Assembly: GCA_030650605.1 (NCBI GenBank)
Contig: JAUSDP010000035.1
Coordinates: forward strand, 1-63,425
Source of the DNA: a bacterium
Lineage (GTDB): Bacteria; Patescibacteriota; Minisyncoccia; Phycocordibacterales; Zambryskibacteraceae
Length of the DNA stretch: 63,425 nucleotides
Direction of reading: 5' to 3'
The notes beneath the pieces were generated by a model. It searched no databases, was not told the DNA's origin, and saw nothing but the letters and a program-made list of their open reading frames with translations. The translations under genes and the position numbers were made by a program. Of the stretch, positions 1 through 63,425 are shown piece after piece (within the stretch, counting starts at the first letter, position 1; every line of letters begins with the position of its first letter).

Positions 1-126
1 AATACCACCAACTCACTCGATGGATATTTCAGCCGTGTGAAAAATTTACTTGCGGCACATCGAGGAAAAAGCAGAGAAAGAGTCAGGAAGATAGTAACAG
101 AGATTCTAAGAAAACAGACTGCTTAG
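1..126 (+). CDS. 3' end of a transposase-like ORF entering from the left edge (partial)
   Basis: Open frame 1-123 plus TAG at 124-126 gives NTTNSLDGYFSRVKNLLAAHRGKSRERVRKIVTEILRKQTA*. The N-x-x-N-S-L-D-G-Y-F-S pattern resembles C-terminal helices of DDE transposases. The family cannot be assigned from 41 aa. It abuts a truncated nuclease gene. Confidence 0.3.
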   Translation, partial: NTTNSLDGYFSRVKNLLAAHRGKSRERVRKIVTEILRKQTA

Positions 127-137
127 AATGCCATTAG

Positions 138-548
138 ACCGATAAATATGACCGCCTTTTGCGATATATCTTTCTTGAAGATGACACCAATTTCAATCTC
201 TTAATGATTCGAGAGGGTTATGCTTACGAATATACTTACGACTTACCTTATAAATACCAGACTGAATTTAAACGAGCACAAAAAGAGGCAGAGAAAAATA
301 AAGCGGGACTATGGGGCACGACTTGTGAAGGTCAGACCTCCGTCAACACACCTACGGCGGCATCAGTAAACAATGCTAATTCTTGCAATATTAAAGGCAA
401 TATTAATGCGAAGAAAGAAAAAATTTACCACGTGCATGGCTGTGGTTCATATAATAAAACTGTTATCAGTGAAAACGGTGGCGAAAGATGGTTCTGCTCC
501 GAACAAGATGCACTTGACGCCGGCTGGCGCAAAGCATTGAATTGTTAA
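138..548 (+). pseudogene. thermonuclease (SNase-fold) C-terminal fragment; catalytic N-terminal part missing
   Basis: The frame opens only after TAG at 135-137. TDKYDRLLRYIFLEDDTNFNLLMIREGYAYEY...AEKNKAGLWG matches only the last third of an SNase fold. The tail NIKGNINAKKEKIYHVHGCGSYNKTVI..GERWFCSEQDALDAGWRKA is typical of secreted nucleases. Only a TTG at 159 is available as a start. Confidence 0.5.
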
Positions 549-553
549 TCTTT

Positions 554-1900
554 TCATTGCTCTGTCCTAAAGAAAAAACGTTTAAGAGTCTGAAGCCAAT
601 TTTTTATAATACCTGAGCTTTCCTCTACTGTAATAGCATCTATGGCCGAGGCGGTTTGAGATTCATCAATTTCTGTTTCCACAAGCTCTTTTACAACAGG
701 TTCGTCAATTACGGGATTCTTAATTACCTTTGTTGATTTGGCAATATTTTGCTGGCTAGAAAGAGCCGTGAGTTGTTGCTGAAGAACTGAAAGTTGGCTA
801 CGAACTTGTGCGATTTTATCCAATCTTTGTTCTTCAACCTTTATCATAATTTCTTGCAACTTAAATTCCGTACCCACAATCATCAAAGAAATTTCCGATT
901 GTTCTGATGGAGTGAGCCCCGTCACATTCGCACCAAAAGATATTTTTTGCCCAGGTTTCATTATCGTGTCTTTGGGAAAAGCGAAGATTTGATCTTTAGT
1001 AACCAGCGCCCGGCCGAAAAGACTGACCTCACTCTTTGAATTATTGGTTATTTCTATTCTCTCTTTCGACACATGTGTCACAACAAATTCAGGATTGACA
1101 ATTTTCACATTGGCTCGAGATACTGCTTTGCCTTTAGGCCCCGAGACATTGAGCACTAGTACATATTCACCAGGATAAGTGTAAGTATGATTGACTATTT
1201 CTCCCACCCCTTCACTACCATCGCCGAAATTCCAGACAAAAATACTGTTATTCGTATAATCAATGTTTGTTTCTACTTTAAATTCAAGCGGGCTACCCGC
1301 GGTACCCAAACGGTTTCGACCTGCATTCACTTCGAATCCAGGTGAATTTTTCAAACTGCTCAAAACAGCCGCACCATAGTGGGAGGAAGAAAATCCAGAT
1401 GAGGATGAGGATGATTCTTGATTGCCAGAAGATGAAGTAGTAGAGGAAGATTCTTCGGCTGAAACAGTAGTTGTGGTGGAGGCAGGCAAAACATTGGAAA
1501 TTGTAATGGCTTGATTTGCACTCCATATCTGGCCACTCGTCCTGCCAGTGGCATTAATCGTTATAGTAAATGTCCCATTCGTAGAATCTCTATACCTAAA
1601 ATTCTTGTTTGCACTACCCGTTGAAATAGTTTTTGTAACAGGATTCTCGCTAGATGGGCTCAAAAATGCTCCAGAAACAGAAGAGGATAAGAATTCAACA
1701 TCTACTGTCTCGGCAGCTTTGTCTAAACTCCCGGCTGAATTCTGAAGTTGTATGGTTATAGTGCCTGATATTTCGCCAGGTTTTACTGTCTGTGGTTCAG
1801 TGGTAAATACAACTTTTGAAACCTCGGCATGCGAGGCTATCGGAAACATAACGAGAAGAAACAAAACTAACAAAGATTTTTTATAGATATCCACGAGCAT
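554..1900 (-). CDS. secreted PKD-domain protein
   Basis: ATG at 1900 (the track start at 1906 is TTG). Signal-peptide-like LLVLFLLVMFPIASHA, a Ser/Thr-rich linker, and the PKD-type motif WNFGDGSEGVGEIVNHTYTYPGEYVLVLNV. Confidence 0.6.
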   Translation of the reverse strand: MLVDIYKKSLLVLFLLVMFPIASHAEVSKVVFTTEPQTVKPGEISGTITIQLQNSAGSLDKAAETVDVEFLSSSVSGAFLSPSSENPVTKTISTGSANKNFRYRDSTNGTFTITINATGRTSGQIWSANQAITISNVLPASTTTTVSAEESSSTTSSSGNQESSSSSSGFSSSHYGAAVLSSLKNSPGFEVNAGRNRLGTAGSPLEFKVETNIDYTNNSIFVWNFGDGSEGVGEIVNHTYTYPGEYVLVLNVSGPKGKAVSRANVKIVNPEFVVTHVSKERIEITNNSKSEVSLFGRALVTKDQIFAFPKDTIMKPGQKISFGANVTGLTPSEQSEISLMIVGTEFKLQEIMIKVEEQRLDKIAQVRSQLSVLQQQLTALSSQQNIAKSTKVIKNPVIDEPVVKELVETEIDESQTASAIDAITVEESSGIIKNWLQTLKRFFFRTEQ

Positions 1901-2026
1901 AGACAATAACTGCCATACTGGCTGAGATCAATAAAAGAAAGCCGAAAAGGAATTTGAAAAACGCTTTATCTAAATAACGCATAGCTTGATTATAAATCCT
2001 AACGGTTTAAAAGTTATCCACAACCT

Positions 2027-2050
2027 AAAACCGCCCTTTGGGCGGTTTTA
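2027..2050 (-). terminator. hairpin terminator downstream of 2073-2663
   Basis: AAAACCGCCC-TTTG-GGCGGTTTT stem-loop 23 nt after the stop of the minus-strand gene. A/T runs on both sides, so it may act in both directions. Confidence 0.6.
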
Positions 2051-2072
2051 GGTTAGAGAAAAGAAACTGGGA

Positions 2073-2663
2073 TTAGTAACTACCGCTAGCCTGCATTTTC
2101 TGTATTTCCAGATTTAGGAGAACGATGAGTTGCTGGATGAGTGGAATTAGTTGGGCTTTAATGGCTGCAATAGCTTCTGAAGTTGTTAATTGAGCAACTG
2201 GCACCACTGGAGCGACTGGAGTAATGACAGTTGTAGCACCCCCCCCGCCTCCACCACTACTACCAGAACCACCAGAAGTGTCAGCGGCAGCTGTAGTACA
2301 AAGCGTGGCCGAAGGCGTGATAATTACGATTACTTCACTACTGCTAGCAGTATAACCAAGCTTAGATTGCGTAGCATTACAGATATGAGTACTGAGCCCA
2401 TTCTGTGAGTTTGTAGCCAACTCATTGAGATTTGGAGCAGTGACCTGAAATGTTGAGGCGGCGTTACCTTGCAGAGTAACTGTAAAGGTTGTGCTGTCAA
2501 CCACAATGGATTCAATTACAGCAGTTGAACCGGAAACATTTAGAGTAATGCCGTTGACGGAAAGAACGGTATCCGTTGTCAGGGAAACATCGTTATAAGC
2601 GGCAAAAGCCAGCCACGGTAGGAGTAAGGAGACAATCGAACCTGAAACTAATAATTTTTTCAT
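2073..2663 (-). CDS. secreted hypothetical protein
   Basis: Signal peptide MKKLLVSGSIVSLLLPWLAFA, a beta-rich core, a SGGSGSSGGGGGGA linker and a helical C-terminus. Followed by a terminator. Confidence 0.5.
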   Translation of the reverse strand: MKKLLVSGSIVSLLLPWLAFAAYNDVSLTTDTVLSVNGITLNVSGSTAVIESIVVDSTTFTVTLQGNAASTFQVTAPNLNELATNSQNGLSTHICNATQSKLGYTASSSEVIVIITPSATLCTTAAADTSGGSGSSGGGGGGATTVITPVAPVVPVAQLTTSEAIAAIKAQLIPLIQQLIVLLNLEIQKMQASGSY

Positions 2664-2684
2664 GAGCTAAGATTTAGACCAAGA

Positions 2685-3221
2685 TTAGATCGGGCATGAG
2701 CCGTACTGCCATACGACATTACCGATTGATGCCGCACCTTGTGTAGTGGTTGTAGCTTCTTGACCAGGAAGACCGAATGTCAACCTAACTGCTGTGTCGG
2801 TTGAAGTCGCATACATTTGTACGCACCCAACTTGAATGGTTGAGGTGGCAGAATTGGAAGTCGTAATAACAAGCGCTCCACTACCACCGCTCATAGTAAC
2901 GTCTCCCGTAAGAACAGAAGTACCTGTTACCGCAAGCGTACCTGCAGTGGCAATATTCCCATTTGTTGCCGTCGTCGTTGCGAAACCATTAACCATGAAG
3001 TTCCCAGTCTGGGAAGTAATGGTTGATGATGCATTTGTTAGAGTCGTGACGCCGGTAACACCGAGCGTTCCGGTAATCGTGGCGTTGCCATCCGTCGTGA
3101 TGTTGGTGCTAATAGTCGTTACCGCATTTGCCACAAGCGAAATGAGCAAAACTCCAAACACTACAGTAAGAACGACGGAAATTATTTTCGTCATCCTATC
3201 GTTATTAATTATATTATTCAT
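2685..3221 (-). CDS. anchored/secreted Thr-Gly-rich beta-repeat protein
   Basis: N-terminal hydrophobic segment IISVVLTVVFGVLLISLVANA followed by repetitive T/G/A/V-rich sequence. The antisense ORF 2836-3237 is a low-complexity mirror. Confidence 0.5.
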   Translation of the reverse strand: MNNIINNDRMTKIISVVLTVVFGVLLISLVANAVTTISTNITTDGNATITGTLGVTGVTTLTNASSTITSQTGNFMVNGFATTTATNGNIATAGTLAVTGTSVLTGDVTMSGGSGALVITTSNSATSTIQVGCVQMYATSTDTAVRLTFGLPGQEATTTTQGAASIGNVVWQYGSCPI

Positions 3222-3300
3222 ACTTAATTATTATTGATTTATGTTTATCTTACTAACACGATGATTATCTCACACTTCGACAAGCTCAGTGTAAATAATG

Positions 3301-3380
3301 TGTGGATAACCCCGTAAAGCTCGCCTCGCGTAAAGCGACGTGGTCGCCACGCGACTTTACGTCGTGCTCGCCACGGGGCA
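3301..3380. repeat. 80-nt hairpin-forming intergenic repeat, copy A (begins with TGTGGATAA)
   Basis: About 90 percent identical to 5669-5746. Outer stem CCCCGT/ACGGGG; inner stem CGTAAAG..CGTGG-TCG-CCACG..CTTTACG. Confidence 0.85.
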
Positions 3381-3394
3381 CAAGCTCTCTCATA

Positions 3395-3423
3395 ACAAAA
3401 AACCGCCCGAAGGTGGTTTTTTG
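3395..3423 (-). terminator. hairpin terminator of 3462-5507
   Basis: On the minus strand: AAAAAACCACC-TTCG-GGCGGTTTTTT (UUCG loop, one A.C mismatch, T-run). Confidence 0.6.
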
Positions 3424-3461
3424 TTTTCTAGGTTAAGCCTAGAGCTATAGTAATCCTAAGA

Positions 3462-5507
3462 TTACGGGAAGGAAACGTCAGCTGTTCTCCAGTCAGTCTC
3501 ACCAGCCATGAAGGTAGTGGTCTGAACAGTACCAGTAGTAGCATTCCACCACTGGATACCTTCGAAGCCTATAGCATAGAGGCCTGCTGATAGAACTGTA
3601 CCACCAGGTTCTCTTCCTTCAATTTTGAAGGTGACAGGAATGGTAACATCGTTACCATCAGTTAACGTACAACTATTCGTACCAGTTGATGTACAACCAG
3701 AAGGAATGGTGTAAGAGGTTGAGGTAGCACTAGAGACCGCACCGTCATAAGCACCGTTTCGGTAAACCTTGAACGAAGCTGTGGAGCTTGCGATTACTGG
3801 CGTACCAGAAGCGACGGTACCAAGAGTCAAAGTACCACCAACTGCCTTAACCTTGACATTGAAGGTCGCAGTCAAGGTAGAGGTACTCTTGGTCAAGGTG
3901 TCATTTGTCTGAGACACACCGTTAGTGATAATTGACTTGGAGACCAAGGTTACTTCAGGACCAACTTTCCTGACAGTAATGGTCTTGCCTTGGGCAGAAC
4001 CAGTCTCTGTGACAGACGAACCAGCAGAGTTTTCTGAAGTAACATTTGTGGCAACGGCGTTTGTAGCACCGATATCGGCTGCAAATGTTGTTGCTAGAAG
4101 GCCAGCAGTATCGATGTCCACCTTGAAGGTAAGGGTTCTCGTGGTATCAGCTGGAACAATCCAGTCAATATCAGAGAAGGTAAAGCTTCCTGCCGCAGTA
4201 GTGGTCATGATAATAGAGGCAGACCCTACGAGCGTACTGCCATCGTAGATGTAACCAGTCGTAGACGAAGCAGTTGTGAGAGTAGTACCGCGAACAACGT
4301 CAACAACTAAGTCGGTAACTAGGATTTGATCTTTCTCTCCCTTAAAGTTGAACTTAGCAAGAGTAAGACCGTCAAGCTCATTATCGCTTGAACCCTCACT
4401 GGCAATAACCTGGCTAGTGATAGGACTATCAGTTGCCAGAGATACTGTTAAAGCTGCGCTGTCAACGACATCGGCTGCTGAAGTGAATTCATTATTGAAC
4501 GCAGTGGCAGGTGAGAACTCGTTGATACCAGCACCGTCAACTCCTCGGACACCATCTACAGGAACAGTGACTTTCCAACTATCATTGTCGAAAGTGGAAT
4601 CCCAGCTTGCCTTAGGATCGATAGCGATCGTCAAGACTTTGGTGGCATCCTTTGGAACGATGAAGCTGAAACCAGAAACTGTGACGTAGTAGTCGGAACC
4701 CTCCTTTACAACCGTAGTTGCGTTAAGAGGCATCGATGCTAGGACGGTAGAACCATCCATAACATAGATATTATCAGCAATCTTTGTGTAGAACTGTTGA
4801 TCAGAATTTCCGCTAGTAACGAAGTCGAGCTTGAGTTTTACTCTCTCGATTTTGATATCGGAGATCTTGGCTTCAAGTTTGATGCCTAAGACACCCACCT
4901 TGGCACCGCCTTCATAGGCCTTGGTACCAGAAGCGGGAGTGGCATCTTTTGAAGCAGTAATCGTGCCTTCTACGCCAGGAGTAGTGATAACACCACCTGC
5001 TGTACATGAAGCACCTGTTACTGAATTAAATAGCGCACCTGTTGGACAACCCGGTGTTGGTGTAACTACCGGACCAGGACCTGGGACAACTGCAATCAGT
5101 CCATTTAACCTAGTCCTAGAGATAGGACCGAAGTAACCAACTGCCGGAGAAACTCCGTTAGCGGCTTGCCATCGGGCTACAGCTGCTTTAGTAAGAGAAC
5201 CGAAGTAACCTTTAGAAACACCTACAGGCATTACCAAGTATCCATTGGTTACTAGGTAACTCTGAAGAGCCGATACGTCTGAACCTGTGCTACCAATTGT
5301 GAGATTGGTATTGAAGTTAGAGAGTGCTTGCCCTCCTGTAGCACTACCACCACCCTGAAGAGCGGAGAGCTGTGCCATTAATGCATTGATTTGTGCCTGA
5401 AGATCAGCAATTGACGATTGAGCACCTACCATCGGTACAAAAGAACCGAGAGCAAGTGACGCGCCCACTGCAATTCCAGCGATCTTTGCAATTCTAATTT
5501 TATTCAT
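3462..5507 (-). CDS. large secreted peptidoglycan-binding-domain surface protein
   Basis: Signal peptide, then coiled LQAQINALMAQLSALQ. PG_binding_1-like segment GSTGSDVSALQSYLVTNGYL...YFGSLTKAAVARWQAANGV...GYFGPISRTRL, then about 500 aa of beta-rich T/S/V/G sequence. Confidence 0.65.
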   Translation of the reverse strand: MNKIRIAKIAGIAVGASLALGSFVPMVGAQSSIADLQAQINALMAQLSALQGGGSATGGQALSNFNTNLTIGSTGSDVSALQSYLVTNGYLVMPVGVSKGYFGSLTKAAVARWQAANGVSPAVGYFGPISRTRLNGLIAVVPGPGPVVTPTPGCPTGALFNSVTGASCTAGGVITTPGVEGTITASKDATPASGTKAYEGGAKVGVLGIKLEAKISDIKIERVKLKLDFVTSGNSDQQFYTKIADNIYVMDGSTVLASMPLNATTVVKEGSDYYVTVSGFSFIVPKDATKVLTIAIDPKASWDSTFDNDSWKVTVPVDGVRGVDGAGINEFSPATAFNNEFTSAADVVDSAALTVSLATDSPITSQVIASEGSSDNELDGLTLAKFNFKGEKDQILVTDLVVDVVRGTTLTTASSTTGYIYDGSTLVGSASIIMTTTAAGSFTFSDIDWIVPADTTRTLTFKVDIDTAGLLATTFAADIGATNAVATNVTSENSAGSSVTETGSAQGKTITVRKVGPEVTLVSKSIITNGVSQTNDTLTKSTSTLTATFNVKVKAVGGTLTLGTVASGTPVIASSTASFKVYRNGAYDGAVSSATSTSYTIPSGCTSTGTNSCTLTDGNDVTIPVTFKIEGREPGGTVLSAGLYAIGFEGIQWWNATTGTVQTTTFMAGETDWRTADVSFP

Positions 5508-5668
5508 TTGTTAATTTATTTTCTAATGCGTGAGTACTTCCCAATAATTTCTAATGTTTGTTCGGGTCGAGTCACGGGTATTAATTTTCAACATTTGCCA
5601 ACAAAAGATAAACCTTTGCTGACAAGTCCCTATATTATAAGGGATGTTCGGCCAAGTACCAAATGTAC

Positions 5669-5746
5669 TGTGGATAACCCCGTAAAATTCGCTTCGCGTA
5701 AAGCGACGTGGTCGCCACGCGACTTTACGTCGCTCATCACGGGGCA
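5669..5746. repeat. hairpin-forming intergenic repeat, copy B (begins with TGTGGATAA)
   Basis: Aligns base for base with 3301-3380, apart from a few substitutions and a 2-nt indel near the 3' arm. Confidence 0.85.
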
Positions 5747-5784
5747 AGGCCCCATAGTACACGCTTTATAGGCATTAGGCAAGG

Positions 5785-6387
5785 CTAGGCGAGGAAGTAA
5801 CGACTCCAGCGCTTCTCCCCCACTCTCTTTAGAATACCTGCCTGTACCATAGCGGACAATTCACGTTGAATCGTCTTTTCGCTACAACCATTTATCAGAG
5901 GAGAAACGTCTTTTATCATCACTTCTTTCTTGCGTTTCAAAATAGCGATAATGATGTTTTGTCGACTGTTTTTCTTTACCGAGACGGCCCCAAATTCTTT
6001 CAATGATTTGTCCTTTACTATAAGTCTCTCCTCTAATTTCTTTATATCAGGTTTCGAATAATCAATCTTGAGAATATCTGTGATATCAGCTGGATAAGCA
6101 ATTGTACCAACATATTTCAGTAATTCTTCATGCATAAGATTATGATTCTCCGCAGATATTAATCCAACATTTTTAGCCACGGAAAGAAGTCCTGTTATCT
6201 TTAACACTATGTCTCTTACTTCCAATGGAGTAATTTGTCTTTCTTTAAGAGACACTAAAAGAGTAATGAACTCCGAAGCAAGAGTTCGTAGTTTCCACTT
6301 AAGTGGCTCTAGATCATTGAAAAAACCGGTAATTAAATATATAGCGGAAGCAAGTTTTTCTGGTTTTGTGTCAGTGATATCAGACAT
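5785..6387 (-). CDS. helix-turn-helix transcriptional regulator (C-terminal winged-helix/DeoR-like)
   Basis: C-terminus IKDVSPLINGCSEKTIQRELSAMVQAGILKRVGEKRWSRYFL is a typical wHTH. The N-terminal part is helical. Confidence 0.5.
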   Translation of the reverse strand: MSDITDTKPEKLASAIYLITGFFNDLEPLKWKLRTLASEFITLLVSLKERQITPLEVRDIVLKITGLLSVAKNVGLISAENHNLMHEELLKYVGTIAYPADITDILKIDYSKPDIKKLEERLIVKDKSLKEFGAVSVKKNSRQNIIIAILKRKKEVMIKDVSPLINGCSEKTIQRELSAMVQAGILKRVGEKRWSRYFLA

Positions 6388-6616
6388 GTTGTTATATTTA
6401 CCCGCCAGAACCCGTCCGAATGGCTCGTCCGGGCGGATGACCTTGTCGGGCTGGTGTCTCTTTAGTGTCTTTTATTAGTTGTCCTTTAATTCTATCACGT
6501 TTTGTCCTTTATTACAAGTAGATCAATTATGAAGTTAAAAGACAAATTTAGCAATCCTGTTAAATTTGCTCGGCTTCATCACAGGTTAACTCTATTCATG
6601 TTATTATTTATTCATC

Positions 6617-8809
6617 ATGGCGAAAAATCGAAAGAAACAATCTCGTGACTGGGAGAAAAGTGGCATGTCAATATTTAGACTTACTTCGAGAGAAACGGCC
6701 AATGGTATTTTGGGCGTGTTTTCGATAGTACTCTCTATCTTCTTTCTGCTAGGAACTTTCAATTTTGCTGGTCAAGCAGGAACCGTTGTCTATAATTGGC
6801 TCTCTTACTTCTTTGGCTTTGGTTATTACCTATTACCCATAGTCTTCCTCTTATTAGCGTTATCATTTCTCCAAGAACAAGAGAGGGACTTTGCTATGCC
6901 ACAAATTTTCGGTTCATTTACTCTCTTCATTTCGTCTCTGGGATTAGTCGAGATTCTTTCAAACGAAGGGGGCGTCGTGGGAAAATTTATATCTCGACCG
7001 CTTTCATTCCTATTTGATATCTATCTATCTATAGTAATACTCTCGGCACTTTTGGTTATCTCAATCTTGGTCATATTTAATACTTCTATAAAATTTGATG
7101 CCATCTCGTTTATCAAAAAATTTTTCACCAAGAAAGAGACGATTCCTCTGGCTCCTCTGGAAAATGCTGCCATTAATAAAGCGGTAGAGAAGATGGAGGC
7201 AAGAAATGGAGAAGAGATAAAAACAGGCCAAACTCGCGAAAAATCAAAGAGTGAGAATGAGGGATTTATGCCAGTAGTTACTCGTCGAAGTGGTAAACGT
7301 TGGGCCCCTCCTCCACTCTCTCTACTCGAAGGAGACCGCGGCAAACCAGGTGTAGGTGATATCAAAGCCAATGCCAATCTTATCAAACGGACTCTTATGA
7401 ACTTTGGTATCGTGGTCGAAATGGACGAAATATCAATTGGTCCATCTGTTACGCGTTATGCTCTGAAACCGGCCGAGGGTGTAAAACTTTCGAAAATTCT
7501 CGGTCTCCAAAACAATCTGGAACTGGCGCTAGCCGCACATCCCGTGCGTATCGAAGCACCGATACCTGGCAAATCTCTTGTGGGTATTGAAATCCCCAAC
7601 ACGATCAAATCCATTATTGGTCTTGGTTCACTTATTTCCGATGAACAATACACGAAAAATGTTTTGCCGCTTTTGATTTCACTCGGGCGAGACATTTCGG
7701 GTCGGTCACATTTCGCCAACTTAGCTAAAATGCCTCATCTTCTATTAGCTGGCGCCACCGGTGCAGGCAAGTCAGTCACTATTCACGCCATCATTACTTC
7801 TCTCCTCTTCAGAAATCCGCCAGAGAATCTTAAATTTATTATGATAGATCCAAAACGTGTCGAGCTAACAATGTACAACAACATTCCTCATCTCCTGACA
7901 CCCGTTATCACCGACCCGAAGAAGGCAATATTAGCTCTAAAATGGGTAGCAAAAGAAATGGAACGTCGTTACGACATTCTTGAGAAAAATAAAGTGCGAG
8001 ATATTGATTCGTATCATCAAAATACCCCGCCCACCGGACAGGGACGGGCAGGTAAAAATGATGAAACGATGCCTTTCATTGTTATCATCATAGATGAACT
8101 AGCCGATCTAATGCAGTCTTACCCTCGAGAACTCGAAGCCGCGGTAGTACGTCTGGCGCAGATGAGTCGCGCTGTTGGTATTCATCTCATCCTATCCACT
8201 CAAAGACCGTCTGTTAACATTATTACTGGATTGATTAAAGCAAACATTCCAGCACGCATTGCCCTACAAGTTTCCTCGCAAATAGACTCACGAACCATCT
8301 TAGACACATCCGGTGCCGAAAAACTTCTTGGCTCGGGCGATATGCTCTTTCTCTCCGGAGAGATGTCTAAACCTTTGCGTATCCAATCGGCCTACATCTC
8401 GGAGAAGGAAGTGAAGGCCGTCACCAAGTATCTCTCTGATTCTTACGCCGACGAACTCCAAAGTGAGATTAACTTCTCCGGAGAAAATACTTCCCTGTCT
8501 GCGCAGGCAGGTAATGCTATCTTCTCGGCTACCCTAGAAGAGGACGATTCGTATAGTGGAGACGACGATGAACTTTACGAAGAAGCGAGGGAAACTGTCA
8601 TTCATGCTGGTAAGGCTTCAACCTCATTTCTTCAGCGTAAATTACGTATCGGCTATGCTCGTGCCGCCCGTCTAGTAGATATGCTTGAGGAGCGTGGAGT
8701 GGTGGGTCAAGGTTCAGGAGCCAAGGCGCGAGAGGTTATTGGAGCAGATGTAAACAACAATACAGTTCCAACATTGGGCGAAGATGAAGTAGAAAACACT
8801 ACATTATGA
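6617..8809 (+). CDS. ftsK: DNA translocase FtsK/SpoIIIE
   Basis: N-terminal TM segments, Walker A GATGAGKS, Walker B IVIIIDELADL, and a gamma wHTH ASTSFLQRKLRIGYARAARLVDMLEERGVV. Confidence 0.92.
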   Translation: MAKNRKKQSRDWEKSGMSIFRLTSRETANGILGVFSIVLSIFFLLGTFNFAGQAGTVVYNWLSYFFGFGYYLLPIVFLLLALSFLQEQERDFAMPQIFGSFTLFISSLGLVEILSNEGGVVGKFISRPLSFLFDIYLSIVILSALLVISILVIFNTSIKFDAISFIKKFFTKKETIPLAPLENAAINKAVEKMEARNGEEIKTGQTREKSKSENEGFMPVVTRRSGKRWAPPPLSLLEGDRGKPGVGDIKANANLIKRTLMNFGIVVEMDEISIGPSVTRYALKPAEGVKLSKILGLQNNLELALAAHPVRIEAPIPGKSLVGIEIPNTIKSIIGLGSLISDEQYTKNVLPLLISLGRDISGRSHFANLAKMPHLLLAGATGAGKSVTIHAIITSLLFRNPPENLKFIMIDPKRVELTMYNNIPHLLTPVITDPKKAILALKWVAKEMERRYDILEKNKVRDIDSYHQNTPPTGQGRAGKNDETMPFIVIIIDELADLMQSYPRELEAAVVRLAQMSRAVGIHLILSTQRPSVNIITGLIKANIPARIALQVSSQIDSRTILDTSGAEKLLGSGDMLFLSGEMSKPLRIQSAYISEKEVKAVTKYLSDSYADELQSEINFSGENTSLSAQAGNAIFSATLEEDDSYSGDDDELYEEARETVIHAGKASTSFLQRKLRIGYARAARLVDMLEERGVVGQGSGAKAREVIGADVNNNTVPTLGEDEVENTTL

Positions 8810-9165
8810 TGACACGTATTAAACCAAAGTATGGGATCTTGATTTTTTTATTCATATTGCTCATTACCTATTCCCTATATCAAGCACGCGCCCTTCTAAC
8901 CGGTCCTCGAATTTGGGTCGAGAAACCTAAAGATGGGTATTCTGTTAGTGATCCCTTAGTCATCGTAGAAGGTCAATCAAAAAATATTGCATGGATTAGT
9001 TTGAACGACCGTCAAATATTTACAGATGAAGAGGGAAGATGGCGGGAGAAATTGTTAGTCTCCCCCGGCTTAAGTATAATATCCATTAAAGCTCGGGATC
9101 GCTTTGGTCGCGAGACGGAGAAGAATGTGCGAGTTGTCCTGCCTGCGCAGACAGGCTTAAATTAA
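8806..9165 (+). CDS. membrane-anchored hypothetical protein
   Basis: ATGA overlap with the ftsK stop. One N-terminal TM ([15 protein letters not shown]) followed by a small beta domain. Confidence 0.45.
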
Positions 9166-9172
9166 ATTTAAA

Positions 9173-10216
9173 ATGACTAAAATCAAAAATACAGAAACTA
9201 ACCTGCCTGCCAATAGACAAGGAAATATTGAGGCCACTCTCGACGCTATTAGAGTGAAGTTCGGCGAAGATTCTATTATGAAGCTCGGAGACAAGCCCAG
9301 GGTTGGTGTGGATGCCATCTCTACTGGCTCAATCGGTCTCGATGCGGCGCTCGGTGTTGGCGGCCTGCCACGTGGCAGAATTATCGAAATATTTGGACCA
9401 GAATCATCGGGCAAAACTACATTGTCTCTACATGTTATAGCGGAAGCCCAGAAGCTCGGCGGCATTTGCGCTTTCATCGACGCTGAGCATGCTATGGACC
9501 CAGAGTACTCTAAACGTCTCGGGGTTAAGATTGATGAACTTTTGATTTCCCAACCGGACACAGGTGAACAAGCCCTTGAGATTGTAGATTCCTTGGTACG
9601 TTCAGGCAAGCTCGACGTTATAGTTATAGATTCGGTAGCAGCGCTAACGCCCAAGGATGAGATTGAGGGCGACATGGGAGCTTACCATGTTGGCAAGCAG
9701 GCACGCCTGATGAGTCAGGCCTTGCGCAAACTCACCGCCATCGTGGCAAAATCAAAAACCATCGTCATCTTTATCAATCAGATTCGCATGCAGATAGGTG
9801 TGATGTTTGGCAATCCCGAAACTACCCCGGGTGGTAAGGCGCTCAAATTTTATACCTCGGTACGTCTCGATATCCGCCGTATTGCTCAAATTAAAAAAGG
9901 AGATGAGGTTATGGGTGGGCGCACTCGGGTTAAAGTAGTGAAAAATAAAGTAGCGGCGCCTTTCCGACAAACAGAATTTGATTTGATGTATAACGAAGGC
10001 ATTTCTCGCGAAGGAGAGCTGATTGCGCTGGGCGAGAAATTCGGCATTATGAAAAAGTCTGGTAATTCATACGAATATGTTTCCGCCTCTTCGGCGGACA
10101 AGGAGACCTTGAAACTCGGCCGAGGCTATGATTCCACTCGTCAATTTCTGCGCGAGAACAAAAAAATCTCTGAGCAAATTTTGAAAGATATTAGATTGAA
10201 ACTAAAAGAAGTATAG
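9173..10216 (+). CDS. recA: recombinase RecA
   Basis: [21 protein letters not shown] (Walker A), [38 protein letters not shown]. Confidence 0.95.
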
Positions 10217-10224
10217 CCACTCTT

Positions 10225-10497
10225 CTACTTGTATATATCGTGTGTACCTACATCTAAAAACAAAACTTCTTCTTCAGCTAAAAAGATAAACTTTATCCGA
10301 TACGTATAATCTATCCAAAAAACCCAGGAGTCTTTATCTTTCCCATGGAGCTTATGAGTGCGAAGATGTGGATCAAAAGTATCCTCTCGAAAAATTTGTT
10401 CATGTTCTTTCGCTTTTTTAATAATCTTTCTAGGTAGACGTGACAGATGTTTTAGAAAAACCAGAGAATACTTAATTCCGTTTATTTTTCTTGGCAT
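10225..10497 (-). CDS. RelE/YafQ-like type II toxin
   Basis: About 90 aa, basic, with ...THKLHGKDKDSWVFWIDYTYRIKFIFL..EVLFLDVGTHDIYK. Overlaps the upstream small antitoxin-like gene. Confidence 0.55.
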   Translation of the reverse strand: MPRKINGIKYSLVFLKHLSRLPRKIIKKAKEHEQIFREDTFDPHLRTHKLHGKDKDSWVFWIDYTYRIKFIFLAEEEVLFLDVGTHDIYK

Positions 10498-10720
10498 AAA
10501 TTTTCATAGCTTCGCCAAGAGATTCAGCAGTAATCACCTTACCCTCTCGATACTCTTTTAATCCTCGTTCTACCAATTTATCCAAATTCTTCGCATCCTT
10601 CCCCTTCAGATAATACGTAGGCACGACTTGTTCAAAAAGTTTTCGATACTCACTTAAAGAAAGGACAACGACGCCCCCCTCTTTACGTATTTTATTTTTT
10701 GAAATAGTAATCGTATTCAT
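10472..10720 (-). CDS. antitoxin partner of 10225-10497
   Basis: 82 aa, MNTITISKNKIRKEGGVVVLSLSEYRKL.... Paralog of 49104-49367. Lies 5' of the toxin and overlaps it. Confidence 0.5.
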   Translation of the reverse strand: MNTITISKNKIRKEGGVVVLSLSEYRKLFEQVVPTYYLKGKDAKNLDKLVERGLKEYREGKVITAESLGEAMKIYAKKNKRN

Positions 10721-10845
10721 GCTCCGATAATAGCAGAATGCTCAAGAAAAACAAGGTTGGCAATCCCCATTGCTCGCAAATCCTTGCTATAAATCATATT
10801 TCCCTAGGTCTTTCCTAGGAGAGTGCGTCTACTAGACTATTTGAA

Positions 10846-10888
10846 ATTAAAAAACTGCCTGCACGAGTATGATCTCGTGCAGGCAGTT
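10846..10888 (-). terminator. strong hairpin terminator of 10924-11133
   Basis: 15-bp perfect stem AACTGCCTGCACGAG / CTCGTGCAGGCAGTT with loop TATGAT, followed on the minus strand by TTTTTTAATTT. Confidence 0.75.
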
Positions 10889-10923
10889 GGGAGTTTCGGC
10901 TTTTGTGTGGACTTGAAGATTAC

Positions 10924-11133
10924 TTAACGGAGAGTTTCCCCAATGTCTTTGTCAGAGAGCAGATACAAAATGTCTGGATGGTCGTATTGTTTGTTGTCGA
11001 ATGCTGTCAGAGCGCTCTCTATCCTGTCGGTTCCGTGTAGTCCCCAACCTCTTCCCAGTAAAACTCTTATACTAATGAGTTGTGCCTCTGTTGCTACTGA
11101 AAGAGCCCTCTTGACTAGATTTGATCTTACCAT
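10924..11133 (-). CDS. small hypothetical protein (69 aa)
   Basis: ATG at 11133 preceded by GAAGGGAGGTGAATATA (strong SD). The track start at 11169 lacks an SD. Terminator immediately downstream. Confidence 0.45.
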   Translation of the reverse strand: MVRSNLVKRALSVATEAQLISIRVLLGRGWGLHGTDRIESALTAFDNKQYDHPDILYLLSDKDIGETLR

Positions 11134-11265
11134 TATATTCACCTCCCTTCTTTTGTTTGATGCTGGCATTACATCTCAGTCTACCTGTATTAGACACCCA
11201 TATAATATATTTGTCAAGTATATTTTGTATCTAAAATAAGCTATATTTGAGGCCTTATTTAAATC

Positions 11266-11850
11266 ATGCTCGAGTATAGCGAAATTAAGAAAGGTAAATA
11301 TATTGTTTTTGAAGATGAGCCTTATGAGGTGGTTAATTCACACGTTTTTCGTAAACAACAGAGAAAACCGGTCAACGCTACTAAATTAAGAAGTCTTTTG
11401 ACCGGTAGAATCGTAGAGCATTCTTTCCACGTTTCTGACAAAGCCCAAGAAGCTATAATTGATAAAAAAGAGATAAAATATTTATACACTAACAAGGGAG
11501 AATATTGGTTTTCTGAAGCCAATGATCCAAGCAAACGATTCAAACTACTGGAGGAAATAATCGGTCCGGGAGCCAAGTTCCTCAAGCCAAATATATTAGT
11601 TACTGCGATGCTCTTTAATGACCCTTCGAATACCTCAGGGCAAGTAAAAATTATTGGCTTAGGACTTCCTATCAAAATGGAACTCAGGGTAACTGAGGCT
11701 CACGAAACGACTAAAGGCAACACGGCTCAAGGAGCAACTAAAGCAGTAAAACTTGAAACGGGAGTAGAGATTCAAGTGCCGATGTTTATCAAAGAAGGCG
11801 ACACCATCAGAGTCAATACGGAGACTGGCGATTACGCAGATCGAATATAA
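11266..11850 (+). CDS. efp: translation elongation factor P
   Basis: IKKGKYIVFEDEPYEVVNSHVFRKQQRKPVNATKLRSLLTGR... matches the EF-P N-terminal KOW-like domain plus OB domains. The length fits. Confidence 0.88.
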   Translation: MLEYSEIKKGKYIVFEDEPYEVVNSHVFRKQQRKPVNATKLRSLLTGRIVEHSFHVSDKAQEAIIDKKEIKYLYTNKGEYWFSEANDPSKRFKLLEEIIGPGAKFLKPNILVTAMLFNDPSNTSGQVKIIGLGLPIKMELRVTEAHETTKGNTAQGATKAVKLETGVEIQVPMFIKEGDTIRVNTETGDYADRI

Positions 11851-12091
11851 GACCAACTAAAAGTCCGAGGAAACTCCAAACAAGGACGACAAACCATAAT
11901 TCGTGATACATAACTAAGTTATTACCTACAATCTTGTAAGCCAGTATTAAGGGTAAAAATATAGGAACGGCAAGATGGTCTGTTACACAGCCAGCGCCAG
12001 TCGGTACGGGACACAATAGTTTCAAAACTAGCGAGAGTCCGATAAACGCTGGCCCGAAGAGCGCTCCTTGAATGGAGAATGGTATACGCAT
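11813..12091 (-). CDS. small hydrophobic membrane protein (hypothetical)
   Basis: 92 aa with 2-3 predicted TM helices. Lies downstream of rpsR on the same strand. Its end converges on and overlaps the efp end. Confidence 0.35.
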   Translation of the reverse strand: MRIPFSIQGALFGPAFIGLSLVLKLLCPVPTGAGCVTDHLAVPIFLPLILAYKIVGNNLVMYHELWFVVLVWSFLGLLVGLIFDLRNRQSPY

Positions 12092-12130
12092 GTTTAAATT
12101 ATAACCTAAACTATCTTGATGCGCCTCGTC

Positions 12131-12334
12131 TCAACGGGACACGTATGGTAAAAGACCGAGGAAACGGGCACGTTTAATCGCCAGAGCAAGCTCGTGTTCA
12201 AACTTGGCAGGGATACCAGAGCGTTTGCGAGATTGAATACGAGCATGAGGCGTCAGAAACTTTTTCAGAGTTTCGACATCTTTATAGTCAATATGTGTAA
12301 TCTTATTTTCTTTGAAGTAATTCTGTTTTCTCAT
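12131..12334 (-). CDS. rpsR: 30S ribosomal protein S18
   Basis: IDYKDVETLKKFLTPHARIQSRKRSGIPAKFEHELALAIKRARFLGLLPY. Confidence 0.9.
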   Translation of the reverse strand: MRKQNYFKENKITHIDYKDVETLKKFLTPHARIQSRKRSGIPAKFEHELALAIKRARFLGLLPYVSR

Positions 12335-12339
12335 TTTAT

Positions 12340-12786
12340 TTAAAATGGTATATCGTCAACATTAACATTCTCTTCAGGATAATCTATAGCGTCAATTCCC
12401 ACACCCTCTTCTGAGGTCGAGATCCCGACTTTAGATATCGGAGCTGGGATACCACCTTCCTTTTTAGGTCCGAATTGTACTCTATCAGCTATAATCTCTG
12501 TACGATAGTTCTTCTTGCCATCTCCACTATCCCAACTCCTAGTCTGTATACGTCCTTCTATATAAATACCGGAGCCCTTTTTCATATATTGATTCACAGT
12601 TTCAGCCGTACGCCCAAAAGCTACAACATTGTGATATTCTACGCTCTCTTGCTTCTGACCATTCTTATCTTTCCACGTATGATTGGTGGCCACCGAAAAA
12701 TTAACTACCGTTGAGCCACTTGGTAGAGATTTGAGTTCCGGGTCTCTAGTGAGATTACCGTAAATGATAGCCTTGTTTATGTACAT
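12340..12786 (-). CDS. ssb: single-stranded DNA-binding protein
   Basis: MYINKAIIYGNLTRDPELK... OB fold, ...YIEGRIQTRSW, and an acidic tail ending DDIPF. Confidence 0.92.
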   Translation of the reverse strand: MYINKAIIYGNLTRDPELKSLPSGSTVVNFSVATNHTWKDKNGQKQESVEYHNVVAFGRTAETVNQYMKKGSGIYIEGRIQTRSWDSGDGKKNYRTEIIADRVQFGPKKEGGIPAPISKVGISTSEEGVGIDAIDYPEENVNVDDIPF

Positions 12787-12798
12787 TATTTTATGATT

Positions 12799-13230
12799 TT
12801 ATTTTACCACGGCTTCTTCATCAGAGCTAGGCGCAAGTGCTTCTTTGTCTTCTATTACCGCTCTGGCTTTCGCAAAAGTAAAAGTAGTTTCGCGCGGAGC
12901 TTTAATTAAAAGAAATCGTAAAATTTCTTCTACTTTTTCTATATTAGCTTTGATGGCCGAAACTTTGGCCCTATCGGATTCAAACTTAATCCAACCCATA
13001 TAGGCATCGTTGACGACATAATGACTTGCACCGATAGTCTTTGACATTGAATAAGCAAGAGCTTCTTTAAAAGGTTCCTCGGCATCAATTTCTATACCAC
13101 CCTCTGACTTAATCACTTTTCTGATAGCATTCGTGACATCAGAAAGTTTGTTTTCCGAAATACTCGGCAAGATCAAGAAGCCTAATTCATAGACGGTTAG
13201 TTCCTCTGCTAGAGCTCCTGCATTTCTCAT
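12799..13230 (-). CDS. rpsF: 30S ribosomal protein S6
   Basis: YELGFLILPSISE... and its position in the conserved rpsF-ssb-rpsR arrangement. Confidence 0.8.
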   Translation of the reverse strand: MRNAGALAEELTVYELGFLILPSISENKLSDVTNAIRKVIKSEGGIEIDAEEPFKEALAYSMSKTIGASHYVVNDAYMGWIKFESDRAKVSAIKANIEKVEEILRFLLIKAPRETTFTFAKARAVIEDKEALAPSSDEEAVVK

Positions 13231-14009
13231 AAGTCGAACCAGCCTATCATAGAAAGTGCGTTATTGACAAGAGCGCCTCTTATCACCTCCTCACTTTCTT
13301 CTCTAATCTCTGCCATTCTCTTGATTACCTCACTAACATAACTCGGCTCGTTACGTCTGCCTCGATATGGTACTGGAGTCACATAAGGCGAGTCTGTTTC
13401 GGACATAATCATACTAAGAGGAGCGATTCTAATAACCTCATCATAATCATGCGTGAAAGTAATTACCCCTGTGAAAGAAATTGTGAAACCGATATCGAAA
13501 AATCTTTTAGCAATCTCCGCATTACCAGCAAAAAAATGTACATTTCCTCTAAGTCTAGCGGCATGCTTTAATTTAAGCGATTCTAAAATGTGCAGAATTT
13601 CCTCATAAGCATCGCGTGCGTGAATCATGATTGGTTTATTACAAGCAACAGCAAAATTAATTTGATCTAAGAATAATTTCTTCTGCCTCTCATAATCAGT
13701 AACTTTATCGGCGTGAAAAAAATCCATACCGCATTCCCCTATTGCCACCACTTTTGAATGTTTAGTTAATTCCTCAAATTTAATGATTTCAAAACCTTGA
13801 TCTGGGTTATCTACAGGGTGAACTCCAACACAGGCATAGATCTCTACATATTTTTCTGCCAAATCTACAGCTATTTTTGATGATTCAAAATCTGTTCCAA
13901 CTACTATTGTATAAGTTTCTGTCTCCCTTAATCTCTTTACAACCTCATCCAAATCTTTCTCGTAATCTGGAGAATTAAGGTGAGAATGGATATCAAAATA
14001 CTTAGGCAT
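13227..14009 (-). CDS. tatD: TatD-family metal-dependent hydrolase/DNase
   Basis: FDIHSHL, VAIGECGMDF, IMIHARDA and ETDSPY motifs. Confidence 0.85.
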   Translation of the reverse strand: MPKYFDIHSHLNSPDYEKDLDEVVKRLRETETYTIVVGTDFESSKIAVDLAEKYVEIYACVGVHPVDNPDQGFEIIKFEELTKHSKVVAIGECGMDFFHADKVTDYERQKKLFLDQINFAVACNKPIMIHARDAYEEILHILESLKLKHAARLRGNVHFFAGNAEIAKRFFDIGFTISFTGVITFTHDYDEVIRIAPLSMIMSETDSPYVTPVPYRGRRNEPSYVSEVIKRMAEIREESEEVIRGALVNNALSMIGWFDL

Positions 14010-15417
14010 CTTTGCGTGGAAAAAGAGATGCCGGCATCTTATTTTCTTTTATAGCTGATAGGATTTTTGCGCTTGTTTCTGGCATAAAAGGCGTGAGCGA
14101 GAATCCGATTTGGGCAAGTCTAATTACTAGATCAGCGATCACTTCTCGATCTTTTGATTCCCATGGTTTTTTCTCTTGAATTAAAGCATCTAGATCTCCC
14201 ATCTCCATCCAAATATAATTCATAGCTTTCTGAATTTCAAATTTATCCAAAAACGACGCTAGCTCTTTGTCAAAAATCAAGCTTTTTACAATTACTGGTT
14301 GAGAAAGACGAGTTTCAGCTAATTTCATAACACGAGAAACAAGGTTGCCCAATCCATTTGCAAGATTAGCATTGTAGGCGATCTTTAACTTATCCCAGGA
14401 AACATCTGTGTCTTCAAACTGGTTAAATTCACGTGCTATAAAATAACGCAGGGCATCAAGACCATATTTGGCTATAACTTCTTGTGGACTAACAACATTA
14501 CCCAAACTTTTAGCCATCTTTTGGCCTTCATAATTTATGAAACCATGAATGACAATTTGTCGCGAAGGTGGTAAGCCAACCGCCATAAGCATGGCCTGCC
14601 ACATGGCCGCTTGTTGACGTATCTGGTCCTTGCCCGCAAACTGAACCACTGGCCACCACTTCTCAAACTCCCTCATGCTATCGGGCCAGCCTATGGTAGA
14701 AATATAATTTACTAAGGCATCAAACCAGACATACATGACATGTTTATCATCCCCGGGAACATCTATACCCCAAGGCATTTTCTCCTTCAGGCGTGAGATT
14801 GAGAAGTCTTCCAGCCCTCTTTCAATCAAGACCCTTATCTCATTCAATCTATAATTAGGTATGACGAAATCTGGATTGTTTTTATAAAAATCTAGTAGAG
14901 GTTTTTCAAAAGCAGAGAATTTGAAGAAATAATTTTCCTCTTCCAAAAATATAATATCGAGATTAGGATGCAGGAAGCACTTACCATTTATAAGATCGTG
15001 ATCAAGTCTTTCCAGCTCACATCCAGAGCAGTATTTTGTTTTGTACAGCTTCTTGTAGATATAACCATTCTTATCGCATAATTCCCAGAAATTTTGGGCA
15101 GATTTTTTGTGTTGAGAATCAGTGGTTCTAATAAAATGCAGATCTTCCTTCAGACCAAGAACATCTTTAAGCTCTTTAAACCTTGTGACATAACGATCAA
15201 CATAAGCTTGCGGATCTTCGCCGAAACCCAAAGCTTTTTGATAAAGTTTCAGTCCATGTTCATCCGTTCCAGTATTAAAAAAAACTTCGAAACCACAGAG
15301 TTCCTTATAACGTGCGATAATATCTGCGTGGATAAGCTCCATAGCAAAACCGATATGCGGTTCCGCATTGACATAAGGTAACGTCGTCGTGATGTAGAAA
15401 CTTTTGTTTTGAGACAT
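14002..15417 (-). CDS. metG: methionyl-tRNA synthetase (short form)
   Basis: TTLPYVNAEPHIGFAMELIHADIIARY (HIGH-type region) and KMAKSLGN (KMSKS). Confidence 0.9.
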   Translation of the reverse strand: MSQNKSFYITTTLPYVNAEPHIGFAMELIHADIIARYKELCGFEVFFNTGTDEHGLKLYQKALGFGEDPQAYVDRYVTRFKELKDVLGLKEDLHFIRTTDSQHKKSAQNFWELCDKNGYIYKKLYKTKYCSGCELERLDHDLINGKCFLHPNLDIIFLEEENYFFKFSAFEKPLLDFYKNNPDFVIPNYRLNEIRVLIERGLEDFSISRLKEKMPWGIDVPGDDKHVMYVWFDALVNYISTIGWPDSMREFEKWWPVVQFAGKDQIRQQAAMWQAMLMAVGLPPSRQIVIHGFINYEGQKMAKSLGNVVSPQEVIAKYGLDALRYFIAREFNQFEDTDVSWDKLKIAYNANLANGLGNLVSRVMKLAETRLSQPVIVKSLIFDKELASFLDKFEIQKAMNYIWMEMGDLDALIQEKKPWESKDREVIADLVIRLAQIGFSLTPFMPETSAKILSAIKENKMPASLFPRKDA

Positions 15418-15419
15418 AG

Positions 15420-16490
15420 CTAAGAGGAAGACTTAGTTTCGGACATTTGAGCAATCTTACGTTCCTCAAAATCAGAGATAAATTCTATGACTGCAGCCGC
15501 CACCGGCACTGAGATAAGTACTCCAAGAAAACCGGCTAGTGTGCCGCCAATAACTAAAGCAATAATGGAAATCATTGGTGATATGCCAACCATTTTTCTC
15601 TGTACTAAAGGATAAATAAGGTGACTTTCAAGCTGTTGAATCACAATATAAAGTCCAGCCACGATAAGGGTAACATTTATACCACCCCAAGTATAAGCCA
15701 CAAATAAAGTTGGGATGGCTGCGAGAGTCGCGCCAAAAAGTGGAATGAGCTCGAAGATTCCAGCCAAAACTGCTAAGAGTAACGCATGTGGCACACCTAC
15801 GATCAAAAGAGAGATATAGATAAGTACTGTCATCAAAGCTGATGAGAGAAGTTGACCTTGCATCCAAAGCCCGATTTTATGCTGTGAACGTCTCCATAGT
15901 CCAATAACATATTTTTCATGTTGTATAGGTGTAATTATTTTCAGAAACTTACTAATTCCATCTTCTTGCGCTACTAAATAGAAAGAGAGGACCAAAATGA
16001 GAACAAAATTTAAGACTCCTCCAAAGATTAATGAAACGCTTGAAAATACTCCCTGTGAAAGAAAGTGGGCCAAAGAATTCAGCTGAGTGCTTAGTTCTCT
16101 GATAACAATAGGTGTGTCAAAACCTCCAAATAGATTTTGGGTTTGAAACATTTCGGATAGAACTCCGCCGTTTGTGATAGAATTGGAATATATCGTCAAA
16201 GTTCTTATAAAACTTGATACCTCGCCAACCAGAGGTAAGAGTAGGGAATAAAAAAGACCGGCTATCACTAGTGCCGAAGTTAAATAAACTAGGAACACCA
16301 CAGGTAAGCGAGGAATATTTCTCTTCTTGGCCCAACCAACTATCGGCTCTATAGCTGAAGCGACAACAATTGAAGCGATGATGACTAGGATAAATTGGCT
16401 AACCAGAAAGAATGCATAAGCGATAGCCACTACCATCACCCCTCGCACCCAGCTACCAGTAGTAATTTCCCACTTTTGCTTAGCATCCAT
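15420..16490 (-). CDS. AI-2E family transporter (PerM/UPF0118)
   Basis: 356 aa polytopic membrane protein with the characteristic ...LFELIPLFGATLAAIP... segment. Confidence 0.75.
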   Translation of the reverse strand: MDAKQKWEITTGSWVRGVMVVAIAYAFFLVSQFILVIIASIVVASAIEPIVGWAKKRNIPRLPVVFLVYLTSALVIAGLFYSLLLPLVGEVSSFIRTLTIYSNSITNGGVLSEMFQTQNLFGGFDTPIVIRELSTQLNSLAHFLSQGVFSSVSLIFGGVLNFVLILVLSFYLVAQEDGISKFLKIITPIQHEKYVIGLWRRSQHKIGLWMQGQLLSSALMTVLIYISLLIVGVPHALLLAVLAGIFELIPLFGATLAAIPTLFVAYTWGGINVTLIVAGLYIVIQQLESHLIYPLVQRKMVGISPMISIIALVIGGTLAGFLGVLISVPVAAAVIEFISDFEERKIAQMSETKSSS

Positions 16491-16505
16491 ATAATTATAT
16501 TAACA

Positions 16506-17777
16506 TTATTTGAAAGAAAGGACTTTTTTTAGGTCATTTTTATCTGTGATACTACCAACGATAGCTAAATTAAGTTTATCATCTCTAAAAATATCTGCGG
16601 CCACTCGCATTATATTTTTGGCAGTAACTTTGCGAATATTTTTCTCAAGTTCTTGAAGATTTTTTAATTTACCAGTAATAATTTCTTGGACAGCATAAAA
16701 TTCAGCGACTGAATCCGTAGTTTCAAGACCGAGATAGAGATGTCCGACATAGTGTTCTTTGACTTTCTGCAATTCCTCGTCGGAGATTGGGGCTTTGGAT
16801 AATTTACGGCATTCCTCTAAAATCACCTTTGTCACTTCTTTAGTGCGAGAAACATTAACCCCCACCGAAATAGCAAAAATTCCATGATCCGTACCCCCAT
16901 CGTTTTCTGCCCTGACATAATAACAAGCACCCATTTCATCACGTAGCTTATGGAATAAACGCGACGACATACCTTGACCCAAAATTTCAGCCAGTAAGGT
17001 TAGGGCGGGAATCCTTTTATCCTTGGCATTATAAGCTCGAAAAGCCATTATCATGTGAGTCTGGTCAGTTTTCTTTTTATGAATAAGTAGTCCTGGTGAT
17101 TTTTGTTTTTCATTCACCACTGATCTAGAAAGTTTTCTATCTTTTGAAATATTGTGAAAATTCTTTTTTACTTCTTTAAGTACCGCTCGCTCACTAATAT
17201 CTCCTGCTACAATAACTATAGTTTTAGAAGCTACATAGTGTTTACTTCTATAATTAACAAAATCCCGACGACTAAATTTTTTTATATTCTCTCGCGTACC
17301 CAAGATACTCCTACCAGCGGGCACATTCCCATACATGAGTTCTGAAAGTACATACCCGACTTTCCTCTGCGGCAAATCTTCATACATGTTAATCTCTTCC
17401 AAAATAACTCCTCTCTCCTTTTCTATATCGTCTATGGGTAAGGTGGGGTTAAGATACAGATCAGAAATAATTTCAAATAGTTTAGAGAAATGCTTCTTGG
17501 CAGCTTTGGCATAATAACCAGTAAACTCGTTAGAGGTAAAGGCATTATTTTGCGCGCCAAGACCGTCCAATTCCTTGGCTATATCAGTAACTTTCGGCCT
17601 ATTCGTTGTGCCCTTAAAACACATATGTTCCAGAAAATGGGAGAGGCCGTTCTCGGCCTTAGTTTCGTAATTTGAACCAGTTTCAACCATCACCAAAACC
17701 ATTATGGCCGGATTATCTTTCATCGGCGCCGTGATAATTCTCAGACCATTTAGAAGTGTTTCCTTCTTAAAATTCAT
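16506..17777 (-). CDS. M16-family (pitrilysin-like) zinc peptidase
   Basis: Inverted zinc motif HFLEHMCFKGT. About 420 aa, two-domain length. Confidence 0.8.
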   Translation of the reverse strand: MNFKKETLLNGLRIITAPMKDNPAIMVLVMVETGSNYETKAENGLSHFLEHMCFKGTTNRPKVTDIAKELDGLGAQNNAFTSNEFTGYYAKAAKKHFSKLFEIISDLYLNPTLPIDDIEKERGVILEEINMYEDLPQRKVGYVLSELMYGNVPAGRSILGTRENIKKFSRRDFVNYRSKHYVASKTIVIVAGDISERAVLKEVKKNFHNISKDRKLSRSVVNEKQKSPGLLIHKKKTDQTHMIMAFRAYNAKDKRIPALTLLAEILGQGMSSRLFHKLRDEMGACYYVRAENDGGTDHGIFAISVGVNVSRTKEVTKVILEECRKLSKAPISDEELQKVKEHYVGHLYLGLETTDSVAEFYAVQEIITGKLKNLQELEKNIRKVTAKNIMRVAADIFRDDKLNLAIVGSITDKNDLKKVLSFK

Positions 17778-17856
17778 AGTGGAAGCAGTGTATCAATTAT
17801 TTCCCCAACCCGCTACTACATCTAATTTATACGACCGTGAGCTATAGATGTACAGA

Positions 17857-19020
17857 CTATTTGAGTTTAAAAACTAAATCAGATATAGAAATTCGTTCCT
17901 GTTCGCCGGTGTCGCGATCGCGGAGGGTAACGGTGTTATTTGTGAGAGTATCGAAGTCTATAGTGATACAGAAAGGTGTACCGATTTCATCTTGTCTTCT
18001 GTAACGCTTGCCAATATTGCCATTGTCGTCAAATTGAATGCTTGGAATCTCTTTTTTTAGCATCGTGTAAACTTCCCGAGCCTTAGAGACAAGTTCTGGT
18101 TTGTTTTTTAGAAGCGGAAAAACTGCCGCTCGTACTGGGGCAATATTTTTATTTAGTTTCAGATAAATTCTTGTTTCTCCACCTAATTCATCTTCCGTAT
18201 AGGCAGATAGAAGGATGGCCAACACGGTCCGGTCAACACCTAGAGAAGGTTCCACAACATGTGGGACAAATCTTTTCCCCGATTCTTCATCAAAATAATC
18301 CAGAGAATGATTGTTTAAATCAAAATCGGTGCGATAAGCCAGACCCCACAATTCGCCTCGTCCAAATGGGTAATCGAATTGGAAGTCGATAGTACGCTTA
18401 GAATAATGCGCCCTCTCGTCTTGTGATACTTCTAGTTCATGAACTGTTTTTATACCAACTTCCTTTGCAAAACTATTCATTGTTTCTCTCCAGTTCTCAA
18501 AATGCTTACTCCAATCTTCTTCTTTAGTAAAATACTCAACTTCCATCTGTTCAAATTCTCTTGATCGAAAAATAAAGTCCCTTGGAGAAATTTCATTTCT
18601 AAATGCCTTACCAATTTGCCCTACTCCGAAAGGAAGCTTCGGGTGATGAACATCAACTAAATTTTTAAAATCTGCAAAAATACCTTGGGCAGTTTCTGGA
18701 CGTAGGTGAGTTGTTATCGCTTCGTCCCCTGTCCCGACCTGAATTTTAAAAATTTCATTACCGAAATTCGACACGTGACCAGATGATTCCAAAACTTTAG
18801 GATTACTTATGATGGAAGTGTCTGTGACAAACATATCATTACGATCAAATATAAATCTCTGCTTCCAAAAACATTTAATGTTCTCTTTTAAGATTGAACC
18901 GTAATGACCGTAATTCCAGAAACCAGAGAAGCCACCATATATCTCTGAACTCGGATAAATAAACCCGCGCCTTTTGCAAAGCGAAACTATTTTCTCCATT
19001 TTTCCTAAATCTTGAATCAT
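17857..19020 (-). CDS. glyQS: glycyl-tRNA synthetase (alpha2 type, shortened)
   Basis: MEKIVSLCKRRGFIYPSSEIYGGFSGFWNYGHYG, RPETAQGIF, FRNEISPR, and a C-terminal anticodon-binding domain. Probable start is the MEKIV Met at 18999. Confidence 0.85.
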   Translation of the reverse strand: MIQDLGKMEKIVSLCKRRGFIYPSSEIYGGFSGFWNYGHYGSILKENIKCFWKQRFIFDRNDMFVTDTSIISNPKVLESSGHVSNFGNEIFKIQVGTGDEAITTHLRPETAQGIFADFKNLVDVHHPKLPFGVGQIGKAFRNEISPRDFIFRSREFEQMEVEYFTKEEDWSKHFENWRETMNSFAKEVGIKTVHELEVSQDERAHYSKRTIDFQFDYPFGRGELWGLAYRTDFDLNNHSLDYFDEESGKRFVPHVVEPSLGVDRTVLAILLSAYTEDELGGETRIYLKLNKNIAPVRAAVFPLLKNKPELVSKAREVYTMLKKEIPSIQFDDNGNIGKRYRRQDEIGTPFCITIDFDTLTNNTVTLRDRDTGEQERISISDLVFKLK

Positions 19021-19031
19021 ATATCTAAAAT

Positions 19032-20957
19032 CTACTTGACCACTATATCATCTCCCTGGATAAACACCGGGTCACTCACAAGACGGGTGGTCAGAGGGGG
19101 GTTGTTGACAGTCACCATATCCCCCGTAACAGTATCTCGACCAGAAAAAACGATATTAGTCAGCAAACTCGGTGCCGTACCAATCTGACCAAGAGAGGGC
19201 GTGAGAGCTATTTGGAACGGTAGTTCTTTAATAGCAGAAGAGAAACCGGTATCAGACGATAACACACCTACATTCCAAGTAACCGTCTGGGATAAAGAAT
19301 CATAAGAAACATCTTCACTTGTAAAACTCGAAGGTCCTAACCAACTTACACCTTGACCTAGACGGGCAGTAACCTTCGCATCTACTAAATCACCTCGAGT
19401 ATTACCAATACTGAAAATAACAGAATAAGTAGTTTCTTCCCCCACTTTAGGAGGAATTGGACCACGATTAGAAAATGAACCCAATGAGCGAAGAACTTTT
19501 GAAGAGAAGCTAACTTGCGATGATATTCTTACGATACGGGTATCTTTGACAGAGACTGCCCCTTGTCCAACTATGTCAACAGGCACCCCTGTAATCAGAA
19601 ATGTAAGGGTCACATCATGAGCATCTCGTGACGTAGACAAATTAGGCAGAGAGGAAAATTCTAGAGTAACCTGCCCACTTTCTCCCGGTGCCAATTCTGA
19701 TAGTCCGAGACTATTAGTCAAATTCCAAACTATTTTTGAACCGCTAGAATCGTAAAGACCGTTATTCCCCGCCTTAATAGAAAGTTTGTCTAAAACCACC
19801 CCAGAAAGACTGGCCTCGAGACGAGGATTTAGCAATTTGTCCGACAAATTATTTTTGAATCTAAAAGATGTGTGAACTGTCCGAGCAGCCGGAGCGACAT
19901 AGATAGGAACATTTTCCCCGTTGAATAAAACGTCCAGTCCAATAGATGGTCGACTGATGACAATAGTGTTTAACAGAGACACAATGGTTATCTTTAGATT
20001 ATTACCCACGCCGATCGAATCTGAAACACCGGCATAAAATCGGAAAGTTCTCTCTTCTTTGTCCTCCCCGATAAGTTGTCCGCGAATGGAAATTGTTTTT
20101 TTGCTCCCCGGAGTCAAGTCTCCTAACACCCAAACATTGTTGTCATCAACAGGCTTTTGAGATGAATCGAGAACACTATATCCATGAGGATATTCAGCTT
20201 TCAAGATGACATTTTTCAGTACTTCTGTAGCGTTTAGGGCAACAGAAACTTTCATAGTAAAAGATTCTCCAGAAACAGTGGTCGATGGATTCTCAACCGT
20301 CAATACAATCGGAGAACTACCTATCACAACTTCGAATATCTTGTCTTTATAGAAAGTGGCATTTGAGCCCTTGACTTTATATTCGACCGAAAGTTTTATC
20401 TCTTTAATATCTCCAGAGGAACCTAGGAGAACCATGCGTACATTGCGAACAGTCTCGGCACCAGCCTCAATTACTCCCAAATTATCTTTTGTATAAGTCA
20501 GAGACTCGACAGTATTATCCGGATTGCGACTACCTTGTGGATATTGTATTGAAAGGTTGGCAAATTCAAGGTCAGCGTTATTACTATTTGAGATAGTGAT
20601 ACCAAGTTCAAGCACTTCCCCAGCTGATATTGACGTCGGACCCAGTACATTAATATTCACATTTTTGGAAGAAACAAAGTTAGTACCCCCCAAGAACACA
20701 AAGCCAGAAATTACGATTGCTGCTATGAAAAATAAGAGTGCGAAAATAAAAATTTTTTTCATAAAAAGACCAATCTTAAGAGGAATACGCTCATGTTTAA
20801 GCATTTCATCAAGCTCCGGAGTTTGCCATTTCTCTAGAACATCTGGTGACTCGAAGTCCTTAACTGGACTACGTTTATCTAATGGATTTCGGTAACGCGT
20901 CCGCGAGTTAAGCTTCTCATTGAGTCCCTCGATTCTGCTCTTGCCTTCTTCGTTCAT
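19032..20957 (-). CDS. large membrane-anchored hypothetical protein with repeated beta (CARDB/DUF11-like) domains
   Basis: Basic N-terminus, one TM (IFIFALLFFIAAIVISGFVFL), then about 550 aa of repeated beta-sandwich-like sequence. Confidence 0.45.
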   Translation of the reverse strand: MNEEGKSRIEGLNEKLNSRTRYRNPLDKRSPVKDFESPDVLEKWQTPELDEMLKHERIPLKIGLFMKKIFIFALLFFIAAIVISGFVFLGGTNFVSSKNVNINVLGPTSISAGEVLELGITISNSNNADLEFANLSIQYPQGSRNPDNTVESLTYTKDNLGVIEAGAETVRNVRMVLLGSSGDIKEIKLSVEYKVKGSNATFYKDKIFEVVIGSSPIVLTVENPSTTVSGESFTMKVSVALNATEVLKNVILKAEYPHGYSVLDSSQKPVDDNNVWVLGDLTPGSKKTISIRGQLIGEDKEERTFRFYAGVSDSIGVGNNLKITIVSLLNTIVISRPSIGLDVLFNGENVPIYVAPAARTVHTSFRFKNNLSDKLLNPRLEASLSGVVLDKLSIKAGNNGLYDSSGSKIVWNLTNSLGLSELAPGESGQVTLEFSSLPNLSTSRDAHDVTLTFLITGVPVDIVGQGAVSVKDTRIVRISSQVSFSSKVLRSLGSFSNRGPIPPKVGEETTYSVIFSIGNTRGDLVDAKVTARLGQGVSWLGPSSFTSEDVSYDSLSQTVTWNVGVLSSDTGFSSAIKELPFQIALTPSLGQIGTAPSLLTNIVFSGRDTVTGDMVTVNNPPLTTRLVSDPVFIQGDDIVVK

Positions 20958-21062
20958 AAAGTCTTTTTATTATAACGTTTCTGTTATGATACGCTCTTTT
21001 AAAGGCAAATTCTTTCTCATAAAGTATCTCCTCACGCTATTTAATTCTGAAAAGCACATTCT

Positions 21063-21533
21063 TTACCAGGCAAAATGCGCAAAGGCTTTGTTGGCTTCGG
21101 CCATCTTATGAGTGTTTTCACGTTTTCTAACAGCGTCACCTTCGTTATTGGAAGCGGCAATAATTTCTTCTGCGAGCTTTTCGTGCATGGGTTTACCTTT
21201 CTTGGCACGAGCAGCGTCAATAATCCACATCATCGATAGAAATTGGCGGCGTTCGGGACGCACTTCGCGAGGAATTTGGTAGTTGGCTCCACCCACACGT
21301 CTTGAACGCACCTCCATAGTTGGACCAGTATTTTTTAGCGCAGACTCGAAAATTTCCAAGGGATTAGGGTTCTTAGTTTTTTCCTTAATCACATTAAAAG
21401 ATTCGTAAACAATTTTCCTAGCAGTAGCTTTCTTGCCACGTTCCATGCAGTAGTTGATAAATTTCGTCACCTTCTCGGAATCATAGGCGTAGTCGGGTTC
21501 TATCTTTGGTTTGGCTTTTAGTTTGCGTCTCAT
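21063..21533 (-). CDS. rpsG: 30S ribosomal protein S7
   Basis: ...[24 protein letters not shown]...AHFAW C-terminus. Confidence 0.93.
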
Positions 21534-21563
21534 TGAAAATTATTTATAGTGAGCTTAGTCGAA

Positions 21564-21977
21564 CTATTTTACTTTAGGTCTCTTTGCTCCGTACTGACTT
21601 CTGGTTTGTTTTCTATTTTCAACACCAGTGGCATCAAGCACCCCACGTACAACAGTGTAACGCAAACCAATATCCTTAACACGGCCACCACGCAGAAGTA
21701 CTACGGAGTGCTCTTGGAGATTATGCCCAATACCAGGAATGTAGGCCGTAACTTCCATACCGTTAGTCAGACGGACTCTCGCTATTTTTCTGATAGCAGA
21801 ATTCGGTTTCTTGGGAGTTTTAGTCGTAACCTTGGTGGCCACTCCACGCTTAAAAGGAGCGTTAAAAAATACTGGACGATTCTTGATGGTGTTGAAACCG
21901 CGCGTCAAAGCAATCGCTTTGGTTTTGCGAATAAGCTTTTTCCTTTTACGCCTGATGAGTTGATTGATGGTAGACAT
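21564..21977 (-). CDS. rpsL: 30S ribosomal protein S12
   Basis: [14 protein letters not shown]..., [32 protein letters not shown]. Confidence 0.95.
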
Positions 21978-22031
21978 GGAGTAATAATAAAAACGCTCCG
22001 GATGGAGAACAATACTGTACTAAAGTGAATG

Positions 22032-22649
22032 CTAAAAAGCAATACCAGTAATCAAACGAAATAGCAGGACAATGACTGGGGAAATAAACTGCCAGAGAAA
22101 TAAGATAAAGAAAATAACAAGAAAGAAACCGTATCTTTCAAAAAATCCTCTAATTTGGTAGGACTTATCTGGAAAGAAAGCGAAAAGTAGCTTGGAACCA
22201 TCGAGAGGTGGTATAGGCATGAGATTAAAGATGGCGAGCAGAATATTGATGAATACTATTATGGATACAATCTCAATAAAAGCACTGCTAGCCCCACTTG
22301 CTATACCAACGCGCAACAATAAACCAAATAAAAGCGCTAGGGACATATTCGAAACGGGTCCGGCAGAGGCTACGATTGCTTCTGACCATCTGCCAGGTTT
22401 GAGATTATAAGGATTATATGGCACCGGTTTCGCCCAACCAAAAATTATACCCACTTGAGATATATATAGTAGAAGAGGTACTAGAAATGAGCCCACGAAG
22501 TCGAGATGTTTGAGAGGGTTTAATGTCAGACGACCTTGATATTTTGCAGTCTGGTCACCTAGATAGCTTGCGGCATAGCCGTGAGAAACTTCGTGAATCA
22601 CTACAGACATGATAAGAATAACAATCTGAAAGATGAAATCTACTTGCAT
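22032..22649 (-). CDS. M50/site-2-protease-family membrane metalloprotease
   Basis: HEVSHGYAA (HExxH) in a TM helix, and NLMPIPPLDGSKL (NxxPxxxLDG). Confidence 0.8.
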   Translation of the reverse strand: MQVDFIFQIVILIMSVVIHEVSHGYAASYLGDQTAKYQGRLTLNPLKHLDFVGSFLVPLLLYISQVGIIFGWAKPVPYNPYNLKPGRWSEAIVASAGPVSNMSLALLFGLLLRVGIASGASSAFIEIVSIIVFINILLAIFNLMPIPPLDGSKLLFAFFPDKSYQIRGFFERYGFFLVIFFILFLWQFISPVIVLLFRLITGIAF

Positions 22650-22681
22650 TTGCGCATTATATCATGTAAATTGGCTGGATT

Positions 22682-22924
22682 ATGCCAAGAATTTGCCCCG
22701 TAAATAAAAAAGGTTCGAAGATGTGTGGAGGCTACTCCAACCGAACTCGTGCTACCCAATTCAACCCTACTGGGTCTGTTCGCAAGTATCCCAATCTCCA
22801 GAAAAAGCGCATTTATGTACCCGAACTTAAGAAAACTATTACTCTCATCCTCTCCACTCGAGCTATCAAAACCATAAACAAACACGGCGCTCACAGCGTC
22901 CTCAAAAAAGCCGGGGTGATTTAG
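22682..22924 (+). CDS. rpmB: 50S ribosomal protein L28
   Basis: MPRICPVNKKGSKMCGGYSNRTRATQFNPTGSVRKYPNLQKKRIYVPE.... Confidence 0.85.
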   Translation: MPRICPVNKKGSKMCGGYSNRTRATQFNPTGSVRKYPNLQKKRIYVPELKKTITLILSTRAIKTINKHGAHSVLKKAGVI

Positions 22925-23020
22925 TACTAAGAATTTAATTAATCGCTGGATAATTACCAGCCCATATGGTAATATAATAAGCGGAAGTAACGTTTTAGTG
23001 GGTTGAGGAAGGAGTAAAAA

Positions 23021-23191
23021 ATGGAAGGTTATACGATCGGCCAAAGGCCACCGGAGCTGGAGGATGACGGGTCGTTCGCGTCCCCGTTACCGGACATACG
23101 AGTGCACAGTATCGTAGACGACGAGGGGAGATTTCTCATCGTCAACAAGACTACCGGACTACTCGTCGAAGACCCCTCTGAAGACGAGTAG
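23021..23191 (+). CDS. small acidic hypothetical protein (56 aa), below the ORF-track cutoff
   Basis: ATG at 23021 preceded by GAGGAAGGAGTAAAAA (strong SD). Translates to MEGYTIGQRPPELEDDGSFASPLPDIRVHSIVDDEGRFLIVNKTTGLLVEDPSEDE*. Visibly more GC-rich than its flanks. Followed by a long hairpin and a T-rich tail. Confidence 0.4.
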   Translation: MEGYTIGQRPPELEDDGSFASPLPDIRVHSIVDDEGRFLIVNKTTGLLVEDPSEDE

Positions 23192-23254
23192 TCGCCACAT
23201 CAAGAGAGTCGCCCGTCGGTCCACGCTTCTCGGTGTGGCGACTTTCTTTATTTC
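23190..23254 (+). terminator. long hairpin with T-rich tail after the 56-aa ORF
   Basis: AGTCGCCACA (23190-23199) pairs with TGTGGCGACT (23234-23243) around a GC-rich internal segment, followed by TTCTTTATTT. Confidence 0.5.
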
Positions 23255-23364
23255 AAATCCAAAATTTTACCGTACGTCTCAAGTTTGATAATGCAGGAGT
23301 TGATGGTGCTTACAATTTTGGCGCCGATTTTTTACTGGATTGATAGAATAGGATTATTTAACTT

Positions 23365-23398
23365 ACGTTATTAGTTCACGATCGTGAGTTATTAACGT
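23365..23398. promoter_or_regulatory. 34-bp symmetric site D1 (downstream of 23441-24007)
   Basis: ACGTTA-TTAGT-TCACGATCGTGA-GTTAT-TAACGT. Perfect 12-bp palindromic core and palindromic outer arms. Same orientation and layout as U1. Confidence 0.7.
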
Positions 23399-23440
23399 AT
23401 ATAGTGAAGTAGCGAAGTAATGAAATAGTAAAATTTTCGA

Positions 23441-24007
23441 CTAAACTAAATCAAAAAATTCGCGGAGGTGTTTATCGTTTTCAATTTCATCAACAATGAG
23501 ATAAAGAATGTTCTTCCCCACCCCAAGATCAGATTTGAGAAGCGTTAGAATATCTTCGCAATCATACGGATATACCCAAACACTATCTTGCAAGAGATAG
23601 AAACCTGCTGATCTAAATAGAGTTCTGACCTGATCACGTATCTTTCTTTTCTTTTCTGGGATATCAAAAATGATTACTCTCCATTTTTTATCCCATTTCT
23701 TTGGTTTTTCCAGTTTAAAATCGGCAAATTGCCAATTACGAAGGACTTCTTCTCCTTTAGAGGTCATGCAATATCTCTTACCATCATAAAAGAGTAACCC
23801 TCGTTTAACCAACTTACTTGCAGAAGAACTGATATATTCATTTTGTCTCCGCTTTGGAACTAGACCCAGCTTGTGCATAGACTTGGCCACATTTGGCGCC
23901 ACTAGAGCGACACTTAACATTCCTACATTCGCCACAACCTGAAGAATCATTTTTTGTAAATGCTCACGATTGCCTTTCTTTTTACTTTTTTCTTCAATCT
24001 TGCCCAT
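23441..24007 (-). CDS. wHTH + Cas2/PaaX-fold domain protein (paralog 1)
   Basis: 188 aa. Hydrophobic N-terminal helix, then KLVKRGLLFYDGKRYCMTSKGEEVL (winged-helix-like), then WDKKWRVIIFDIPEKKRKIRDQVRTLFRSAGFYLLQDSVWVYPYD (W-x-W-R-hhhFDIPE...GF..LQ.SVW.YP, as in the PaaX middle domain / Cas2-like ferredoxin fold). Confidence 0.6.
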   Translation of the reverse strand: MGKIEEKSKKKGNREHLQKMILQVVANVGMLSVALVAPNVAKSMHKLGLVPKRRQNEYISSSASKLVKRGLLFYDGKRYCMTSKGEEVLRNWQFADFKLEKPKKWDKKWRVIIFDIPEKKRKIRDQVRTLFRSAGFYLLQDSVWVYPYDCEDILTLLKSDLGVGKNILYLIVDEIENDKHLREFFDLV

Positions 24008-24041
24008 ACGTTAATCATTCACGATAGTGATATTATAACGT
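24008..24041. promoter_or_regulatory. 34-bp symmetric site U1 (abuts the start codon of 23441-24007; overlaps a -10 box)
   Basis: ACGTTA-ATCAT-TCACGATAGTGA-TATTA-TAACGT. On the coding strand this reads ...ACGTTATAATATCACTATCGTGA..., i.e. TATAAT 24 nt before the ATG with the palindrome just downstream. Confidence 0.7.
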
Positions 24042-24097
24042 ATATAGAAATTTGATTATCCACAATATTTTAATGTCCTCAACAAAGCCGGGGTTAT

Positions 24098-24994
24098 TTA
24101 AAATTCACCAATAAAGCTGATTTCGGGTTCAAGTTTGTGGCCGGTTTCTTTAAAAACTTTTTCTTGAACAAGGGTGATCAATTCACGAACATTTCGCGCG
24201 GTGGCATTTCCTGTATTCACAATATAATTTGCATGCTTTTCAGGAATAAGCGCTCCGCCGATTTGTTTCCCTTTCAGTCCACATTTTTCTATTAGACGAC
24301 CAGCACCAATTCCTTCTATTTTCTTAAACACTGAGCCGCAGGAAGGAAAGCTTGATAATTGTGTTTGTTTTTGGTTTCTCCAATCCAAGTTAGCGGATAT
24401 TTGAGTTTGAATAAGTTTAGGATCTTTACTCTCTAATTCAAAAGTGGTTTCCAACACGCATATGTCTTTATTGTGATGCAAAATACTGTCGTCATATCCA
24501 AATTTGAAATAATCTTTCTCAACTTTCTTTTCTATTACACCCTCTAGAACCAAACCATGCTTAACTATCGACTCGATAAAAATGGTACTGGCCCGATCTG
24601 GTGATAAAAAGTGGAGATTCTGACGAATAGCCCCACCCACAGTACCGGGTATTCCAGCAAAATGTTCTAAACCGGAGAGACCTCTTTCTAGAGATCGACC
24701 GATTAAATCAGATATGACAGCGCCACTTTCTGCTATCAATAACTCGCCATCAAATTTGAAATTTTGAGCCTTATTATATATCACTAATCCTCTAAATCCT
24801 CCATCTCCGACCAAAATATTTGACCCACCACCTAAAACAAAAAAGGGTATACTTCTTTCTTTTGACCAATTAATTGCTTTTACCAAATCATCTTTATTAT
24901 TAGCCGTAAAAAAGTAATCAGCCTTCCCGCCAATTTTATAAGTGGTGTAGGGCGCGAGTACTACATTTTCTTTAAGATTAGTGAGGGTGGGCAT
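24098..24994 (-). CDS. murB: UDP-N-acetylenolpyruvoylglucosamine reductase
   Basis: YTTYKIGGKADYFF, FVLGGGSNILV, GIPGTVGGAIRQN, and the C-terminal MurB domain ...GSVFKK...AG.LIE.CGLKG. Confidence 0.9.
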   Translation of the reverse strand: MPTLTNLKENVVLAPYTTYKIGGKADYFFTANNKDDLVKAINWSKERSIPFFVLGGGSNILVGDGGFRGLVIYNKAQNFKFDGELLIAESGAVISDLIGRSLERGLSGLEHFAGIPGTVGGAIRQNLHFLSPDRASTIFIESIVKHGLVLEGVIEKKVEKDYFKFGYDDSILHHNKDICVLETTFELESKDPKLIQTQISANLDWRNQKQTQLSSFPSCGSVFKKIEGIGAGRLIEKCGLKGKQIGGALIPEKHANYIVNTGNATARNVRELITLVQEKVFKETGHKLEPEISFIGEF

Positions 24995-24999
24995 TCAAA

Positions 25000-25863
25000 T
25001 TATTTAATTTTTAGAGTCTTACCATCCGTTTCAAATTTTATAGTGCTAGATTCGGTGGTGCTGACTATTTTAGCACCGATTTTTTCTAAAATATCAAGGA
25101 CTTCTTTATGCGGATGGCCGTAGGTGTTATCAAGGCCTGCAGAGATAACAGCATACTCTGGGGAAACAGCCTCGGCGTAAACAAGAGATGTAGAAGTGCG
25201 TGAACCATGATGACCAGCTTTCAAAACATTAGAATCCAGAAGATTTTGACCAAAATTGAGTAAAACGTTTTCTATTCTTATAGGCGAATCACCAGTCAGC
25301 AAGAAAGATTTATCTTTATAGACGAGTCTCGCTACTATTGAAGCGCTATTTGTCTCCCAGTTAGAAACATCTTGACCATAAAGAGGAAAAAGGATTTGAA
25401 ATTTTGCCCCATCGCCGAAATTAATAACCATACCTCTTTTCGCCAAGAGCTTGGGAATATTTTTCTGTTCAAGTCTATTTTTTAATTCGTCATCAATATT
25501 ATTTTCCGATTCCACTCCGGGCTCAAGAAATAGTCCCACATCATAACGACTCACTACTTCTGGCAGACCCCCGATATGATCTTTATCTGGGTGAGTTTCC
25601 ACCATTACATCTATGCGCTTATCGGCAAAGGGTAAAATTTTTCCAAGTTCGCTCAAAACTTTTCTATTTGCCCCACCATCAACAAGAACCCTACTATGTC
25701 TAGGTGAATCTATAAGAATTGCATCACCTTGACCAACATCGAGAAAATAGACAGCCAGAATATCACTCGGTCGCCTCTGATAAATTGTAACCCAGACAAA
25801 GATATTCGATATAATAAGTGCGCCAACTAACGCCTCTCTGGTGTATTTCCTGATAAAATCCAT
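25000..25863 (-). CDS. comEC: ComEC C-terminal metallo-beta-lactamase domain protein (stand-alone)
   Basis: Start taken at Met74 of the track ORF (MDFIRKY..., ATG at 25863), because the upstream extension overlaps the divergent gene. One TM, then LDVGQGDAILI, ETHPDKDHIGG, AGHHGSRTS. Confidence 0.7.
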   Translation of the reverse strand: MDFIRKYTREALVGALIISNIFVWVTIYQRRPSDILAVYFLDVGQGDAILIDSPRHSRVLVDGGANRKVLSELGKILPFADKRIDVMVETHPDKDHIGGLPEVVSRYDVGLFLEPGVESENNIDDELKNRLEQKNIPKLLAKRGMVINFGDGAKFQILFPLYGQDVSNWETNSASIVARLVYKDKSFLLTGDSPIRIENVLLNFGQNLLDSNVLKAGHHGSRTSTSLVYAEAVSPEYAVISAGLDNTYGHPHKEVLDILEKIGAKIVSTTESSTIKFETDGKTLKIK

Positions 25864-25884
25864 TCTATATAGTATAATGTCATT

Positions 25885-26415
25885 ATGATTAAAACTTTCG
25901 AAGAAAAGAAGTTTAACATTCCCAAACTCAAGGGTATAAGCGAGAAAGCAATTGAGATACACTTGGGTCTTTACGCAGGTTATGTCAAGAATGTTAATGA
26001 ACTGTTGCAAGAGAAAGAATACAATCGTCGGTTCCCATTTGAATTCGATGGTATGAGGAATCATGAAGCTTATTTCGCGCATTTCGAAGGTGGACCCCAG
26101 CCATTTTCAAACGAAGGAAAGTTCGCCAAAGCTGGCTTTGATCTAGAAAAATTCAAGGCAGTAGCCCTCACGCGTGGAGTGGGTTGGGCTATTGTTTATT
26201 ACGATCCAATATCAAAACAACTTATGCATAGTTGGGTAGACGAACATCATCTGGGAACCTTAGCCGGTCTCTCACCCCTCCTCGTCCTTGACATGTGGGA
26301 ACATGCTTATTTTATTGACTACACGCCCGGAGAAAAAAAGAAATATATTGAAGCCTTTTTTGAAAATCTCAATTGGCAGAATGTGGAAGAAAACTTTAAA
26401 ACCGCTACTCAGTAA
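25885..26415 (+). CDS. Fe/Mn superoxide dismutase-family protein (divergent)
   Basis: LDMWEHAYFIDY matches the SOD D-x-WEHAYY signature. IEIHLGLYAGYVKNVN and NHEAYF match the N-terminal ligand regions. Confidence 0.65.
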   Translation: MIKTFEEKKFNIPKLKGISEKAIEIHLGLYAGYVKNVNELLQEKEYNRRFPFEFDGMRNHEAYFAHFEGGPQPFSNEGKFAKAGFDLEKFKAVALTRGVGWAIVYYDPISKQLMHSWVDEHHLGTLAGLSPLLVLDMWEHAYFIDYTPGEKKKYIEAFFENLNWQNVEENFKTATQ

Positions 26416-27064
26416 CAGGTCCGTAAAAACATTCTCTTTTTCTACTATAAGCAGCCCACATCCTGTCGCCGTAAGAATAGTGCCACCATTCAAGTGGATA
26501 GTTTATAAAACCAGCTTTCGTCATTGCGTCATACAATATCTTTCTATTTTTTCTCTGTTCGTCGGTAATTAAATTATTTTCAGTATGAACCTTCATCCCA
26601 AAATCAGTCAGTTCCGTTCCCATATCTAGCCTGTTACCTTCTCTATCAATCACAGTGACATCTAGTGCTCCCCCACTTTGGTGAGATGACCCTCCTGGCG
26701 GAGAGGTGTAGAGGTTAACTATTTTTCTCCATCCTCTATAATTAAATATCATTTTGAGCGGATGTTTCATAGCAAGTTGTTTTAATCTAGCGTCGTACAA
26801 TTCTTTCTGCATTCGTATAGGCCGATATGCAGTAACAATGAGAAGCTTGTAACCTATTGGTAAATTATCGGCCGCTAAATACAGGATGTCTCTCGCTTTC
26901 TTACGTAAATTAGGCGATAAATATTTATGATCACTGAGAAGCTTGATTCTGTTGTTCTCAACAATTTCAATCAATGGCTCGTTAGTTTCAAGAATATTAA
27001 TTTCCTTAATTCTCTCTAGAGGAAGTCCTTCGGTGATTTGTTCTTTGGTGTCGGGATAAGTCAT
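26405..27064 (-). CDS. D-alanyl-D-alanine dipeptidase (VanX/DdpX-like, M15)
   Basis: SSHQSGGALDVTVID..G..LDMG and EWWHYSYGD motifs. Confidence 0.75.
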   Translation of the reverse strand: MTYPDTKEQITEGLPLERIKEINILETNEPLIEIVENNRIKLLSDHKYLSPNLRKKARDILYLAADNLPIGYKLLIVTAYRPIRMQKELYDARLKQLAMKHPLKMIFNYRGWRKIVNLYTSPPGGSSHQSGGALDVTVIDREGNRLDMGTELTDFGMKVHTENNLITDEQRKNRKILYDAMTKAGFINYPLEWWHYSYGDRMWAAYSRKRECFYGPVTE

Positions 27065-28587
27065 GCTTTGTTTACAGTATCATACGCTACCTTATTAGAT
27101 CCTGAGCACCGTACAAAAATAAAGATCGCGAGATAAATTAGAACAATTAACCAAATGGGTACAGAAGGAACAGCGACAGAGGTAAAAGAAAGATTGCCGG
27201 AAACACCAGAGACTCCCAAGATCCAAGCAAGTAGGATATAGGTCGCGTAGGAAAATGGCAACGCCAAAATGGAACTCGCGTACGCGATAAGAGTAGCGAT
27301 AAAACCAAGGAACATGGTGGCGGGTATGATGAGTAAGACCAAAATGTTGGCCGGCAAAGAAGCCAGAGAGAAGTCCCCCACGGAATAGATAAGGAGCGGT
27401 AACACTGTGACCTGAGTAGCTACAGTAGTAGCAATAATTATACGTAATCCCCATTTCTCAGGTATTAACACCAAATATTTTTCAAGAATTGGTACTAGAT
27501 AAATAAGAGCACAAGTAGCGAGGAAGGATAATTGAAAGGAAGGATCGAAGACTAAGATTTTAGGGTTGTGGAGAATCATTAAGAAAGCGGCTACTAGAAG
27601 AGCGCGGGGCGCGGAGTATCGGCGACCCAGCATTTTAGCCGCGATGACAACAAGCACCATGAGCGCCGCCCGTACCACGGTCGCTTCTGCGCCCGTCATA
27701 AGAACGAAAAGAATAATGCCGAGAATGGATGCCCCGGCCACCAACCGCGGGCTGACCCACATGTGAGCCAACAAGAAAAAGTTTTCTAACATTTTGCGCA
27801 TAAACTCGGCGATAATTGTGATGTTGTAACCAGAGAGTACTACGATGTGTATCACACCCGCCCGACGAAATTCTTCGAGAATATCCTTCGGCATCGCTTC
27901 TCTACCGGAAACAATAAGGCCAGAGAGGAGACTGGCGTACGGCTCCGATAAAATTTCTTTAGTCTTTCCTACAAAACTTCTTTTTATTTTAAAAAGTGCG
28001 CGTTTGATAAGATTACCGTGACCACTAGAAAGTACCTCAACCTTCGTGAAGTTTAGAGTGTAATAAATATCGTCTTTCGAGAGATACTTACCGTAATCAA
28101 ATGGCCGGCCACCATTCTCATCATCTATGATCCCCGGCTCTTGGAGTTTACCGTTTACCTCTATTCTGTCTCCATACTGGATAGGACTATATAAATCCGT
28201 ATTCACTAAAACCTTCTCTCCGTTATCCGCCAGTAAAATAAACCGAGTGGTATTTTCCCTCTGCTCTGGTTCACTTACCACAATACCGGTAGATATTGGA
28301 ATGAGTGGCTCATGGAAATCTTTTATAGAGTAACGTAGAACACCCAGACCGAATGATAACAAGGCGAGAGATAGAAATAAAACTTCCTTAATTATTTTCT
28401 TATTCCAAATTTTCTCCGCGACAAGAAGAGTCGAACCGATAATTACTACAAAAACGCTTATTAGTGGAACAATGAAAACAAAAGATGAAGCCAGAATACC
28501 CGAGATGAAACCAAAAATAAAAACGAAAATGCTATTTGTATTTGTCTTTTGGTCCATTATAGAGAACGGGAGTAAAATCATCAGCAA
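27061..28587 (-). CDS. comEC: ComEC/Rec2 membrane channel part (DUF4131 + competence domain), lacking the MBL domain
   Basis: Polytopic protein with ...AGVIHIVVLSGYNITII... and ...ATVVRAALMVLVV.... ATGA overlap with the downstream vanX-like gene. Confidence 0.75.
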   Translation of the reverse strand: MLMILLPFSIMDQKTNTNSIFVFIFGFISGILASSFVFIVPLISVFVVIIGSTLLVAEKIWNKKIIKEVLFLSLALLSFGLGVLRYSIKDFHEPLIPISTGIVVSEPEQRENTTRFILLADNGEKVLVNTDLYSPIQYGDRIEVNGKLQEPGIIDDENGGRPFDYGKYLSKDDIYYTLNFTKVEVLSSGHGNLIKRALFKIKRSFVGKTKEILSEPYASLLSGLIVSGREAMPKDILEEFRRAGVIHIVVLSGYNITIIAEFMRKMLENFFLLAHMWVSPRLVAGASILGIILFVLMTGAEATVVRAALMVLVVIAAKMLGRRYSAPRALLVAAFLMILHNPKILVFDPSFQLSFLATCALIYLVPILEKYLVLIPEKWGLRIIIATTVATQVTVLPLLIYSVGDFSLASLPANILVLLIIPATMFLGFIATLIAYASSILALPFSYATYILLAWILGVSGVSGNLSFTSVAVPSVPIWLIVLIYLAIFIFVRCSGSNKVAYDTVNKA

Positions 28588-29011
28588 AAGTGGTAGCTAT
28601 CTCATCTGCTCGTTCGTTTAGAGGTATGCCAGCATGCCCTGCCACATATTTCCACTCCACCTTTCTTCCTCCTGAAAGTTCGAGAAGTTTCTGCCATAAA
28701 TCCTGATTGAGCACGGGCTTCTTACCCGCTGTCTTCCAATTTTTCTTCTGCCATCTATGTATCCACTCCGTCATACCCTTAGACACATATTCGGAATCGG
28801 TATAAATCTGAATAGGTTGATTTGAAAATTGAGAATTAGAAATTGTAAATTCGAGCGAGCGAATACAGGCCGTCAATTCCATTTTATTGTTTGTGGTATG
28901 AGAATCTCTTCCGCCTATTTCTAAAACCCAATCTTCGCTCGCGATAATCCCTCCCCATCCCCCGGGTCCCGGATTTCCTCTCGATGCCCCGTCTGTATAG
29001 ATAGTAATCAT
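28532..29011 (-). CDS. rnhA: ribonuclease HI
   Basis: Start at MITIYTDGASRGNPGPGGWG (ATG at 29011). NNKMELTA, YTDSEYV, and the HAGIPLNERADEIA motif. Confidence 0.88.
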   Translation of the reverse strand: MITIYTDGASRGNPGPGGWGGIIASEDWVLEIGGRDSHTTNNKMELTACIRSLEFTISNSQFSNQPIQIYTDSEYVSKGMTEWIHRWQKKNWKTAGKKPVLNQDLWQKLLELSGGRKVEWKYVAGHAGIPLNERADEIATTFADDFTPVLYNGPKDKYK

Positions 29012-29104
29012 TGAAACTAATATAGCATGCCTTAACTTAAAGAGGTTAATGAGCACTAATGTGGACACTAATGGTGGTTATTCCTAATTAACGAGTCTAT
29101 TGTC

Positions 29105-29416
29105 TTAAAGCGGAATATGCGTCAAAATCCATCCAAAAAGAACGACGGGTAGTAAAAAATTTACAATACTCAAAACGATTAAAATCCGTGCATGCAATGA
29201 ATTTTGTTTTCTTTCATACATTCCAATCACAAAAGAAATGATTGGAAAAAGATAACCAATAGCCGTAGGAATCGGCCACCATAAAGATGAGAACCACAAA
29301 TTGATCTCATGAAGAGGAAAAAAGAAAGGGTTAAAAAGCGTTATCAGCCAAAAAAGAATCGATAAAATCAAAAACAGGTAACCGATGAAAATGATGGAAC
29401 TTATTTTAGAGCTCAC
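29105..29416 (-). CDS. small polytopic membrane protein (hypothetical)
   Basis: 103 aa with three hydrophobic helices. Confidence 0.4.
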   Translation of the reverse strand: MSSKISSIIFIGYLFLILSILFWLITLFNPFFFPLHEINLWFSSLWWPIPTAIGYLFPIISFVIGMYERKQNSLHARILIVLSIVNFLLPVVLFGWILTHIPL

Positions 29417-29491
29417 ATTTTAATTATACTTATTTTTTATTGTCGGGCAATGCATGTATGATATCAGTCGTATGAGTAACTTTATCCTTAT

Positions 29492-31132
29492 CTAGGGCTC
29501 TATATCAACAATTCTTAGGCGCAACTCTGGATAATTTCTGAAATATGATTTTTCGAGATTGGCGAGCAGGGAGATATATGTACCGGGAGTCAGAGGGGTA
29601 GAATAAGAATCTGGGCTCGAGAAAAAAGAAATTGCTTTTACTTCCCTGTCTCCACCATTAAACGTAACTTCCAAATGATTTCCTTCTTTACCAAACTTTT
29701 TTACTGATTTTATTTGGGCATTAGGAATTTTAAAAATCGGTTTTTTGTTTCCCATACCAAATGGCGCGAATTGAGAAATGGTATCCCAGAGATGTTCTCC
29801 AATATCATTCAAATTTATATTTAGTAAAGAAGCATCAGCACTTGGAAGCCCGGCCTCTAAACCTGATAAAGTTTTGGTCAATCTCTCTTCGAGGGTTGTG
29901 AGACTTTCAAGAGTGACAGAAAATCCGCCCGCGCCCGTATGTCCACCGAACTCCACAAATGCATCATTAGTCGCGCTCATTAGCACAAAAAGGTCGTAGC
30001 CGTTGTACGAACGGCAGGAACCTTTAAGCGTCCCGTTCCCACTTCTACCCCAGACGAAAGCCGGTCTTTCATACTCCTCGACAAGCGAATTGGCAACCAA
30101 ACCGAGAAGGGCGGGCCGCCATTCCGGATTACCAATGACGATAACGTCAGCAATTTCTTCGCGGCCAGCGAGTCTAGACTTTGCTTCTTTAACAATACTT
30201 GCCACCACCCCCTTACGCTCGTTATTTATCTTCTCAAGGTGAAGAGCGAGTCTCTCCGCTTCGCCATAATCTTTCGTCTTCAAGAGTTTGAATGCATCCT
30301 CTGGTACTCCCATGCGCGAGGCAGCATTAATACGCGGGGTAATCATGAAAGTAACGTCGTCCTCCGAGAGAGTACTTTGGTCAAGATTCATTTTCTTGAA
30401 AAGCGCAGCGAGTCCCGGCCGAGGAGACTTACGCAAAACTGAGAGTCCGAAACGAGCAAGAATTCTGTTCTCACCAAGAAGCGGTACCATATCCGAAAGA
30501 GTGGCAATAGCCACCATATCGAGAGACCATTTCTCCATGCCATCTTTGACGCCAAAAGTTTCGCGGGCCACAACAGCCTGCACCAACTTGAACGCAACTG
30601 CTGCACCACAGAGTCCTTTGAATGGGTAATTAGAATCGTCCCTATTTTGATTGACGATAGCGTAGGCATCGGGCAGAACAGGATTCGGTTTGTGATGGTC
30701 AGTGATGATAACATCAATACCCTTTTCATTAGCAAATGCCACTTCCTTAGTGTTGGCAATGCCGCAATCAACAGTAATCATGAGCTTAGCGTCACGCGTA
30801 GCAATTTCTGTTATCGCATCCTGATTGAGACCGAAGCCTTCGTCATGCCTATGCGGAATGTAGAAAGAAATGTTTTTATATCCCGTACGCACAAAGAAAT
30901 CAGAAAGTACCACCGCACCTGGCAAGCCATCACAATCGTAGTCGGAGAAAACAACGATATGCTCATTGTCTTTGATCGCTTTTATCACTCTGTCGCGAGC
31001 CTTCTCCATATCAGGTAATAAAAGCGGGTCGTAGAGCTTCTCGTAATCTGGATTCAGGAAGTCTTCCTGTTCTTCCGGAGTAACACCGCGCTCCTTGAGC
31101 ATGGTCTCGAATAGTTCCGGAAAATGTTGCAT
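29492..31132 (-). CDS. recJ: single-stranded-DNA-specific exonuclease RecJ
   Basis: DHH-family motifs VFSDYDCDG, ITVDCG, IITDHHKP; DHHA1 GGHTGAGG. Confidence 0.9.
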   Translation of the reverse strand: MQHFPELFETMLKERGVTPEEQEDFLNPDYEKLYDPLLLPDMEKARDRVIKAIKDNEHIVVFSDYDCDGLPGAVVLSDFFVRTGYKNISFYIPHRHDEGFGLNQDAITEIATRDAKLMITVDCGIANTKEVAFANEKGIDVIITDHHKPNPVLPDAYAIVNQNRDDSNYPFKGLCGAAVAFKLVQAVVARETFGVKDGMEKWSLDMVAIATLSDMVPLLGENRILARFGLSVLRKSPRPGLAALFKKMNLDQSTLSEDDVTFMITPRINAASRMGVPEDAFKLLKTKDYGEAERLALHLEKINNERKGVVASIVKEAKSRLAGREEIADVIVIGNPEWRPALLGLVANSLVEEYERPAFVWGRSGNGTLKGSCRSYNGYDLFVLMSATNDAFVEFGGHTGAGGFSVTLESLTTLEERLTKTLSGLEAGLPSADASLLNINLNDIGEHLWDTISQFAPFGMGNKKPIFKIPNAQIKSVKKFGKEGNHLEVTFNGGDREVKAISFFSSPDSYSTPLTPGTYISLLANLEKSYFRNYPELRLRIVDIEP

Positions 31133-31199
31133 TGGACTATTCTAGCACGCCCGCCTGCCATGCTTGGCACTAGCGGGCAGGCGTATTAAGATAGACCTT

Positions 31200-32111
31200 A
31201 TGAAGGGTAATGGCATGATGGAGGGAGTAGTTATTTTGGTTATTCTCATTGTCATTATGTTTATTACACCTAAGGGAAAACCCAATTCTACAGCTAATCC
31301 CCCTAATTCTTCGGGAAACACTAATTCGAGTGGAGAAAATATCATCGCCACAAACTCAACCTACGCGCCAGATATCTCTTTAAGCACTGGCAATGCATCT
31401 TATACTTATCAACCTTACGAAGAATATATAACTATATATAACACAGGCAGTGAATCAGTAGACATTACCAACTGGCGACTAAAAAATGCTAAAGATAAAC
31501 GCGCTTATGATCTCGGTGGTGGGCCGCGATATTTCCCGGCAGATACGGCCACTATTGGTCAAGCTGCGTTTTTCGTATCGCCTAATGGTCTCAATAAGTT
31601 TCAGAACATCGTGCTCAAAACAAGCGAAACAGCTATCATCACCACCGGCTCAATCGGTTCTCAATTGCCGTATAAAATCGTGAGCTTCAAAGAAAATATT
31701 TGCTCTGGTTATCTGGAAGACTTGTCTGAATACGCGTTCATGCCGGCACTTGCACACAATTGTCCCAGACCGAGAGATGAAACTGGAGTGAATGCTCTTG
31801 ATAATGAATGTCGAGGATTCATTGAGGGAATGAGCTCCTGCCACACACCGGAATTCAATACTCGAGACAGAGACGGAGAGATTTGTTCTAACTGTGTAGA
31901 CTCTAAATTGCTTTCAAGCTCTTGTGTTGCCTTTATTAAAAATCATTTCAATTACAGTTCTTGTATCGCCAATCATGCTAATGACTCAAACTTTTCTGGC
32001 CAAACATGGCGGATATTTCTTGGTAGAGGTTGGGAGATGTGGGCTGACAAATATGAAACTATTTCTCTCCTAGATAAATTGAATAAATTAGTCACAGAAG
32101 AAACTTATTAA
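31200..32111 (+). CDS. membrane-anchored lamin-tail-domain (LTD)-like protein with a Cys-rich C-terminus
   Basis: ATG at 31200 (the track start is TTG). TM VVILVILIVIMFI. EYITIYNTGSESVDITNWRLKN resembles the LTD motif. The C-terminal 120 aa carry about 10 Cys. Confidence 0.45.
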   Translation: MKGNGMMEGVVILVILIVIMFITPKGKPNSTANPPNSSGNTNSSGENIIATNSTYAPDISLSTGNASYTYQPYEEYITIYNTGSESVDITNWRLKNAKDKRAYDLGGGPRYFPADTATIGQAAFFVSPNGLNKFQNIVLKTSETAIITTGSIGSQLPYKIVSFKENICSGYLEDLSEYAFMPALAHNCPRPRDETGVNALDNECRGFIEGMSSCHTPEFNTRDRDGEICSNCVDSKLLSSSCVAFIKNHFNYSSCIANHANDSNFSGQTWRIFLGRGWEMWADKYETISLLDKLNKLVTEETY

Positions 32112-32140
32112 ATTAGTTCGGCAAACTCACTACAAGTAAA

Positions 32141-32515
32141 ATGAACAATCTCAACTGTATCTTTTGCAAAATAGTTAAGGGAGAAATTCCCGCATATAAA
32201 GTATATGGGGATGAAAATTTTCTAGCGTTTCTGGATATCAACCCGCAATCTCCGGGGCACACTCAGGTTATTACAAAAAAACACTATAGATGGGTTTGGG
32301 ACGCTCCCAATGCTGGAGAATACTTTGAAGTTGTTAAGAAAATTGCCAAAGCGCAACAAAAAGCATTTGGAACAGACTTCATTCTTTCCAAAATAGTTGG
32401 TGATGAAGTAGAACATGCACACATCTGGGTATTCCCCAATGCAAAAATTGTCGGAGATAAAAAAGATTTTGAAAATAACGCCTCAAAAATCCGACGGGCT
32501 ATTATTTTAAATTAG
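32141..32515 (+). CDS. HIT-family protein
   Basis: CIFCKIVKGEIPAYKVYGDENFLAFLDINPQSPGHTQVI. Triad region reads EHAHIWV, so the third His of H-x-H-x-H is Trp. Confidence 0.75.
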   Translation: MNNLNCIFCKIVKGEIPAYKVYGDENFLAFLDINPQSPGHTQVITKKHYRWVWDAPNAGEYFEVVKKIAKAQQKAFGTDFILSKIVGDEVEHAHIWVFPNAKIVGDKKDFENNASKIRRAIILN

Positions 32516-32536
32516 AATCCGTGCCGTTTTACTGGG

Positions 32537-32565
32537 TTGACAGACTAGAGTATCTATGCTAATAT
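32537..32565 (+). promoter_or_regulatory. near-consensus sigma70-type promoter
   Basis: TTGACA (32537-32542), a 17-nt spacer, then TAATAT (32560-32565). Confidence 0.6.
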
Positions 32566-32571
32566 GGACTA

Positions 32572-32796
32572 GCAGAGCATATTGTAATGGCTGAGTGATT
32601 ACGTGTTGCCACAGCCCCACGAATATCATAAGGCGACCCGAAAGTCGATATTGTCGGCACCTCTGATCTGTTTGGGTAATCAGGATCTTGAGGAAGTACG
32701 GTTCTCCGCCCTTCTCCCTCTCGCAACAGCGGGAAAAGCGGGTGAACTCTCAAGGATTACTTGGCAATAAAGCCAAGAAATCTAAGGAGGGTTGGC
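32572..32796 (+). promoter_or_regulatory. long GC-rich structured 5' leader / candidate cis-regulatory RNA
   Basis: About 225 nt between the promoter and the SD-preceded ATG at 32797. Hairpins at 32584-32602 (GTAAT..ATTAC), 32660-32693 (CCTC-GATCTG..CAGGATC-GAGG) and 32760-32777 (CTTGGC-AATAAA-GCCAAG). A pyrimidine tract CCGCCCTTCTCCCTCTCGC is complementary to the SD AAGGAGGG. Confidence 0.35.
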
Positions 32797-33135
32797 ATGA
32801 AGAAAATCGTTGTGTTAGATAAAATTGTTGATGGGATTGAGCCGTATGATCGGCAATACGTCTTGGGTGAGGTGGCAGGTTACTGTCGCCGAAACCCATC
32901 GATTTTGCGAAACGCTGGCATAGTGATCGTTATGAGTCGGGGTTATCATTCACGCATAGGTGTGTGGGATGACACCGCAAGGCCGGTTTATTGTGTTTGT
33001 TTCGAGATCGATGAATTGACTGAGGCAAAGAGAGAGTTTCTCCTAGAAGGTATCGGCAGCTGGGCTGTGGAACTCAAAGTTCTGCCGGACTACTGGGAGA
33101 CGACTATCCTCTACCCTAGTGAGTTCAAGAAGTAA
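32797..33135 (+). CDS. hypothetical protein (112 aa), GC-rich orphan
   Basis: ATG at 32797 preceded by TAAGGAGGGTTGGC. Strong terminator downstream. No motif recognised. Confidence 0.5.
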   Translation: MKKIVVLDKIVDGIEPYDRQYVLGEVAGYCRRNPSILRNAGIVIVMSRGYHSRIGVWDDTARPVYCVCFEIDELTEAKREFLLEGIGSWAVELKVLPDYWETTILYPSEFKK

Positions 33136-33144
33136 CCGATCCAT

Positions 33145-33184
33145 AAGCCCGCCACGTCTAGGACGTTCGGCGGGCTTTTTTTGA
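33145..33184 (+). terminator. rho-independent terminator
   Basis: AGCCCGCC-ACGTC-TAG-GACGT-TC-GGCGGGCT followed by TTTTTTT. Confidence 0.8.
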
Positions 33185-33221
33185 TTTATTTATTACCTGA
33201 TTTTCTATATAATAAGAAGAT

Positions 33222-33659
33222 ATGAGCTCCAATCTTGATACTGTTCTAGCCATTTTGAAAAACGAAGTTGATGGTGATGTTTCTGCCGCGCTTGAGAAGA
33301 TGAGCAACGCGTATTCAATGACATGGATGTATCACAGCAAAGATATACTATTCCCTACATCAAAACCAAATGTAGAGAAGGAAATTAAAGAAATATATTC
33401 TACACGAGGGAGAAAATATCGGATTAAGAATACGGCTGAGGGTGAAAATATAGTAATGCTCGAACTTATAGAAAGTTATCTCGACTCAGAAACAGGTCAG
33501 CTTCACCAAACACCGTTAGTGCTTGTTCTTGAGATGGTAGAAGGAAAGATCAAAACCGGACGACATTATTGCGATCCCCAGCTTTCTTATGAAAATTTGT
33601 CTGAGAAACAACTAGAACAAGGATATAGAAATGCGCCCGATAAACAGATTATTGAATAA
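33222..33659 (+). CDS. hypothetical protein (145 aa), possibly NTF2/SnoaL-like
   Basis: Size and alpha+beta pattern only. No catalytic motif recognised. Confidence 0.35.
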   Translation: MSSNLDTVLAILKNEVDGDVSAALEKMSNAYSMTWMYHSKDILFPTSKPNVEKEIKEIYSTRGRKYRIKNTAEGENIVMLELIESYLDSETGQLHQTPLVLVLEMVEGKIKTGRHYCDPQLSYENLSEKQLEQGYRNAPDKQIIE

Positions 33660-33777
33660 TTGATTGTGAGGAACTTGACTTATTTTTAAGTATGAAGCAT
33701 ACAGAGATGTTGCCTACGTAGATTTAGATAACATACAAAAAATTTCATTCGAGAAAGAATAACTATAAAACATACAT

Positions 33778-33811
33778 ACGCTACTTTCATGCTATAGCAT
33801 TATATTAACGT
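33778..33811. promoter_or_regulatory. 34-bp symmetric site D2 (downstream of 33844-34410)
   Basis: ACGCTA-CTTTC-ATGCTATAGCAT-TATAT-TAACGT. Perfect 12-bp palindromic core. Same layout as D1/U1 but a different core. Confidence 0.7.
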
Positions 33812-33843
33812 ATTAAATAAATGATAAATAAGGAAAAAGAAGA

Positions 33844-34410
33844 TTAAATTAGAGCGAAATCTTCTCGTAGATGTTTGTCATTTTCTAGTTCATCAACAAT
33901 TAAATACAGTAAATGCTTACCAACGCCGAAATCAGTCTTTAATAATGTGATGATATCTTCACAATCATAAGGATATACCCAAACACTATCCTGAAGACGA
34001 AGAAATCCTGTTTGCCGAAAGAGCATGGTAATGTAATTTCTAATATTCTTTTTCTTCTCTGGGATATCAAAGATCATTACTCTCCACTTTTTGTCCCATC
34101 TCTTTGGTTTCTTCAATCGAAAATCAGCAAATTGCCAACGATGTAAAAGTTTCTCCCCGTCAGAAGTCAAACAATATTTTTTACCATTATAAGAAAGGAG
34201 TCCCCGTTTAACCAATTTACTTGCCGAAGAAGCTATATATTCTCTCTGCCTAATATTTGTAATAACGCCCAGCTTGCTAAGTGCTTTTATTACATTGGGG
34301 GCTACAAGACCTATACTCAAGACCCCTACGGTCGCTATTGTTTGCAAAATAGCATATTGCAAATTTTTACGCTTGGATTTTTCCCTACTTTTCTCTTCAA
34401 GTTTTCCCAT
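33844..34410 (-). CDS. wHTH + Cas2/PaaX-fold domain protein (paralog 2)
   Basis: 188 aa, collinear with 23441-24007 and roughly two thirds identical by eye. WDKKWRVMIFDIPEKKKNIRNYITMLFRQTGFLRLQDSVWVYPYD. Confidence 0.6.
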   Translation of the reverse strand: MGKLEEKSREKSKRKNLQYAILQTIATVGVLSIGLVAPNVIKALSKLGVITNIRQREYIASSASKLVKRGLLSYNGKKYCLTSDGEKLLHRWQFADFRLKKPKRWDKKWRVMIFDIPEKKKNIRNYITMLFRQTGFLRLQDSVWVYPYDCEDIITLLKTDFGVGKHLLYLIVDELENDKHLREDFALI

Positions 34411-34444
34411 ACGCTATATTAATGCTATAGCATAATTATAACGT
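34411..34444. promoter_or_regulatory. 34-bp symmetric site U2 (abuts the start codon of 33844-34410; overlaps a -10 box)
   Basis: ACGCTA-TATTA-ATGCTATAGCAT-AATTA-TAACGT. The coding strand reads ACGTTATAATTATGCTATAGCAT, i.e. TATAAT 24 nt before the ATG. Confidence 0.7.
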
Positions 34445-34472
34445 ATATGTTTGTTTATTACTAATTTATTTA

Positions 34473-35516
34473 TTAAAATTGTTGGTGATTTAGAGCTTCG
34501 ATGCCAGGGAGAGTGCCTGTGGCTAAGAAGTCGAGCATGGCGCCACCACCGATTGAGACAAAAGAAAATTTATCTAAGATATTTAATTCCGTGATAGCGG
34601 CAATAGTATCCCCTCCTCCGACAATAGACTCACCTTTAAATTCAGAGATCATTTTAGCCAAAGCAAGTGTGGCCACTTTGTAGCCATTCTCATAACTTCC
34701 TAGTGGGCCATTCCATAACACTAGTTTCGAAGCGGAAATGATGGGTTTCAAATTCTCGATAGATCTAGGGCCAGCATCTAAAATCTTGCCATCTTTAATA
34801 ATAGTATCTTCCGGCAAAATTATCTTACCAGTTTTCAGAAGTGCCCTGAGACCAAAGTCTCCTTCACTCACCAGTGAGTTGTCAATATCAACTCCTTGCT
34901 CTTTGAAAAAATTATTAGCCAAGGCGCCTCCCACAAAAATATGGTCGGCGATAGCAATAAATTTTTTAAGCAGTGGCAATTTAGTGTCAAATTTAGCTCC
35001 GCCAATAATAAATAGAAACGGTTTCTTGGGATAGAAGGCTTTAGAAAGTTTTTTGATCTCGAGAGCAAACTGTAGACCGATGAAGCTTGGTAGAAGTTTA
35101 GGTAGTCCCACTATGGAGGCATGCTCTCGATGTGATACAGAGAATGCTTCATTAACAAATACATCTCCTAAGTGAGCGAGTTTTTTAGCAAAGGCATTAT
35201 TATTGTCCCTCTCTCCAGTATTCTGACGGAGATTCTCGAGGAGCACCAAATCACTCGGCTTCACATATGTCAGTTGAGGAATAAATGCTTTGACATACTT
35301 ATATATAGGCTCCAGAGAATCTCTGTCTCTTTCTGCATGACTGATCAAAGTTATTTTGGCTCCAGCTTTTTGTAAATATTCTATGGTAGGTAATGATTTT
35401 TGGATTTGGTAATCATTTATTACTTCATTACCTTGAGTCGGCACGCTCCAATCTACTCTCACGAGGACTCTCTTACCCTTCAAATCTCCAGCTTCCAGAA
35501 TAGATTTTAAATTCAT
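34473..35516 (-). CDS. pgk: phosphoglycerate kinase (shortened, 347 aa)
   Basis: GKRVLVRVDWSVPTQGNEVINDYQIQKSLPTIEYL, ...FVNEAFSVSHREHAS..., ...WNGPLGSYE..., GGGDT. Confidence 0.85.
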   Translation of the reverse strand: MNLKSILEAGDLKGKRVLVRVDWSVPTQGNEVINDYQIQKSLPTIEYLQKAGAKITLISHAERDRDSLEPIYKYVKAFIPQLTYVKPSDLVLLENLRQNTGERDNNNAFAKKLAHLGDVFVNEAFSVSHREHASIVGLPKLLPSFIGLQFALEIKKLSKAFYPKKPFLFIIGGAKFDTKLPLLKKFIAIADHIFVGGALANNFFKEQGVDIDNSLVSEGDFGLRALLKTGKIILPEDTIIKDGKILDAGPRSIENLKPIISASKLVLWNGPLGSYENGYKVATLALAKMISEFKGESIVGGGDTIAAITELNILDKFSFVSIGGGAMLDFLATGTLPGIEALNHQQF

Positions 35517-36277
35517 TTTGAAATAAGTGATTCAGCAATCGCTTTTAGACTTTTAGCATTAAGAGAAGCGTGTCCAACTAGAAAACCCTTGATACCAGTC
35601 TCACTGAAGAGTGGACCGATATTTGCTGGTTCAACAGAACCGCCATACAGGATAGGAACATGTTCAGCAACTACGCGGTTAAACATATCGGTAAGAACTT
35701 TTTTGATAAAAATTACTGACTGCGAGAGGTTAGCTGGAGTTATTGCATCTTGAGCATGCTTACCTATAGCCCAAACTGGTTCATAAGCAAGCATTAATTT
35801 AGAGATATCAGTTTTTGGATTCAAGCCGGCGAGTGAGGACTTAAGCTCATCGCGCAAAAATTCGAAATATTCACCGTCTGGATCTCGAGACATCTCACCA
35901 ATGCATACGAGAGGTATAATACTGCAATGTAGAGCAGTCTTTATCTTTTTGGCAATATGTTCTGATGTTTCTCCGAATCCACGACGCTCGCTGTGGCCAA
36001 TAATAGAAAGTTTTGTCCCAAAACTCTTTAAAATATCCGGGGTCACTTGCCCAGTATAATTTCCCGGAGAAAGCGAGGAGATATTTTGAGACGCTAATTG
36101 ACCAAAATTACCAAGACGCTCAGAAACTGATTCAAAATAGGTAAATGGTGGCGCGACAAAAAGAGAAAGTTTCTTGTAGAGTTTGGCACTTTTGGCAATC
36201 TCCCGAAGGAGAACCATAGTTTCTGAAAGCGAGTTCGGATGATTCTTCCAATTCGCTACTAAAATAGGTTTAGCCAT
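35513..36277 (-). CDS. tpiA: triosephosphate isomerase
   Basis: VANWKNH, IGHSERR, AYEPVWAIG, ILYGGSV. Confidence 0.9.
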   Translation of the reverse strand: MAKPILVANWKNHPNSLSETMVLLREIAKSAKLYKKLSLFVAPPFTYFESVSERLGNFGQLASQNISSLSPGNYTGQVTPDILKSFGTKLSIIGHSERRGFGETSEHIAKKIKTALHCSIIPLVCIGEMSRDPDGEYFEFLRDELKSSLAGLNPKTDISKLMLAYEPVWAIGKHAQDAITPANLSQSVIFIKKVLTDMFNRVVAEHVPILYGGSVEPANIGPLFSETGIKGFLVGHASLNAKSLKAIAESLISK

Positions 36278-36290
36278 GATACTCTTTATC

Positions 36291-37670
36291 TTACTCTATT
36301 TCTTTCCAACTCAAAATATCATAACCTCCACCAGGGCCACTTGAAAAATGATTGTTAGCAAGTCCAGATTCATAAGTAACGATCGCGTTGTTGTTAATTT
36401 CGAGTTCATAAGCCGTGACTTCTTTGAGTGCCGCGCTATTACTAATTTCAATCTGGCCTTCACCAGCATAAAGAATTGCCGTCGCTGAGTTGTTAGAGGT
36501 TTTAATAGCGTCTGATCCTGTGCCTTCTTTCTGCGATAAAAGCATGATGTAACTACCTAGAGAACCTGAGCCCAAGGCTTGAGCAGAATTGACAATCTCA
36601 ATATAACCCATAGTCGCGCTTTCATCGATGCCCGCCATGACCACGCCACTTGAGCTACCATAACCTCCATCTAGCCTGATTTTAGAAGTGTTACTCAATT
36701 TAATGTCTCCAGTAACCCACAATGTCCCAGTAACCACTAATTCCGCATCGCCACTCATGTTCAAATTTCCGTTGATCTTTTTAGGTCCCATGCTTCTAAT
36801 GCCACTACTCCATGTTTGAGAACCCAATGTTCCGCCACTAGTTGCTTCCAATTCCCAAGCGTCAATTTGAGTTTCCGAGATTGGCAAAGGCAAAATATCC
36901 GCGGAGACAAATGTATCAGGATTGGGAGTGGTTACAGTTCCGACCACAGTACAACTTGATCTTGTATCATATTTGGCTGTGCCCCAAATTGTGCAGTTAG
37001 AAATAGAGTCAGCTAAGGCGTTACCAGTCACAGTCGTATTTTGAAGCATAGAATGAGTTGCCTTGCCCCCGACAGTTGAGATTCCTCGTATGGTGTGGGA
37101 CCATGCATCACCGTCGATATCCATACCATCAATGATACCAGTTGGCCCAGCAACAACTGCTGTGCCTTGGATTCTGGCTGAATTAGTACCTATGATATTC
37201 CCACTTGAATAAACATTACCAATAATTTTAGACGAATTGCTCATCTCCAATCCGCCTTGCCCGATTTGAACTCCGTAATGAAAAGCGATACCGGTACCGA
37301 GTAGTAAATTAACTTCAACCTTGCGAAAAGTTTCCTTAACCTCACCAATAGCCACGATCTGCTTGCCTTCAGCAGTATCAGTAGTAACTGTGGTGACTGT
37401 ATTTCCCGATAAAGTCAAGTTTTCGTTACTTGAGACTAATTTGCCAGTTTGTAATCTATAAACTACATCCTCAATCCCAGCTTCAGCCAAAAAATAACTT
37501 TGGCGTGAGAGCAACATTTGAGAGGTTATTTTCTGTTGTTTGAGAATCGGCCCAACCATGCCAAAAATGATTGTAACAGAAACAACCAAGAACAATATAG
37601 TAGCTACCATCATCACCTGTCCTGCTTGTCCCGAGCGAAGTCGAGGGAAGTCTAGTCGTTGGTTTTTCAT
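36291..37670 (-). CDS. large pilus-associated (PilX-like minor pilin/tip) protein
   Basis: Hydrophobic N-terminal helix (VMMVATILFLVVSVTIIFGMV) followed by about 400 aa of beta-helix-like G/N/T-rich repeats. Last gene of the pilin cluster. Confidence 0.4.
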   Translation of the reverse strand: MKNQRLDFPRLRSGQAGQVMMVATILFLVVSVTIIFGMVGPILKQQKITSQMLLSRQSYFLAEAGIEDVVYRLQTGKLVSSNENLTLSGNTVTTVTTDTAEGKQIVAIGEVKETFRKVEVNLLLGTGIAFHYGVQIGQGGLEMSNSSKIIGNVYSSGNIIGTNSARIQGTAVVAGPTGIIDGMDIDGDAWSHTIRGISTVGGKATHSMLQNTTVTGNALADSISNCTIWGTAKYDTRSSCTVVGTVTTPNPDTFVSADILPLPISETQIDAWELEATSGGTLGSQTWSSGIRSMGPKKINGNLNMSGDAELVVTGTLWVTGDIKLSNTSKIRLDGGYGSSSGVVMAGIDESATMGYIEIVNSAQALGSGSLGSYIMLLSQKEGTGSDAIKTSNNSATAILYAGEGQIEISNSAALKEVTAYELEINNNAIVTYESGLANNHFSSGPGGGYDILSWKEIE

Positions 37671-37672
37671 AA

Positions 37673-38191
37673 TTAGCGTAAGAGTGCTGAAGAATAAAAC
37701 TTTTCAGAACGATAGTGGGTACTTGTACCACTCTCAATAGTCATTTCAGTCCTAATACCTTCTGAATTCGGACCAAAAAAACGATAAAATGTTAAATTAC
37801 TAACCTGAGCATCCATCTGCGTAAGAGCACCGATATCTATTCCATTCTCTTTAAATAAAATTCTGTCTTCAAAAAGATAGAACTCGACTGTCCGCGGAGT
37901 GCCCATATCATCAATACCTTCAAGCAATAGTCGACCGGGATTTTCATTCAGAATACTTAGACTGACGTTAATACTTTCTGCTTGCCTTAGCTCTCTCACT
38001 AGACGTTCTATGCTTACTGTGGCTGAATTTTCGACATTTTTTAAAGATTTAACAATCCGCCCAGAGCGTATGATAGACACAACGACATTCATGATAACAG
38101 CGAGCATAAGAACCAGAATAGCAATGTAAATTAGCATTTCCACCAGAGAAAATCCTCGAACTTTAGAGTTATGAAGTATTTTAGTCATCAA
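37673..38191 (-). CDS. prepilin-type N-terminal cleavage/methylation domain protein
   Basis: KVRG-FSLVEMLIYIAILVL class III signal. Confidence 0.75.
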   Translation of the reverse strand: MMTKILHNSKVRGFSLVEMLIYIAILVLMLAVIMNVVVSIIRSGRIVKSLKNVENSATVSIERLVRELRQAESINVSLSILNENPGRLLLEGIDDMGTPRTVEFYLFEDRILFKENGIDIGALTQMDAQVSNLTFYRFFGPNSEGIRTEMTIESGTSTHYRSEKFYSSALLR

Positions 38192-38679
38192 TCAATAAAT
38201 AGATTAGTAAGATAGGTCGAAATAGACTTCGTTGTAGTCGCCACACCATTTAACCAGGAAACGCTAGAGACTGCTAATAAGGTATTTGAATCGATCGTTC
38301 CACCCGAAGTAACAATATCCCCAGATGAGTCTCGATAGACTGCCGAGAATCTAACTTTCCTCTCGAAGAGATTATCTATAAAAATATTTGTGGTAGTGAC
38401 TTGCCATACACCTCCAACAAAAACTAGATAATAATCTATATCCAGAGACAGTGGCACGATATTGGTTTCCCAGGAAGAATCCCTAAGAAATCTTATTACT
38501 TCCAAACTTTCTTCGGCAAGTGCTGTAGCCTTGATAACCTCACCATTTGAGAAAGCTGTCTTCAGATAAAGATTATGCACACCAAAGAACGCCAATAGAA
38601 ACACTAAGATAATAGAAGTGGCAATGAGTACTTCTACTAAGGTTAAACCAGAATTAGCGTTTTTCTTTAAATTCTTCAT
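38188..38679 (-). CDS. prepilin-type N-terminal cleavage/methylation domain protein
   Basis: NANSG-LTLVEVLIATSIILV class III signal. Confidence 0.75.
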   Translation of the reverse strand: MKNLKKNANSGLTLVEVLIATSIILVFLLAFFGVHNLYLKTAFSNGEVIKATALAEESLEVIRFLRDSSWETNIVPLSLDIDYYLVFVGGVWQVTTTNIFIDNLFERKVRFSAVYRDSSGDIVTSGGTIDSNTLLAVSSVSWLNGVATTTKSISTYLTNLFID

Positions 38680-38687
38680 AAAAATTG

Positions 38688-39152
38688 TCAGTCTAATTCT
38701 ACTATCCCTGTGGCACTAATGGTAATGGTACGAAAAATAGTTGTGGAAGCTTTGAGAAAAATCTCTACAGTCCCAGTCTCAACAGTATTCCCAGTTAAGC
38801 GTTTGAAAATCACGCTTGTTCCACCACCGTTTAAAATAACATTGCGAAGGCCAACTTGAGGATTGAGTTCAGTAACTACATTTGAGGGGTCAGCTGACAA
38901 ATAAATGGAACCTTTGAATAAAACTATTTGCGAAGCTTCAAAATTAACACCGTATTGAGAATCATCTACTGCTGAGAGAGTGAGTGACCGCGTCTCATTT
39001 AGGATTGAGACAACCAAATCCGCGCTTGTATCAAGAGTTTGGGAAGAATTGAGTTTAGAAAATGAGAATGAGACAATCGTAATCATAAGTACCATAATGG
39101 AGATGGCAATTAGAATTTCGAGAATAGTAAATCCTCTGCGTGTTCTATTCAT
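38688..39152 (-). CDS. prepilin-type N-terminal cleavage/methylation domain protein
   Basis: TRRG-FTILEILIAISIMVL class III signal. Confidence 0.75.
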   Translation of the reverse strand: MNRTRRGFTILEILIAISIMVLMITIVSFSFSKLNSSQTLDTSADLVVSILNETRSLTLSAVDDSQYGVNFEASQIVLFKGSIYLSADPSNVVTELNPQVGLRNVILNGGGTSVIFKRLTGNTVETGTVEIFLKASTTIFRTITISATGIVELD

Positions 39153-39158
39153 AAAAGA

Positions 39159-40370
39159 TTAAATGTAATCTACCAAAGAATAAGTTGGCGCGAGCATGGA
39201 AATGGCGAAGATGCCTACCCCGATACCGATGATAATCATCAAAACTGGCTCAATAATGGTTGAGAGGTCTTTAGTTTTCTGGTCAACTTCTTCTTCGTAA
39301 TAAGTCGCCACCCCCATAAGCATTTCCGAAATCTTACCAGTTTCTTCACCAACGGCGACCATCTCACCAACAAAAAGAGGGTAGAGATTTTCATATTCGA
39401 GAAATACTGCCGACATCGATTCCCCTTTCTCTATAGCCGTCCGAACTCGCGTCAAAGCATCTTTATAAAGATGATTCTGCAACACACTAACAGCAATATC
39501 AAGTGCCACAACAATTTCCACACCACTAGAAAGAAGTGAGGAGAGAGTGCGGGTAGTGCGAGCAGACTCAAACTCTTTGACCATCTCACCGATCACTGGA
39601 ATACGAATAGAGACAACATCTACAAGATTCCGACCCATTTTCGTTCGTAAAAAAAGAATGGAAGAGATTATCAAAAATATAACCCCAGTCACAACCGCTA
39701 GAGTATGTTGGACAAAAAAGTTACTTAGATAAATAAGGACGCGTGTAGCCAAAGGCAATGGTACCCCAAGACCTTCAAAAGTAGCAGTCAAAGTTGGCAC
39801 CATAAAAATGAGGAGTAGCACAGCGAGTATTATCATGACTGAAATAATTACAGCCGGATAGATAAGCGCGCCACGCACTTTCTTTGTTAAGAGATATGAC
39901 TTCTCCATCTGACTAGCCACGATGTTGAGCGAACCAGAAACATTACCAGATTCTTCACCCGCTTTAATCATCGAGACAAAAAGATGTGAGAACGCCTTTG
40001 GCCATCTCCCCAATGATTCTGAGAGTGTTTTACCATGACTAACATCCATTTCGAGCTCGATAAGTAATTTCTTGAACGGCTTACTCTTTGATTGTCGACT
40101 CATCACAGATAGCGCGCGAGTCACCGGCAAGCCGGCCTTTATCATTAGACCGAGATTTTTAGCAAAAGTAATTTTCTGATGAGTTTTTATACCGCTAAAG
40201 ATGTTATCGAGAAAAGTTAATGCTGTGAGACTTTTAACTTCTTGGATAGAGACTATACTGCCACCTTCCTCGCGAATAATATTATATATATCAAAACGAT
40301 TCTTAACTTCAAGAGTACGTTCGTAAATCTTCCTCTCTTTATCCTTAGCTTTATATTTATAGAGAGTCAT
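39159..40370 (-). CDS. pilC: type IV pilus / T2SS platform protein PilC (GspF family)
   Basis: 403 aa with a duplicated GspF domain (..FAKNLGLMIKAGLPVTRAL.. and ..RTLSSLLSSGVEIVVAL..) and three TM segments. Confidence 0.85.
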   Translation of the reverse strand: MTLYKYKAKDKERKIYERTLEVKNRFDIYNIIREEGGSIVSIQEVKSLTALTFLDNIFSGIKTHQKITFAKNLGLMIKAGLPVTRALSVMSRQSKSKPFKKLLIELEMDVSHGKTLSESLGRWPKAFSHLFVSMIKAGEESGNVSGSLNIVASQMEKSYLLTKKVRGALIYPAVIISVMIILAVLLLIFMVPTLTATFEGLGVPLPLATRVLIYLSNFFVQHTLAVVTGVIFLIISSILFLRTKMGRNLVDVVSIRIPVIGEMVKEFESARTTRTLSSLLSSGVEIVVALDIAVSVLQNHLYKDALTRVRTAIEKGESMSAVFLEYENLYPLFVGEMVAVGEETGKISEMLMGVATYYEEEVDQKTKDLSTIIEPVLMIIIGIGVGIFAISMLAPTYSLVDYI

Positions 40371-40481
40371 GGGAAATAAGTTCTAATTTAGAATTTTCAA
40401 TTTCCACTAAATTATCAATTGATTCAATTATACAACAAAACTATCAGATTTTTGCTTGTACCTTTATGGTTATATACACTA

Positions 40482-40745
40482 TTACCTTTTATAGATATCG
40501 TGGTCATCAATTGCTAAAAAGCTTGCGAATTTTGGATTCTGATATTGAAACAGTATTCTTATCTTACTCGTGATATAGAAAGCGTGCCGACCCTTATACC
40601 GACCATGAAGCTTGTGCACATTTAGACTACGATGATTTTTGGTATCTCTAAATAATGCAATTTTCTTCAACACATCTTCCTGAATATTTAGCTCTAGTTT
40701 GTATATCTGGCGCAGAAACTTCGGAGCATATTCAAGCTCAATCAT
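40482..40745 (-). CDS. RelE/YafQ-like type II toxin
   Basis: 87 aa, ...VHKLHGRYKGRHAFYITSKIRILFQY....AIDDHDIYKR. ATGA-type 4-nt overlap with the upstream antitoxin. Confidence 0.55.
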   Translation of the reverse strand: MIELEYAPKFLRQIYKLELNIQEDVLKKIALFRDTKNHRSLNVHKLHGRYKGRHAFYITSKIRILFQYQNPKFASFLAIDDHDIYKR

Positions 40746-40969
40746 TTCATTTTTCTAAGAATTTCTCGTAGGTCTCCCCTTATCCCCTTCCCCTGACGAA
40801 TTTCTTCTTCGGCTTCTAATACATCTTGCAGAAACTGTTCTTCAGCAAGCGCGGCAATAGCCTGCCTAACTGCATGAGCTTTATTGGCAGAAACACCACT
40901 CTTTACTCTTTCTTCAAGAAAACGCCCTTGTTCTCTTGTTATGGGAACTGAAATAGTTATATTACTCAT
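40742..40969 (-). CDS. ribbon-helix-helix (ParD/CopG-like) antitoxin
   Basis: MSNITISVPITREQGRFLEERVKSG.. and AHAVRQAIAAL are typical of an RHH N-terminus. Confidence 0.55.
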   Translation of the reverse strand: MSNITISVPITREQGRFLEERVKSGVSANKAHAVRQAIAALAEEQFLQDVLEAEEEIRQGKGIRGDLREILRKMK

Positions 40970-41048
40970 ACTATTTTATATTATCATATAATAAATATTA
41001 TGAAAATATAATACTCCAATTTCTACTATCAAGCAAATCTCTCTAAGC

Positions 41049-42851
41049 TTATTCAGAAACAACCCGCAAAACTTCTTCTATGGTAGTGATACCTTGCGCC
41101 GCTTTGAAAATACCGTCTTCAAGCATCGTCATCATGCCCTCCAATTTCGCCTGTTCTTCTATCTCCCCAGCCGTTGCCCCTTTCATAATCAAATTTTTGA
41201 TAGTTGGTGTCACCTTTAGCACTTCGTGTATACCTATACGGCTTGAGTATCCATCTTCAGAATCCTTTCCAGGATTTGGTTTCCAAAATGGGATTTTGTC
41301 TATACCGTCTTTCTTGCCGATAATTTTCTCATCTCTAAGAAGAGTCAGTATTCTCTCAAGGGAAACGGCGTGACCGAGTGAATCAAGTTCTCCTTTGTTT
41401 AGGAAATATTTGGTCTTCGATGCCGAAAGTCTTCTAACCAAACGCTGGGCAATAACAATATCAAGAGTGGAAACGAGAAGAAAAGATTCCACCTTCATAT
41501 CAAGCAATCTAGGAATGGCACCGGCAGCAGAATTGGTGTGAAGAGTTGAGAGTACTAGGTGACCAGTGAGCGAGGCGTTGATGGCTAGCGCCGCTGTTTC
41601 GTTGTCGCGAATTTCCCCCACCATGACAATATCCGGATCTTGGCGTACTAGGGTGCGCAGACCATTGGCAAAAGTTAGACCAATTTCCGGACGCACTTGC
41701 GTCTGATTGATGCGCGCCATCTGATATTCAACTGGGTCTTCGATAGTCGAGATGTTGACTCTTGGAGTATTGATAATATCAAGCATGGTGTAGAGAGTTG
41801 TAGTTTTACCAGAACCAGTCGGACCAGTCGCCAAAATCATGCCAGTAGTTACTTTCAGGGCTTTGTGCAAATCATCTAGGCCATGTCCATGAAATCCGAG
41901 ACCTTCTAAAGTGAAGCCTGAAACAGATTCTCGCAAGAGTCGCATCACTGTCTTCTCGCCATAATAAACAGGCAGAGTGGAAACTCTGAAAGAAACTTTC
42001 TCACCTCCAGCATCAATTTTAAAACGACCGTCTTGCGGAATACGTTTCTCATCAAGTTTGAGACTAGAAAGAACTTTGATGCGAGCTGTGATACCGGAAG
42101 CGGTATTCTTCGGCAAAACCATGGCATCGCGTAGAATACCGTCTATACGGTAACGTACCAGCACCTTGTCTTCTTCTGGTTCAATGTGAATGTCAGATGC
42201 GTCTTGAATAATGGCGTGTTTAAGTAGTGTGTCCACAATGCGGACGACTGGAACATCTTCAGCTAGTTTTTTTAAATCGTCCTCATTGATATCTTCGTCG
42301 CCTATTTTGTCGCTGACCGTTTTAAGTGAGTTTGCTTCTTTCTGTATGATATCGCCAAATTCGGCTTTAAGCGTCTTCTGATAAGAGAGCAGAGCCCATT
42401 TCATAGATTCACCATCAGTTAGACGGGGCAATATTTTGAGCCCAACCTTTTTTTTAACAAAATCGATAGCTGTTAAATCTTCGGTATCAAGCATAGCTAC
42501 CTCTAGACTGTCATTAATCTTTCTGAAAGCAACAATGTTGTGATTTCTGGCAATCGGCTCGGGTATAAGAGAAAGTACGGAGAAATCGAGCTTCTGGTCT
42601 TTAAGAGAAACAAAAGGAATACCGAGAATGTAAGCCTGCATTTTGCGCAAGTCATCTTCGGTCAAAGCACCCTTGTTAACTAGCGCTTCTCCGATACTTA
42701 TGTGTTTTCCTTGAGCTTCTTTATTAGCAAGCTCGATCTCCGACTTAGAAACTAAGCCAGAGTCAATCATAAAACTTTCAAGTTTACTCTCGTCAATATG
42801 CATTAAATCTATTTTATCACGCAATGATAAAATAAGTGAGCCACAAGACAA
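41049..42851 (-). CDS. pilB: type IV pilus assembly ATPase PilB (GspE family)
   Basis: N-terminal GSPII_E_N-like domain, Walker A GPTGSGKTTTLY, VGEIRDNETA, TGHLVLSTLHTN. Confidence 0.9.
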   Translation of the reverse strand: MSCGSLILSLRDKIDLMHIDESKLESFMIDSGLVSKSEIELANKEAQGKHISIGEALVNKGALTEDDLRKMQAYILGIPFVSLKDQKLDFSVLSLIPEPIARNHNIVAFRKINDSLEVAMLDTEDLTAIDFVKKKVGLKILPRLTDGESMKWALLSYQKTLKAEFGDIIQKEANSLKTVSDKIGDEDINEDDLKKLAEDVPVVRIVDTLLKHAIIQDASDIHIEPEEDKVLVRYRIDGILRDAMVLPKNTASGITARIKVLSSLKLDEKRIPQDGRFKIDAGGEKVSFRVSTLPVYYGEKTVMRLLRESVSGFTLEGLGFHGHGLDDLHKALKVTTGMILATGPTGSGKTTTLYTMLDIINTPRVNISTIEDPVEYQMARINQTQVRPEIGLTFANGLRTLVRQDPDIVMVGEIRDNETAALAINASLTGHLVLSTLHTNSAAGAIPRLLDMKVESFLLVSTLDIVIAQRLVRRLSASKTKYFLNKGELDSLGHAVSLERILTLLRDEKIIGKKDGIDKIPFWKPNPGKDSEDGYSSRIGIHEVLKVTPTIKNLIMKGATAGEIEEQAKLEGMMTMLEDGIFKAAQGITTIEEVLRVVSE

Positions 42852-42860
42852 TTGCCCCGC

Positions 42861-43370
42861 CTATTTCAACAGATAAGAAATTTGGACGAGAGTCTTACCA
42901 TTCACGCTACTTAGAGCCACAGATAAATTAGCGCCCTCTTTAGTGCCAAAGAGAGCTCTTACCGAAGACCGCGCCCCTCCTTCTGTCACTTGATAACCTA
43001 CTCGATTCATATAATCCTTATATTCCATATATTTTTGCGTCACCGTTTTGGCACTTTGATAGTTCAGACTCAATTGTGTGGCATTGTCTCTGGGATAACG
43101 GGTAGTAGCACTTTCGAGCAGACTACCATTCTCAAGGGGAATTTCTTGAGGAAATCCCACTGGTACGGGAATAATTCCATTGACCATCAGTGTATTCTCA
43201 ACTACCACAGTCGCCGGCTTACGGTCGTTACTGTCAGATTTTGATAAGTTGACTTGAGTATCGGGAGCACGATACCTTGTAAACAATAGAAAACCAGCGC
43301 CCAGTATTAGAATAATTATAAGGAGGGCTGAAATTGTTTTTATATTTTGTGGTTGTTCCATGATAATCAA
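42861..43370 (-). CDS. membrane-anchored hypothetical protein
   Basis: One TM (ISALLIIILILGAGFLLF) plus a 130-aa extracytoplasmic domain. Confidence 0.4.
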   Translation of the reverse strand: MIIMEQPQNIKTISALLIIILILGAGFLLFTRYRAPDTQVNLSKSDSNDRKPATVVVENTLMVNGIIPVPVGFPQEIPLENGSLLESATTRYPRDNATQLSLNYQSAKTVTQKYMEYKDYMNRVGYQVTEGGARSSVRALFGTKEGANLSVALSSVNGKTLVQISYLLK

Positions 43371-43397
43371 TTATTAGATAATAATAAAATTGAATGA

Positions 43398-45647
43398 TTA
43401 AATTTCCTGATACTTGGGATCAAAGTTAATCTGGGCACTAGCAGAACAAGTAGTTTCTAAAGAATCTGCGTCAGTCACCACCACTTCAGCAGTTTTCTGA
43501 CCAATAGTATTGTAGCTAATGCTAAATGGATTGGTATCTGGGGATGGGTTTCCCGGAATATTGCTTCCACTCCAGGCGTAAGTTAGAGGGGGCGTGCCAC
43601 CGGAAACATCGGCAGTCCAAGTGACACTTTCGCCCAAGAGCGCGACCGCCGGCACCGCTCTACAAGTGACCAACAAGGGATTACCTGAAATAACCAAATC
43701 AAAACTTGTCGTTTTATCCAGAGGAGAACCTGTCACAACAATGGGATAAGTATCTGCTGGAGTACTTGGGGAAACAGTGAAGGTGATAACGGAAGAACAA
43801 GTCAATTCACAATTTTGGCCGGAGATACTCGGAGTTACTCCTGCCGGTTGGCCAGAAACGGACAGGGTTACAGGCTGTTTTGTACCTATTACATAAGTTT
43901 TAGTAATTGTATTAGTGGTGAAAGCATCTCCGTTCGTCTTGGTTACGTATGATGTGCCTGAATTTGAAATACTATAATTAAAGGGGTATGCGAAGTTTGC
44001 ACCGGTGGCTTGATCACTATCTACGAGAATGGAACAGATGTCACTTTGACCTATGCAGGCGCCAGTCCAACTGTCAAAGATGTACCCGGCTCCCGGTGTG
44101 GCTATTAGAGTCACCCATGTGCCGTCCGAATAAGTTTCATTACAATCTCCCGGGCAGCTGATACCGTCACCCTCGAGGCCAATTGTGCCACTAACCGTGC
44201 CTTCGCCGATAGCTATAGATACATCCAGCACACGAGGTGGACCGGCCAATTCATCTGCCCCTATATCCCAAGATAAACCCGAGGGTCTTGAATCTCCATC
44301 AATGTCGCTTGAAATTTGAAGATTTGAATCACCAATCAAACTGCTTCCCTTATTTAGAGCTTTGTTGTCGCTTGGAGATAAGTGGAAATCCTTGCCGGCT
44401 TTATCCACAAAAGATACGACTGTATTATTTTGAGGATTTGAGCCGGGCGCGTCATTGAAGCTGTCATTTTTATGATGCGAAATATTGTTGGTTGACGACG
44501 GATCAAAATAGCCGTTATAGGCGTGCGAATAAAAACCTACGGTCGCATCTTGAACGATATTATTTTTTGCGACAATAGTAGCATCGGAAGAATTATTGCT
44601 TATGCCATAGGGTGTGTTTACGACGATATTGTTATAAATATATCCGGTTCCTGAAACGCAACTTATGTTATAGCAACTGCCGTATATAATTCCCGTCGAA
44701 GAACCTGGTCCCGCCGTCCCGCGTAAATCATAAATTAAATTGTTCCAAATTTTCGCATCAACATCCGTATCGGCATACCCAATTGAAATTCCTGAAGCAT
44801 AATTCAAAATTTGGCCGGTTATAATATTATTGCTGAATTCAACCCACCCGTTGTCAATATATGACGCCTCAATTCCATGATTGCCGTCATTGCTGGAAAT
44901 TATCTTTATCTGCAATCCGTCGATTTTGGTGTAAGGAACATAAGTCCTTATTGCGGCAGTGCTATTGTTATCCGGGCTGAAAATTAAGCTGTATTTTTGG
45001 TTATTCCATTTACCGTCATGCCTCTGGCTTAAATTAACTTCGCTCGCGGTATTGGTAGGAGTATAAATCCTAATGTAATTATTTGGACCGGTATTGAAAT
45101 ATTCAATAAGAATTGCCGCAGATATTCCTCCTCCATTAAAATATTCAGGGCCGGTATCGTAGTATAGGGGGATATTTAAAACATAATTTCCAGCTACAAG
45201 GTCAAGAGTATTAAGATGATTAATGTCGCTTGATTGATTTCCTTTGTAAATACTCATGGCATTGTTTAAAGAATCAAATTCGTGCCTAATGGAATTTACA
45301 ATTGCATTTGTAACATCTGTAGGAACACCACCTTTAACCGTAACCACATTCCACTGCGTCTGGGAAATTTTGCCGGAAATAAAAACTTTTTGATTACCGC
45401 TGTAAGTAACCCTGTCTCCCACGCCCATATTGGGCGCGGTCTGAGCCACGCTGAAAGTGGCGATTCCGTTTGAAATAGAAACCCTTAGTGGTGATCCGGT
45501 TTTATGATCCGTGGTATTCTGACCGGCAGAATAATAAACCTGTGTCGCGCCGGCAGCTTCTAAAACTTGCGGAGCATTCATTACCCAAAAACCAATCAAA
45601 AAAATAGGGATAAAAACTGCTCTGTACAAGCTATTCATCATTGGCAA
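43398..45647 (-). CDS. secreted parallel-beta-helix surface protein with C-terminal Ig/PKD-like modules
   Basis: Signal peptide. Repeated NNI(I/V)xx... turns (NNIITGQ, NNLIYD, NNIVVNT, NNIVQDA) typical of a right-handed beta-helix. The C-terminal ~90 aa are shared with 45679-47565. Confidence 0.55.
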   Translation of the reverse strand: MPMMNSLYRAVFIPIFLIGFWVMNAPQVLEAAGATQVYYSAGQNTTDHKTGSPLRVSISNGIATFSVAQTAPNMGVGDRVTYSGNQKVFISGKISQTQWNVVTVKGGVPTDVTNAIVNSIRHEFDSLNNAMSIYKGNQSSDINHLNTLDLVAGNYVLNIPLYYDTGPEYFNGGGISAAILIEYFNTGPNNYIRIYTPTNTASEVNLSQRHDGKWNNQKYSLIFSPDNNSTAAIRTYVPYTKIDGLQIKIISSNDGNHGIEASYIDNGWVEFSNNIITGQILNYASGISIGYADTDVDAKIWNNLIYDLRGTAGPGSSTGIIYGSCYNISCVSGTGYIYNNIVVNTPYGISNNSSDATIVAKNNIVQDATVGFYSHAYNGYFDPSSTNNISHHKNDSFNDAPGSNPQNNTVVSFVDKAGKDFHLSPSDNKALNKGSSLIGDSNLQISSDIDGDSRPSGLSWDIGADELAGPPRVLDVSIAIGEGTVSGTIGLEGDGISCPGDCNETYSDGTWVTLIATPGAGYIFDSWTGACIGQSDICSILVDSDQATGANFAYPFNYSISNSGTSYVTKTNGDAFTTNTITKTYVIGTKQPVTLSVSGQPAGVTPSISGQNCELTCSSVITFTVSPSTPADTYPIVVTGSPLDKTTSFDLVISGNPLLVTCRAVPAVALLGESVTWTADVSGGTPPLTYAWSGSNIPGNPSPDTNPFSISYNTIGQKTAEVVVTDADSLETTCSASAQINFDPKYQEI

Positions 45648-45678
45648 TTGTTGTTAGATAAAACATTTTAATATTTGT

Positions 45679-47565
45679 TTAAAATTCCTCAAGTGTTGGG
45701 TCGAAGTTGATATATATCAAGCCGGGATCGCCATTACCTACAGTACCGTTGCAGGAAGTTACTAAAGAATTATCGTCGGTCACTGTGGCAATAGCAGTTT
45801 TCTGACCGATAGTGCTGTACACAATGCTGAACGAATGTGTGTTTGGTGCCGGACTAGTCGGTATATTAGTACCGCTCCATGAGTAAGCGAAAGGTGGTGT
45901 TCCTCCAGATGGCATTGCTGTCCAGATAACAGTATGCCCAAGTAAGGCTGTCCCGGATGGATTAGATACACAAGAAACTGTCGGCCCGGGAGGAGTAGAA
46001 ACATTTACAGTCACACTGTCACTAGCACTTCCACCCGGTCCTGAACAATTTAAAATATAGGTTTTTGACGAAGTGAGTTGGTTTGTAGATTGCGATCCAG
46101 AAATTCCGGTCCAACCTGTTGGCGAGACAGTACAACTCGTGGCGTTACCTGATGACCAAGAAATAGTAGCGTCAGTATTGTAATCAATAGTAATGGGTCC
46201 ATTGGTACCATTAGCTCTAATGTCTGCGGTAACTGTGGAAGAAGTATAATGCCACCATAAATCGGCAAATCCTCCAGCCGGGACATTTACTGTAGCCGTA
46301 TTACCCGGAGTCGGGACGTTATTATGGCAAGTTGTTTCATTGTAGCAAAGAGTATGTCCAACACTCCATCCAGCCGGAACACTCACAGAAACCGTATGAT
46401 TGCCTACAGATGTATTATTAAAAAAGTAGGGATTTAAATTTGTTTGCGAACCTGAAGCAAATTCAATCCTTGGATCAAAACCTGTAGAATCGAAGGTGTT
46501 TCCACCATTATCATTGACTTGAAAATCAATGTTGTCACCCGATGATACAGGTGTGTTTAAATCATAACTTTTCGTGTTATTGAAGATGGCTTGTTGCCAC
46601 AAATTAACGCCGTTTTTCTTTATAGTCACTAACACTCCATTACCTCCGCCGGCAGCAGCATCAAATACACTGCCAGTGATATGCGCATTACCAGAACCCG
46701 GCGCGGTCCAGCGACGTACAGCATCTCTACTTCCGCCACAACTGCCAGGATGGGCACCCAAATTCCAAATTATATTATTATTCAAGAAACCACAAAATGT
46801 GGTAGTGTCAGACCATCTATTATTTCCAGAATCGTAAAACATAGCACCTGTAACACCACCTATAGAAAAAAGATATGACCAATTATTCTGACCCTGCGTG
46901 GAAGAAAAATCAGTAGAAGCCTGATATGTATTATTGCTAGGGATATCAAGAGTCACGGTCTCATTGGCGGGAGGCACGGCTGTTTGATTATTACCAGGCA
47001 TTAACACTTTGTATCCTTGAATAGTTCCGGTTGTCGGCGCGGCACTACAACTCAAAGCTCCTATAGAACCAGTTGAGTAAGTAGACCAAATGTTTACGTT
47101 ATCATCTTCCCCATGCGCACCGCGCACTCTAAATTCATAAGTATGCGGAGCATTGCTTACAACCCCGTTCCATGTTGGAGCGTAAAGTGTTCCACTAAAG
47201 CCACATGCTTCACCCGCAGGTCCAGTACCACTGGTACCACTTTGGTTAAATTTGCATACGTGAACGCCATCTATCCATAGACTCCAATTACCTACCTGGT
47301 ACATATTAGCTTCAATGTCCGCGGCCGGGATACTGATAGACACATTCAATTGGCTCGGACCGTTACAGCTCGCGGTCGGAGCTGAAGACCCACAAGCTGG
47401 CGAGGAGAGGCCATTACCAGTTTGGTCTACCCACGAAGTAGAGTTGGCAGACAAAAAATTAGAAGCCGTAGGTAGTGGAGAAAAATAGAGAATCCCACTC
47501 GAGAGAAGTAATCCGAAGGTTAATATAAAAAGGGCATATCTTCGATGCTTACTTTTGTTTCGCAT
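45679..47565 (-). CDS. secreted surface protein with C-terminal Ig/PKD-like modules
   Basis: Signal/anchor ALFILTFGLLLSSGILYF. A G/N/T/S/W-rich beta region. Same C-terminal module as 43398-45647. Confidence 0.5.
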   Translation of the reverse strand: MRNKSKHRRYALFILTFGLLLSSGILYFSPLPTASNFLSANSTSWVDQTGNGLSSPACGSSAPTASCNGPSQLNVSISIPAADIEANMYQVGNWSLWIDGVHVCKFNQSGTSGTGPAGEACGFSGTLYAPTWNGVVSNAPHTYEFRVRGAHGEDDNVNIWSTYSTGSIGALSCSAAPTTGTIQGYKVLMPGNNQTAVPPANETVTLDIPSNNTYQASTDFSSTQGQNNWSYLFSIGGVTGAMFYDSGNNRWSDTTTFCGFLNNNIIWNLGAHPGSCGGSRDAVRRWTAPGSGNAHITGSVFDAAAGGGNGVLVTIKKNGVNLWQQAIFNNTKSYDLNTPVSSGDNIDFQVNDNGGNTFDSTGFDPRIEFASGSQTNLNPYFFNNTSVGNHTVSVSVPAGWSVGHTLCYNETTCHNNVPTPGNTATVNVPAGGFADLWWHYTSSTVTADIRANGTNGPITIDYNTDATISWSSGNATSCTVSPTGWTGISGSQSTNQLTSSKTYILNCSGPGGSASDSVTVNVSTPPGPTVSCVSNPSGTALLGHTVIWTAMPSGGTPPFAYSWSGTNIPTSPAPNTHSFSIVYSTIGQKTAIATVTDDNSLVTSCNGTVGNGDPGLIYINFDPTLEEF

Positions 47566-47631
47566 ATCGTCTTAATAATAACCTTTATTAACAAGATTGG
47601 CGATAAAAGTTGTCCACAACAATCTAAAAGT

Positions 47632-48420
47632 CTAATTTCCCCCCAAGTACCGCGCTTTTGTTAAATTAGCCTCTACCGCCGCCTTAAAGGATTCAAACCC
47701 TTTTGTGGCCGATTTTCTACTATTGCCCGGATAGGCCTTATACCATTCCGAAAGTGGCATATCTTTGGCAATCTCTTTCGCTCTTAAAAATGCTTCTTCC
47801 GCTTCTTTATAATTCTTTAAATTTAAATATGCCACACCCAAACTATTTTGAAGCCAAACATTTTTAGGAGCCTCGGGGAGTTTCTCAAACGCTTCTTGAA
47901 GTGCCTTAAGTGCTTCCGTATATTTTTCTTCTTTTGCCAATACCCAGGCCAAATCGTTCCAGCCAGCCCATTCAGACGGAGACCACTCGATAAAGTGGCG
48001 GAAATCGACTTCGGCCTCGGCAAGTTTGTCGGAAAAACCGTAGATTAGTCCCCTAACGTAGAGTGAACGCAAATTTTCCGGATGATATTCAAGCTCTTTA
48101 TTTATCGCTTCCAACGCAAGTTCCGTCTGTCCTTTTATAAAATAAATTCTGGCTAACTGATAATTAGCGAGGGCAAATTTTGGATCAATCTCTAATACCC
48201 TCTTGAATGCTACTTCCGCCATATCTAAATCATATTTCCCAGCTCCGAAATAATAATTACCAATTTCATAAGCTAATCCCGCATCATTCTTATCAAGACG
48301 TAGTGCGATTAACGGACTTTGAAAATTCCGCCACACATTTTCAGCCAGCGCGTCTCGCGAAAACAAAAACCCAAACACCAAAACCGCGAAAATGGATGCC
48401 CAAATGTGCCAAGATTTCAT
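47632..48420 (-). CDS. secreted TPR-repeat protein
   Basis: Signal peptide WASIFAVLVFGFLFSRDALA. Several TPR-like A-x-x-x-F-x-x-A-L..P repeats. Confidence 0.65.
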   Translation of the reverse strand: MKSWHIWASIFAVLVFGFLFSRDALAENVWRNFQSPLIALRLDKNDAGLAYEIGNYYFGAGKYDLDMAEVAFKRVLEIDPKFALANYQLARIYFIKGQTELALEAINKELEYHPENLRSLYVRGLIYGFSDKLAEAEVDFRHFIEWSPSEWAGWNDLAWVLAKEEKYTEALKALQEAFEKLPEAPKNVWLQNSLGVAYLNLKNYKEAEEAFLRAKEIAKDMPLSEWYKAYPGNSRKSATKGFESFKAAVEANLTKARYLGGN

Positions 48421-48662
48421 TTCGGATGTTTTTTAATATCAAGCAAAATATAGGCGTCACCTTGAATTAGAAAATAAAACCTTATACTTTTGCCAACTCG
48501 CGCCTGCCAGATTCCCTTAGATTCGTCGTACTTTTTCGTACGGAGCGACGGATGGCGTAGGTTGCGAAGAAGAAATTTTAAGTTACGCCAGAATTTGGTC
48601 CGTATTTTAGGTGGAAATAATTCCAAGTTTTCGGAAAGCCTAGGATGAAGTATATACTTCAT
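48417..48662 (-). CDS. RelE/ParE-superfamily toxin
   Basis: 81 aa, ...HPSLRTKKYDESKGIWQARVGKSIRFYFLIQGDAYILLDIKKHPK. 4-nt overlaps with both neighbours. Confidence 0.55.
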   Translation of the reverse strand: MKYILHPRLSENLELFPPKIRTKFWRNLKFLLRNLRHPSLRTKKYDESKGIWQARVGKSIRFYFLIQGDAYILLDIKKHPK

Positions 48663-48961
48663 CTCTTAGGTTTCGCAACTTTCTTTGACTTAAGAAAGGC
48701 AATTCCTTCTTCTGTTGTTTCAAAAGGACCATAATGTCTCCCTTCCTTGTACTCTTTCAGCGCTTCCGTGAGCTCCAGATCCAAAGAATCGTAAAATTGT
48801 TCATGTCGCTTGGGAATGCGAAAGGATTTTGAGCGTCGCACAACAATATCCTTTTTATCCAAACCTTTCTGAACGCCCAAAAGCTTCTCATACTCCCGAC
48901 GAGGGATGGCTACTAAATCATCATTTTTTATTAGCTTTTTCGAAATAGTTATTGTAACCAT
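48659..48961 (-). CDS. antitoxin partner of 48417-48662
   Basis: 100 aa, MVTITISKKLIKNDDLVAIPRREYEKLL.. (AbrB/SpoVT-like N-terminus). Overlaps the toxin start. Confidence 0.45.
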   Translation of the reverse strand: MVTITISKKLIKNDDLVAIPRREYEKLLGVQKGLDKKDIVVRRSKSFRIPKRHEQFYDSLDLELTEALKEYKEGRHYGPFETTEEGIAFLKSKKVAKPKR

Positions 48962-49036
48962 ATTGCTACATCCTATATTACAGGATTCAAAAAGTCAAAA
49001 CTGCGAATATAGATATCCGGATGTGCCAATATTTTT

Positions 49037-49120
49037 TCATCGATAAATATCGTGTGTGCCAATTTCTAAAAACAAAACTTCATTCTTGGCAAGGAATATA
49101 AATTTAATACGAATGGCAAT
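49037..49120 (-). pseudogene. relic of a RelE/YafQ-like toxin (C-terminal 27 codons only)
   Basis: The minus strand translates IAIRIKFIFLAKNEVLFLEIGTHDIYR*. This matches YRIKFIFLAEEEVLFLDVGTHDIYK* at the end of the intact toxin 10225-10497. No N-terminal part or start codon. Confidence 0.7.
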
Positions 49121-49367
49121 CATGAAAAGCCCGTCGCTTTCCATAAATCTTCAGAGCCTCTTTCAATGATTTGGCTTTTATCGTCTTTCCCGCCTTGTAT
49201 TCTTTGAGCCCCTCTTCAACTAAACGGTCGAGTTTCTCGGCATCTTTGCCATATAAATAATGCGTAGGAATACTCTGCTGAAGCAATTTTTTATACTCTA
49301 GAATCGGCAAAACAACCACGCCTTTTTCTTTCTCTATTTTTACTTTTTGAATGGTTACACCGGACAT
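49104..49367 (-). CDS. orphan antitoxin (paralog of 10472-10720)
   Basis: ...EKGVVVLPILEYKKLLQQSIPTHYLYGKDAEKLDRLVEEGLKEYKAGKTIKAKSLKEALKIYGK is collinear with 10472-10720. The C-terminal tail diverges where the toxin deletion begins. Confidence 0.55.
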   Translation of the reverse strand: MSGVTIQKVKIEKEKGVVVLPILEYKKLLQQSIPTHYLYGKDAEKLDRLVEEGLKEYKAGKTIKAKSLKEALKIYGKRRAFHDCHSY

Positions 49368-49458
49368 GCCGCTATTTTACATTAATCATACGAATTTACG
49401 CAAGCCGGACGACAATTTAGGCTGTGGGTAAATACTTGCTCTCGCGATCTTATCTAAA

Positions 49459-49791
49459 TTATTTCTTAACCTTAATTCCCAACTCTCTCCAAATATCATC
49501 CTCGCTATATAAATTACTCTCTAATCCATAAGTAAGTATCTTCTTGAAAATATCTCTCTGTATTTCTTGGCGCATGTCTTTGACAAGCGTAACAATACAA
49601 CACCTCTTTTCTTCCGGAGGGCAATTTTGCTTGTAAACAACGGCATGAGACCCCCTCCCGTATTCGGTGCTAACTACCAGACCAAGTTTTTCACAAACCT
49701 CAATCCACTTCTTTTGATTATTATTTTTTATCCTGTCAACAAGTTCACCTCGTTGAATCTTCGTTTCTCTATACTTGTCCCATTCCTGCAT
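49459..49791 (-). CDS. hicA: HicA-like toxin
   Basis: Start taken at MQEWDKY (ATG at 49791). KLGLVVSTEYGRGSHAVVYK resembles the HicA G-[FW]-x-x-x-R-x-x-GSH core. Confidence 0.45.
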   Translation of the reverse strand: MQEWDKYRETKIQRGELVDRIKNNNQKKWIEVCEKLGLVVSTEYGRGSHAVVYKQNCPPEEKRCCIVTLVKDMRQEIQRDIFKKILTYGLESNLYSEDDIWRELGIKVKK

Positions 49792-50122
49792 ATTGCTCTC
49801 TAGCGAAAGTGGATTGGAACAATGCCATATCAACAGAGCTCTCTATTTCAGTAATCCGTTTAGGAATAACTGGATTTACGCTCCAAATGCGTTTGAGCAT
49901 TCCGTCAGCGTGTTCGGCTGGGATTCCGGCAGCAGTAAGAATTGCGTCTTGTAAAAGGTCTTCCATCACGGCCAGATCGTACCCTGTCCCCCCAGTTATA
50001 ATCCCGTCAATTTCATTACACTGGGCAACCCAGTGGTCAGTGGGATATTTCTTTATGGTAAAAGTAAGGACATCATTCCCCATGAACTGTTCTAATCTTT
50101 TTTTTGCTTGTTCTTTAGTCAT
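49769..50122 (-). CDS. hicB: HicB-like antitoxin (UPF0150 fold)
   Basis: LTFTIKKYPTDHWVAQCNEIDGIITGGTGYDLAVMEDLLQDAI matches the HicB N-terminal pattern (F.....DG.[YW].A.C.E..G....G.T..E). Confidence 0.5.
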   Translation of the reverse strand: MTKEQAKKRLEQFMGNDVLTFTIKKYPTDHWVAQCNEIDGIITGGTGYDLAVMEDLLQDAILTAAGIPAEHADGMLKRIWSVNPVIPKRITEIESSVDMALFQSTFAREQYAGMGQV

Positions 50123-50209
50123 AATTGGTACTCCAAACTACATACCATACTCTCTTCTGATTGATTCTATAATACTATATCAGAACACCAGTAAATACAA
50201 TAGTTCATA

Positions 50210-50296
50210 GGGATATTGCCAGGATAAGCACGGCCAATACTATAAACTAATTCCGCGTCACTCCGACCAAAATGTAGCGCGATTAATGGGTTTCCT
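50210..50296 (-). pseudogene. relic of a TPR-protein paralog (N-terminal fragment)
   Basis: The minus strand translates GNPLIALHFGRSDAELVYSIGRAY.., compared with SPLIALRLDKNDAGLAYEIGNYY in 47632-48420. No start, and it runs into a stop. Confidence 0.35.
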
Positions 50297-50328
50297 CATA
50301 TGCAAGGCAAGACCTTGCAGGTTACTCA

Positions 50329-50586
50329 TTAACATCCACCATCACCACCATCACCACCATCACCATCATCACCAGCATCACCTGTACCATCACCTGTACC
50401 ATCACCTGCGACATCAGCATTGACTCTGGGAATTTGTGAGAATAATTTGTTCAGATCATCTTTGGACAACCTCTTGGCATCAGGTGATTTATCAGAATGC
50501 CAACCGGATACCCCGCGTAAAAATGCAAATGCGATAAAAACGGTGCCTAAAATTACATATTTGAATAATCTAAAAACTTTCTTCAT
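50329..50586 (-). CDS. small secreted/anchored protein with an acidic Gly-Asp repeat tail ending in Cys
   Basis: N-terminal hydrophobic segment YVILGTVFIAFAFL. C-terminus ADVAGDGTGDGTGDAGDDGDGGDGGDGGC*. Lies 4 nt downstream of 50591-51868. Confidence 0.5.
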   Translation of the reverse strand: MKKVFRLFKYVILGTVFIAFAFLRGVSGWHSDKSPDAKRLSKDDLNKLFSQIPRVNADVAGDGTGDGTGDAGDDGDGGDGGDGGC

Positions 50587-50590
50587 TTTT

Positions 50591-51868
50591 TTATTTTATC
50601 ATGCTTTTCCCGCCCATACATTTTATGGTACGTGGAATTTTATGATCACGTAATTCCGATAAAGTCGTTAACACATACTCACTCGTAGGATCCATATTAA
50701 AATAAGGTTGATAAGCTAAAATTGCTTCAGCATATCTACCTTCATACTGATAGGTACGCATGATCATCTCGTACAGATAAGGCATTTGGCCGTTGATGAT
50801 TTTCTCAGATCTTCTTGACTCATCGTTTGTAATTGAATCATCAGTTATAAATTCAAATCCCTCTACGGTCTTGTCCAAATCTTTATTTAATGGCAAAAGC
50901 TCATTCACAAATATATCACGTGCCTTTGATACTTCGCCTATATGCATCAGAGATTTTGCTCTCCATAATTTATTCCTGAATTGGAACAACGGTGACATAA
51001 GTTCAAATGCTGAATTATTCAACACCTCATCTCTATACTGAATTGACTCCTTAGTTAATTCTATATATTTATTAACCTGTTCCAATGTGGGAATATCAGA
51101 TAATTCTCTACAAAATGCGTCTGCTGTAGCAGAAGCCGCTCTCGCTCTTCCAGCTGCGCCAATTATGGCATCAGCATTTTCCATGACCCTTGATCGTTCT
51201 GGGTATGACAAATTATTTCCTGGTTTAAGCAAGTCTTGTGCAAGAGTATCTTTCGGCCAAACTACAAGCATCCTTCTGGCACCCGGGATAAACAATTTTT
51301 CGAAATCACCGTACGAAAATACATAATTATTCCCCAAACTTGCGTCATGCACAATTACTTCTTTTTTATCATCAAATACACCGATAACCACTCTCCAACC
51401 AAATCTCTCTATATCATCACTTTTTGTATCAAGTCGCTTTTGTTGAATTACAATTACTGGAATATCTTTACTTATATATTTCTTGATCTCATTAATTTCT
51501 TTACCTCTTTTTGAAGCAAAACCTAAGCTGAAAGTGTTATACCCTTGGGCTTCAAAAAATGATAACGAATTCTGAAAATTGGATAAGTCGTCTGTGTCGT
51601 GTCGCGAATCAGGAAACTTTTTTTTGAGATCTCCAAACGATATTCTTTCATCGTGAAAATAACGAAGAACTGTCGCAACAGATATTGAAGAACTGGTAAA
51701 GTCCGGGTACAGGTTATATACACCGTAATAAGGTACTCCTTCAATTAAATGATTTACCGGCGACTCATAAGAAGTATAAAAATAATACCCAATAGCCCCA
51801 GCGATTACTACTAACAAAGACAGTAATAAAACTTTCGGATATTTTATTCCTTGAGACTCTTGATCCAT
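50591..51868 (-). CDS. membrane-anchored protein with a C-terminal TPR-like region (hypothetical)
   Basis: TM VLLLSLLVVIAGAIGYYFY. The N-terminal globular domain weakly resembles papain-like C39-type domains but lacks the expected Cys/His. TPR-like YQYEGRYAEAILAYQPYFNMDP near the C-terminus. Confidence 0.4.
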   Translation of the reverse strand: MDQESQGIKYPKVLLLSLLVVIAGAIGYYFYTSYESPVNHLIEGVPYYGVYNLYPDFTSSSISVATVLRYFHDERISFGDLKKKFPDSRHDTDDLSNFQNSLSFFEAQGYNTFSLGFASKRGKEINEIKKYISKDIPVIVIQQKRLDTKSDDIERFGWRVVIGVFDDKKEVIVHDASLGNNYVFSYGDFEKLFIPGARRMLVVWPKDTLAQDLLKPGNNLSYPERSRVMENADAIIGAAGRARAASATADAFCRELSDIPTLEQVNKYIELTKESIQYRDEVLNNSAFELMSPLFQFRNKLWRAKSLMHIGEVSKARDIFVNELLPLNKDLDKTVEGFEFITDDSITNDESRRSEKIINGQMPYLYEMIMRTYQYEGRYAEAILAYQPYFNMDPTSEYVLTTLSELRDHKIPRTIKCMGGKSMIK

Positions 51869-52012
51869 GTCACAATAATAACACTTAGCAATATATTTTC
51901 ACAGGAACATAAAATAATATATGTGTATAACCGCACCTTGATTTTATGAAGCTTATATGATAGGGTTCAGTTAGAATTGAGGATGGTAAAAATCGGTCAA
52001 AAGGAGGGTTCG

Positions 52013-52390
52013 ATGAAAAAATCAAATTTTCTGCTAGGTGTGTTGACGTTGGTAATGTTGGTGTCGGTCGGGTGTACTACCCATCTACCCGGTAATCCAA
52101 CACACGACTGGCTCAATGGAACGTGGATGACTCACAGAGCCTCCGGCTGGACCACGGAGCTCCGTCTGGAGGTGGTGGATGGAAATACCGTCATCGGCAC
52201 AAACATCCAAACAGCCCCGGACGGCAAATGGGGAAGTGGTGATGTGCGCGGGAAAGTAGAAAATGATAAGGTAAGTTTCGAAGTGTACTTTCCCCATTCC
52301 GGCAGGACTTACACTTACGCACTCATTCGTAAGGGAGACACGCTGGAAGGAAGAAGTTCCACAGGCAGCGTAATATTAAAGAGATCGTGA
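52013..52390 (+). CDS. lipoprotein (hypothetical)
   Basis: ATG at 52013 preceded by AAAAGGAGGGTTCG. Lipobox LVMLVSVGC. Terminator downstream. Confidence 0.6.
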   Translation: MKKSNFLLGVLTLVMLVSVGCTTHLPGNPTHDWLNGTWMTHRASGWTTELRLEVVDGNTVIGTNIQTAPDGKWGSGDVRGKVENDKVSFEVYFPHSGRTYTYALIRKGDTLEGRSSTGSVILKRS

Positions 52391-52405
52391 AGAAAAATCA
52401 GATTG

Positions 52406-52438
52406 CGGAGCTTCCAATTGTGGAAGCTCCGTTTTTTA
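52406..52438 (+). terminator. rho-independent terminator (overlaps the stop codon of the convergent gene)
   Basis: CGGAGCTTCCA-ATTG-TGGAAGCTCCG followed by TTTTTT. Confidence 0.8.
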
Positions 52439-53845
52439 TACGCAACTTACCTTTCCATATTCTTCCAACGAAACAAAAACTTTATTTTTTCCACTGTCAT
52501 AGTTTCCTATGTGATCAATTATTTTAATATCGATTTTAACTTTATTGTGTAATACACTTTCCATAATTGTTTCAGTGAGTTTTATTTTTTCGGAGCCAAT
52601 ATTTCTTCGTAGCACGATATTAATCTCCAGATAATCTTTCTTTTTTTGTATAATTTGATATTTTACTATGTTCTTTAATCCAATTTCTTTTACAAAAAGG
52701 GCTCGGAATAAAAGAATGTTAAAAGTGTTGTCATCAGGTAGTAAAATAACATCCTTTTGTCTTCCCTGTAATTCTAGAAGTGGGGAAAGTCTCCCGCATG
52801 AACACAGTTTCGATAATATCTTGCCCTTATCTCCACTTGAATACCGTATAATAGGCATTGCGGTTCTATCTAATACAGTTAAAACAATATTTCCTTCCTC
52901 ATCATTCTCAAGTTGCTTACCATCATCATCAACAATTTCTACCAATACACGTTCACGATAGATATGATAAAGACTACTACCTATATTAATTGGACATTTT
53001 TCTCCGACACTTCCAGACTCTTTGCAATTGTATTGAAAAGTTATGGGAACTCCGGTTGTGTCATAAATAAATCTTTCTTCTTCGGAAGAAATACCTTCTC
53101 CAGAAATATGGGCAATTAAAGGTAATGCTACCCCATCTTCTCTCGCATATTTCATTAATTCTAAAGCGATCGATGAATACGCAGAGAGACAAATAAAAGA
53201 ATTGTCAAGAATTTTGTTATATATTTCTTGTCTTGTTTTTTTATTGCTGATAGCGGAGTAAACATCAAGAGGAAAATATTCAGAAAAAGGAGACCAGAGT
53301 CCTGTTGATTTCCTCCCTATCAAAAGTACGAACTTTCGGCGCAAAAGCTCACCAATGCGCTGAATCTCGAACACATCAGGCTCAAAGACATATAAAAGTT
53401 CATTTCTGATCATATCAAATTCATCAATTCTCCCTCTTAGCGGAACGCCGGTAGTTCCACTTGTACAATAGTCTATGGTCGGAGCGTTATTATGTAAAAT
53501 AAGAGCAGTATCGCCCCATTCAATTAACGTTGCTTTATTTATAACCGGCAATTTAAATAGTTCAGCAAAAATATCACGAGATTGAATATCTAAAAAATAT
53601 TCGCGAAAACGCGCGCTCCAAAAAACAGAATCATTGTTTAGATGGGTGAGAAAATTCTTTAATCTTATTTGAGTAAGTTTATCAACTTTTTCCTGGGGCC
53701 AACGTTGAATTTCTTTTATTAGCTTCAATCTTGGCAAAAACCAGCTAATGAAAACCTCATTGCCCAACAGATTCTTTAAATTAATCGTTGCGGGCAATAA
53801 ATCATATAAGTTTTCAACCAAAATCTCTTTTTCTTCTTCATTCAT
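52436..53845 (-). CDS. PaaK/CapK-like adenylate-forming enzyme (F390-synthetase family), copy 1
   Basis: YCTSGTTGVPL (AMP-binding core), IIRYSSGDKG, and LCSCGRLSPLLELQGRQKD (C-x-C-G-R...GR motif of the PaaK family). Confidence 0.7.
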   Translation of the reverse strand: MNEEEKEILVENLYDLLPATINLKNLLGNEVFISWFLPRLKLIKEIQRWPQEKVDKLTQIRLKNFLTHLNNDSVFWSARFREYFLDIQSRDIFAELFKLPVINKATLIEWGDTALILHNNAPTIDYCTSGTTGVPLRGRIDEFDMIRNELLYVFEPDVFEIQRIGELLRRKFVLLIGRKSTGLWSPFSEYFPLDVYSAISNKKTRQEIYNKILDNSFICLSAYSSIALELMKYAREDGVALPLIAHISGEGISSEEERFIYDTTGVPITFQYNCKESGSVGEKCPINIGSSLYHIYRERVLVEIVDDDGKQLENDEEGNIVLTVLDRTAMPIIRYSSGDKGKILSKLCSCGRLSPLLELQGRQKDVILLPDDNTFNILLFRALFVKEIGLKNIVKYQIIQKKKDYLEINIVLRRNIGSEKIKLTETIMESVLHNKVKIDIKIIDHIGNYDSGKNKVFVSLEEYGKVSCV

Positions 53846-53892
53846 TTTCGTGAATATTAATCATATTAGGGTATTAGTATATACTATCTATT

Positions 53893-54840
53893 ATGCGTCT
53901 AATGTACTCAATATTGAAATGGTTCTCAAATAAGGACCTTTTATATATAAGAAGACTTATAACAGAAATATTGACACATAAACTTTCTCACAATGAACAA
54001 TCTAAATTATTTTGGGATAACAATGGTTATACTTGGAATATACGTGTATCACCAGTAAATCCATCCGAAGACGACCTAAATATTTATAAAAAATACCTAA
54101 TAGACGGAAAAAAAAATAAAAAAGTGCTTTTATTGGGCTCTACTCCCCTATTGCGTAGTTTATTAAGCGAGGTGGGCTTTAAAAATTACGTGGTAGCCGA
54201 TTTTTCATTTGCCGTTATTGAAACCAGTTTGCGGGCACTTAATAAACTGGGTATCAATCTAAGTACTGAAAACGAAATATGGTTAAAATCTGACTGGTTA
54301 GACATGCCGCTTGAACTAGAATCTTTCGACTGTATTGTAGGAGATATGGTTTTCACACAAATTGAACCACACAAACAGCCGCTTTTTGTTGAAAAACTTG
54401 CATCACTTTTAAAACCCAAAGGATACTTTATCGGAAGAGTGCATATATGCAATTTAAATGTTAATGATAGAGAGCCAAGAAAAATTATTGAGGAGATTTT
54501 ATCTTCTAAAGACTTGGAAAATACAGTGGAACAAAGATTCGCGTTGCTTTACAAATTAAGAGATAGATTAAGAAATAATAAAACCCAGACTACTTCTCCC
54601 CACACAATAATCAGTGAGTTGTTGAAATATCAAACTTCCGATGAAAAAAAACGGGATTTCTTGAGGTCGGTAGTTAATATGATTTCAAGACGAGCCGAAA
54701 TAGGGTTACCGTTTATTTCACAAACTAAAGATGAGTTTATGAATGTCATATTCAAAGAGTTTTCATTAGAAACAATCGTAACCGCATCCGATTACACATC
54801 AGAATATTTCCCGATATATGTTTTGCAGAAAAAAACTTAA
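53893..54840 (+). CDS. putative class I SAM-dependent methyltransferase-fold protein
   Basis: KKVLLLGSTPLL (motif I-like), FDCIVGDMVFTQIEP, and LLKPKGYFIGRVH (post-II/III-like). Assignment is tentative. Confidence 0.4.
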   Translation: MRLMYSILKWFSNKDLLYIRRLITEILTHKLSHNEQSKLFWDNNGYTWNIRVSPVNPSEDDLNIYKKYLIDGKKNKKVLLLGSTPLLRSLLSEVGFKNYVVADFSFAVIETSLRALNKLGINLSTENEIWLKSDWLDMPLELESFDCIVGDMVFTQIEPHKQPLFVEKLASLLKPKGYFIGRVHICNLNVNDREPRKIIEEILSSKDLENTVEQRFALLYKLRDRLRNNKTQTTSPHTIISELLKYQTSDEKKRDFLRSVVNMISRRAEIGLPFISQTKDEFMNVIFKEFSLETIVTASDYTSEYFPIYVLQKKT

Positions 54841-54857
54841 GATTGATATCATCTTCT

Positions 54858-56291
54858 TTATAATTTTCTTTCTTGAAATTCAGATAATGGAATAAAAAAG
54901 GACGGTTTATGCCCGCGACCATTTGGAATAACATCTACGTATTTAATTTCAATATTGATTTTTTCTCCATTGAACAATTCAGTAATCGCTAACCTAATCA
55001 TTATCTCATCTGCATTGCTAATTTCCCGCCTCGGCACAATCAATAATAGAAGGTTGTCTATCCGATTTTGTATTATTTGGAATTGCCTTGCCAGTCTACC
55101 CAATCTTGCCTCTCCCATTAAGACATTGCTATGTAACCTATATAGATACATCATTCTAATTTTTCGGCCACTCGGTAATATTATTTCGTATCCTCTTCTC
55201 CCATAAAATTTAAAAAGTGGTAATGTCCTTCCACACTTGCAAGAGTGGTTAAATATTTGTCCCATATCGTTATGTGCATAACGCACAACCGGATTTAAAG
55301 TATAAGCAAAGGAGGTAATAACCAATTCCCCTTCGGATCCCTCCGTCATCCTAGTTTCGTCTTTCCCAACAATCTCCATGATATTTGTTTCGGAATTAAT
55401 ATGAAAACACCCTTGATCAGTCGGGCATTCAAATCCGATATAGCCAACCCCATTGCCGCTAAGCATGTTTATGACCGGCCCATCTGTAATCTGTTTTATA
55501 GTTTCGCGTTCAGTCGTAGAAATAGGCTCGCTAGTTGTTCTCACAGCAAAAATTGGCAAATCAACATCATCTTCAATAATCCATTCTGCAAGTTTAGCTA
55601 TTAAAGATCCGTAACCCACCAAAAAAGCTGGGGCTGCATTACGAATACTTGCATATATGTCCTTGCGTAAATCTGGATTATCCAAATCGGGAGATCTAAT
55701 AAACGGAAAATTTTTATAAAAAAAATCTTTTTCAAAAACATGCTTGAAACCAGGCATGCCTAAAACCACAAAAGATTTTCTTGAAAGGATCTTGCCTATA
55801 GAAAATTTTTCAAGTGCCGGATGTCTGAAAAGAAAAACTGCATAATTTATTAGTATTTCACGCTCACTATAAAAATGCTTCAACGAAACACCTGTCGTGC
55901 CACTACTATAATAAGAGAACGTTGATTGGTTTATAAAATCATGATTAAGATATGTTTTGTCTCCTAATTCCAAAAGGATTTTGCGGTTTAAGACGGGGAG
56001 AATTCCAAGATCTTCGAGTGTAGCCTTTTCTGGAAAAAATCCAAATTGATGAAAATATTCTGCCCAAAATGAAGATTTACTCTGAATCAAACTAGTAAAT
56101 TTACGAAGGCGCATCGTTTGGAGATCTTCAAGTTTTTCTTGCGACCAATACTGAGATTCTGAAAGTATGTTTAGATATCTTTCTACCGCTTCTATAAAAG
56201 ATTTATTATCTAACAGCGACCCTCGTTTTATGTCGGCGGGAAAAAACTTTTCTGGAGAAATAAGATAATCTAATTTTTCTTGATTATTCAT
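54858..56291 (-). CDS. PaaK/CapK-like adenylate-forming enzyme, copy 2
   Basis: YYSSGTTGVSL, VVRYAHNDMG, SCKCGRTLPLFKFYGRRGY. ATGA overlap with the purD stop. Confidence 0.7.
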   Translation of the reverse strand: MNNQEKLDYLISPEKFFPADIKRGSLLDNKSFIEAVERYLNILSESQYWSQEKLEDLQTMRLRKFTSLIQSKSSFWAEYFHQFGFFPEKATLEDLGILPVLNRKILLELGDKTYLNHDFINQSTFSYYSSGTTGVSLKHFYSEREILINYAVFLFRHPALEKFSIGKILSRKSFVVLGMPGFKHVFEKDFFYKNFPFIRSPDLDNPDLRKDIYASIRNAAPAFLVGYGSLIAKLAEWIIEDDVDLPIFAVRTTSEPISTTERETIKQITDGPVINMLSGNGVGYIGFECPTDQGCFHINSETNIMEIVGKDETRMTEGSEGELVITSFAYTLNPVVRYAHNDMGQIFNHSCKCGRTLPLFKFYGRRGYEIILPSGRKIRMMYLYRLHSNVLMGEARLGRLARQFQIIQNRIDNLLLLIVPRREISNADEIMIRLAITELFNGEKINIEIKYVDVIPNGRGHKPSFFIPLSEFQERKL

Positions 56292-57562
56292 CTGGATAGT
56301 ATTAATGCCTCTTTACCAATATCGGTTCGAAATTGCATGCCGTCAAATTTTATTTTTTCTAATGCTTTGTAGGTTTTTATTATTGCTGAATTTAAGTCAT
56401 TGCCAAACGCGCTTACTCCAAATGCTCGCCCCATCTTATCCACGACTGTGTCATTGCCGTTAATTTTTGTTCCAGCTTGAAATATAACTACATCCGAGTT
56501 GTCGCCAAAGGTCGCCAAACCGTTGATTTTAATACCCTTTTTATATTTCCGCGGATAGTTTTCGGCAGCCACCATTACACAGCAGGTAAATTTATTAGAC
56601 CATTCAATGGAAAAATTCTTCAGATCTTTATTTACGCAAGCAAGAAGCACGTCTGCTAAATCGGTTTTTAAAATTCGCATATATGATTGAGTTTCAGGAT
56701 TACCAAACCTTGCATTTAATTCCAAGACCACAGGTCCCCTTGAGGTTATCATAACACCAGGAAATAGAATACCCGTAAATGGTCTGCCTATCTTTCTGAG
56801 TCCATTAAGAGTCGGCATCACGATTTTTTCTTTTATTTCATCCATCATATCGGACGTTACCCAAGGAACCGGCGCGATGCTACCCATGCCTCCGGTATTT
56901 GGCCCCTTATCACCATCCAAGAGTCGTTTGTAATCCCGCGATGCTGGGAAAAGCTCACAATTATCACCATCACAAAACGCATGTATAGAAATTTCTCGCC
57001 CTTCCAAAAATTTTTCTATAATAATAATTTTACCGGCATCGCCAAATATCTTCCTTGCCATAAACTTATCTAAAGCTGATTCTGCTTCCGCAAAATCTTT
57101 AGCGATAACTGTACCAAGCCCAAATGCCAAACCGTCGGCTTTTATCACTATTGGGAAACTCTGATTTTTCACATACTCATTTGCCCGCCCAATATCAGAG
57201 AAGATTTCAAATGGAGCGGTTGGTATCGCCTCTTCACGCATAAAATTTTTTGCAAACGATTTTGACCACTCAATTTGAGCTGCTGCTTTTGTTGGCCCGA
57301 AAAAGGGAATTTTAAGTTTTTCAACCTCATTTGCTAGCCCTTCAGCTAAACATGAGGCTGAGCACGTAAGAACTAAATCCACGCTATTTATCTTAAGCCA
57401 ATCCACAATGTCTACTATTCTTCTAAATGGTAAATTTTCTCCAAGAGTAGCGGTGCCAGCATTTCCGGGTGCAATATAGATTTTGCTTACCTTCGCGGAT
57501 TGGTGTAGTTTCCACGCAAGTGCATGTTCACTTCCCTTGTAACCTACAATTAAAACTTTCAT
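56288..57562 (-). CDS. purD: phosphoribosylamine--glycine ligase family (ATP-grasp)
   Basis: MKVLIVGYKGSEHALAWKL, APGNAGTA, IVIKADGLAFGLG, RDYKRLLDGDKGPNTGGMGS, LELNARFGNPETQ. Confidence 0.8.
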   Translation of the reverse strand: MKVLIVGYKGSEHALAWKLHQSAKVSKIYIAPGNAGTATLGENLPFRRIVDIVDWLKINSVDLVLTCSASCLAEGLANEVEKLKIPFFGPTKAAAQIEWSKSFAKNFMREEAIPTAPFEIFSDIGRANEYVKNQSFPIVIKADGLAFGLGTVIAKDFAEAESALDKFMARKIFGDAGKIIIIEKFLEGREISIHAFCDGDNCELFPASRDYKRLLDGDKGPNTGGMGSIAPVPWVTSDMMDEIKEKIVMPTLNGLRKIGRPFTGILFPGVMITSRGPVVLELNARFGNPETQSYMRILKTDLADVLLACVNKDLKNFSIEWSNKFTCCVMVAAENYPRKYKKGIKINGLATFGDNSDVVIFQAGTKINGNDTVVDKMGRAFGVSAFGNDLNSAIIKTYKALEKIKFDGMQFRTDIGKEALILSR

Positions 57563-57594
57563 CTTTACTATTATACAAGCACATTAACATTAAT

Positions 57595-57660
57595 TTATTT
57601 CTTTGTCAGACAGTAAATCTCGTTAGCGTAAGTGGGAAAAAAACCTTCGGAGTAGCATAC
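57595..57660 (-). pseudogene. relic 1 of the 3' end of the PRTase::beta-propeller gene
   Basis: The minus strand translates FFPTYANEIYCLTKK*, compared with FFLPTYANEIYCLEVKLPVP* at 59688. A 23-nt block is identical (57614-57636 = 59719-59741). Confidence 0.75.
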
Positions 57661-57700
57661 AAACCTTTTTTTATTTTACCAAATATGCTAATATAAGCCT

Positions 57701-57904
57701 ATGAAACATGTAAAAGTACCTATAATTGATGTTAAAAAATATGGTGGCAAACAGGTGGCTATTGTGAATGGCAAAATTATTGCTTCCGGCCATACTTTGG
57801 CGGAAGTTGTTGCACTAGCAAGAAAACAGGTGCCAAAGAAGCCACTTAATGAGATTAGTATTTTTTTAGTTCCACCAACACTTTCGGTAATTTATTATGT
57901 CTAA
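57701..57904 (+). CDS. small DUF5678-like protein
   Basis: 67 aa, KKYGGKQVAIVNGKIIASGHTLAEVVALARKQ. 8-nt overlap (ATGTCTAA) with the next gene. Confidence 0.45.
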   Translation: MKHVKVPIIDVKKYGGKQVAIVNGKIIASGHTLAEVVALARKQVPKKPLNEISIFLVPPTLSVIYYV

Positions 57905-58358
57905 ATCGTCAGTTTTTCCTTACGGCATCACCTTGCGGGAAGGCGGAACTATTGATATATTCCCTTCGGCAGAAATTAAAATTCAAAGCAAAGAGAGAGA
58001 ATGGCTCTCCATTTTTTTGCTTATTGATTCCGGGGCAGCATTATCGGCCCTCCCAAGAAGCGACTCTTCTTTTTTAGGTATTAATGTTGAAAAAGGTAGC
58101 CTTATGTATATTTATGGCGTAAGCGGTCAACCAGTAAGGGGGTGGAGGCACAATCTTGATATCCGCTTTGGAAACAACGCAATGAATTTGCCCTTTGTAT
58201 TTTTAGATAACCCAAATACACCACGAGTTCTAGGTCGCGCGGGAATGTTTGAAAAGTTTTCTATAGTTTTTGATGAACACGGCAAAAGAAGCGGTTTTTT
58301 GAACTCCGCAAGCAGAGAAGCCAAAGAGGTTGGCAAAATTTTGAGTAGAATTAGTTAG
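57897..58358 (+). CDS. retropepsin-like (clan AA) aspartic protease, single domain
   Basis: FLLIDSGAALSALP (hydrophobic-hydrophobic-D-S-G-A active-site loop) and RVLGRAGMFEKFSIVFD (the ILG-x-D-x-L-like second motif). Confidence 0.6.
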   Translation: MSKSSVFPYGITLREGGTIDIFPSAEIKIQSKEREWLSIFLLIDSGAALSALPRSDSSFLGINVEKGSLMYIYGVSGQPVRGWRHNLDIRFGNNAMNLPFVFLDNPNTPRVLGRAGMFEKFSIVFDEHGKRSGFLNSASREAKEVGKILSRIS

Positions 58359-58378
58359 CTTACAAGAAAAATTAATCC

Positions 58379-58492
58379 TCATTTGCTCTTTATAAGACAA
58401 AAGAGTTCATTGGCATAAGTCAGAAGAAAAAACCTTTTTATGACCACATTATATGCCGGTCTGTTTGTAATTCTTTCCGTAACCTGAAAATG
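58379..58492 (-). pseudogene. relic 2 of the 3' end of the PRTase::beta-propeller gene
   Basis: The minus strand translates FQVTERITNRPAYNVVIKRFFLLTYANELFCLIKSK*, compared with FQVTERITNRPAYNAITKKFFLPTYANEIYCLEVKLPVP*. A 37-nt block has 3 mismatches (58446-58482 vs 59765-59801). Confidence 0.8.
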
Positions 58493-58532
58493 TAGAGTAC
58501 CTAATAAATTTCTACATTACACTACATTGCCC

Positions 58533-58577
58533 AATCGTATCATTTTGATATGATTAATAGGCATAAATGATACGATT
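58533..58577. promoter_or_regulatory. perfect 12-bp inverted repeat abutting the fic start codon
   Basis: AATCGTATCATT (58533-58544) and AATGATACGATT (58566-58577), 21-nt spacer. The ATG is at 58578. Confidence 0.6.
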
Positions 58578-59633
58578 ATGATCAAAATAAGCCCAAAACA
58601 GCAGCAAATATTACTTATTTTCTTGAAGAATAAAGCCTTGAGCTCTTCAGAAACCCATAAATTGATTATTGAGTCAGGCGAAAATTTATCGCTTGTGACA
58701 GTAAAAAGAGAGCTGGCGAAAATGGCTTCATTCGAGCTTTTAATCGCTTCTGGCAAAGGACGAGGAAGCGCATACAAAATAAGCCCGCTGGGCAGGATAT
58801 TTTCCAATGTAGACGCTGGCAGTTATTGTTCGGAAGAACCAGATAGGCGCTATGGACTCGATCGTTTTAATTTTGAACTGTTTCCGGCAATGCCGCTGGC
58901 AATTTTCGCAAAAGACGAGCTCACCTTGCTTGAAAAAGCGACTGACGAATATCGCAGGAGAACATCAGATTTGCCTCCGGCTATAAAAAAGAAAGAGTTG
59001 GAGCGACTCATCATAGAATTGTCGTGGAAATCGTCCAAAATTGAAGGCAATACATACACTCTTCTTGATACAGAAAAGTTGATTCTGGAAAACAAAGAGG
59101 CGCCGGGGCATAGCAAAAATGAAGCTGTAATGATTCTCAATCATAAAAATGCGTTTACCTTTGTGCATGAAAATTCAAACAAGTTCCGTGAACTTACACA
59201 CACTAATCTGGAAGAGCTGCACAAAATTTTAGTAAAAGATCTAAGCGTTGGCACTGGACTTCGCCAAAAGCCGGTTGGCGTGGTTGGTTCCAAATATCAG
59301 CCGCTTGATAACATTTATCAAATTAAAGAAGCGGTGGATTTGTTGGCGGCGACCATTGCGAGAATGGAAACGCCTTACGCAAAGGCACTCGCGGCTTTAT
59401 GTGGACTCGGTTACATCCAGCCGTTTGAAGACGGCAACAAGCGCACTGCGCGCCTGATGACAAATGCGCTTCTTATTGCGCACGGGGCTTCTCCGCTTTC
59501 ATATCGAAGTGTGGATGAAAAAGAATATCGCGAAGCGATGCTTGTTTTTTACGAATTGAATTCCATTATTCCCATCAAAAAAATATTCATAGACCAATAT
59601 GAATTCGCGGCGAAACATTACGCTGTAAAATGA
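58578..59633 (+). CDS. Fic/Doc-family protein with an N-terminal wHTH; catalytic His replaced
   Basis: The Fic core reads YIQPFEDGNKRTARLM (expected H-P-F-x-[DE]-G-N-[GK]-R). The codon is CAG (Gln) where His is expected. N-terminus QQQILLIFLKNKALSSSETHKLI..LVTVKRELAKM is wHTH-like. Confidence 0.7.
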   Translation: MIKISPKQQQILLIFLKNKALSSSETHKLIIESGENLSLVTVKRELAKMASFELLIASGKGRGSAYKISPLGRIFSNVDAGSYCSEEPDRRYGLDRFNFELFPAMPLAIFAKDELTLLEKATDEYRRRTSDLPPAIKKKELERLIIELSWKSSKIEGNTYTLLDTEKLILENKEAPGHSKNEAVMILNHKNAFTFVHENSNKFRELTHTNLEELHKILVKDLSVGTGLRQKPVGVVGSKYQPLDNIYQIKEAVDLLAATIARMETPYAKALAALCGLGYIQPFEDGNKRTARLMTNALLIAHGASPLSYRSVDEKEYREAMLVFYELNSIIPIKKIFIDQYEFAAKHYAVK

Positions 59634-59687
59634 ATGGGCCTGTCGAAAAAGCGTAATAAAAAAAGATAAAATTTTTGGCGTATCCTG

Positions 59688-61436
59688 TTAAGGAACGGGT
59701 AATTTTACCTCGAGACAATAAATCTCGTTAGCGTAAGTGGGGAGAAAAAACTTTTTGGTAATCGCATTATACGCCGGTCTGTTTGTGATTCTTTCCGTTA
59801 CTTGGAAAAAGCCTGTCGATTTGCCATTTTTCGGATCAATTTCATAAAGACGCCCGTTATTTGCTCCAACATAAAGCCGATCCTCAATAATAACTGGCGT
59901 AGAAAATATCCGCGTGCCAACATTAAACTTCCAAGCCAATTGTTTCGTGTCAAGATTTAAACAATACACGAATTTATCAAGCGAGGTAAAAATAACCTTA
60001 TTTCCATAAACTATCGGAGTAGAATACATACCTGCTCGCATCTCATATTTAATCACTGGTTTCCCCGATTTCAAATCAAGACCATAGAAATTACCGTCAA
60101 ACGACCCGAAAAGAAGTAGGTTTCTCTTTTCATCAAAAGTCAGAGATGCTTTAATTTCACCATCGGTTTTATAACGCCAAAGCAATTCCCCGTTTTCCGC
60201 TTTAAAAAGATACACCGTTGAATCATTACCACCGATAGCAACAAGACCTTTTGATTGTGAGTACGCTGGCGAGCAATGCACGTATTCGGACATAATGTAC
60301 TGCCATTTTTTTTCGCCAGTATCTAAATCAAGAGCCACTATTCCCCCCTTTTTATTCCATAGTCCGAATTCAAGACCGATAAAAAGCAAGTTAAGATCTG
60401 GCGCTAATGTGGGGGAAGAACCTACCCAGTCTGCCTCCATAAAAATCCATTTCGGTTTCCCGGTCGCGGTATCCAGAGCATAAACATTACCATCATACGA
60501 GCCAAAATAGACACAATTTTGCCCAAGTACCGGAGAAGAAAAGATGCTTTTGCCCTGTGCATGCCAGCCAACTTTGTATTTCCAAGCCACTGATCCGTCG
60601 CTTTGATTAAGAGCCCAGAAATCACCACTATCACTACCAAAATAAATTTTTTCGTCATCTATTACCGGCGCAGATTTCGGCACCACGTAGAAATAATTAG
60701 GATTATCGCTCTTAAAATACCAGATGATATCGAAATTATTTGTAGGTAATTTTTTTTCTTCTCTCTTTAGAAGAGGTATGCCAAAATCAGACAGAGATAT
60801 TAATGAAGTAAGCTCAATATTTTTCTCATTCAAAAAAGAAAAATTTTCGAAATCCCTGAAATTCATTAAGGTAAAAATATGGGAAACTTTTTTCCCCAAC
60901 TGCCCTAAAACCTCAAGTTGCCTGACAAAGGTGCCGCCGCTATTGATCAAATCATCAACTAATATGATTTTCTCATCATTGAGAGTACCCTCCACAATTT
61001 TTTGAAGCCCATCTTTTTTTCTTGACTTTCTTAAATAAAAACCGTTCACTGGCATCCCCAGCTCCCAGCCCTTCATAACAATCGCCGAAATTAAAGGAAT
61101 AGCCGCTGTTTCTTGTCCCCCAACCTGGAATGGGTACTGCTCCTTGAAACGTTTCCAAAAAATTTCTGCAATGAGATCAAGACACTCCGGTTTTAGCAAT
61201 ATCTTTCTAAAATCAAAGAGCCACTTGCTATCACTACCGTGGGAAGAAACTATTTTCTGATCTTGTGCCGTAACTAAAACGTCACGTTTAATTATTTCCT
61301 TCAATTTTTGGATTTCTGCGTCAAAAGCAGTCATAAGACACATCTTAGCATTACTGGACATTCTACGGTAAAATTCGAGTAAACACATGAAAACGATCAT
61401 TTTCTGGAACGTTAATGGAAATCTCTCAGGTGGCAA
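59688..61436 (-). CDS. PyrE-like phosphoribosyltransferase fused to a PQQ-like beta-propeller
   Basis: N-terminal ...GGQETAAIPLISAIV...FYLRKSRKKDGLQKIVEGTLNDEKIILVDDLINSGGT (type I PRTase PRPP loop). Then about 7 repeats such as YFGSDSGDFWALNQSDGSVAWKY and YFGSYDGNVYALDTATGKPKW. The true start is uncertain: the track start is TTG, and ATG candidates lie 25-33 codons downstream of it. Confidence 0.65.
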   Translation of the reverse strand: MPPERFPLTFQKMIVFMCLLEFYRRMSSNAKMCLMTAFDAEIQKLKEIIKRDVLVTAQDQKIVSSHGSDSKWLFDFRKILLKPECLDLIAEIFWKRFKEQYPFQVGGQETAAIPLISAIVMKGWELGMPVNGFYLRKSRKKDGLQKIVEGTLNDEKIILVDDLINSGGTFVRQLEVLGQLGKKVSHIFTLMNFRDFENFSFLNEKNIELTSLISLSDFGIPLLKREEKKLPTNNFDIIWYFKSDNPNYFYVVPKSAPVIDDEKIYFGSDSGDFWALNQSDGSVAWKYKVGWHAQGKSIFSSPVLGQNCVYFGSYDGNVYALDTATGKPKWIFMEADWVGSSPTLAPDLNLLFIGLEFGLWNKKGGIVALDLDTGEKKWQYIMSEYVHCSPAYSQSKGLVAIGGNDSTVYLFKAENGELLWRYKTDGEIKASLTFDEKRNLLLFGSFDGNFYGLDLKSGKPVIKYEMRAGMYSTPIVYGNKVIFTSLDKFVYCLNLDTKQLAWKFNVGTRIFSTPVIIEDRLYVGANNGRLYEIDPKNGKSTGFFQVTERITNRPAYNAITKKFFLPTYANEIYCLEVKLPVP

Positions 61437-61792
61437 GCTGACTAATACCCCGATAGAAAGCTCCCCTACAGTTGATTGAATTGGTCAAAAGTAATTCCTA
61501 ATTCTTTTAAAATAAGTTTCAGTAAGACTATGCCGATTTCTCTATGAGAATACGCCATCTGACCGGCTTAAGCATGAACCATCTTCAGACTAAAGCCGTT
61601 GATTTTCTTTTTATTTTGAATCGCGAGAAGTAAGTTTTCTTCAAGTATTTCGGACAATTCTTGTCGAACTGCCTTAACACTCATCCCTTGGGCATAAATG
61701 CCACGTGCGCCAGTGATAGAACCTGCCCACATTGTGACGCTCTTGTCATATTCATAATTCCGACCAAGTTATGAATTTGATCCGTACCCAAT

Positions 61793-62656
61793 TTAGCGGA
61801 CACTTTCGAAACCCACTCCCACGCTCGACTTTGTGAGAAGATGATCCCTGTACTCAATCGGTGCCATCTTGTTTCTGGTCCACTGTTTTCTTTCGCAATT
61901 GTAGTATCGCATATATTCGGCGACTTTTGAACGAAGCTCCTCGATGGAGGTACATGATTTGTAGTCCAGCTCATCTTTCATGTGTCCGAAGAACGATTCG
62001 ATCGGTGCGTTGTCGATACAGTTTCCCTTGCCGGACATGGATTGCGCCATCTCCAGTGCTTCCACTGCCGCGATGTACTGTGGGTTCGTGTAGTGGAACC
62101 CTTGGTCTGAATGAATCATCGCATCGTCGGATACATGCGGCATATTCTGTATCGTATCGAGCACTAGAGTCTCTTCAAGACCACCAGAAAGATTCCACGC
62201 AACCACCTCGCCGCTCGCGATGTCTTTCACAACCGAGAGATACGCAAAGGTACTCTGGAAAGGGATGTACGTGATATCGGTACAGAAGACAGTGAACGGA
62301 ACCGTCTGGTCAAAGGCTCGATCCAATATGTTGGGGAATACCCGGTGCTCTAGTCTTTTCTGCATGATGGCTTTGTATGGGTTTCTTTTTCTCACTTTGG
62401 TGACGAGACCGTACTTCCTCATGATCCGCTGTATTTTCTTGTGATTCATGTGTGGCAAGCGCATTTTGATGCTTCTCCAACCATAGTTCCATTTGCCGGC
62501 ATCAAAAACGTCTTTAATGAGTAGATAGTCGGGATAGTCTTTGTCCGAATCATCGGCGCGGCGTAGCCATTGGTAGTATCCTCTTCGGGAGACATTCGCT
62601 AATTCACAGAGAATATTGATGTCATCGCCTAGTTCTTTGATGATTCGGTATTTTTG
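61793..62656 (-). CDS. IS3 transposase OrfB (rve/DDE integrase), expressed as an OrfAB fusion by -1 frameshift
   Basis: The -1 frame is open from 62773. HTH_21-like RIIKELGDDINILCELANVSRRGYYQWLRR, then DDE residues in FCTDITYIPF, MIHSDQGFHYT and GNCIDNAPIESFFGHMKDE. An A-rich TCAAAAAT at about 62650-62657 is the likely slip site. Confidence 0.75.
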   Translation of the reverse strand, partial: QKYRIIKELGDDINILCELANVSRRGYYQWLRRADDSDKDYPDYLLIKDVFDAGKWNYGWRSIKMRLPHMNHKKIQRIMRKYGLVTKVRKRNPYKAIMQKRLEHRVFPNILDRAFDQTVPFTVFCTDITYIPFQSTFAYLSVVKDIASGEVVAWNLSGGLEETLVLDTIQNMPHVSDDAMIHSDQGFHYTNPQYIAAVEALEMAQSMSGKGNCIDNAPIESFFGHMKDELDYKSCTSIEELRSKVAEYMRYYNCERKQWTRNKMAPIEYRDHLLTKSSVGVGFESVR

Positions 62657-63066
62657 ATGCGACCTGAGTTTGACTCCGCTCGTTTGGCCCGGAGTTGTGC
62701 TAAAAAATCGTTTTCGGCTTGCAGATATTTGACCTGGAGTGCCAATCGCCTGATGGTGTCCTTGTTCGTATGGTTAGGTCCTCGGTCATGCGGTGTTCCG
62801 CCTGGATTCATGAGTCCCTCAAGTCCACTCCTTTCCACAACACGTCTCCAATCCCGTAGTGTGAGTCTGAAGTAGTGCTTTTTCCACTTGCGCACGTCAA
62901 AGCCCGATCGTCTCCAGATTTCCTTAGTCTCGACGCCCTGTGCGTAGAGCTCCAGGGCACGCCGCTTGAATTCGTGGGTGTAGTACACCGTGTTCGCGGT
63001 ACAGGTATAGACGCACGGATTTTTCTTTAGTTCCGCGATTTCATCACTTGAAAATGTTGTTCTCAT
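62629..63066 (-). CDS. IS3 transposase OrfA (HTH)
   Basis: 145 aa, ...YTHEFKRRALELYAQGVETKEIWRRSGFD..., and a leucine-zipper-like LALQVKYLQAENDFLAQL. Confidence 0.75.
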   Translation of the reverse strand: MRTTFSSDEIAELKKNPCVYTCTANTVYYTHEFKRRALELYAQGVETKEIWRRSGFDVRKWKKHYFRLTLRDWRRVVERSGLEGLMNPGGTPHDRGPNHTNKDTIRRLALQVKYLQAENDFLAQLRAKRAESNSGRIKNTESSKN

Positions 63067-63366
63067 ATTCTTATGTTAGTGGTTAATGCTAACAAAAGAA
63101 AACGTGTACCGGTGTCCACTTTTTGGGGTACAGATCATTGGTGTCTCTATTGTACCAAGTTAGAACCTATTTTCAAAATCGCTGATACAGCGTTCCCCGC
63201 GCGCTGAAGCGCCTCTGTGCGAAGCACAGAGCTTTCCAAAATGGAAAGTGCGGGAGAACGCAATACAAAGCGGACGAGATTTTGCGAAAACAATTTTCTG
63301 GGGAAAGGATTTCGCAAAAATCTCGGCTGATTCTTTTTGAAATTCGGCGGGGTTTCGGATTTGGAT

Positions 63367-63414
63367 TCCGCGCGCAGGAGGGGTCTGGGGAGGAATGCGC
63401 GCGGAGCTTTTTTG
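63367..63414 (+). terminator. GC-rich hairpin plus T-run
   Basis: TCCGCGCGC (63367-63375) pairs with GCGCGCGGA (63397-63405), followed by GCTTTTTT. Confidence 0.5.
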
Positions 63415-63425
63415 GACGGGGGCTA

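Follow-up and report, generated by a model that had tools for sequence, protein, structure and literature searches.

A PaaX-like, Cas2-fold gene family of Paceibacteria flanked on both sides by matching palindromes that are candidate operators

Within the window, the whole 63,425-nt stretch of DNA that was analysed, which comes from an ultra-small bacterium (CPR/Patescibacteria), a single gene encoding a 188-aa protein lies between two direct copies of a symmetric site, and the question raised by this locus is whether such a unit is a repressor gene with its own operators or a segment of DNA that its own product can move. Both readings were put forward in an earlier note made from the sequence alone, one being an autoregulated repressor with a second, distal operator and the other an excisable or mobile one-gene cassette whose Cas2-like domain acts on the flanking sites. 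The positions and sequences given there for the two sites and the trailing ATATAG proved correct on re-checking: the inner 34 bp of the upstream site U1 (24008-24041) read ACGTTAATCATTCACGATAGTGATATTATAACGT and those of the downstream site D1 (23365-23398) read ACGTTATTAGTTCACGATCGTGAGTTATTAACGT, with ATATAG next in each case. A repeat finder places both in a 41-nt direct repeat (23364-23404 and 24007-24047), each copy of which is palindromic, and its 80% identity agrees with the approximate figure in the note. The symmetric unit at this locus is really 36-38 bp, of the form (A)TAC...GTA(T), and the last bases of U1 therefore overlap the start codon (Table 1). The TATAAT described ahead of the ATG is present on the coding strand of U1; D1 has the same orientation as U1, ends 41 nt beyond the stop codon and is without the -10 hexamer. 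The arm and core pattern, allowing up to three mismatches, occurs in the 63 kb only at the positions of U1 and D1 and gives 0 matches in 100 shuffles, which rules out a chance or low-complexity origin of the sites. U1 is 100% identical in two orthologous loci (L081 and L002) despite indels in the flanking DNA, and D1 differs from the L081 copy at 1 of 36 positions despite a 16-nt indel between stop codon and site.

Table 1. Family genes, palindromic sites and candidate promoter element in the window.
Feature	Position	Strand	Description and basis
Locus-1 gene	23441..24007	(-)	188 aa; ORF, Pfam PF20803, AlphaFold model, Foldseek
U1	24007..24042		Upstream 36-bp palindromic site; proposed promoter and operator
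D1	23364..23399		Downstream 36-bp copy of U1; proposed auxiliary operator
TATAAT hexamer	24032..24037	(-)	Within U1; proposed -10 box; ends 24 nt before ATG
Paralogous gene	33844..34410	(-)	188 aa, 69% identical to locus-1 protein; tblastn and ORF
U2	34410..34445		Upstream site of the paralog, abuts ATG; TACGCTA-TATTA-ATGCTATAGCAT-AATTA-TAACGTA
D2	33777..33812		Downstream site of the paralog; core ATGCTATAGCAT, as in U2
Lone site	17817..17852		36 bp, third type (TACATCTA...TAGATGTA)

A second locus in the window repeats the two-sided layout with a different core, common to its own two sites, and no further copy of either site type is present in the 63 kb. A third type is represented by a lone site between the stop codon of a glycyl-tRNA synthetase gene and the start codon of an M16 peptidase gene, with no family gene adjoining. 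In other contigs, sites of the TACATCTA type border family genes, and in several contexts that recur they are found on their own; the slot taken by the lone site in the window is occupied in another contig (L033) by a complete cassette, that is a gene with its two sites, of another type. The earlier note had implied that the sites occur only around the gene; its two-sided flanking stands, and the assumption of exclusivity is incomplete because lone copies exist.

The protein is related to two well-known families and belongs cleanly to neither. Pfam assigns residues 103-175 of the locus-1 protein to PaaX_M (PF20803, Cas2-like; 7.5e-21, 74.5 bits against a cut-off of 24) together with a weak winged-helix match, and finds no match in its 188 aa to the C-terminal ligand domain PaaX_C. 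An AlphaFold model built with 90 diverse sequences (pLDDT 75) predicts a winged helix followed by a beta-alpha-beta-beta-alpha-beta fold, and among structures matching it Foldseek ranks E. coli PaaX first (8A39, 5e-5), with Rv0674 (3KFW) also near the top. The PaaX profile TIGR02277 (cut-off 264.55 bits) gives 31.5 bits and is matched only over positions 36-139 of 279, the Cas2 profile TIGR01573 scores 26.2 bits with the locus-1 protein and 18.8 bits with the paralog (cut-off 24.5) over its first half only, and Pfam CRISPR_Cas2 (PF09827) reaches 17.8 bits against a cut-off of 23.8. Family members are labelled 'Cas2' or 'PaaX' in databases, several records calling them Cas2, and neither name is apt, since the protein departs from each family in defining features. 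The Cas2-like domain carries the motif (I/V)xFDI...K.R...LQxSVW; D115 (motif IFDIP, end of strand beta-1) presumably aligns with the metal-binding catalytic aspartate of Cas2, is invariant in 20 close relatives and is kept in at least 90% of 90 diverse members, the corresponding residue being E in E. coli PaaX and S in Rv0674. As this domain is conserved more than the DNA-reading half and retains the FDI...LQxSVW signature that is absent from E. coli PaaX and Rv0674, its sequence hints at a role beyond dimerisation.

The C-terminal domain resembles Cas2 (TIGR01573 / PF09827) in its beta-alpha-beta-beta-alpha-beta topology as well as in the motif. Within the Cas1-Cas2 complex a dimer of Cas2 sits on duplex DNA, and the repeats of CRISPR arrays resemble the present sites in being direct and partly palindromic, with a length of about 30-37 bp. 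Unlike stand-alone Cas2 of about 90-100 aa, which is encoded beside cas1 and a CRISPR array, the domain is here fused to a winged helix, and the repeats enclose its own gene. The window has no CRISPR-like repeat array, and the immediate neighbours in the window and in 48 related contigs are housekeeping genes.

The two-sided flanking that the earlier note had proposed to check across homologues recurs throughout the sample: in 68 of the 76 homologous loci taken from other Paceibacteria genomes the 32-mers on the two sides of the gene match each other, compared with 1 of 75 mismatched controls, so that the same locus-specific site stands on both sides. Relatives number in the thousands and share the layout, each with its own matching site; the family comprises 357 clusters at 50% identity with E <= 1e-30, and at least six family loci occur in one assembled genome. 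Identity between U and D reaches 0.90 (arms) and 0.84 (core) within a locus, as against 0.71 and 0.54 between loci, and the pairs of two loci (L018 and L033) are identical at 36/36 positions. Site-like 36-mers number 175, compared with 0 in shuffled copies of the 0.94 Mb. Their arms of 6-8 bp enclose a spacer of 20-22 bp with a second, central palindrome, the central 12 bp having a self-symmetry of 0.75 and an invariant C16 and G21. In almost every family member the D copy lies 0-80 nt past the stop codon; U and D have the same orientation in 42 cases and the opposite in 11, with shared non-palindromic spacer bases (spacer test p = 3e-4). The distance between U and D gives no clear signal of helical phasing (lowest Rayleigh p ~0.05).

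Neighbouring genes include murB, comEC, rpmB, pgk, tpiA and a HIT-family gene, and their orientation is mixed across loci, which makes the cassette a self-contained unit. A general role of the D site as promoter or operator of the next gene was rejected, since in 41 of 73 loci that gene runs convergently and D mostly has no -10 hexamer. An origin of D as the relic upstream site of a lost tandem paralog was likewise set aside, as D matches the U of its own locus and not another type.

Protein and site are connected by their co-variation. Residue 58, located in the predicted recognition helix, predicts base 4 of the site in 58/58 cases, with Y or F where the base is G (36/36) and I, S, T or V where it is A (22/22), and these switches also occur inside otherwise close clades. 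For the core, the strongest co-variation is with residues 125, 129 and 132, all on the same face of helix alpha-1 in the Cas2-like domain. Site type follows protein phylogeny, and each site class is specific to its protein. The palindromes are thus putative binding sites of the protein encoded between them, an assignment that is very probably correct.

The position of the upstream copies points to what binding might do. At position 6 of the site a TAYAAT hexamer occurs in 34 of the 58 upstream copies and in 7 of the 58 downstream ones; a consensus promoter scan finds no -35 partner for TATAAT. Shine-Dalgarno sequences are barely used in the source organism, and a site abutting the ATG is therefore compatible with translation. 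The first reading of the earlier note is the best supported, given the two-sided layout, the co-variation, the fixed -10 position and the PaaX-like fold and operator, and an autorepressor of truncated PaaX type whose gene is followed by a second operator is favoured here with fair confidence. Negative autoregulation by the protein at the upstream site is the firmer part and is considered likely; a role of the downstream site in looping or as a roadblock is offered more tentatively, the chances being somewhat under even.

In the mechanism proposed, the protein would dimerise via the Cas2-like domain, with the dimeric body over the central 12-bp core and the two winged-helix recognition helices reading the outer arms, TAC[G/A]NNN...NNN[C/T]GTA. 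Of the upstream site, the core would hold the expected transcription start and the right arm the start codon, with the -10 box also inside the site, so that a bound dimer would silence its own gene. The same protein would bind the D copy as an auxiliary operator, which might loop to U for cooperative repression or form a roadblock isolating the small transcription unit from its neighbours. Several paralogs per genome would operate with mutually distinct site specificities, and lone sites would be additional targets of the same proteins.

Known repressors offer partial precedents for this arrangement. PaaX binds TGATTC-N27-GAATCA and represses its own promoter, and its PaaX_C domain is a proposed phenylacetyl-CoA-binding domain (PMC9493321). 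PaaX, which responds to phenylacetyl-CoA in E. coli and Pseudomonas (PDB 8A39; TIGR02277; PF07848, PF20803 and PF08223), shares the N-terminal winged helix and the Cas2-like middle domain, and its operator of 6-bp inverted repeats with a long spacer at its own promoter is similar to the putative geometry here, with 6-8-bp arms, a 20-22-bp spacer and a -10 hexamer inside the site. Unlike PaaX, the family protein has 188 instead of about 300 aa and lacks the C-terminal ligand domain, its spacer contains a central palindrome, its gene has the site at both ends, a genome carries many paralogs that differ in specificity, no paa genes lie nearby, and the Cas2 signature residues lost in PaaX are kept. 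With lambda CI, whose gene is flanked by OR and OL, and with lac O1/O2, a primary operator lies at the promoter and a second one hundreds of bp away. The likeness is that of a repressor gene with one operator at its promoter and another beyond the coding sequence, which a protein oligomer might bridge; unlike in those systems, the second operator is a near-copy of the first, is nearly always 0-80 nt past the stop codon and has no obvious second promoter under its control.

Some features sit less easily with an autorepressor. The protein has no sensor domain, and neither paralog in the window has an evident regulated target besides its own gene. A symmetric dimer leaves the shared orientation of U and D (42 versus 11) and the pairs identical at all 36 positions unexplained.

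An RNA-level element was also weighed, in which the transcript would form one hairpin at its 5' end, masking the AUG, and another 3' of the stop codon, both serving as binding or cleavage targets of the Cas2-like domain in the manner of Cas2/VapD ribonucleases. The palindromes are foldable, the start codon lies in a stem, and sites occur just past upstream stop codons, where 3' hairpins would lie. The sense strand leans towards G:T pairs (52 versus 23 in upstream copies, 42 versus 30 in downstream copies), although mismatches of other kinds are equally common and relatedness among the loci inflates the wobble counts. The perfect co-variation of a recognition-helix residue with an arm base pair and the fold of a DNA-binding repressor speak against RNA as the target, as does the left arm, which lies upstream of the -10 box and is therefore absent from the gene's own transcript. 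Lone sites also occur in either orientation relative to the same neighbour genes (L127 versus L129), and a search of Rfam finds no known RNA family next to them. Such an element is accordingly regarded as very improbable.

The lone sites also bear on a comparison with REP/RAYT systems, in which short palindromes of 20-40 bp fall into classes per genome, the gene is flanked by its own class, and intergenic copies and composite clusters occur. The present genes likewise have their own palindromes on either side, and lone intergenic copies are sometimes clustered. By analogy, the 36-bp palindromes would be dispersed repeats of several classes per genome with a structural role as insulators, roadblocks or 3'-end elements, and the cognate protein would keep or spread its class, its gene being flanked by its own repeats like a RAYT gene. 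In a metagenome scan, copies of the TACATCTA type were lone at about 26 and cassette-linked at about 10 of 38 loci, a ratio that is biased because the scan was seeded with the lone site. These lone copies recur just past the stop codons of tgt, glyS, lysS and dprA (names assigned by eye from translations), are near-identical and abut a site of a second class with a 0-nt gap in five distinct contexts (seven loci), and the association of class and protein is specific. Against this, copy numbers are low, unselected sequence of about 0.73 Mb containing 3-5 lone sites; the protein lacks an HUH/Y1 motif or fold, the upstream copies have a clear promoter geometry, and the lone sites could instead be operators of a small regulon. 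Unlike in REP/RAYT systems, the flanking copies are also mostly direct rather than inverted, and the upstream one appears to be a promoter. A repeat system of this kind is thus considered unlikely, though less so than the RNA-level element. Lone sites often lie just after stop codons, and sometimes between convergent genes or touching a site of another type without a gap, all of which is odd for ordinary operators.

The second reading of the earlier note, an excisable or mobile one-gene cassette, takes the direct copies as recombination sites at which the Cas2-like domain would cut and rejoin, freeing the gene and one site as a circle that may re-enter at lone sites, with the promoter in the left site autoregulating the gene as in many insertion sequences. 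The note had likened the sites to loxP and FRT, which have 13-bp arms and an asymmetric 8-bp spacer and require a tyrosine recombinase. The size of a symmetric site of about 34 bp and its two direct copies around a segment agree with loxP/Cre and FRT/Flp; the arms of 6-8 bp, the palindromic core, which lacks an orientation cue of the loxP-spacer kind, and the absence of a recombinase fold do not. Hits in Pfam, NCBIfam, PADLOC and PHROGs are confined to winged-helix, PaaX_M and Cas2 entries; neither these nor the fold search reveals a domain or motif of the tyrosine, serine, DDE or HUH recombinases, and there is no invariant histidine pair; the Cas2 signature residues, as noted, are kept. Short direct repeats at the flanks are no commoner than in mismatched controls, and a transposon generating short target duplications was rejected on this basis. 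A phage or plasmid origin was similarly rejected, with one distant relative only in 2.9 million viral contigs.

Comparison of genomic positions gives a more divided picture of movement. The mostly direct orientation of U and D with its shared spacer asymmetry, the L033 pair that is identical over exactly the site and not beyond, and an arrangement in L049 of D-U-gene-D with an 80-bp repeat would all suit recombination at the sites. Cassette types in a given slot are not monophyletic, the genes of L013 and L024 in the PGK slot grouping with comEC-slot genes at 93% bootstrap and 'all of one slot' receiving 0%, and the same slots are occupied, empty or reduced to a lone site among different genomes. 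These differences in occupancy are seen only between distant genomes, and the change of cassette type in a slot between genomes is unexplained by the autorepressor model. On the other side, the orthologs P0044 and P0013 each keep one fixed context in 24 contigs from many samples, every cassette of the TACATCTA type adjoins the same CCA-adding-enzyme gene, and relic duplications in L023 and L021 break within the coding region and not at site edges. Paralogs of one and the same genome are only 60-70% identical and have different sites, which argues against recent copying, and the conservation of lone sites amid diverged flanks marks them as functional sites rather than scars. Exact-sequence look-ups with the L28, MurB and PGK proteins of the window returned no matches that could reveal cassette-less alleles. 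With no target duplications, no recombinase or transposase domain, fixed contexts and near-absence from viral contigs, the mobile reading did not hold up well and is judged improbable, at about the level of the repeat system discussed above; the non-monophyletic slots, variable occupancy and shared U/D orientation indicate that cassettes may nevertheless have moved on a long time scale.

A bolder possibility is that the palindromes and the winged-helix/Cas2-like proteins form a new self-propagating system of sites and genes, in which the Cas2-like domain, with its retained aspartate, would nick or recombine the sites. The odds are clearly against it. If it were true, nicking or recombination would create, move or homogenise the 'repeat-gene-repeat' units and the lone repeats, recombination or repeat-copying would take place on a Cas2 fold without Cas1, and the system might be related to the module ancestral to CRISPR repeat handling.

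The favoured reading of a PaaX-type autorepressor has implications of its own for a family of which no description was found in the open literature on PaaX with Cas2, on Cas2-like winged-helix regulators or on PaaX in Patescibacteria, in line with the earlier note, which knew of none. The self-bracketing gene provides a test case for the role of a repressor's second operator behind its gene, whether in looping, in insulation or enzymatic. A Cas2-fold protein appears here to read specific duplex DNA, which is relevant to the recruitment of that fold into CRISPR adaptation. With their proteins, the co-evolving and mutually distinct 36-bp sites would supply experimental work and synthetic biology with ready-made orthogonal pairs of protein and operator, and the correspondence of residue 58 with base 4 offers a readable recognition code. 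For the Paceibacteria themselves, the finding is that tiny genomes with few regulators nevertheless maintain several paralogs of one small protein.

On re-reading of the sequence, locus 1, a gene with an upstream site (U1) and a downstream site (D1), is exactly as the earlier note described it. The layout ACGTTA...TAACGT with up to three mismatches occurs in the window only at D1 and U1 and not at all in 100 shuffles, and a repeat finder returns the two as a 41-nt direct repeat of 80% identity in which each copy is itself palindromic. The symmetric unit is actually 36-38 bp, (A)TAC...GTA(T), so that U1, as a full unit at 24007-24042, overlaps the start codon. A paralog at locus 2 is likewise accompanied by two sites, U2 and D2, with arms ACGCTA/TAACGT and the core ATGCTATAGCAT, which is unlike that of locus 1; the core is thus shared within each locus and differs between the two.

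Coordinates of family genes, sites and neighbouring repeats in the window and, where marked by an L-number, in loci or contigs from other genomes
Feature	Position	Strand	Remarks
Locus-1 ORF	23441-24007	minus	188 aa
D1 34-mer	23365-23398		ACGTTA-N5-TCACGATNGTGA-N5-TAACGT, common to U1
U1 34-mer	24008-24041		ACGTTA-N5-TCACGATNGTGA-N5-TAACGT, common to D1
Locus-2 paralog	33844-34410	minus	tblastn, 69% identical to locus 1
U2	34410-34445		abuts locus-2 ATG
D2, second copy	33777-33812		past locus-2 stop codon
Lone site, TACATCTA...TAGATGTA	17817-17852		between glycyl-tRNA synthetase stop and M16 peptidase start
Abutting site pairs	L127:2812-2883, L107:8305-8376, L097:9728-9799, L109:221-292, L114:3960-4031
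rpmB (L28) 3'-end copy	24075-24100		26 nt, 92% identical to 22898-22923
comEC 3'-end copy	23248-23333		cf. 25000-25085
Downstream site-rpmB segment	22925-23247, L081:6745-7413, L131:3131-3565
Perfect TTATCCACA	24056-24064		14 nt outside U1
Perfect TTATCCACA, others	2014, 3301, 5669, 44401
64-nt repeat	3301-3364, 5669-5732		95% identical
Surface-protein-like genes	2685-3221, 3462-5507	minus
Winged-helix gene	5785-6387	minus	200 aa
36-96-nt repeat	57608-57643, 58395-58490, 59713-59808		spacings 787 and 1318 nt

In Pfam the locus-1 protein hits PaaX_M, a model of the Cas2-like domain in the middle of PaaX, with E = 7.5e-21, and has weak winged-helix and Cas2 matches. The score with NCBIfam PaaX is 31 bits against a cut-off of 265, over the first half of the profile only, while with NCBIfam cas2 locus 1 lies just over the cut-off (26.2 vs 24.5) and locus 2 under it; PADLOC and PHROGs searches returned nothing further on these proteins. 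An AlphaFold model with 90 diverse relatives as input (pLDDT 75) predicts that residues 2-96 form a winged helix-turn-helix and residues 109-184 a beta-alpha-beta-beta-alpha-beta domain. Of the solved structures, E. coli PaaX (8A39, E = 5e-5) and Rv0674 (3KFW) resemble it most closely, with winged-helix proteins and Cas2 as weaker matches. The protein does not count as a bona fide PaaX: it has no C-terminal ligand domain, its score is far below the cut-off, and there are no paa genes around it. Nor is it a bona fide Cas2, being a fusion protein with no CRISPR context. Conservation across the family is highest in the Cas2-like half, which keeps the Cas2-style motif IFDIP...LQDSVWVYPYDCED, whose aligned residues differ in E. 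coli PaaX and Rv0674.

Public data hold more than 1,900 close relatives, or over 3,700 if a broader profile is used, nearly all of 187-190 aa and variously labelled as hypothetical protein, 'Cas2' or 'PaaX family'. All source-labelled relatives are from Patescibacteria/Paceibacteria, and viral contigs have practically no members. It forms 357 clusters at 50% identity with E <= 1e-30, and at least 530 loci are present in species-representative genomes, where one assembled genome often has several. No description of the family or its layout was found in the searchable literature.

The two-sided layout was surveyed at 80 loci from other genomes, 76 of them usable. A 32-mer with at least 24 matches was common to the 120 nt upstream and 170 nt downstream flanks at 68 of the 76, compared with 1 of 75 control pairs of flanks from different loci; the restriction of the site to the upstream side in homologs, which the earlier note had named as speaking against its proposal, is therefore not what is found. 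At 58 loci a TAC...GTA 36-mer directly adjoins the ATG as the upstream copy, with the downstream one starting 0-79 nt past the stop codon. The arms of the two copies of a locus are 90% identical, the cores 84% and the spacers 62%, against 71%, 54% and 42% between loci; TAC, C16, G21 and GTA are invariant. As the next gene past the downstream copy is convergent at 41 of 73 loci and co-directional at 32, this copy is not in general the promoter of another gene, and because it matches its own upstream copy and no other type, it is no relic of a neighbouring paralog.

Along the protein tree, the order of the sequences tracks arm and core type. The predicted recognition helix spans residues 55-68, and its residue 58 is Y or F in 36/36 loci whose site starts with TACG and I, S, T or V in 22/22 starting with TACA, a switch that includes L013, L024 and L015 though their nearest relatives are of the Y/TACG kind. 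This co-variation of residue 58 with the base, and of the tree with site type, is evidence that the protein would read its flanking site. For core positions 13-15 the strongest co-variation is with residues 125, 129 and 132, all on the same face of helix alpha-1 in the Cas2-like domain, a suggestive pattern, though one confounded by phylogeny. In E. coli, PaaX is a repressor of its own promoter and binds TGATTC-N27-GAATCA (PMC9493321), so a widely spaced winged-helix dimer is the family's known binding mode.

The hexamer TAYAAT stands at site positions 6-11 in 34/58 upstream copies vs 7/58 downstream copies, and in U1 it is a TATAAT on the coding strand ending 24 nt before the ATG. Judged by sequence, the upstream copy looks like a promoter with an operator and the downstream copy does not; a consensus promoter scan gave no -35 partner for the hexamer. 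With a start about 7 nt past the hexamer, transcription would begin within the core and give a leader of about 17 nt. Shine-Dalgarno-like 4-mers precede 5 of the 48 window ORFs of at least 150 aa, the same as in random sequence, and the organism seems to initiate translation largely without such sequences; since they are barely used, a site running into the ATG would be no obstacle to translation. Orthologs with about 85% DNA identity match U1 at 38/38 positions and D1 at 35/36, while the interval between stop codon and D1 carries a 16-nt indel; both copies are thus under selection. A role of the palindromes at the RNA level has low likelihood: non-Watson-Crick positions lean to G:T on the sense strand, in counts inflated by related loci, but wobble pairs are matched in number by other mismatches, the left arm falls on the upstream side of the -10 box, and sites without an adjoining family gene (lone sites) occur beside the same genes in both orientations.

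The earlier note also proposed an excisable or mobile one-gene cassette, its Cas2-like domain acting on the flanking sites, and what evidence there is for this reading concerns long time scales. Against it, short direct repeats outside both sites are no commoner than in mismatched controls, there is no recombinase or transposase domain, and contexts are fixed: the exact protein P0044, a locus-2 ortholog, lies in a tpiA-pgk-gene-HIT context in 24/24 contigs read from many samples, and the locus-1 ortholog P0013 keeps murB-gene-rpmB in 24 contigs. Paralogs within one genome are old, at 60-70% identity. In favour of the reading over long time scales, genes of the comEC/murB-rpmB and pgk-HIT slots do not sort into clades by slot: 93% bootstrap joins the PGK-slot pair L013/L024 to comEC-slot genes, and 'all of one slot' receives 0%. 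In line with it, the L054 genome has both slots empty, the two copies of a locus share orientation in 42 cases vs 11 otherwise (spacer test, p = 3e-4), and a few pairs are identical across exactly the site and no further (L033).

The neighbourhood of locus 1 holds gene fragments. Just outside U1, the murB stop codon is adjoined by a copy of the rpmB 3' end that encodes VLNKAGVI*; the corresponding 29 nt in L081, an 85% identical relative, are 100% identical to the window rpmB 3' end. This copy seems to be left over from an ancestral convergent junction of murB and rpmB, which L017 still has. A second fragment, just outside D1 and on the strand of the genuine comEC, duplicates 86-108 nt from the 3' end of its metallo-beta-lactamase domain; it has a stop codon inside in the window and a still open frame (KIGAKIVSTVESGTIKFETDGNTLQFK*) in L081. 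L009, L011, L025 and L036 have comparable fragments after the downstream site, and L006 has one before the upstream site. Between downstream site and rpmB, three related genomes each have a different small gene: the window a 56-aa ORF (with a terminator-like hairpin), L081 an ORF of 158 aa, and the P0013 contigs a glyoxalase-like gene of 144 aa. The cassette keeps its place, and the segment is a local hot spot for variable genes. Gene insertions elsewhere come with long target-like duplications: an 80-bp repeat with the downstream site on both sides of the upstream site and gene (L049, 2830-2960 and 3640-3770), the upstream site and about 10 codons around a 916-aa gene (L023:1107-1190), and an extra upstream site and gene start after a duplicated TrmB-like gene (L021:2346-2420). 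These may reflect single-crossover integration of circular DNA.

Searching with each locus's own site found one lone site in the window, with no family gene nearby; the same slot in L033 holds a complete cassette of a different type. A metagenome scan for the TACATCTA-type site gave 38 loci, of which about 10 flank family genes, always beside a CCA-adding-enzyme gene, and about 26 stand alone, recurring right after the stop codons of tgt, glyS, lysS and dprA (names assigned by eye from translations) and of a 96-aa ORF. These lone sites are conserved amid diverged flanking DNA. In five distinct contexts (7 loci) one abuts a second, ACGTTA-type site with a 0-nt gap, and such end-to-end pairs (TACATCTA... 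and TACGTTA...GTCTATAGAC...) occur in either order in several unrelated contexts. Lone sites are rare (3-5) in sequence not picked for them, about 0.73 Mb around cassettes plus the window, and all sequence examined holds 133 cassette-linked and 42 lone sites vs 0 in shuffles. Their gene-end positions and abutting pairs recall REP-like elements, and they fit further operators of the same proteins. Downstream of the post-tgt lone site is a conserved hairpin stretch, aaaagctgtgtgGAtcgtacgGAcccacacagctggttgtcgg... (L113:5380-5494, L117, L119, L125, L126), with no Rfam match in the three scanned (L119, L125, L126), which could be an unannotated small RNA or leader sequence.

Other repeats were observed in the window. 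The DnaA-box-like TTATCCACA occurs perfectly five times where 0.59 are expected, and with up to one mismatch lies within 60 nt upstream of the upstream site at 21/79 family loci vs 1.6% of control windows. A 64-nt repeat that starts with TGTGGATAA and contains a long palindrome has one copy upstream of each of two surface-protein-like genes; with the adjoining gene for a protein with a C-terminal winged helix, it is probably a separate regulator-operator pair. A further repeat of 36-96 nt has three copies.

The best-supported mechanism is the autoregulated repressor with a distal second operator that the earlier note had offered, for which the two-sided layout, the co-variation and the upstream hexamer are the evidence. 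It leaves unexplained why the second copy is near-universal, and gives no account of the shared orientation, the strong conservation of the Cas2-like half, aspartate included, or the role of lone and abutting sites. By this mechanism, a PaaX-type dimer would bind the bipartite 36-bp palindrome, would repress the promoter of its own gene from the upstream copy and would also occupy the near-identical copy just behind the gene, for looping or insulation, with several orthogonal paralogs of this kind per genome plus a few extra sites elsewhere.

Follow-up and report, generated by a model that had tools for sequence, protein, structure and literature searches.

Two genes of an ultra-small bacterium of the Zambryskibacteraceae (Patescibacteriota; Parcubacteria/CPR) each lie between two copies of a 38-bp palindrome, one ending on the start codon (U) and one just past the stop codon (D), and this layout recurs across a family of related genes. 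Both genes encode compact proteins of the PaaX repressor family. Across the family, specificity residues of the protein and bases of the site change together, which suggests a two-part DNA recognition code. Taking the anatomy and the covariation together, we consider the two proteins to be probable autorepressors with paired operators. The window referred to below is the whole stretch of DNA that was analysed, 63,425 nt of contig JAUSDP010000035.1 (assembly GCA_030650605.1).

Two paralogous genes between paired palindromes

The pattern ACGYTA-N22-TARCGT has four exact matches in the window, starting at positions 23365, 24008, 33778 and 34411, and these four sites bracket the genes of two paralogs of 188 residues each that are 69% identical (Table 1). 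Allowing one mismatch adds a single match, at 12359. The resulting five matches compare with 0.38 expected by chance, and none of 100 shuffles of the window reached five. The original prediction had described 34-bp sites on both sides of paralog 2, at 33778-33811 and 34411-34444; the sequences read exactly as it gave them, the exact pattern is found at the two loci only, and the core offset of 11 nt holds in all four sites. The conserved unit is longer than a 34-mer: the full palindrome measures 38 bp and consists of ATACGYTA, five bases, a 12-bp core, five bases and TARCGTAT, with the 8-bp arms placed 22 bp apart. Each core is confined to its own locus in a search of the window. The cores of the two loci, which had been called entirely different, agree at four of 12 positions, including C17 of the half-site and its mirror G, a pair that is invariant in 138 of 139 family members.

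At paralog 2, U2 abuts the gene as predicted and shares its final two bases, AT, with the ATG start codon; the TATAAT hexamer within U2 ends 24 nt before the ATG. Neither a -35 element nor a Shine-Dalgarno sequence is evident at U2. D2 begins 30 nt past the stop codon, between convergent genes, and matches U2 at 32 of 38 positions in direct orientation and at 29 of 38 in inverted orientation. By sequence inspection, the neighbours of the window paralogs are tpi-pgk, murB and the L28 gene; no paa genes lie nearby. No further sites of the paralog 1 or paralog 2 classes were found in the window, where the highest of the remaining scores do not rise above background, and tblastn detected no more paralogs there. 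Known RNA families and tRNAs were sought in the window and near locus 1, and none was found.

Table 1. Positions of the two paralogous genes, their putative operators and the solo site in the window
Feature	Coordinates	Strand	Remarks
U2, upstream 38-bp palindromic operator (putative) of paralog 2	34409..34446	-	in gene orientation ATACGTTATAATTATGCTATAGCATTAATATAGCGTAT
TATAAT -10 box within U2	34435..34440	-	site positions 7-12
Paralog 2 gene, compact PaaX-family protein, 188 aa	33844..34410	-	wHTH followed by Cas2-like PaaX_M
D2, downstream 38-bp operator copy (putative)	33776..33813	-	in gene orientation ATACGTTAATATAATGCTATAGCATGAAAGTAGCGTAT
U1, upstream operator (putative) of paralog 1	24006..24043	-	core TCACTATCGTGA; TATAAT at site positions 7-12
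Paralog 1 gene, 188 aa	23441..24007	-	69% identical to paralog 2
D1, downstream operator (putative) of paralog 1	23363..23400	-	core TCACGATCGTGA; 40 nt past stop
Solo family site	17816..17853	-	in gene orientation GTACATCTATAGCTCACGGTCGTATAAATTAGATGTAG; at the M16 peptidase junction

Both 188-residue proteins consist of a winged helix-turn-helix (wHTH) domain and a Cas2-like PaaX_M domain and are without PaaX_C. PaaX_M (PF20803) is matched over residues 103-175 with 62.4 and 74.5 bits in the two paralogs, against a cutoff of 24. Sequence matches to the wHTH are weak (HTH_45 and Sso10a, residues 64-92), and Pfam gives no PaaX_C match at E values up to 1; the protein stops at residue 188. The PaaX equivalog model TIGR02277 scores 27.2 and 31.5 bits, far under its cutoff of 264.55, and aligns over model positions 36-139 of 279 only. 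Some databases name these proteins “Cas2”. The Cas2 model TIGR01573 (cutoff 24.5) reaches 18.8 bits with paralog 2 and 26.2 with paralog 1, over only about 40 residues, and models of anti-phage defence systems yielded weak Cas2 and winged-helix matches only. In an AlphaFold monomer model, based on an alignment of 137 sequences and of moderate confidence (pLDDT 72), the recognition helix spans residues 55-68, the wing is a beta-hairpin at residues 72-81, and a beta-alpha-beta-beta-alpha-beta fold occupies residues 109-172. Foldseek ranks PaaX of E. coli W (8a39, E 7e-5) first and Rv0674 (3kfw) next, followed by Cas2 proteins. Divergence between the two paralogs is higher in the N-terminal part, as had been proposed, but only modestly so (63% identity over residues 1-100, 75% over residues 101-188).

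The anatomy of the window loci is conserved family-wide. Among 160 related loci from Parcubacteria, with 144 testable genes, a strict detector finds both U and D at 96 genes and at least one site at 129, against a background of 8 in 327 random windows. The AT of the start codon closes U in 55 of 69 loci, and D starts between -10 and +97 nt relative to the stop codon, with a median of about 18. Of 92 U sites, 81 contain a -10-like hexamer, compared with 36 of 92 D sites; in U it peaks at positions 7 (33/92) and 25 (41/92), and D has no such peak. This distribution makes autoregulation plausible, one of the readings that the original prediction offered. The spacers of U and D are identical to 0.51-0.67, compared with 0.33-0.39 for shuffled pairs, a likeness beyond what binding would require that suggests common descent or homogenisation.

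D is slightly more palindromic than U (a mean of 15.0 versus 14.3 of 19 positions). Several D sites are perfect 19/19 palindromes with the spacers included. Together with the position of D in the 3' untranslated region and the presence of nucleases among the relatives of Cas2, these perfect sites could indicate that, in place of duplex operators, the palindromes form hairpins in RNA or single-stranded DNA, serving as a terminator, as a stabiliser or as a target that a Cas2-like nuclease would cut. The mismatches in the palindromes speak against such a role, since on the sense strand G:T (the G:U-compatible type) and A:C are about equally frequent (61 versus 48 in U, 58 versus 51 in D). A terminator scan, which needs a T-run after the stem, has no match at D1 or D2. 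With the -10 box inside U, transcription would begin close to the dyad or at the ATG, so that the U hairpin cannot form in RNA. Moreover, base identity, beyond complementarity, tracks protein residues, a pattern typical of major-groove readout. We consider hairpins very improbable, and rejected them on the balanced mismatches and the -10 box within U.

Covariation of protein residues and site bases

The relationship between protein and site was analysed in 139 members, 69 loci from which rules were derived and 70 that were held out. Rules from the first set predicted the second (Fisher p ~1e-11 overall; p = 3e-11 for residue 58 and p = 9e-12 for residue 125), and the co-evolution of site and protein that had been postulated is thereby borne out. 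The covarying positions fall into two separate modules: residues 57, 58 and 61 vary with the outer arms, and residues 121, 124 and 125, in helix alpha1 of the Cas2-like domain, with the core. In the arm, Y or F at residue 58 accompanies G at position 5 (42/43), R61 accompanies C at position 6 in all 32 cases, and S61 accompanies T there (60/69). In the core, residue 125 is matched to position 15, with D125 going with C, E125 with (A/T)G and N125 with TG, K121 goes with G16 and T18 (56/72), and both R124 and C17 are invariant (138/139). The core had been expected to covary with the recognition helix of the wHTH; instead it tracks residues 121 and 125 of the Cas2-like domain, and it is the arms that follow the wHTH residues. 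The outer arms, described earlier as conserved, are not so universally: they happen to be common to the two window paralogs, and across the family arm classes and core classes combine freely.

The association of residue 125 with the core can be compared at different levels of relatedness. Core position 15 agrees in 76% of protein pairs that are less than 50% identical but carry the same residue 125, whereas it agrees in 23% of pairs that are at least 70% identical but differ at that residue. U and D stand out as conserved islands when syntenic orthologs are compared, and they change jointly with the protein. For the window proteins, the predicted specificity residues of paralog 2 are E57, Y58 and S61 for the arms and K121, R124 and N125 for the core; those of paralog 1 are Y58, S61, R121, R124 and D125. 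Paralog 2 (Y58, S61, K121, N125) pairs with ATACGTTA...ATGCTA and paralog 1 (Y58, S61, R121, D125) with ATACGTTA...TCACGA. Since the arms are the same and the cores differ, the two proteins would be told apart by the core alone. The covariation thus supports the separate specificities proposed for the paralogs, but the trend towards orthogonality within genomes is not significant: the minimum is 1 mismatch in 38 within-genome paralog pairs, and 2.7% of cross-genome pairs have 0.

From the covariation, and from plausible pairings of Asp or Glu with C, Lys with G and Arg with G, we infer that helix alpha1 of the Cas2-like domain touches bases. We further propose from the covariation that a single dimer would occupy each 38-bp site, which has two-fold symmetry, from one face of the duplex. 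Within a half-site, the outer arm at positions 2-6 (TACG/TACA...) would be read by residues 57, 58 and 61 of the wHTH recognition helix, and the inner core at positions 15-18, about one helical turn nearer the dyad, by residues 121, 124 and 125 of helix alpha1, with the AT-rich spacer separating the two sets of contacts. The -10 box of the gene lies within U, and U extends into the start codon; protein bound at U would therefore repress transcription of its own gene, as E. coli PaaX does at Px. We take D to be a further operator, auxiliary to U, that the same protein would bind. Speculatively, D could cooperate with U, looping out the gene of ~620 bp, or could instead form a protein roadblock to transcription leaving or entering the gene. 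The spacing between U and D, inspected as a possible sign of looping, has no clear helical phasing signal.

Downstream sites, solo sites and the question of mobility

D might have a different role, as the operator or promoter of the adjacent transcription unit; the regulator would then be encoded beside its target, and the bracketing of its gene would be incidental. In one locus (L038), D is identical to U, TATAAT included, and the M16 peptidase gene follows 67 nt after it. Extra sites of the same class bracket neighbouring genes in L050 and L058 (at the 3' end of obgE-gatB) and in L139 (before a 216-aa ORF), and peptidase genes are preceded by solo sites. However, in 73 of 115 loci, both window loci among them, the next gene downstream converges on the regulator gene, and D keeps to ~0-50 nt from the regulator's own stop codon, whichever neighbour follows. 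A -10-like box stands at promoter positions of D in 3 of 22 close tandem contexts and in 18 of 73 convergent ones; with -10 boxes not enriched in tandem contexts, D was rejected as a promoter of the downstream gene. A main function of D for the neighbour is unlikely, and we favour its assignment as an auxiliary operator of the gene that it flanks.

The solo site of the window lies between glyS and the M16 peptidase gene, 3 nt past the stop codon of the former and 38 nt short of the ATG of the latter. It belongs to arm class TACA and matches neither window paralog; by the residue rules, its cognate protein is predicted to be a third paralog with I or V at residue 58 and D at residue 125. Orthologous solo sites are found in two related loci, L162 and L165; the one in L165 has the opposite orientation and directly adjoins a further solo site, which belongs to a different class. 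The conserved solo site upstream of the peptidase gene shows that the family has predicted targets beyond its own genes, and proteins of the family would thus act in trans as well. Dispersed sites are few: the 63-kb window has a single solo site, and 761 kb of related loci add about seven that resemble the family pattern.

The original prediction called the locus a floxed cassette, possibly a mobile unit. U and D would then be recombination sites in direct orientation, the unit would be excised in circular form with one site left behind and would re-insert elsewhere, and the Cas2-like protein would be the site-specific factor. U and D do form direct repeats: the direct orientation gives the better fit in 71 loci, compared with 26 for the inverted one. 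Between glyS and the peptidase gene, L038 and L160 have a complete cassette, where the window and L162 have just one site. Many genomes have a cassette at the murB-L28 junction, but L013 has neither cassette nor site there. In addition, the D site together with 80-190 nt of flank is duplicated upstream of U in L047 and L101, and the decayed start of a paralog lies beside a site in L041.

Several observations argue against mobility. Both window genes stand in gene orders conserved to ~50% pgk identity, with the sites diverging in place, so they are resident genes and not recently mobile cassettes. The single ORF between the paired sites is the PaaX-like gene, in which Pfam, NCBIfam and PADLOC searches identify the wHTH and PaaX_M domains only and no recombinase, transposase or HUH motif. 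A search for empty sites carrying a single 34-mer had been suggested, and the glyS-peptidase junction does carry either a cassette or a single site; yet the cassette sites of L038 and L160 and the solo site fall into different specificity classes, so the solo site is not simply a remnant of cassettes of that type. The solo site is conserved before the peptidase gene, and its inversion next to a site of another class in L165 is operator-like. Loss of a cassette can also be explained by ordinary homologous deletion between the 38-bp direct repeats. We therefore regard excision and re-insertion as improbable, and interpret the palindromes as operators of resident genes.

Relation to known systems and significance

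PaaX, the repressor of phenylacetate catabolism in E. coli and Pseudomonas (8a39, 3l09), has the same order of domains, a wHTH followed by a Cas2-like domain. It differs in length, having ~305-316 residues and a PaaX_C domain, the helical effector-binding region that the 188-residue proteins are without. The proteins described here also fall far below the PaaX equivalog cutoff, have no paa genes nearby and occur as several paralogs per genome. E. coli PaaX recognises TGATTC-N27-GAATCA and represses its own promoter, Px; as of a 2022 review, no structure of a PaaX-DNA complex had been solved (PMC9493321). The operator is thus a long-spaced inverted repeat in both cases (ACGTTA-N22-TAACGT in the window), and the repressed promoter of PaaX has its counterpart in the -10 box within U, where binding is predicted. 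Two features set the family apart from PaaX: the inner core is apparently read by the Cas2-like domain, and a second operator follows the stop codon. A search of a literature collection returned no account of this CPR family or of DNA contacts by the Cas2-like domain of PaaX.

Cas2 shares the ferredoxin-like beta-alpha-beta-beta-alpha-beta fold of residues 109-172, with weak sequence matches. It is a stand-alone protein of about 90-110 residues that serves as the dimeric scaffold of the Cas1-Cas2 integrase, whereas the domain described here is part of a 188-residue fusion with a wHTH and would read bases through helix alpha1. The window has no CRISPR-type tandem-repeat array.

The paired sites resemble the auxiliary operators of lac (O1/O2/O3), gal (OE/OI) and deo, in which a promoter operator is joined, through looping by the same protein, with a second copy hundreds of bp away. 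In contrast to those systems, the second operator here consistently lies just after the gene's own stop codon, and a loop, if formed, would enclose exactly the gene. Flanking of a gene on both sides by its own specific palindromes, with paralog-specific variants, is also seen in RAYT genes with REP palindromes and in pdif modules with XerC/D sites. Unlike these, the protein here has neither a HUH/Tyr transposase nor a Xer recombinase fold; the sites are not scattered in many copies, and the genes remain syntenic over deep divergence.

Transcription control in CPR/Patescibacteria is, to our knowledge, almost unexplored. With 147 clusters at 50% identity (E up to 1e-30) and at least six paralogs in one genome, the family may be a significant group of regulators in Parcubacteria. 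The residue-base rules (58 with arm position 5, 61 with arm position 6, 125 with core position 15, 121 with positions 16 and 18) are testable, and the suggested DNA-reading role of the Cas2-like fold is relevant to the binding of PaaX to an operator of such unusual length. We put forward a broader interpretation only tentatively: the Cas2-like domain would be a base-reading module beside the wHTH, the family would constitute orthogonal Parcubacteria regulators with a modular code, and the gene inside its own operator pair would be an insulated autoregulatory unit that may leave or seed solo operators. Regulatory layouts that consistently place a gene inside its own operator pair are uncommon, and this one could be a natural model for insulated, orthogonal autoregulatory modules.

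Paired sites around two PaaX-like genes

The two 34-mers of locus 2 (33778-33811 and 34411-34444) match their original description exactly. In the 63-kb window the pattern ACGYTA-N22-TARCGT has four exact matches (at 23365, 24008, 33778 and 34411; 0.38 expected by chance), and each 12-bp core is restricted to its own locus. The sites flank two ORFs that are 69% identical to each other; no third paralog was found in the window by tblastn. Alignment of the four sites gives arms of 8 bp (ATACGYTA, 5 nt, 12-bp core, 5 nt, TARCGTAT), so that the unit is a 38-bp near-palindrome. We term the site upstream of the regulator gene U and the site past its stop codon D.

Positions of features in the window and in fetched loci of related Parcubacteria (L numbers)
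Feature	Position	Orientation	Context
Paralog 1	23441-24007	minus strand	188 aa
Paralog 2	33844-34410	minus strand	188 aa
U2	34409-34446	gene direction	last bases are the AT of ATG
TATAAT in U2	site positions 7-12	gene direction	24 nt before ATG
D2	33776-33813	gene direction	begins 30 nt past stop codon; between convergent genes
Solo site	17816-17853		3 nt after glyS stop, 38 nt before ATG of M16 peptidase gene; sole such site in window (relaxed scan)
Gap between L28 gene and D1	22925-23362		~440 nt
Terminator-like hairpin	23221-23238	+ strand	after L28
Two ORFs between HIT gene and D2	32761-33659	+ strand	ORFs of 124 and 145 aa
Third own-class site	L050:482-519; L058:280-317		3' end of divergent obgE-gatB operon
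RVT_1 and bAvd domain genes	L163:3853-6182		downstream of glyS
Repeated D site with flank	L047:2789-2932 and 3596-3739		95% identity
Repeated D site with flank	L101:990-1125 and 2039-2174		88% identity
Third same-class site and sequence after it	L041:1344-1605		followed directly by ATG

Both paralogs score well above threshold for Pfam PaaX_M (the central, Cas2-like domain of PaaX) and have weak matches to winged helix-turn-helix (wHTH) models; in Pfam and NCBIfam profile comparisons the C-terminal domain PaaX_C is absent from both. The AlphaFold model, made with 137 homologs as input (pLDDT 72), places a recognition helix at residues 55-68, followed by a wing (72-81) and a beta-alpha-beta-beta-alpha-beta fold (109-172). 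In structure comparisons the model is closest to E. coli W PaaX (8a39), followed by Rv0674 (3kfw) and then Cas2 proteins. More than 2,000 close homologs, all in Parcubacteria-type metagenome genomes (Zambryski-, Kaiser-, Adler-, Taylor-, Nomura- and Niyogibacteria), form 147 clusters at 50% clustering (E up to 1e-30) and are nearly all ~185-200 aa long. Single genomes carry several paralogs, one of them at least six.

The layout was surveyed in 80 loci from reference genomes and 80 from metagenomes, the latter queried with distant members. Using a strict detector (background, 8 of 327 random 150-nt windows), 96 of the 144 testable genes have both U and D, and 129 have one or both of the sites. 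In 55 of 69 loci U terminates on the AT of ATG. The start of D lies -10 to +97 nt from the stop codon (median ~18), and the spacing from U to D is ~600-660 bp. Arms and cores agree within a locus and vary widely between loci.

The stretch between L28 and D1 contains no convincing ORF, and Rfam gave no match to it with the threshold relaxed to E up to 1; this DNA is missing from orthologous loci, for example L040 and L009. Neither of the two ORFs that lie between HIT and D2 matches a Pfam or PADLOC profile, and in L002 the gap at this place measures only ~300 nt.

A proposed two-part recognition code

Across 69 loci, mutual information links residue 58 to arm position 5 and residue 125 to core positions 15 and 16. 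These rules were checked on 70 proteins held out from the derivation set. Y/F58 occurs with G at arm position 5 in 10/10 cases (other proteins, 1/59; p = 3e-11), and D125 with C at core position 15 in 27/30 (other proteins, 2/31; p = 9e-12). Position 15 is shared by 76% of pairs that are <50% identical and have the same residue 125, and by 23% of pairs that are >=70% identical and have different residues 125. Overall relatedness is therefore not the explanation.

Protein residues and site bases that covary among all 139 proteins
Residue	Bases in site	Count
E57	TAC at arm positions 2-4	99/104
Y/F58	G at arm position 5	42/43
R61	C at arm position 6	32/32
S61	T at arm position 6	60/69
K121	G16 plus T18	56/72
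R124 (invariant)	C17 (invariant)	138/139
D125	C at core position 15	45/50
E125	(A/T)G at positions 15-16	24/25
N125	TG at positions 15-16	13/16

In the predicted structure, residues 57, 58 and 61 share a face of the recognition helix in the wHTH, and helix alpha1 of the Cas2-like domain (118-134) bears residues 121, 124 and 125. The original prediction had proposed that site and protein co-evolve, with the core varying with the recognition helix. Co-evolution is borne out by the held-out proteins; the pairing of core and wHTH is not, as family-wide it is the arms that vary with the wHTH, and the core varies with the Cas2-like domain. Arms and cores of different classes occur in free combination. 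The centres of arm and core half-site are ~10.5-11.5 bp apart, placing both on the same DNA face. The window paralogs conform to the code without exception. They share Y58, S61 and TACGT arms; the core is ATGCTA for paralog 2 (K121, N125) and TCACGA for paralog 1 (R121, D125). Based on the covariation, we consider it probable that recognition is two-part, with the Cas2-like domain reading bases.

Probable operator function and residence of the cassettes

Palindromes of this kind might act as RNA hairpins or as duplex operators. Symmetry is strong over arm positions 2-9 and core positions 14-19 and close to chance level across the spacer. A:C and G:T mismatches are about equally common (48 vs 61 in U, 51 vs 58 in D), giving no sign of sense-strand RNA wobble pairing. 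A -10-like hexamer is present in 81/92 U sites, with peaks at site positions 7 (33 loci) and 25 (41 loci), and in only 36/92 D sites, with no positional peak. The balanced mismatches and the -10-like box inside U speak against hairpins, and by sequence the sites are probably duplex operators. With the hexamer at either position, transcription would start inside the palindrome; at position 25 it ends 6 nt before the ATG, implying a leaderless mRNA. Autorepression by the regulator is likely.

The role of D is the weakest part of this account. D is usually not a promoter, and its downstream neighbour is convergent in 73/115 loci. Symmetry is slightly higher in D than in U (15.0 vs 14.3 of 19 positions), several D sites are perfect palindromes, and D constantly adjoins the regulator's own stop codon. 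We favour the view that D serves the same protein as an auxiliary operator, which would loop to U or act as a roadblock against read-through; no helical phasing of the U-D spacing was found. Any specific role for D is tentative at best.

The U-gene-D unit had been likened to a mobile, 'floxed' cassette. This is unlikely: gene order is kept around both paralogs, the sites change in place, and no recombinase is encoded in the unit (Pfam, NCBIfam and PADLOC profiles). With neighbours named from our reading of their protein sequences, paralog 2 lies after tpi-pgk and before a HIT gene in L001, L002, L008, L035, L010 and L024 (pgk identity down to 50%), and paralog 1 between comEC-murB and L28-S2P-S12 in at least 10 loci. 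When the orthologs next to pgk are aligned, U and D stand out as conserved islands from diverged intergenic DNA, and they shift jointly when the protein shifts; the L008 core is TAGCTATAGCTA, and L035 has ACATTA arms and core TCACTGGAGT. These comparisons indicate that both regulator genes are resident and not recently mobile.

It is possible that cassettes have a history of excision or insertion. The resemblance of U and D extends to the spacers, with direct orientation fitting 71 loci vs 26, which suggests common descent or gene conversion and would make deletion between U and D easy. Flank duplications in L047 and L101 also allow such a history, but the two observations together fall short of a dedicated mobility mechanism. 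In these two unrelated loci the D site with 80-190 nt of downstream flank is repeated upstream of U, the flank containing the 3' end of a putative CCA-adding enzyme gene (L047) or part of tRNA-Leu (L101). The duplications resemble circle integration by homologous recombination, or partial tandem duplication. In L041, the third site is followed by ATG GGT GAA ACA AAG (MGETKRFKEIFW...), apparently the decayed start of a paralog that has been lost.

Solo sites and relation to PaaX

The solo site, which has no regulator gene, combines TACATCTA arms with a TCACGG core. Sites such as this suggest that the family's targets extend past its own genes. TACA arms need I/V58, a residue absent at that position from the two window paralogs, so a third paralog (I/V58, D125) is predicted elsewhere in the genome. 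L162 has the same solo site at the same junction (glyS 89% identical). In L165 the site, here inverted, adjoins another solo site from a different class and precedes an M3 peptidase gene whose leader is homologous. L038 and L160 carry full cassettes of yet other classes at this junction; U and D of L038 are identical across 39 bp.

In L163 the genes with reverse transcriptase (RVT_1) and bAvd domain hits, a combination typical of a diversity-generating retroelement, replace the peptidase gene and solo site. L164, from the same genome as L001, has an RVT_1 gene upstream of glyS, nothing called downstream, and neither peptidase gene nor solo site. A strong promoter-like TTGACA-17-TACAAT follows the glyS stop.

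Additional same-class sites occur around neighbouring genes in L050, L058 and L139. The third site in L050 and L058 adjoins a small gene for a putative MerR-like HTH protein, and the neighbouring operon is bracketed in the same manner as the regulator gene; no third site is present at the corresponding position in L048 or L063.

The E. coli PaaX operator is TGATTC-N27-GAATCA, with autorepression at Px, and a PaaX-DNA complex structure was unsolved as of a 2022 review (PMC9493321). Both operators are long-spaced inverted repeats. We found no description of a compact Parcubacteria PaaX-like family with paired operators in the searchable literature. On balance, we lean towards the view that this family is a compact, multi-paralog, Parcubacteria-specific variant of the PaaX repressor/operator system, in which a paired operator encloses the gene.
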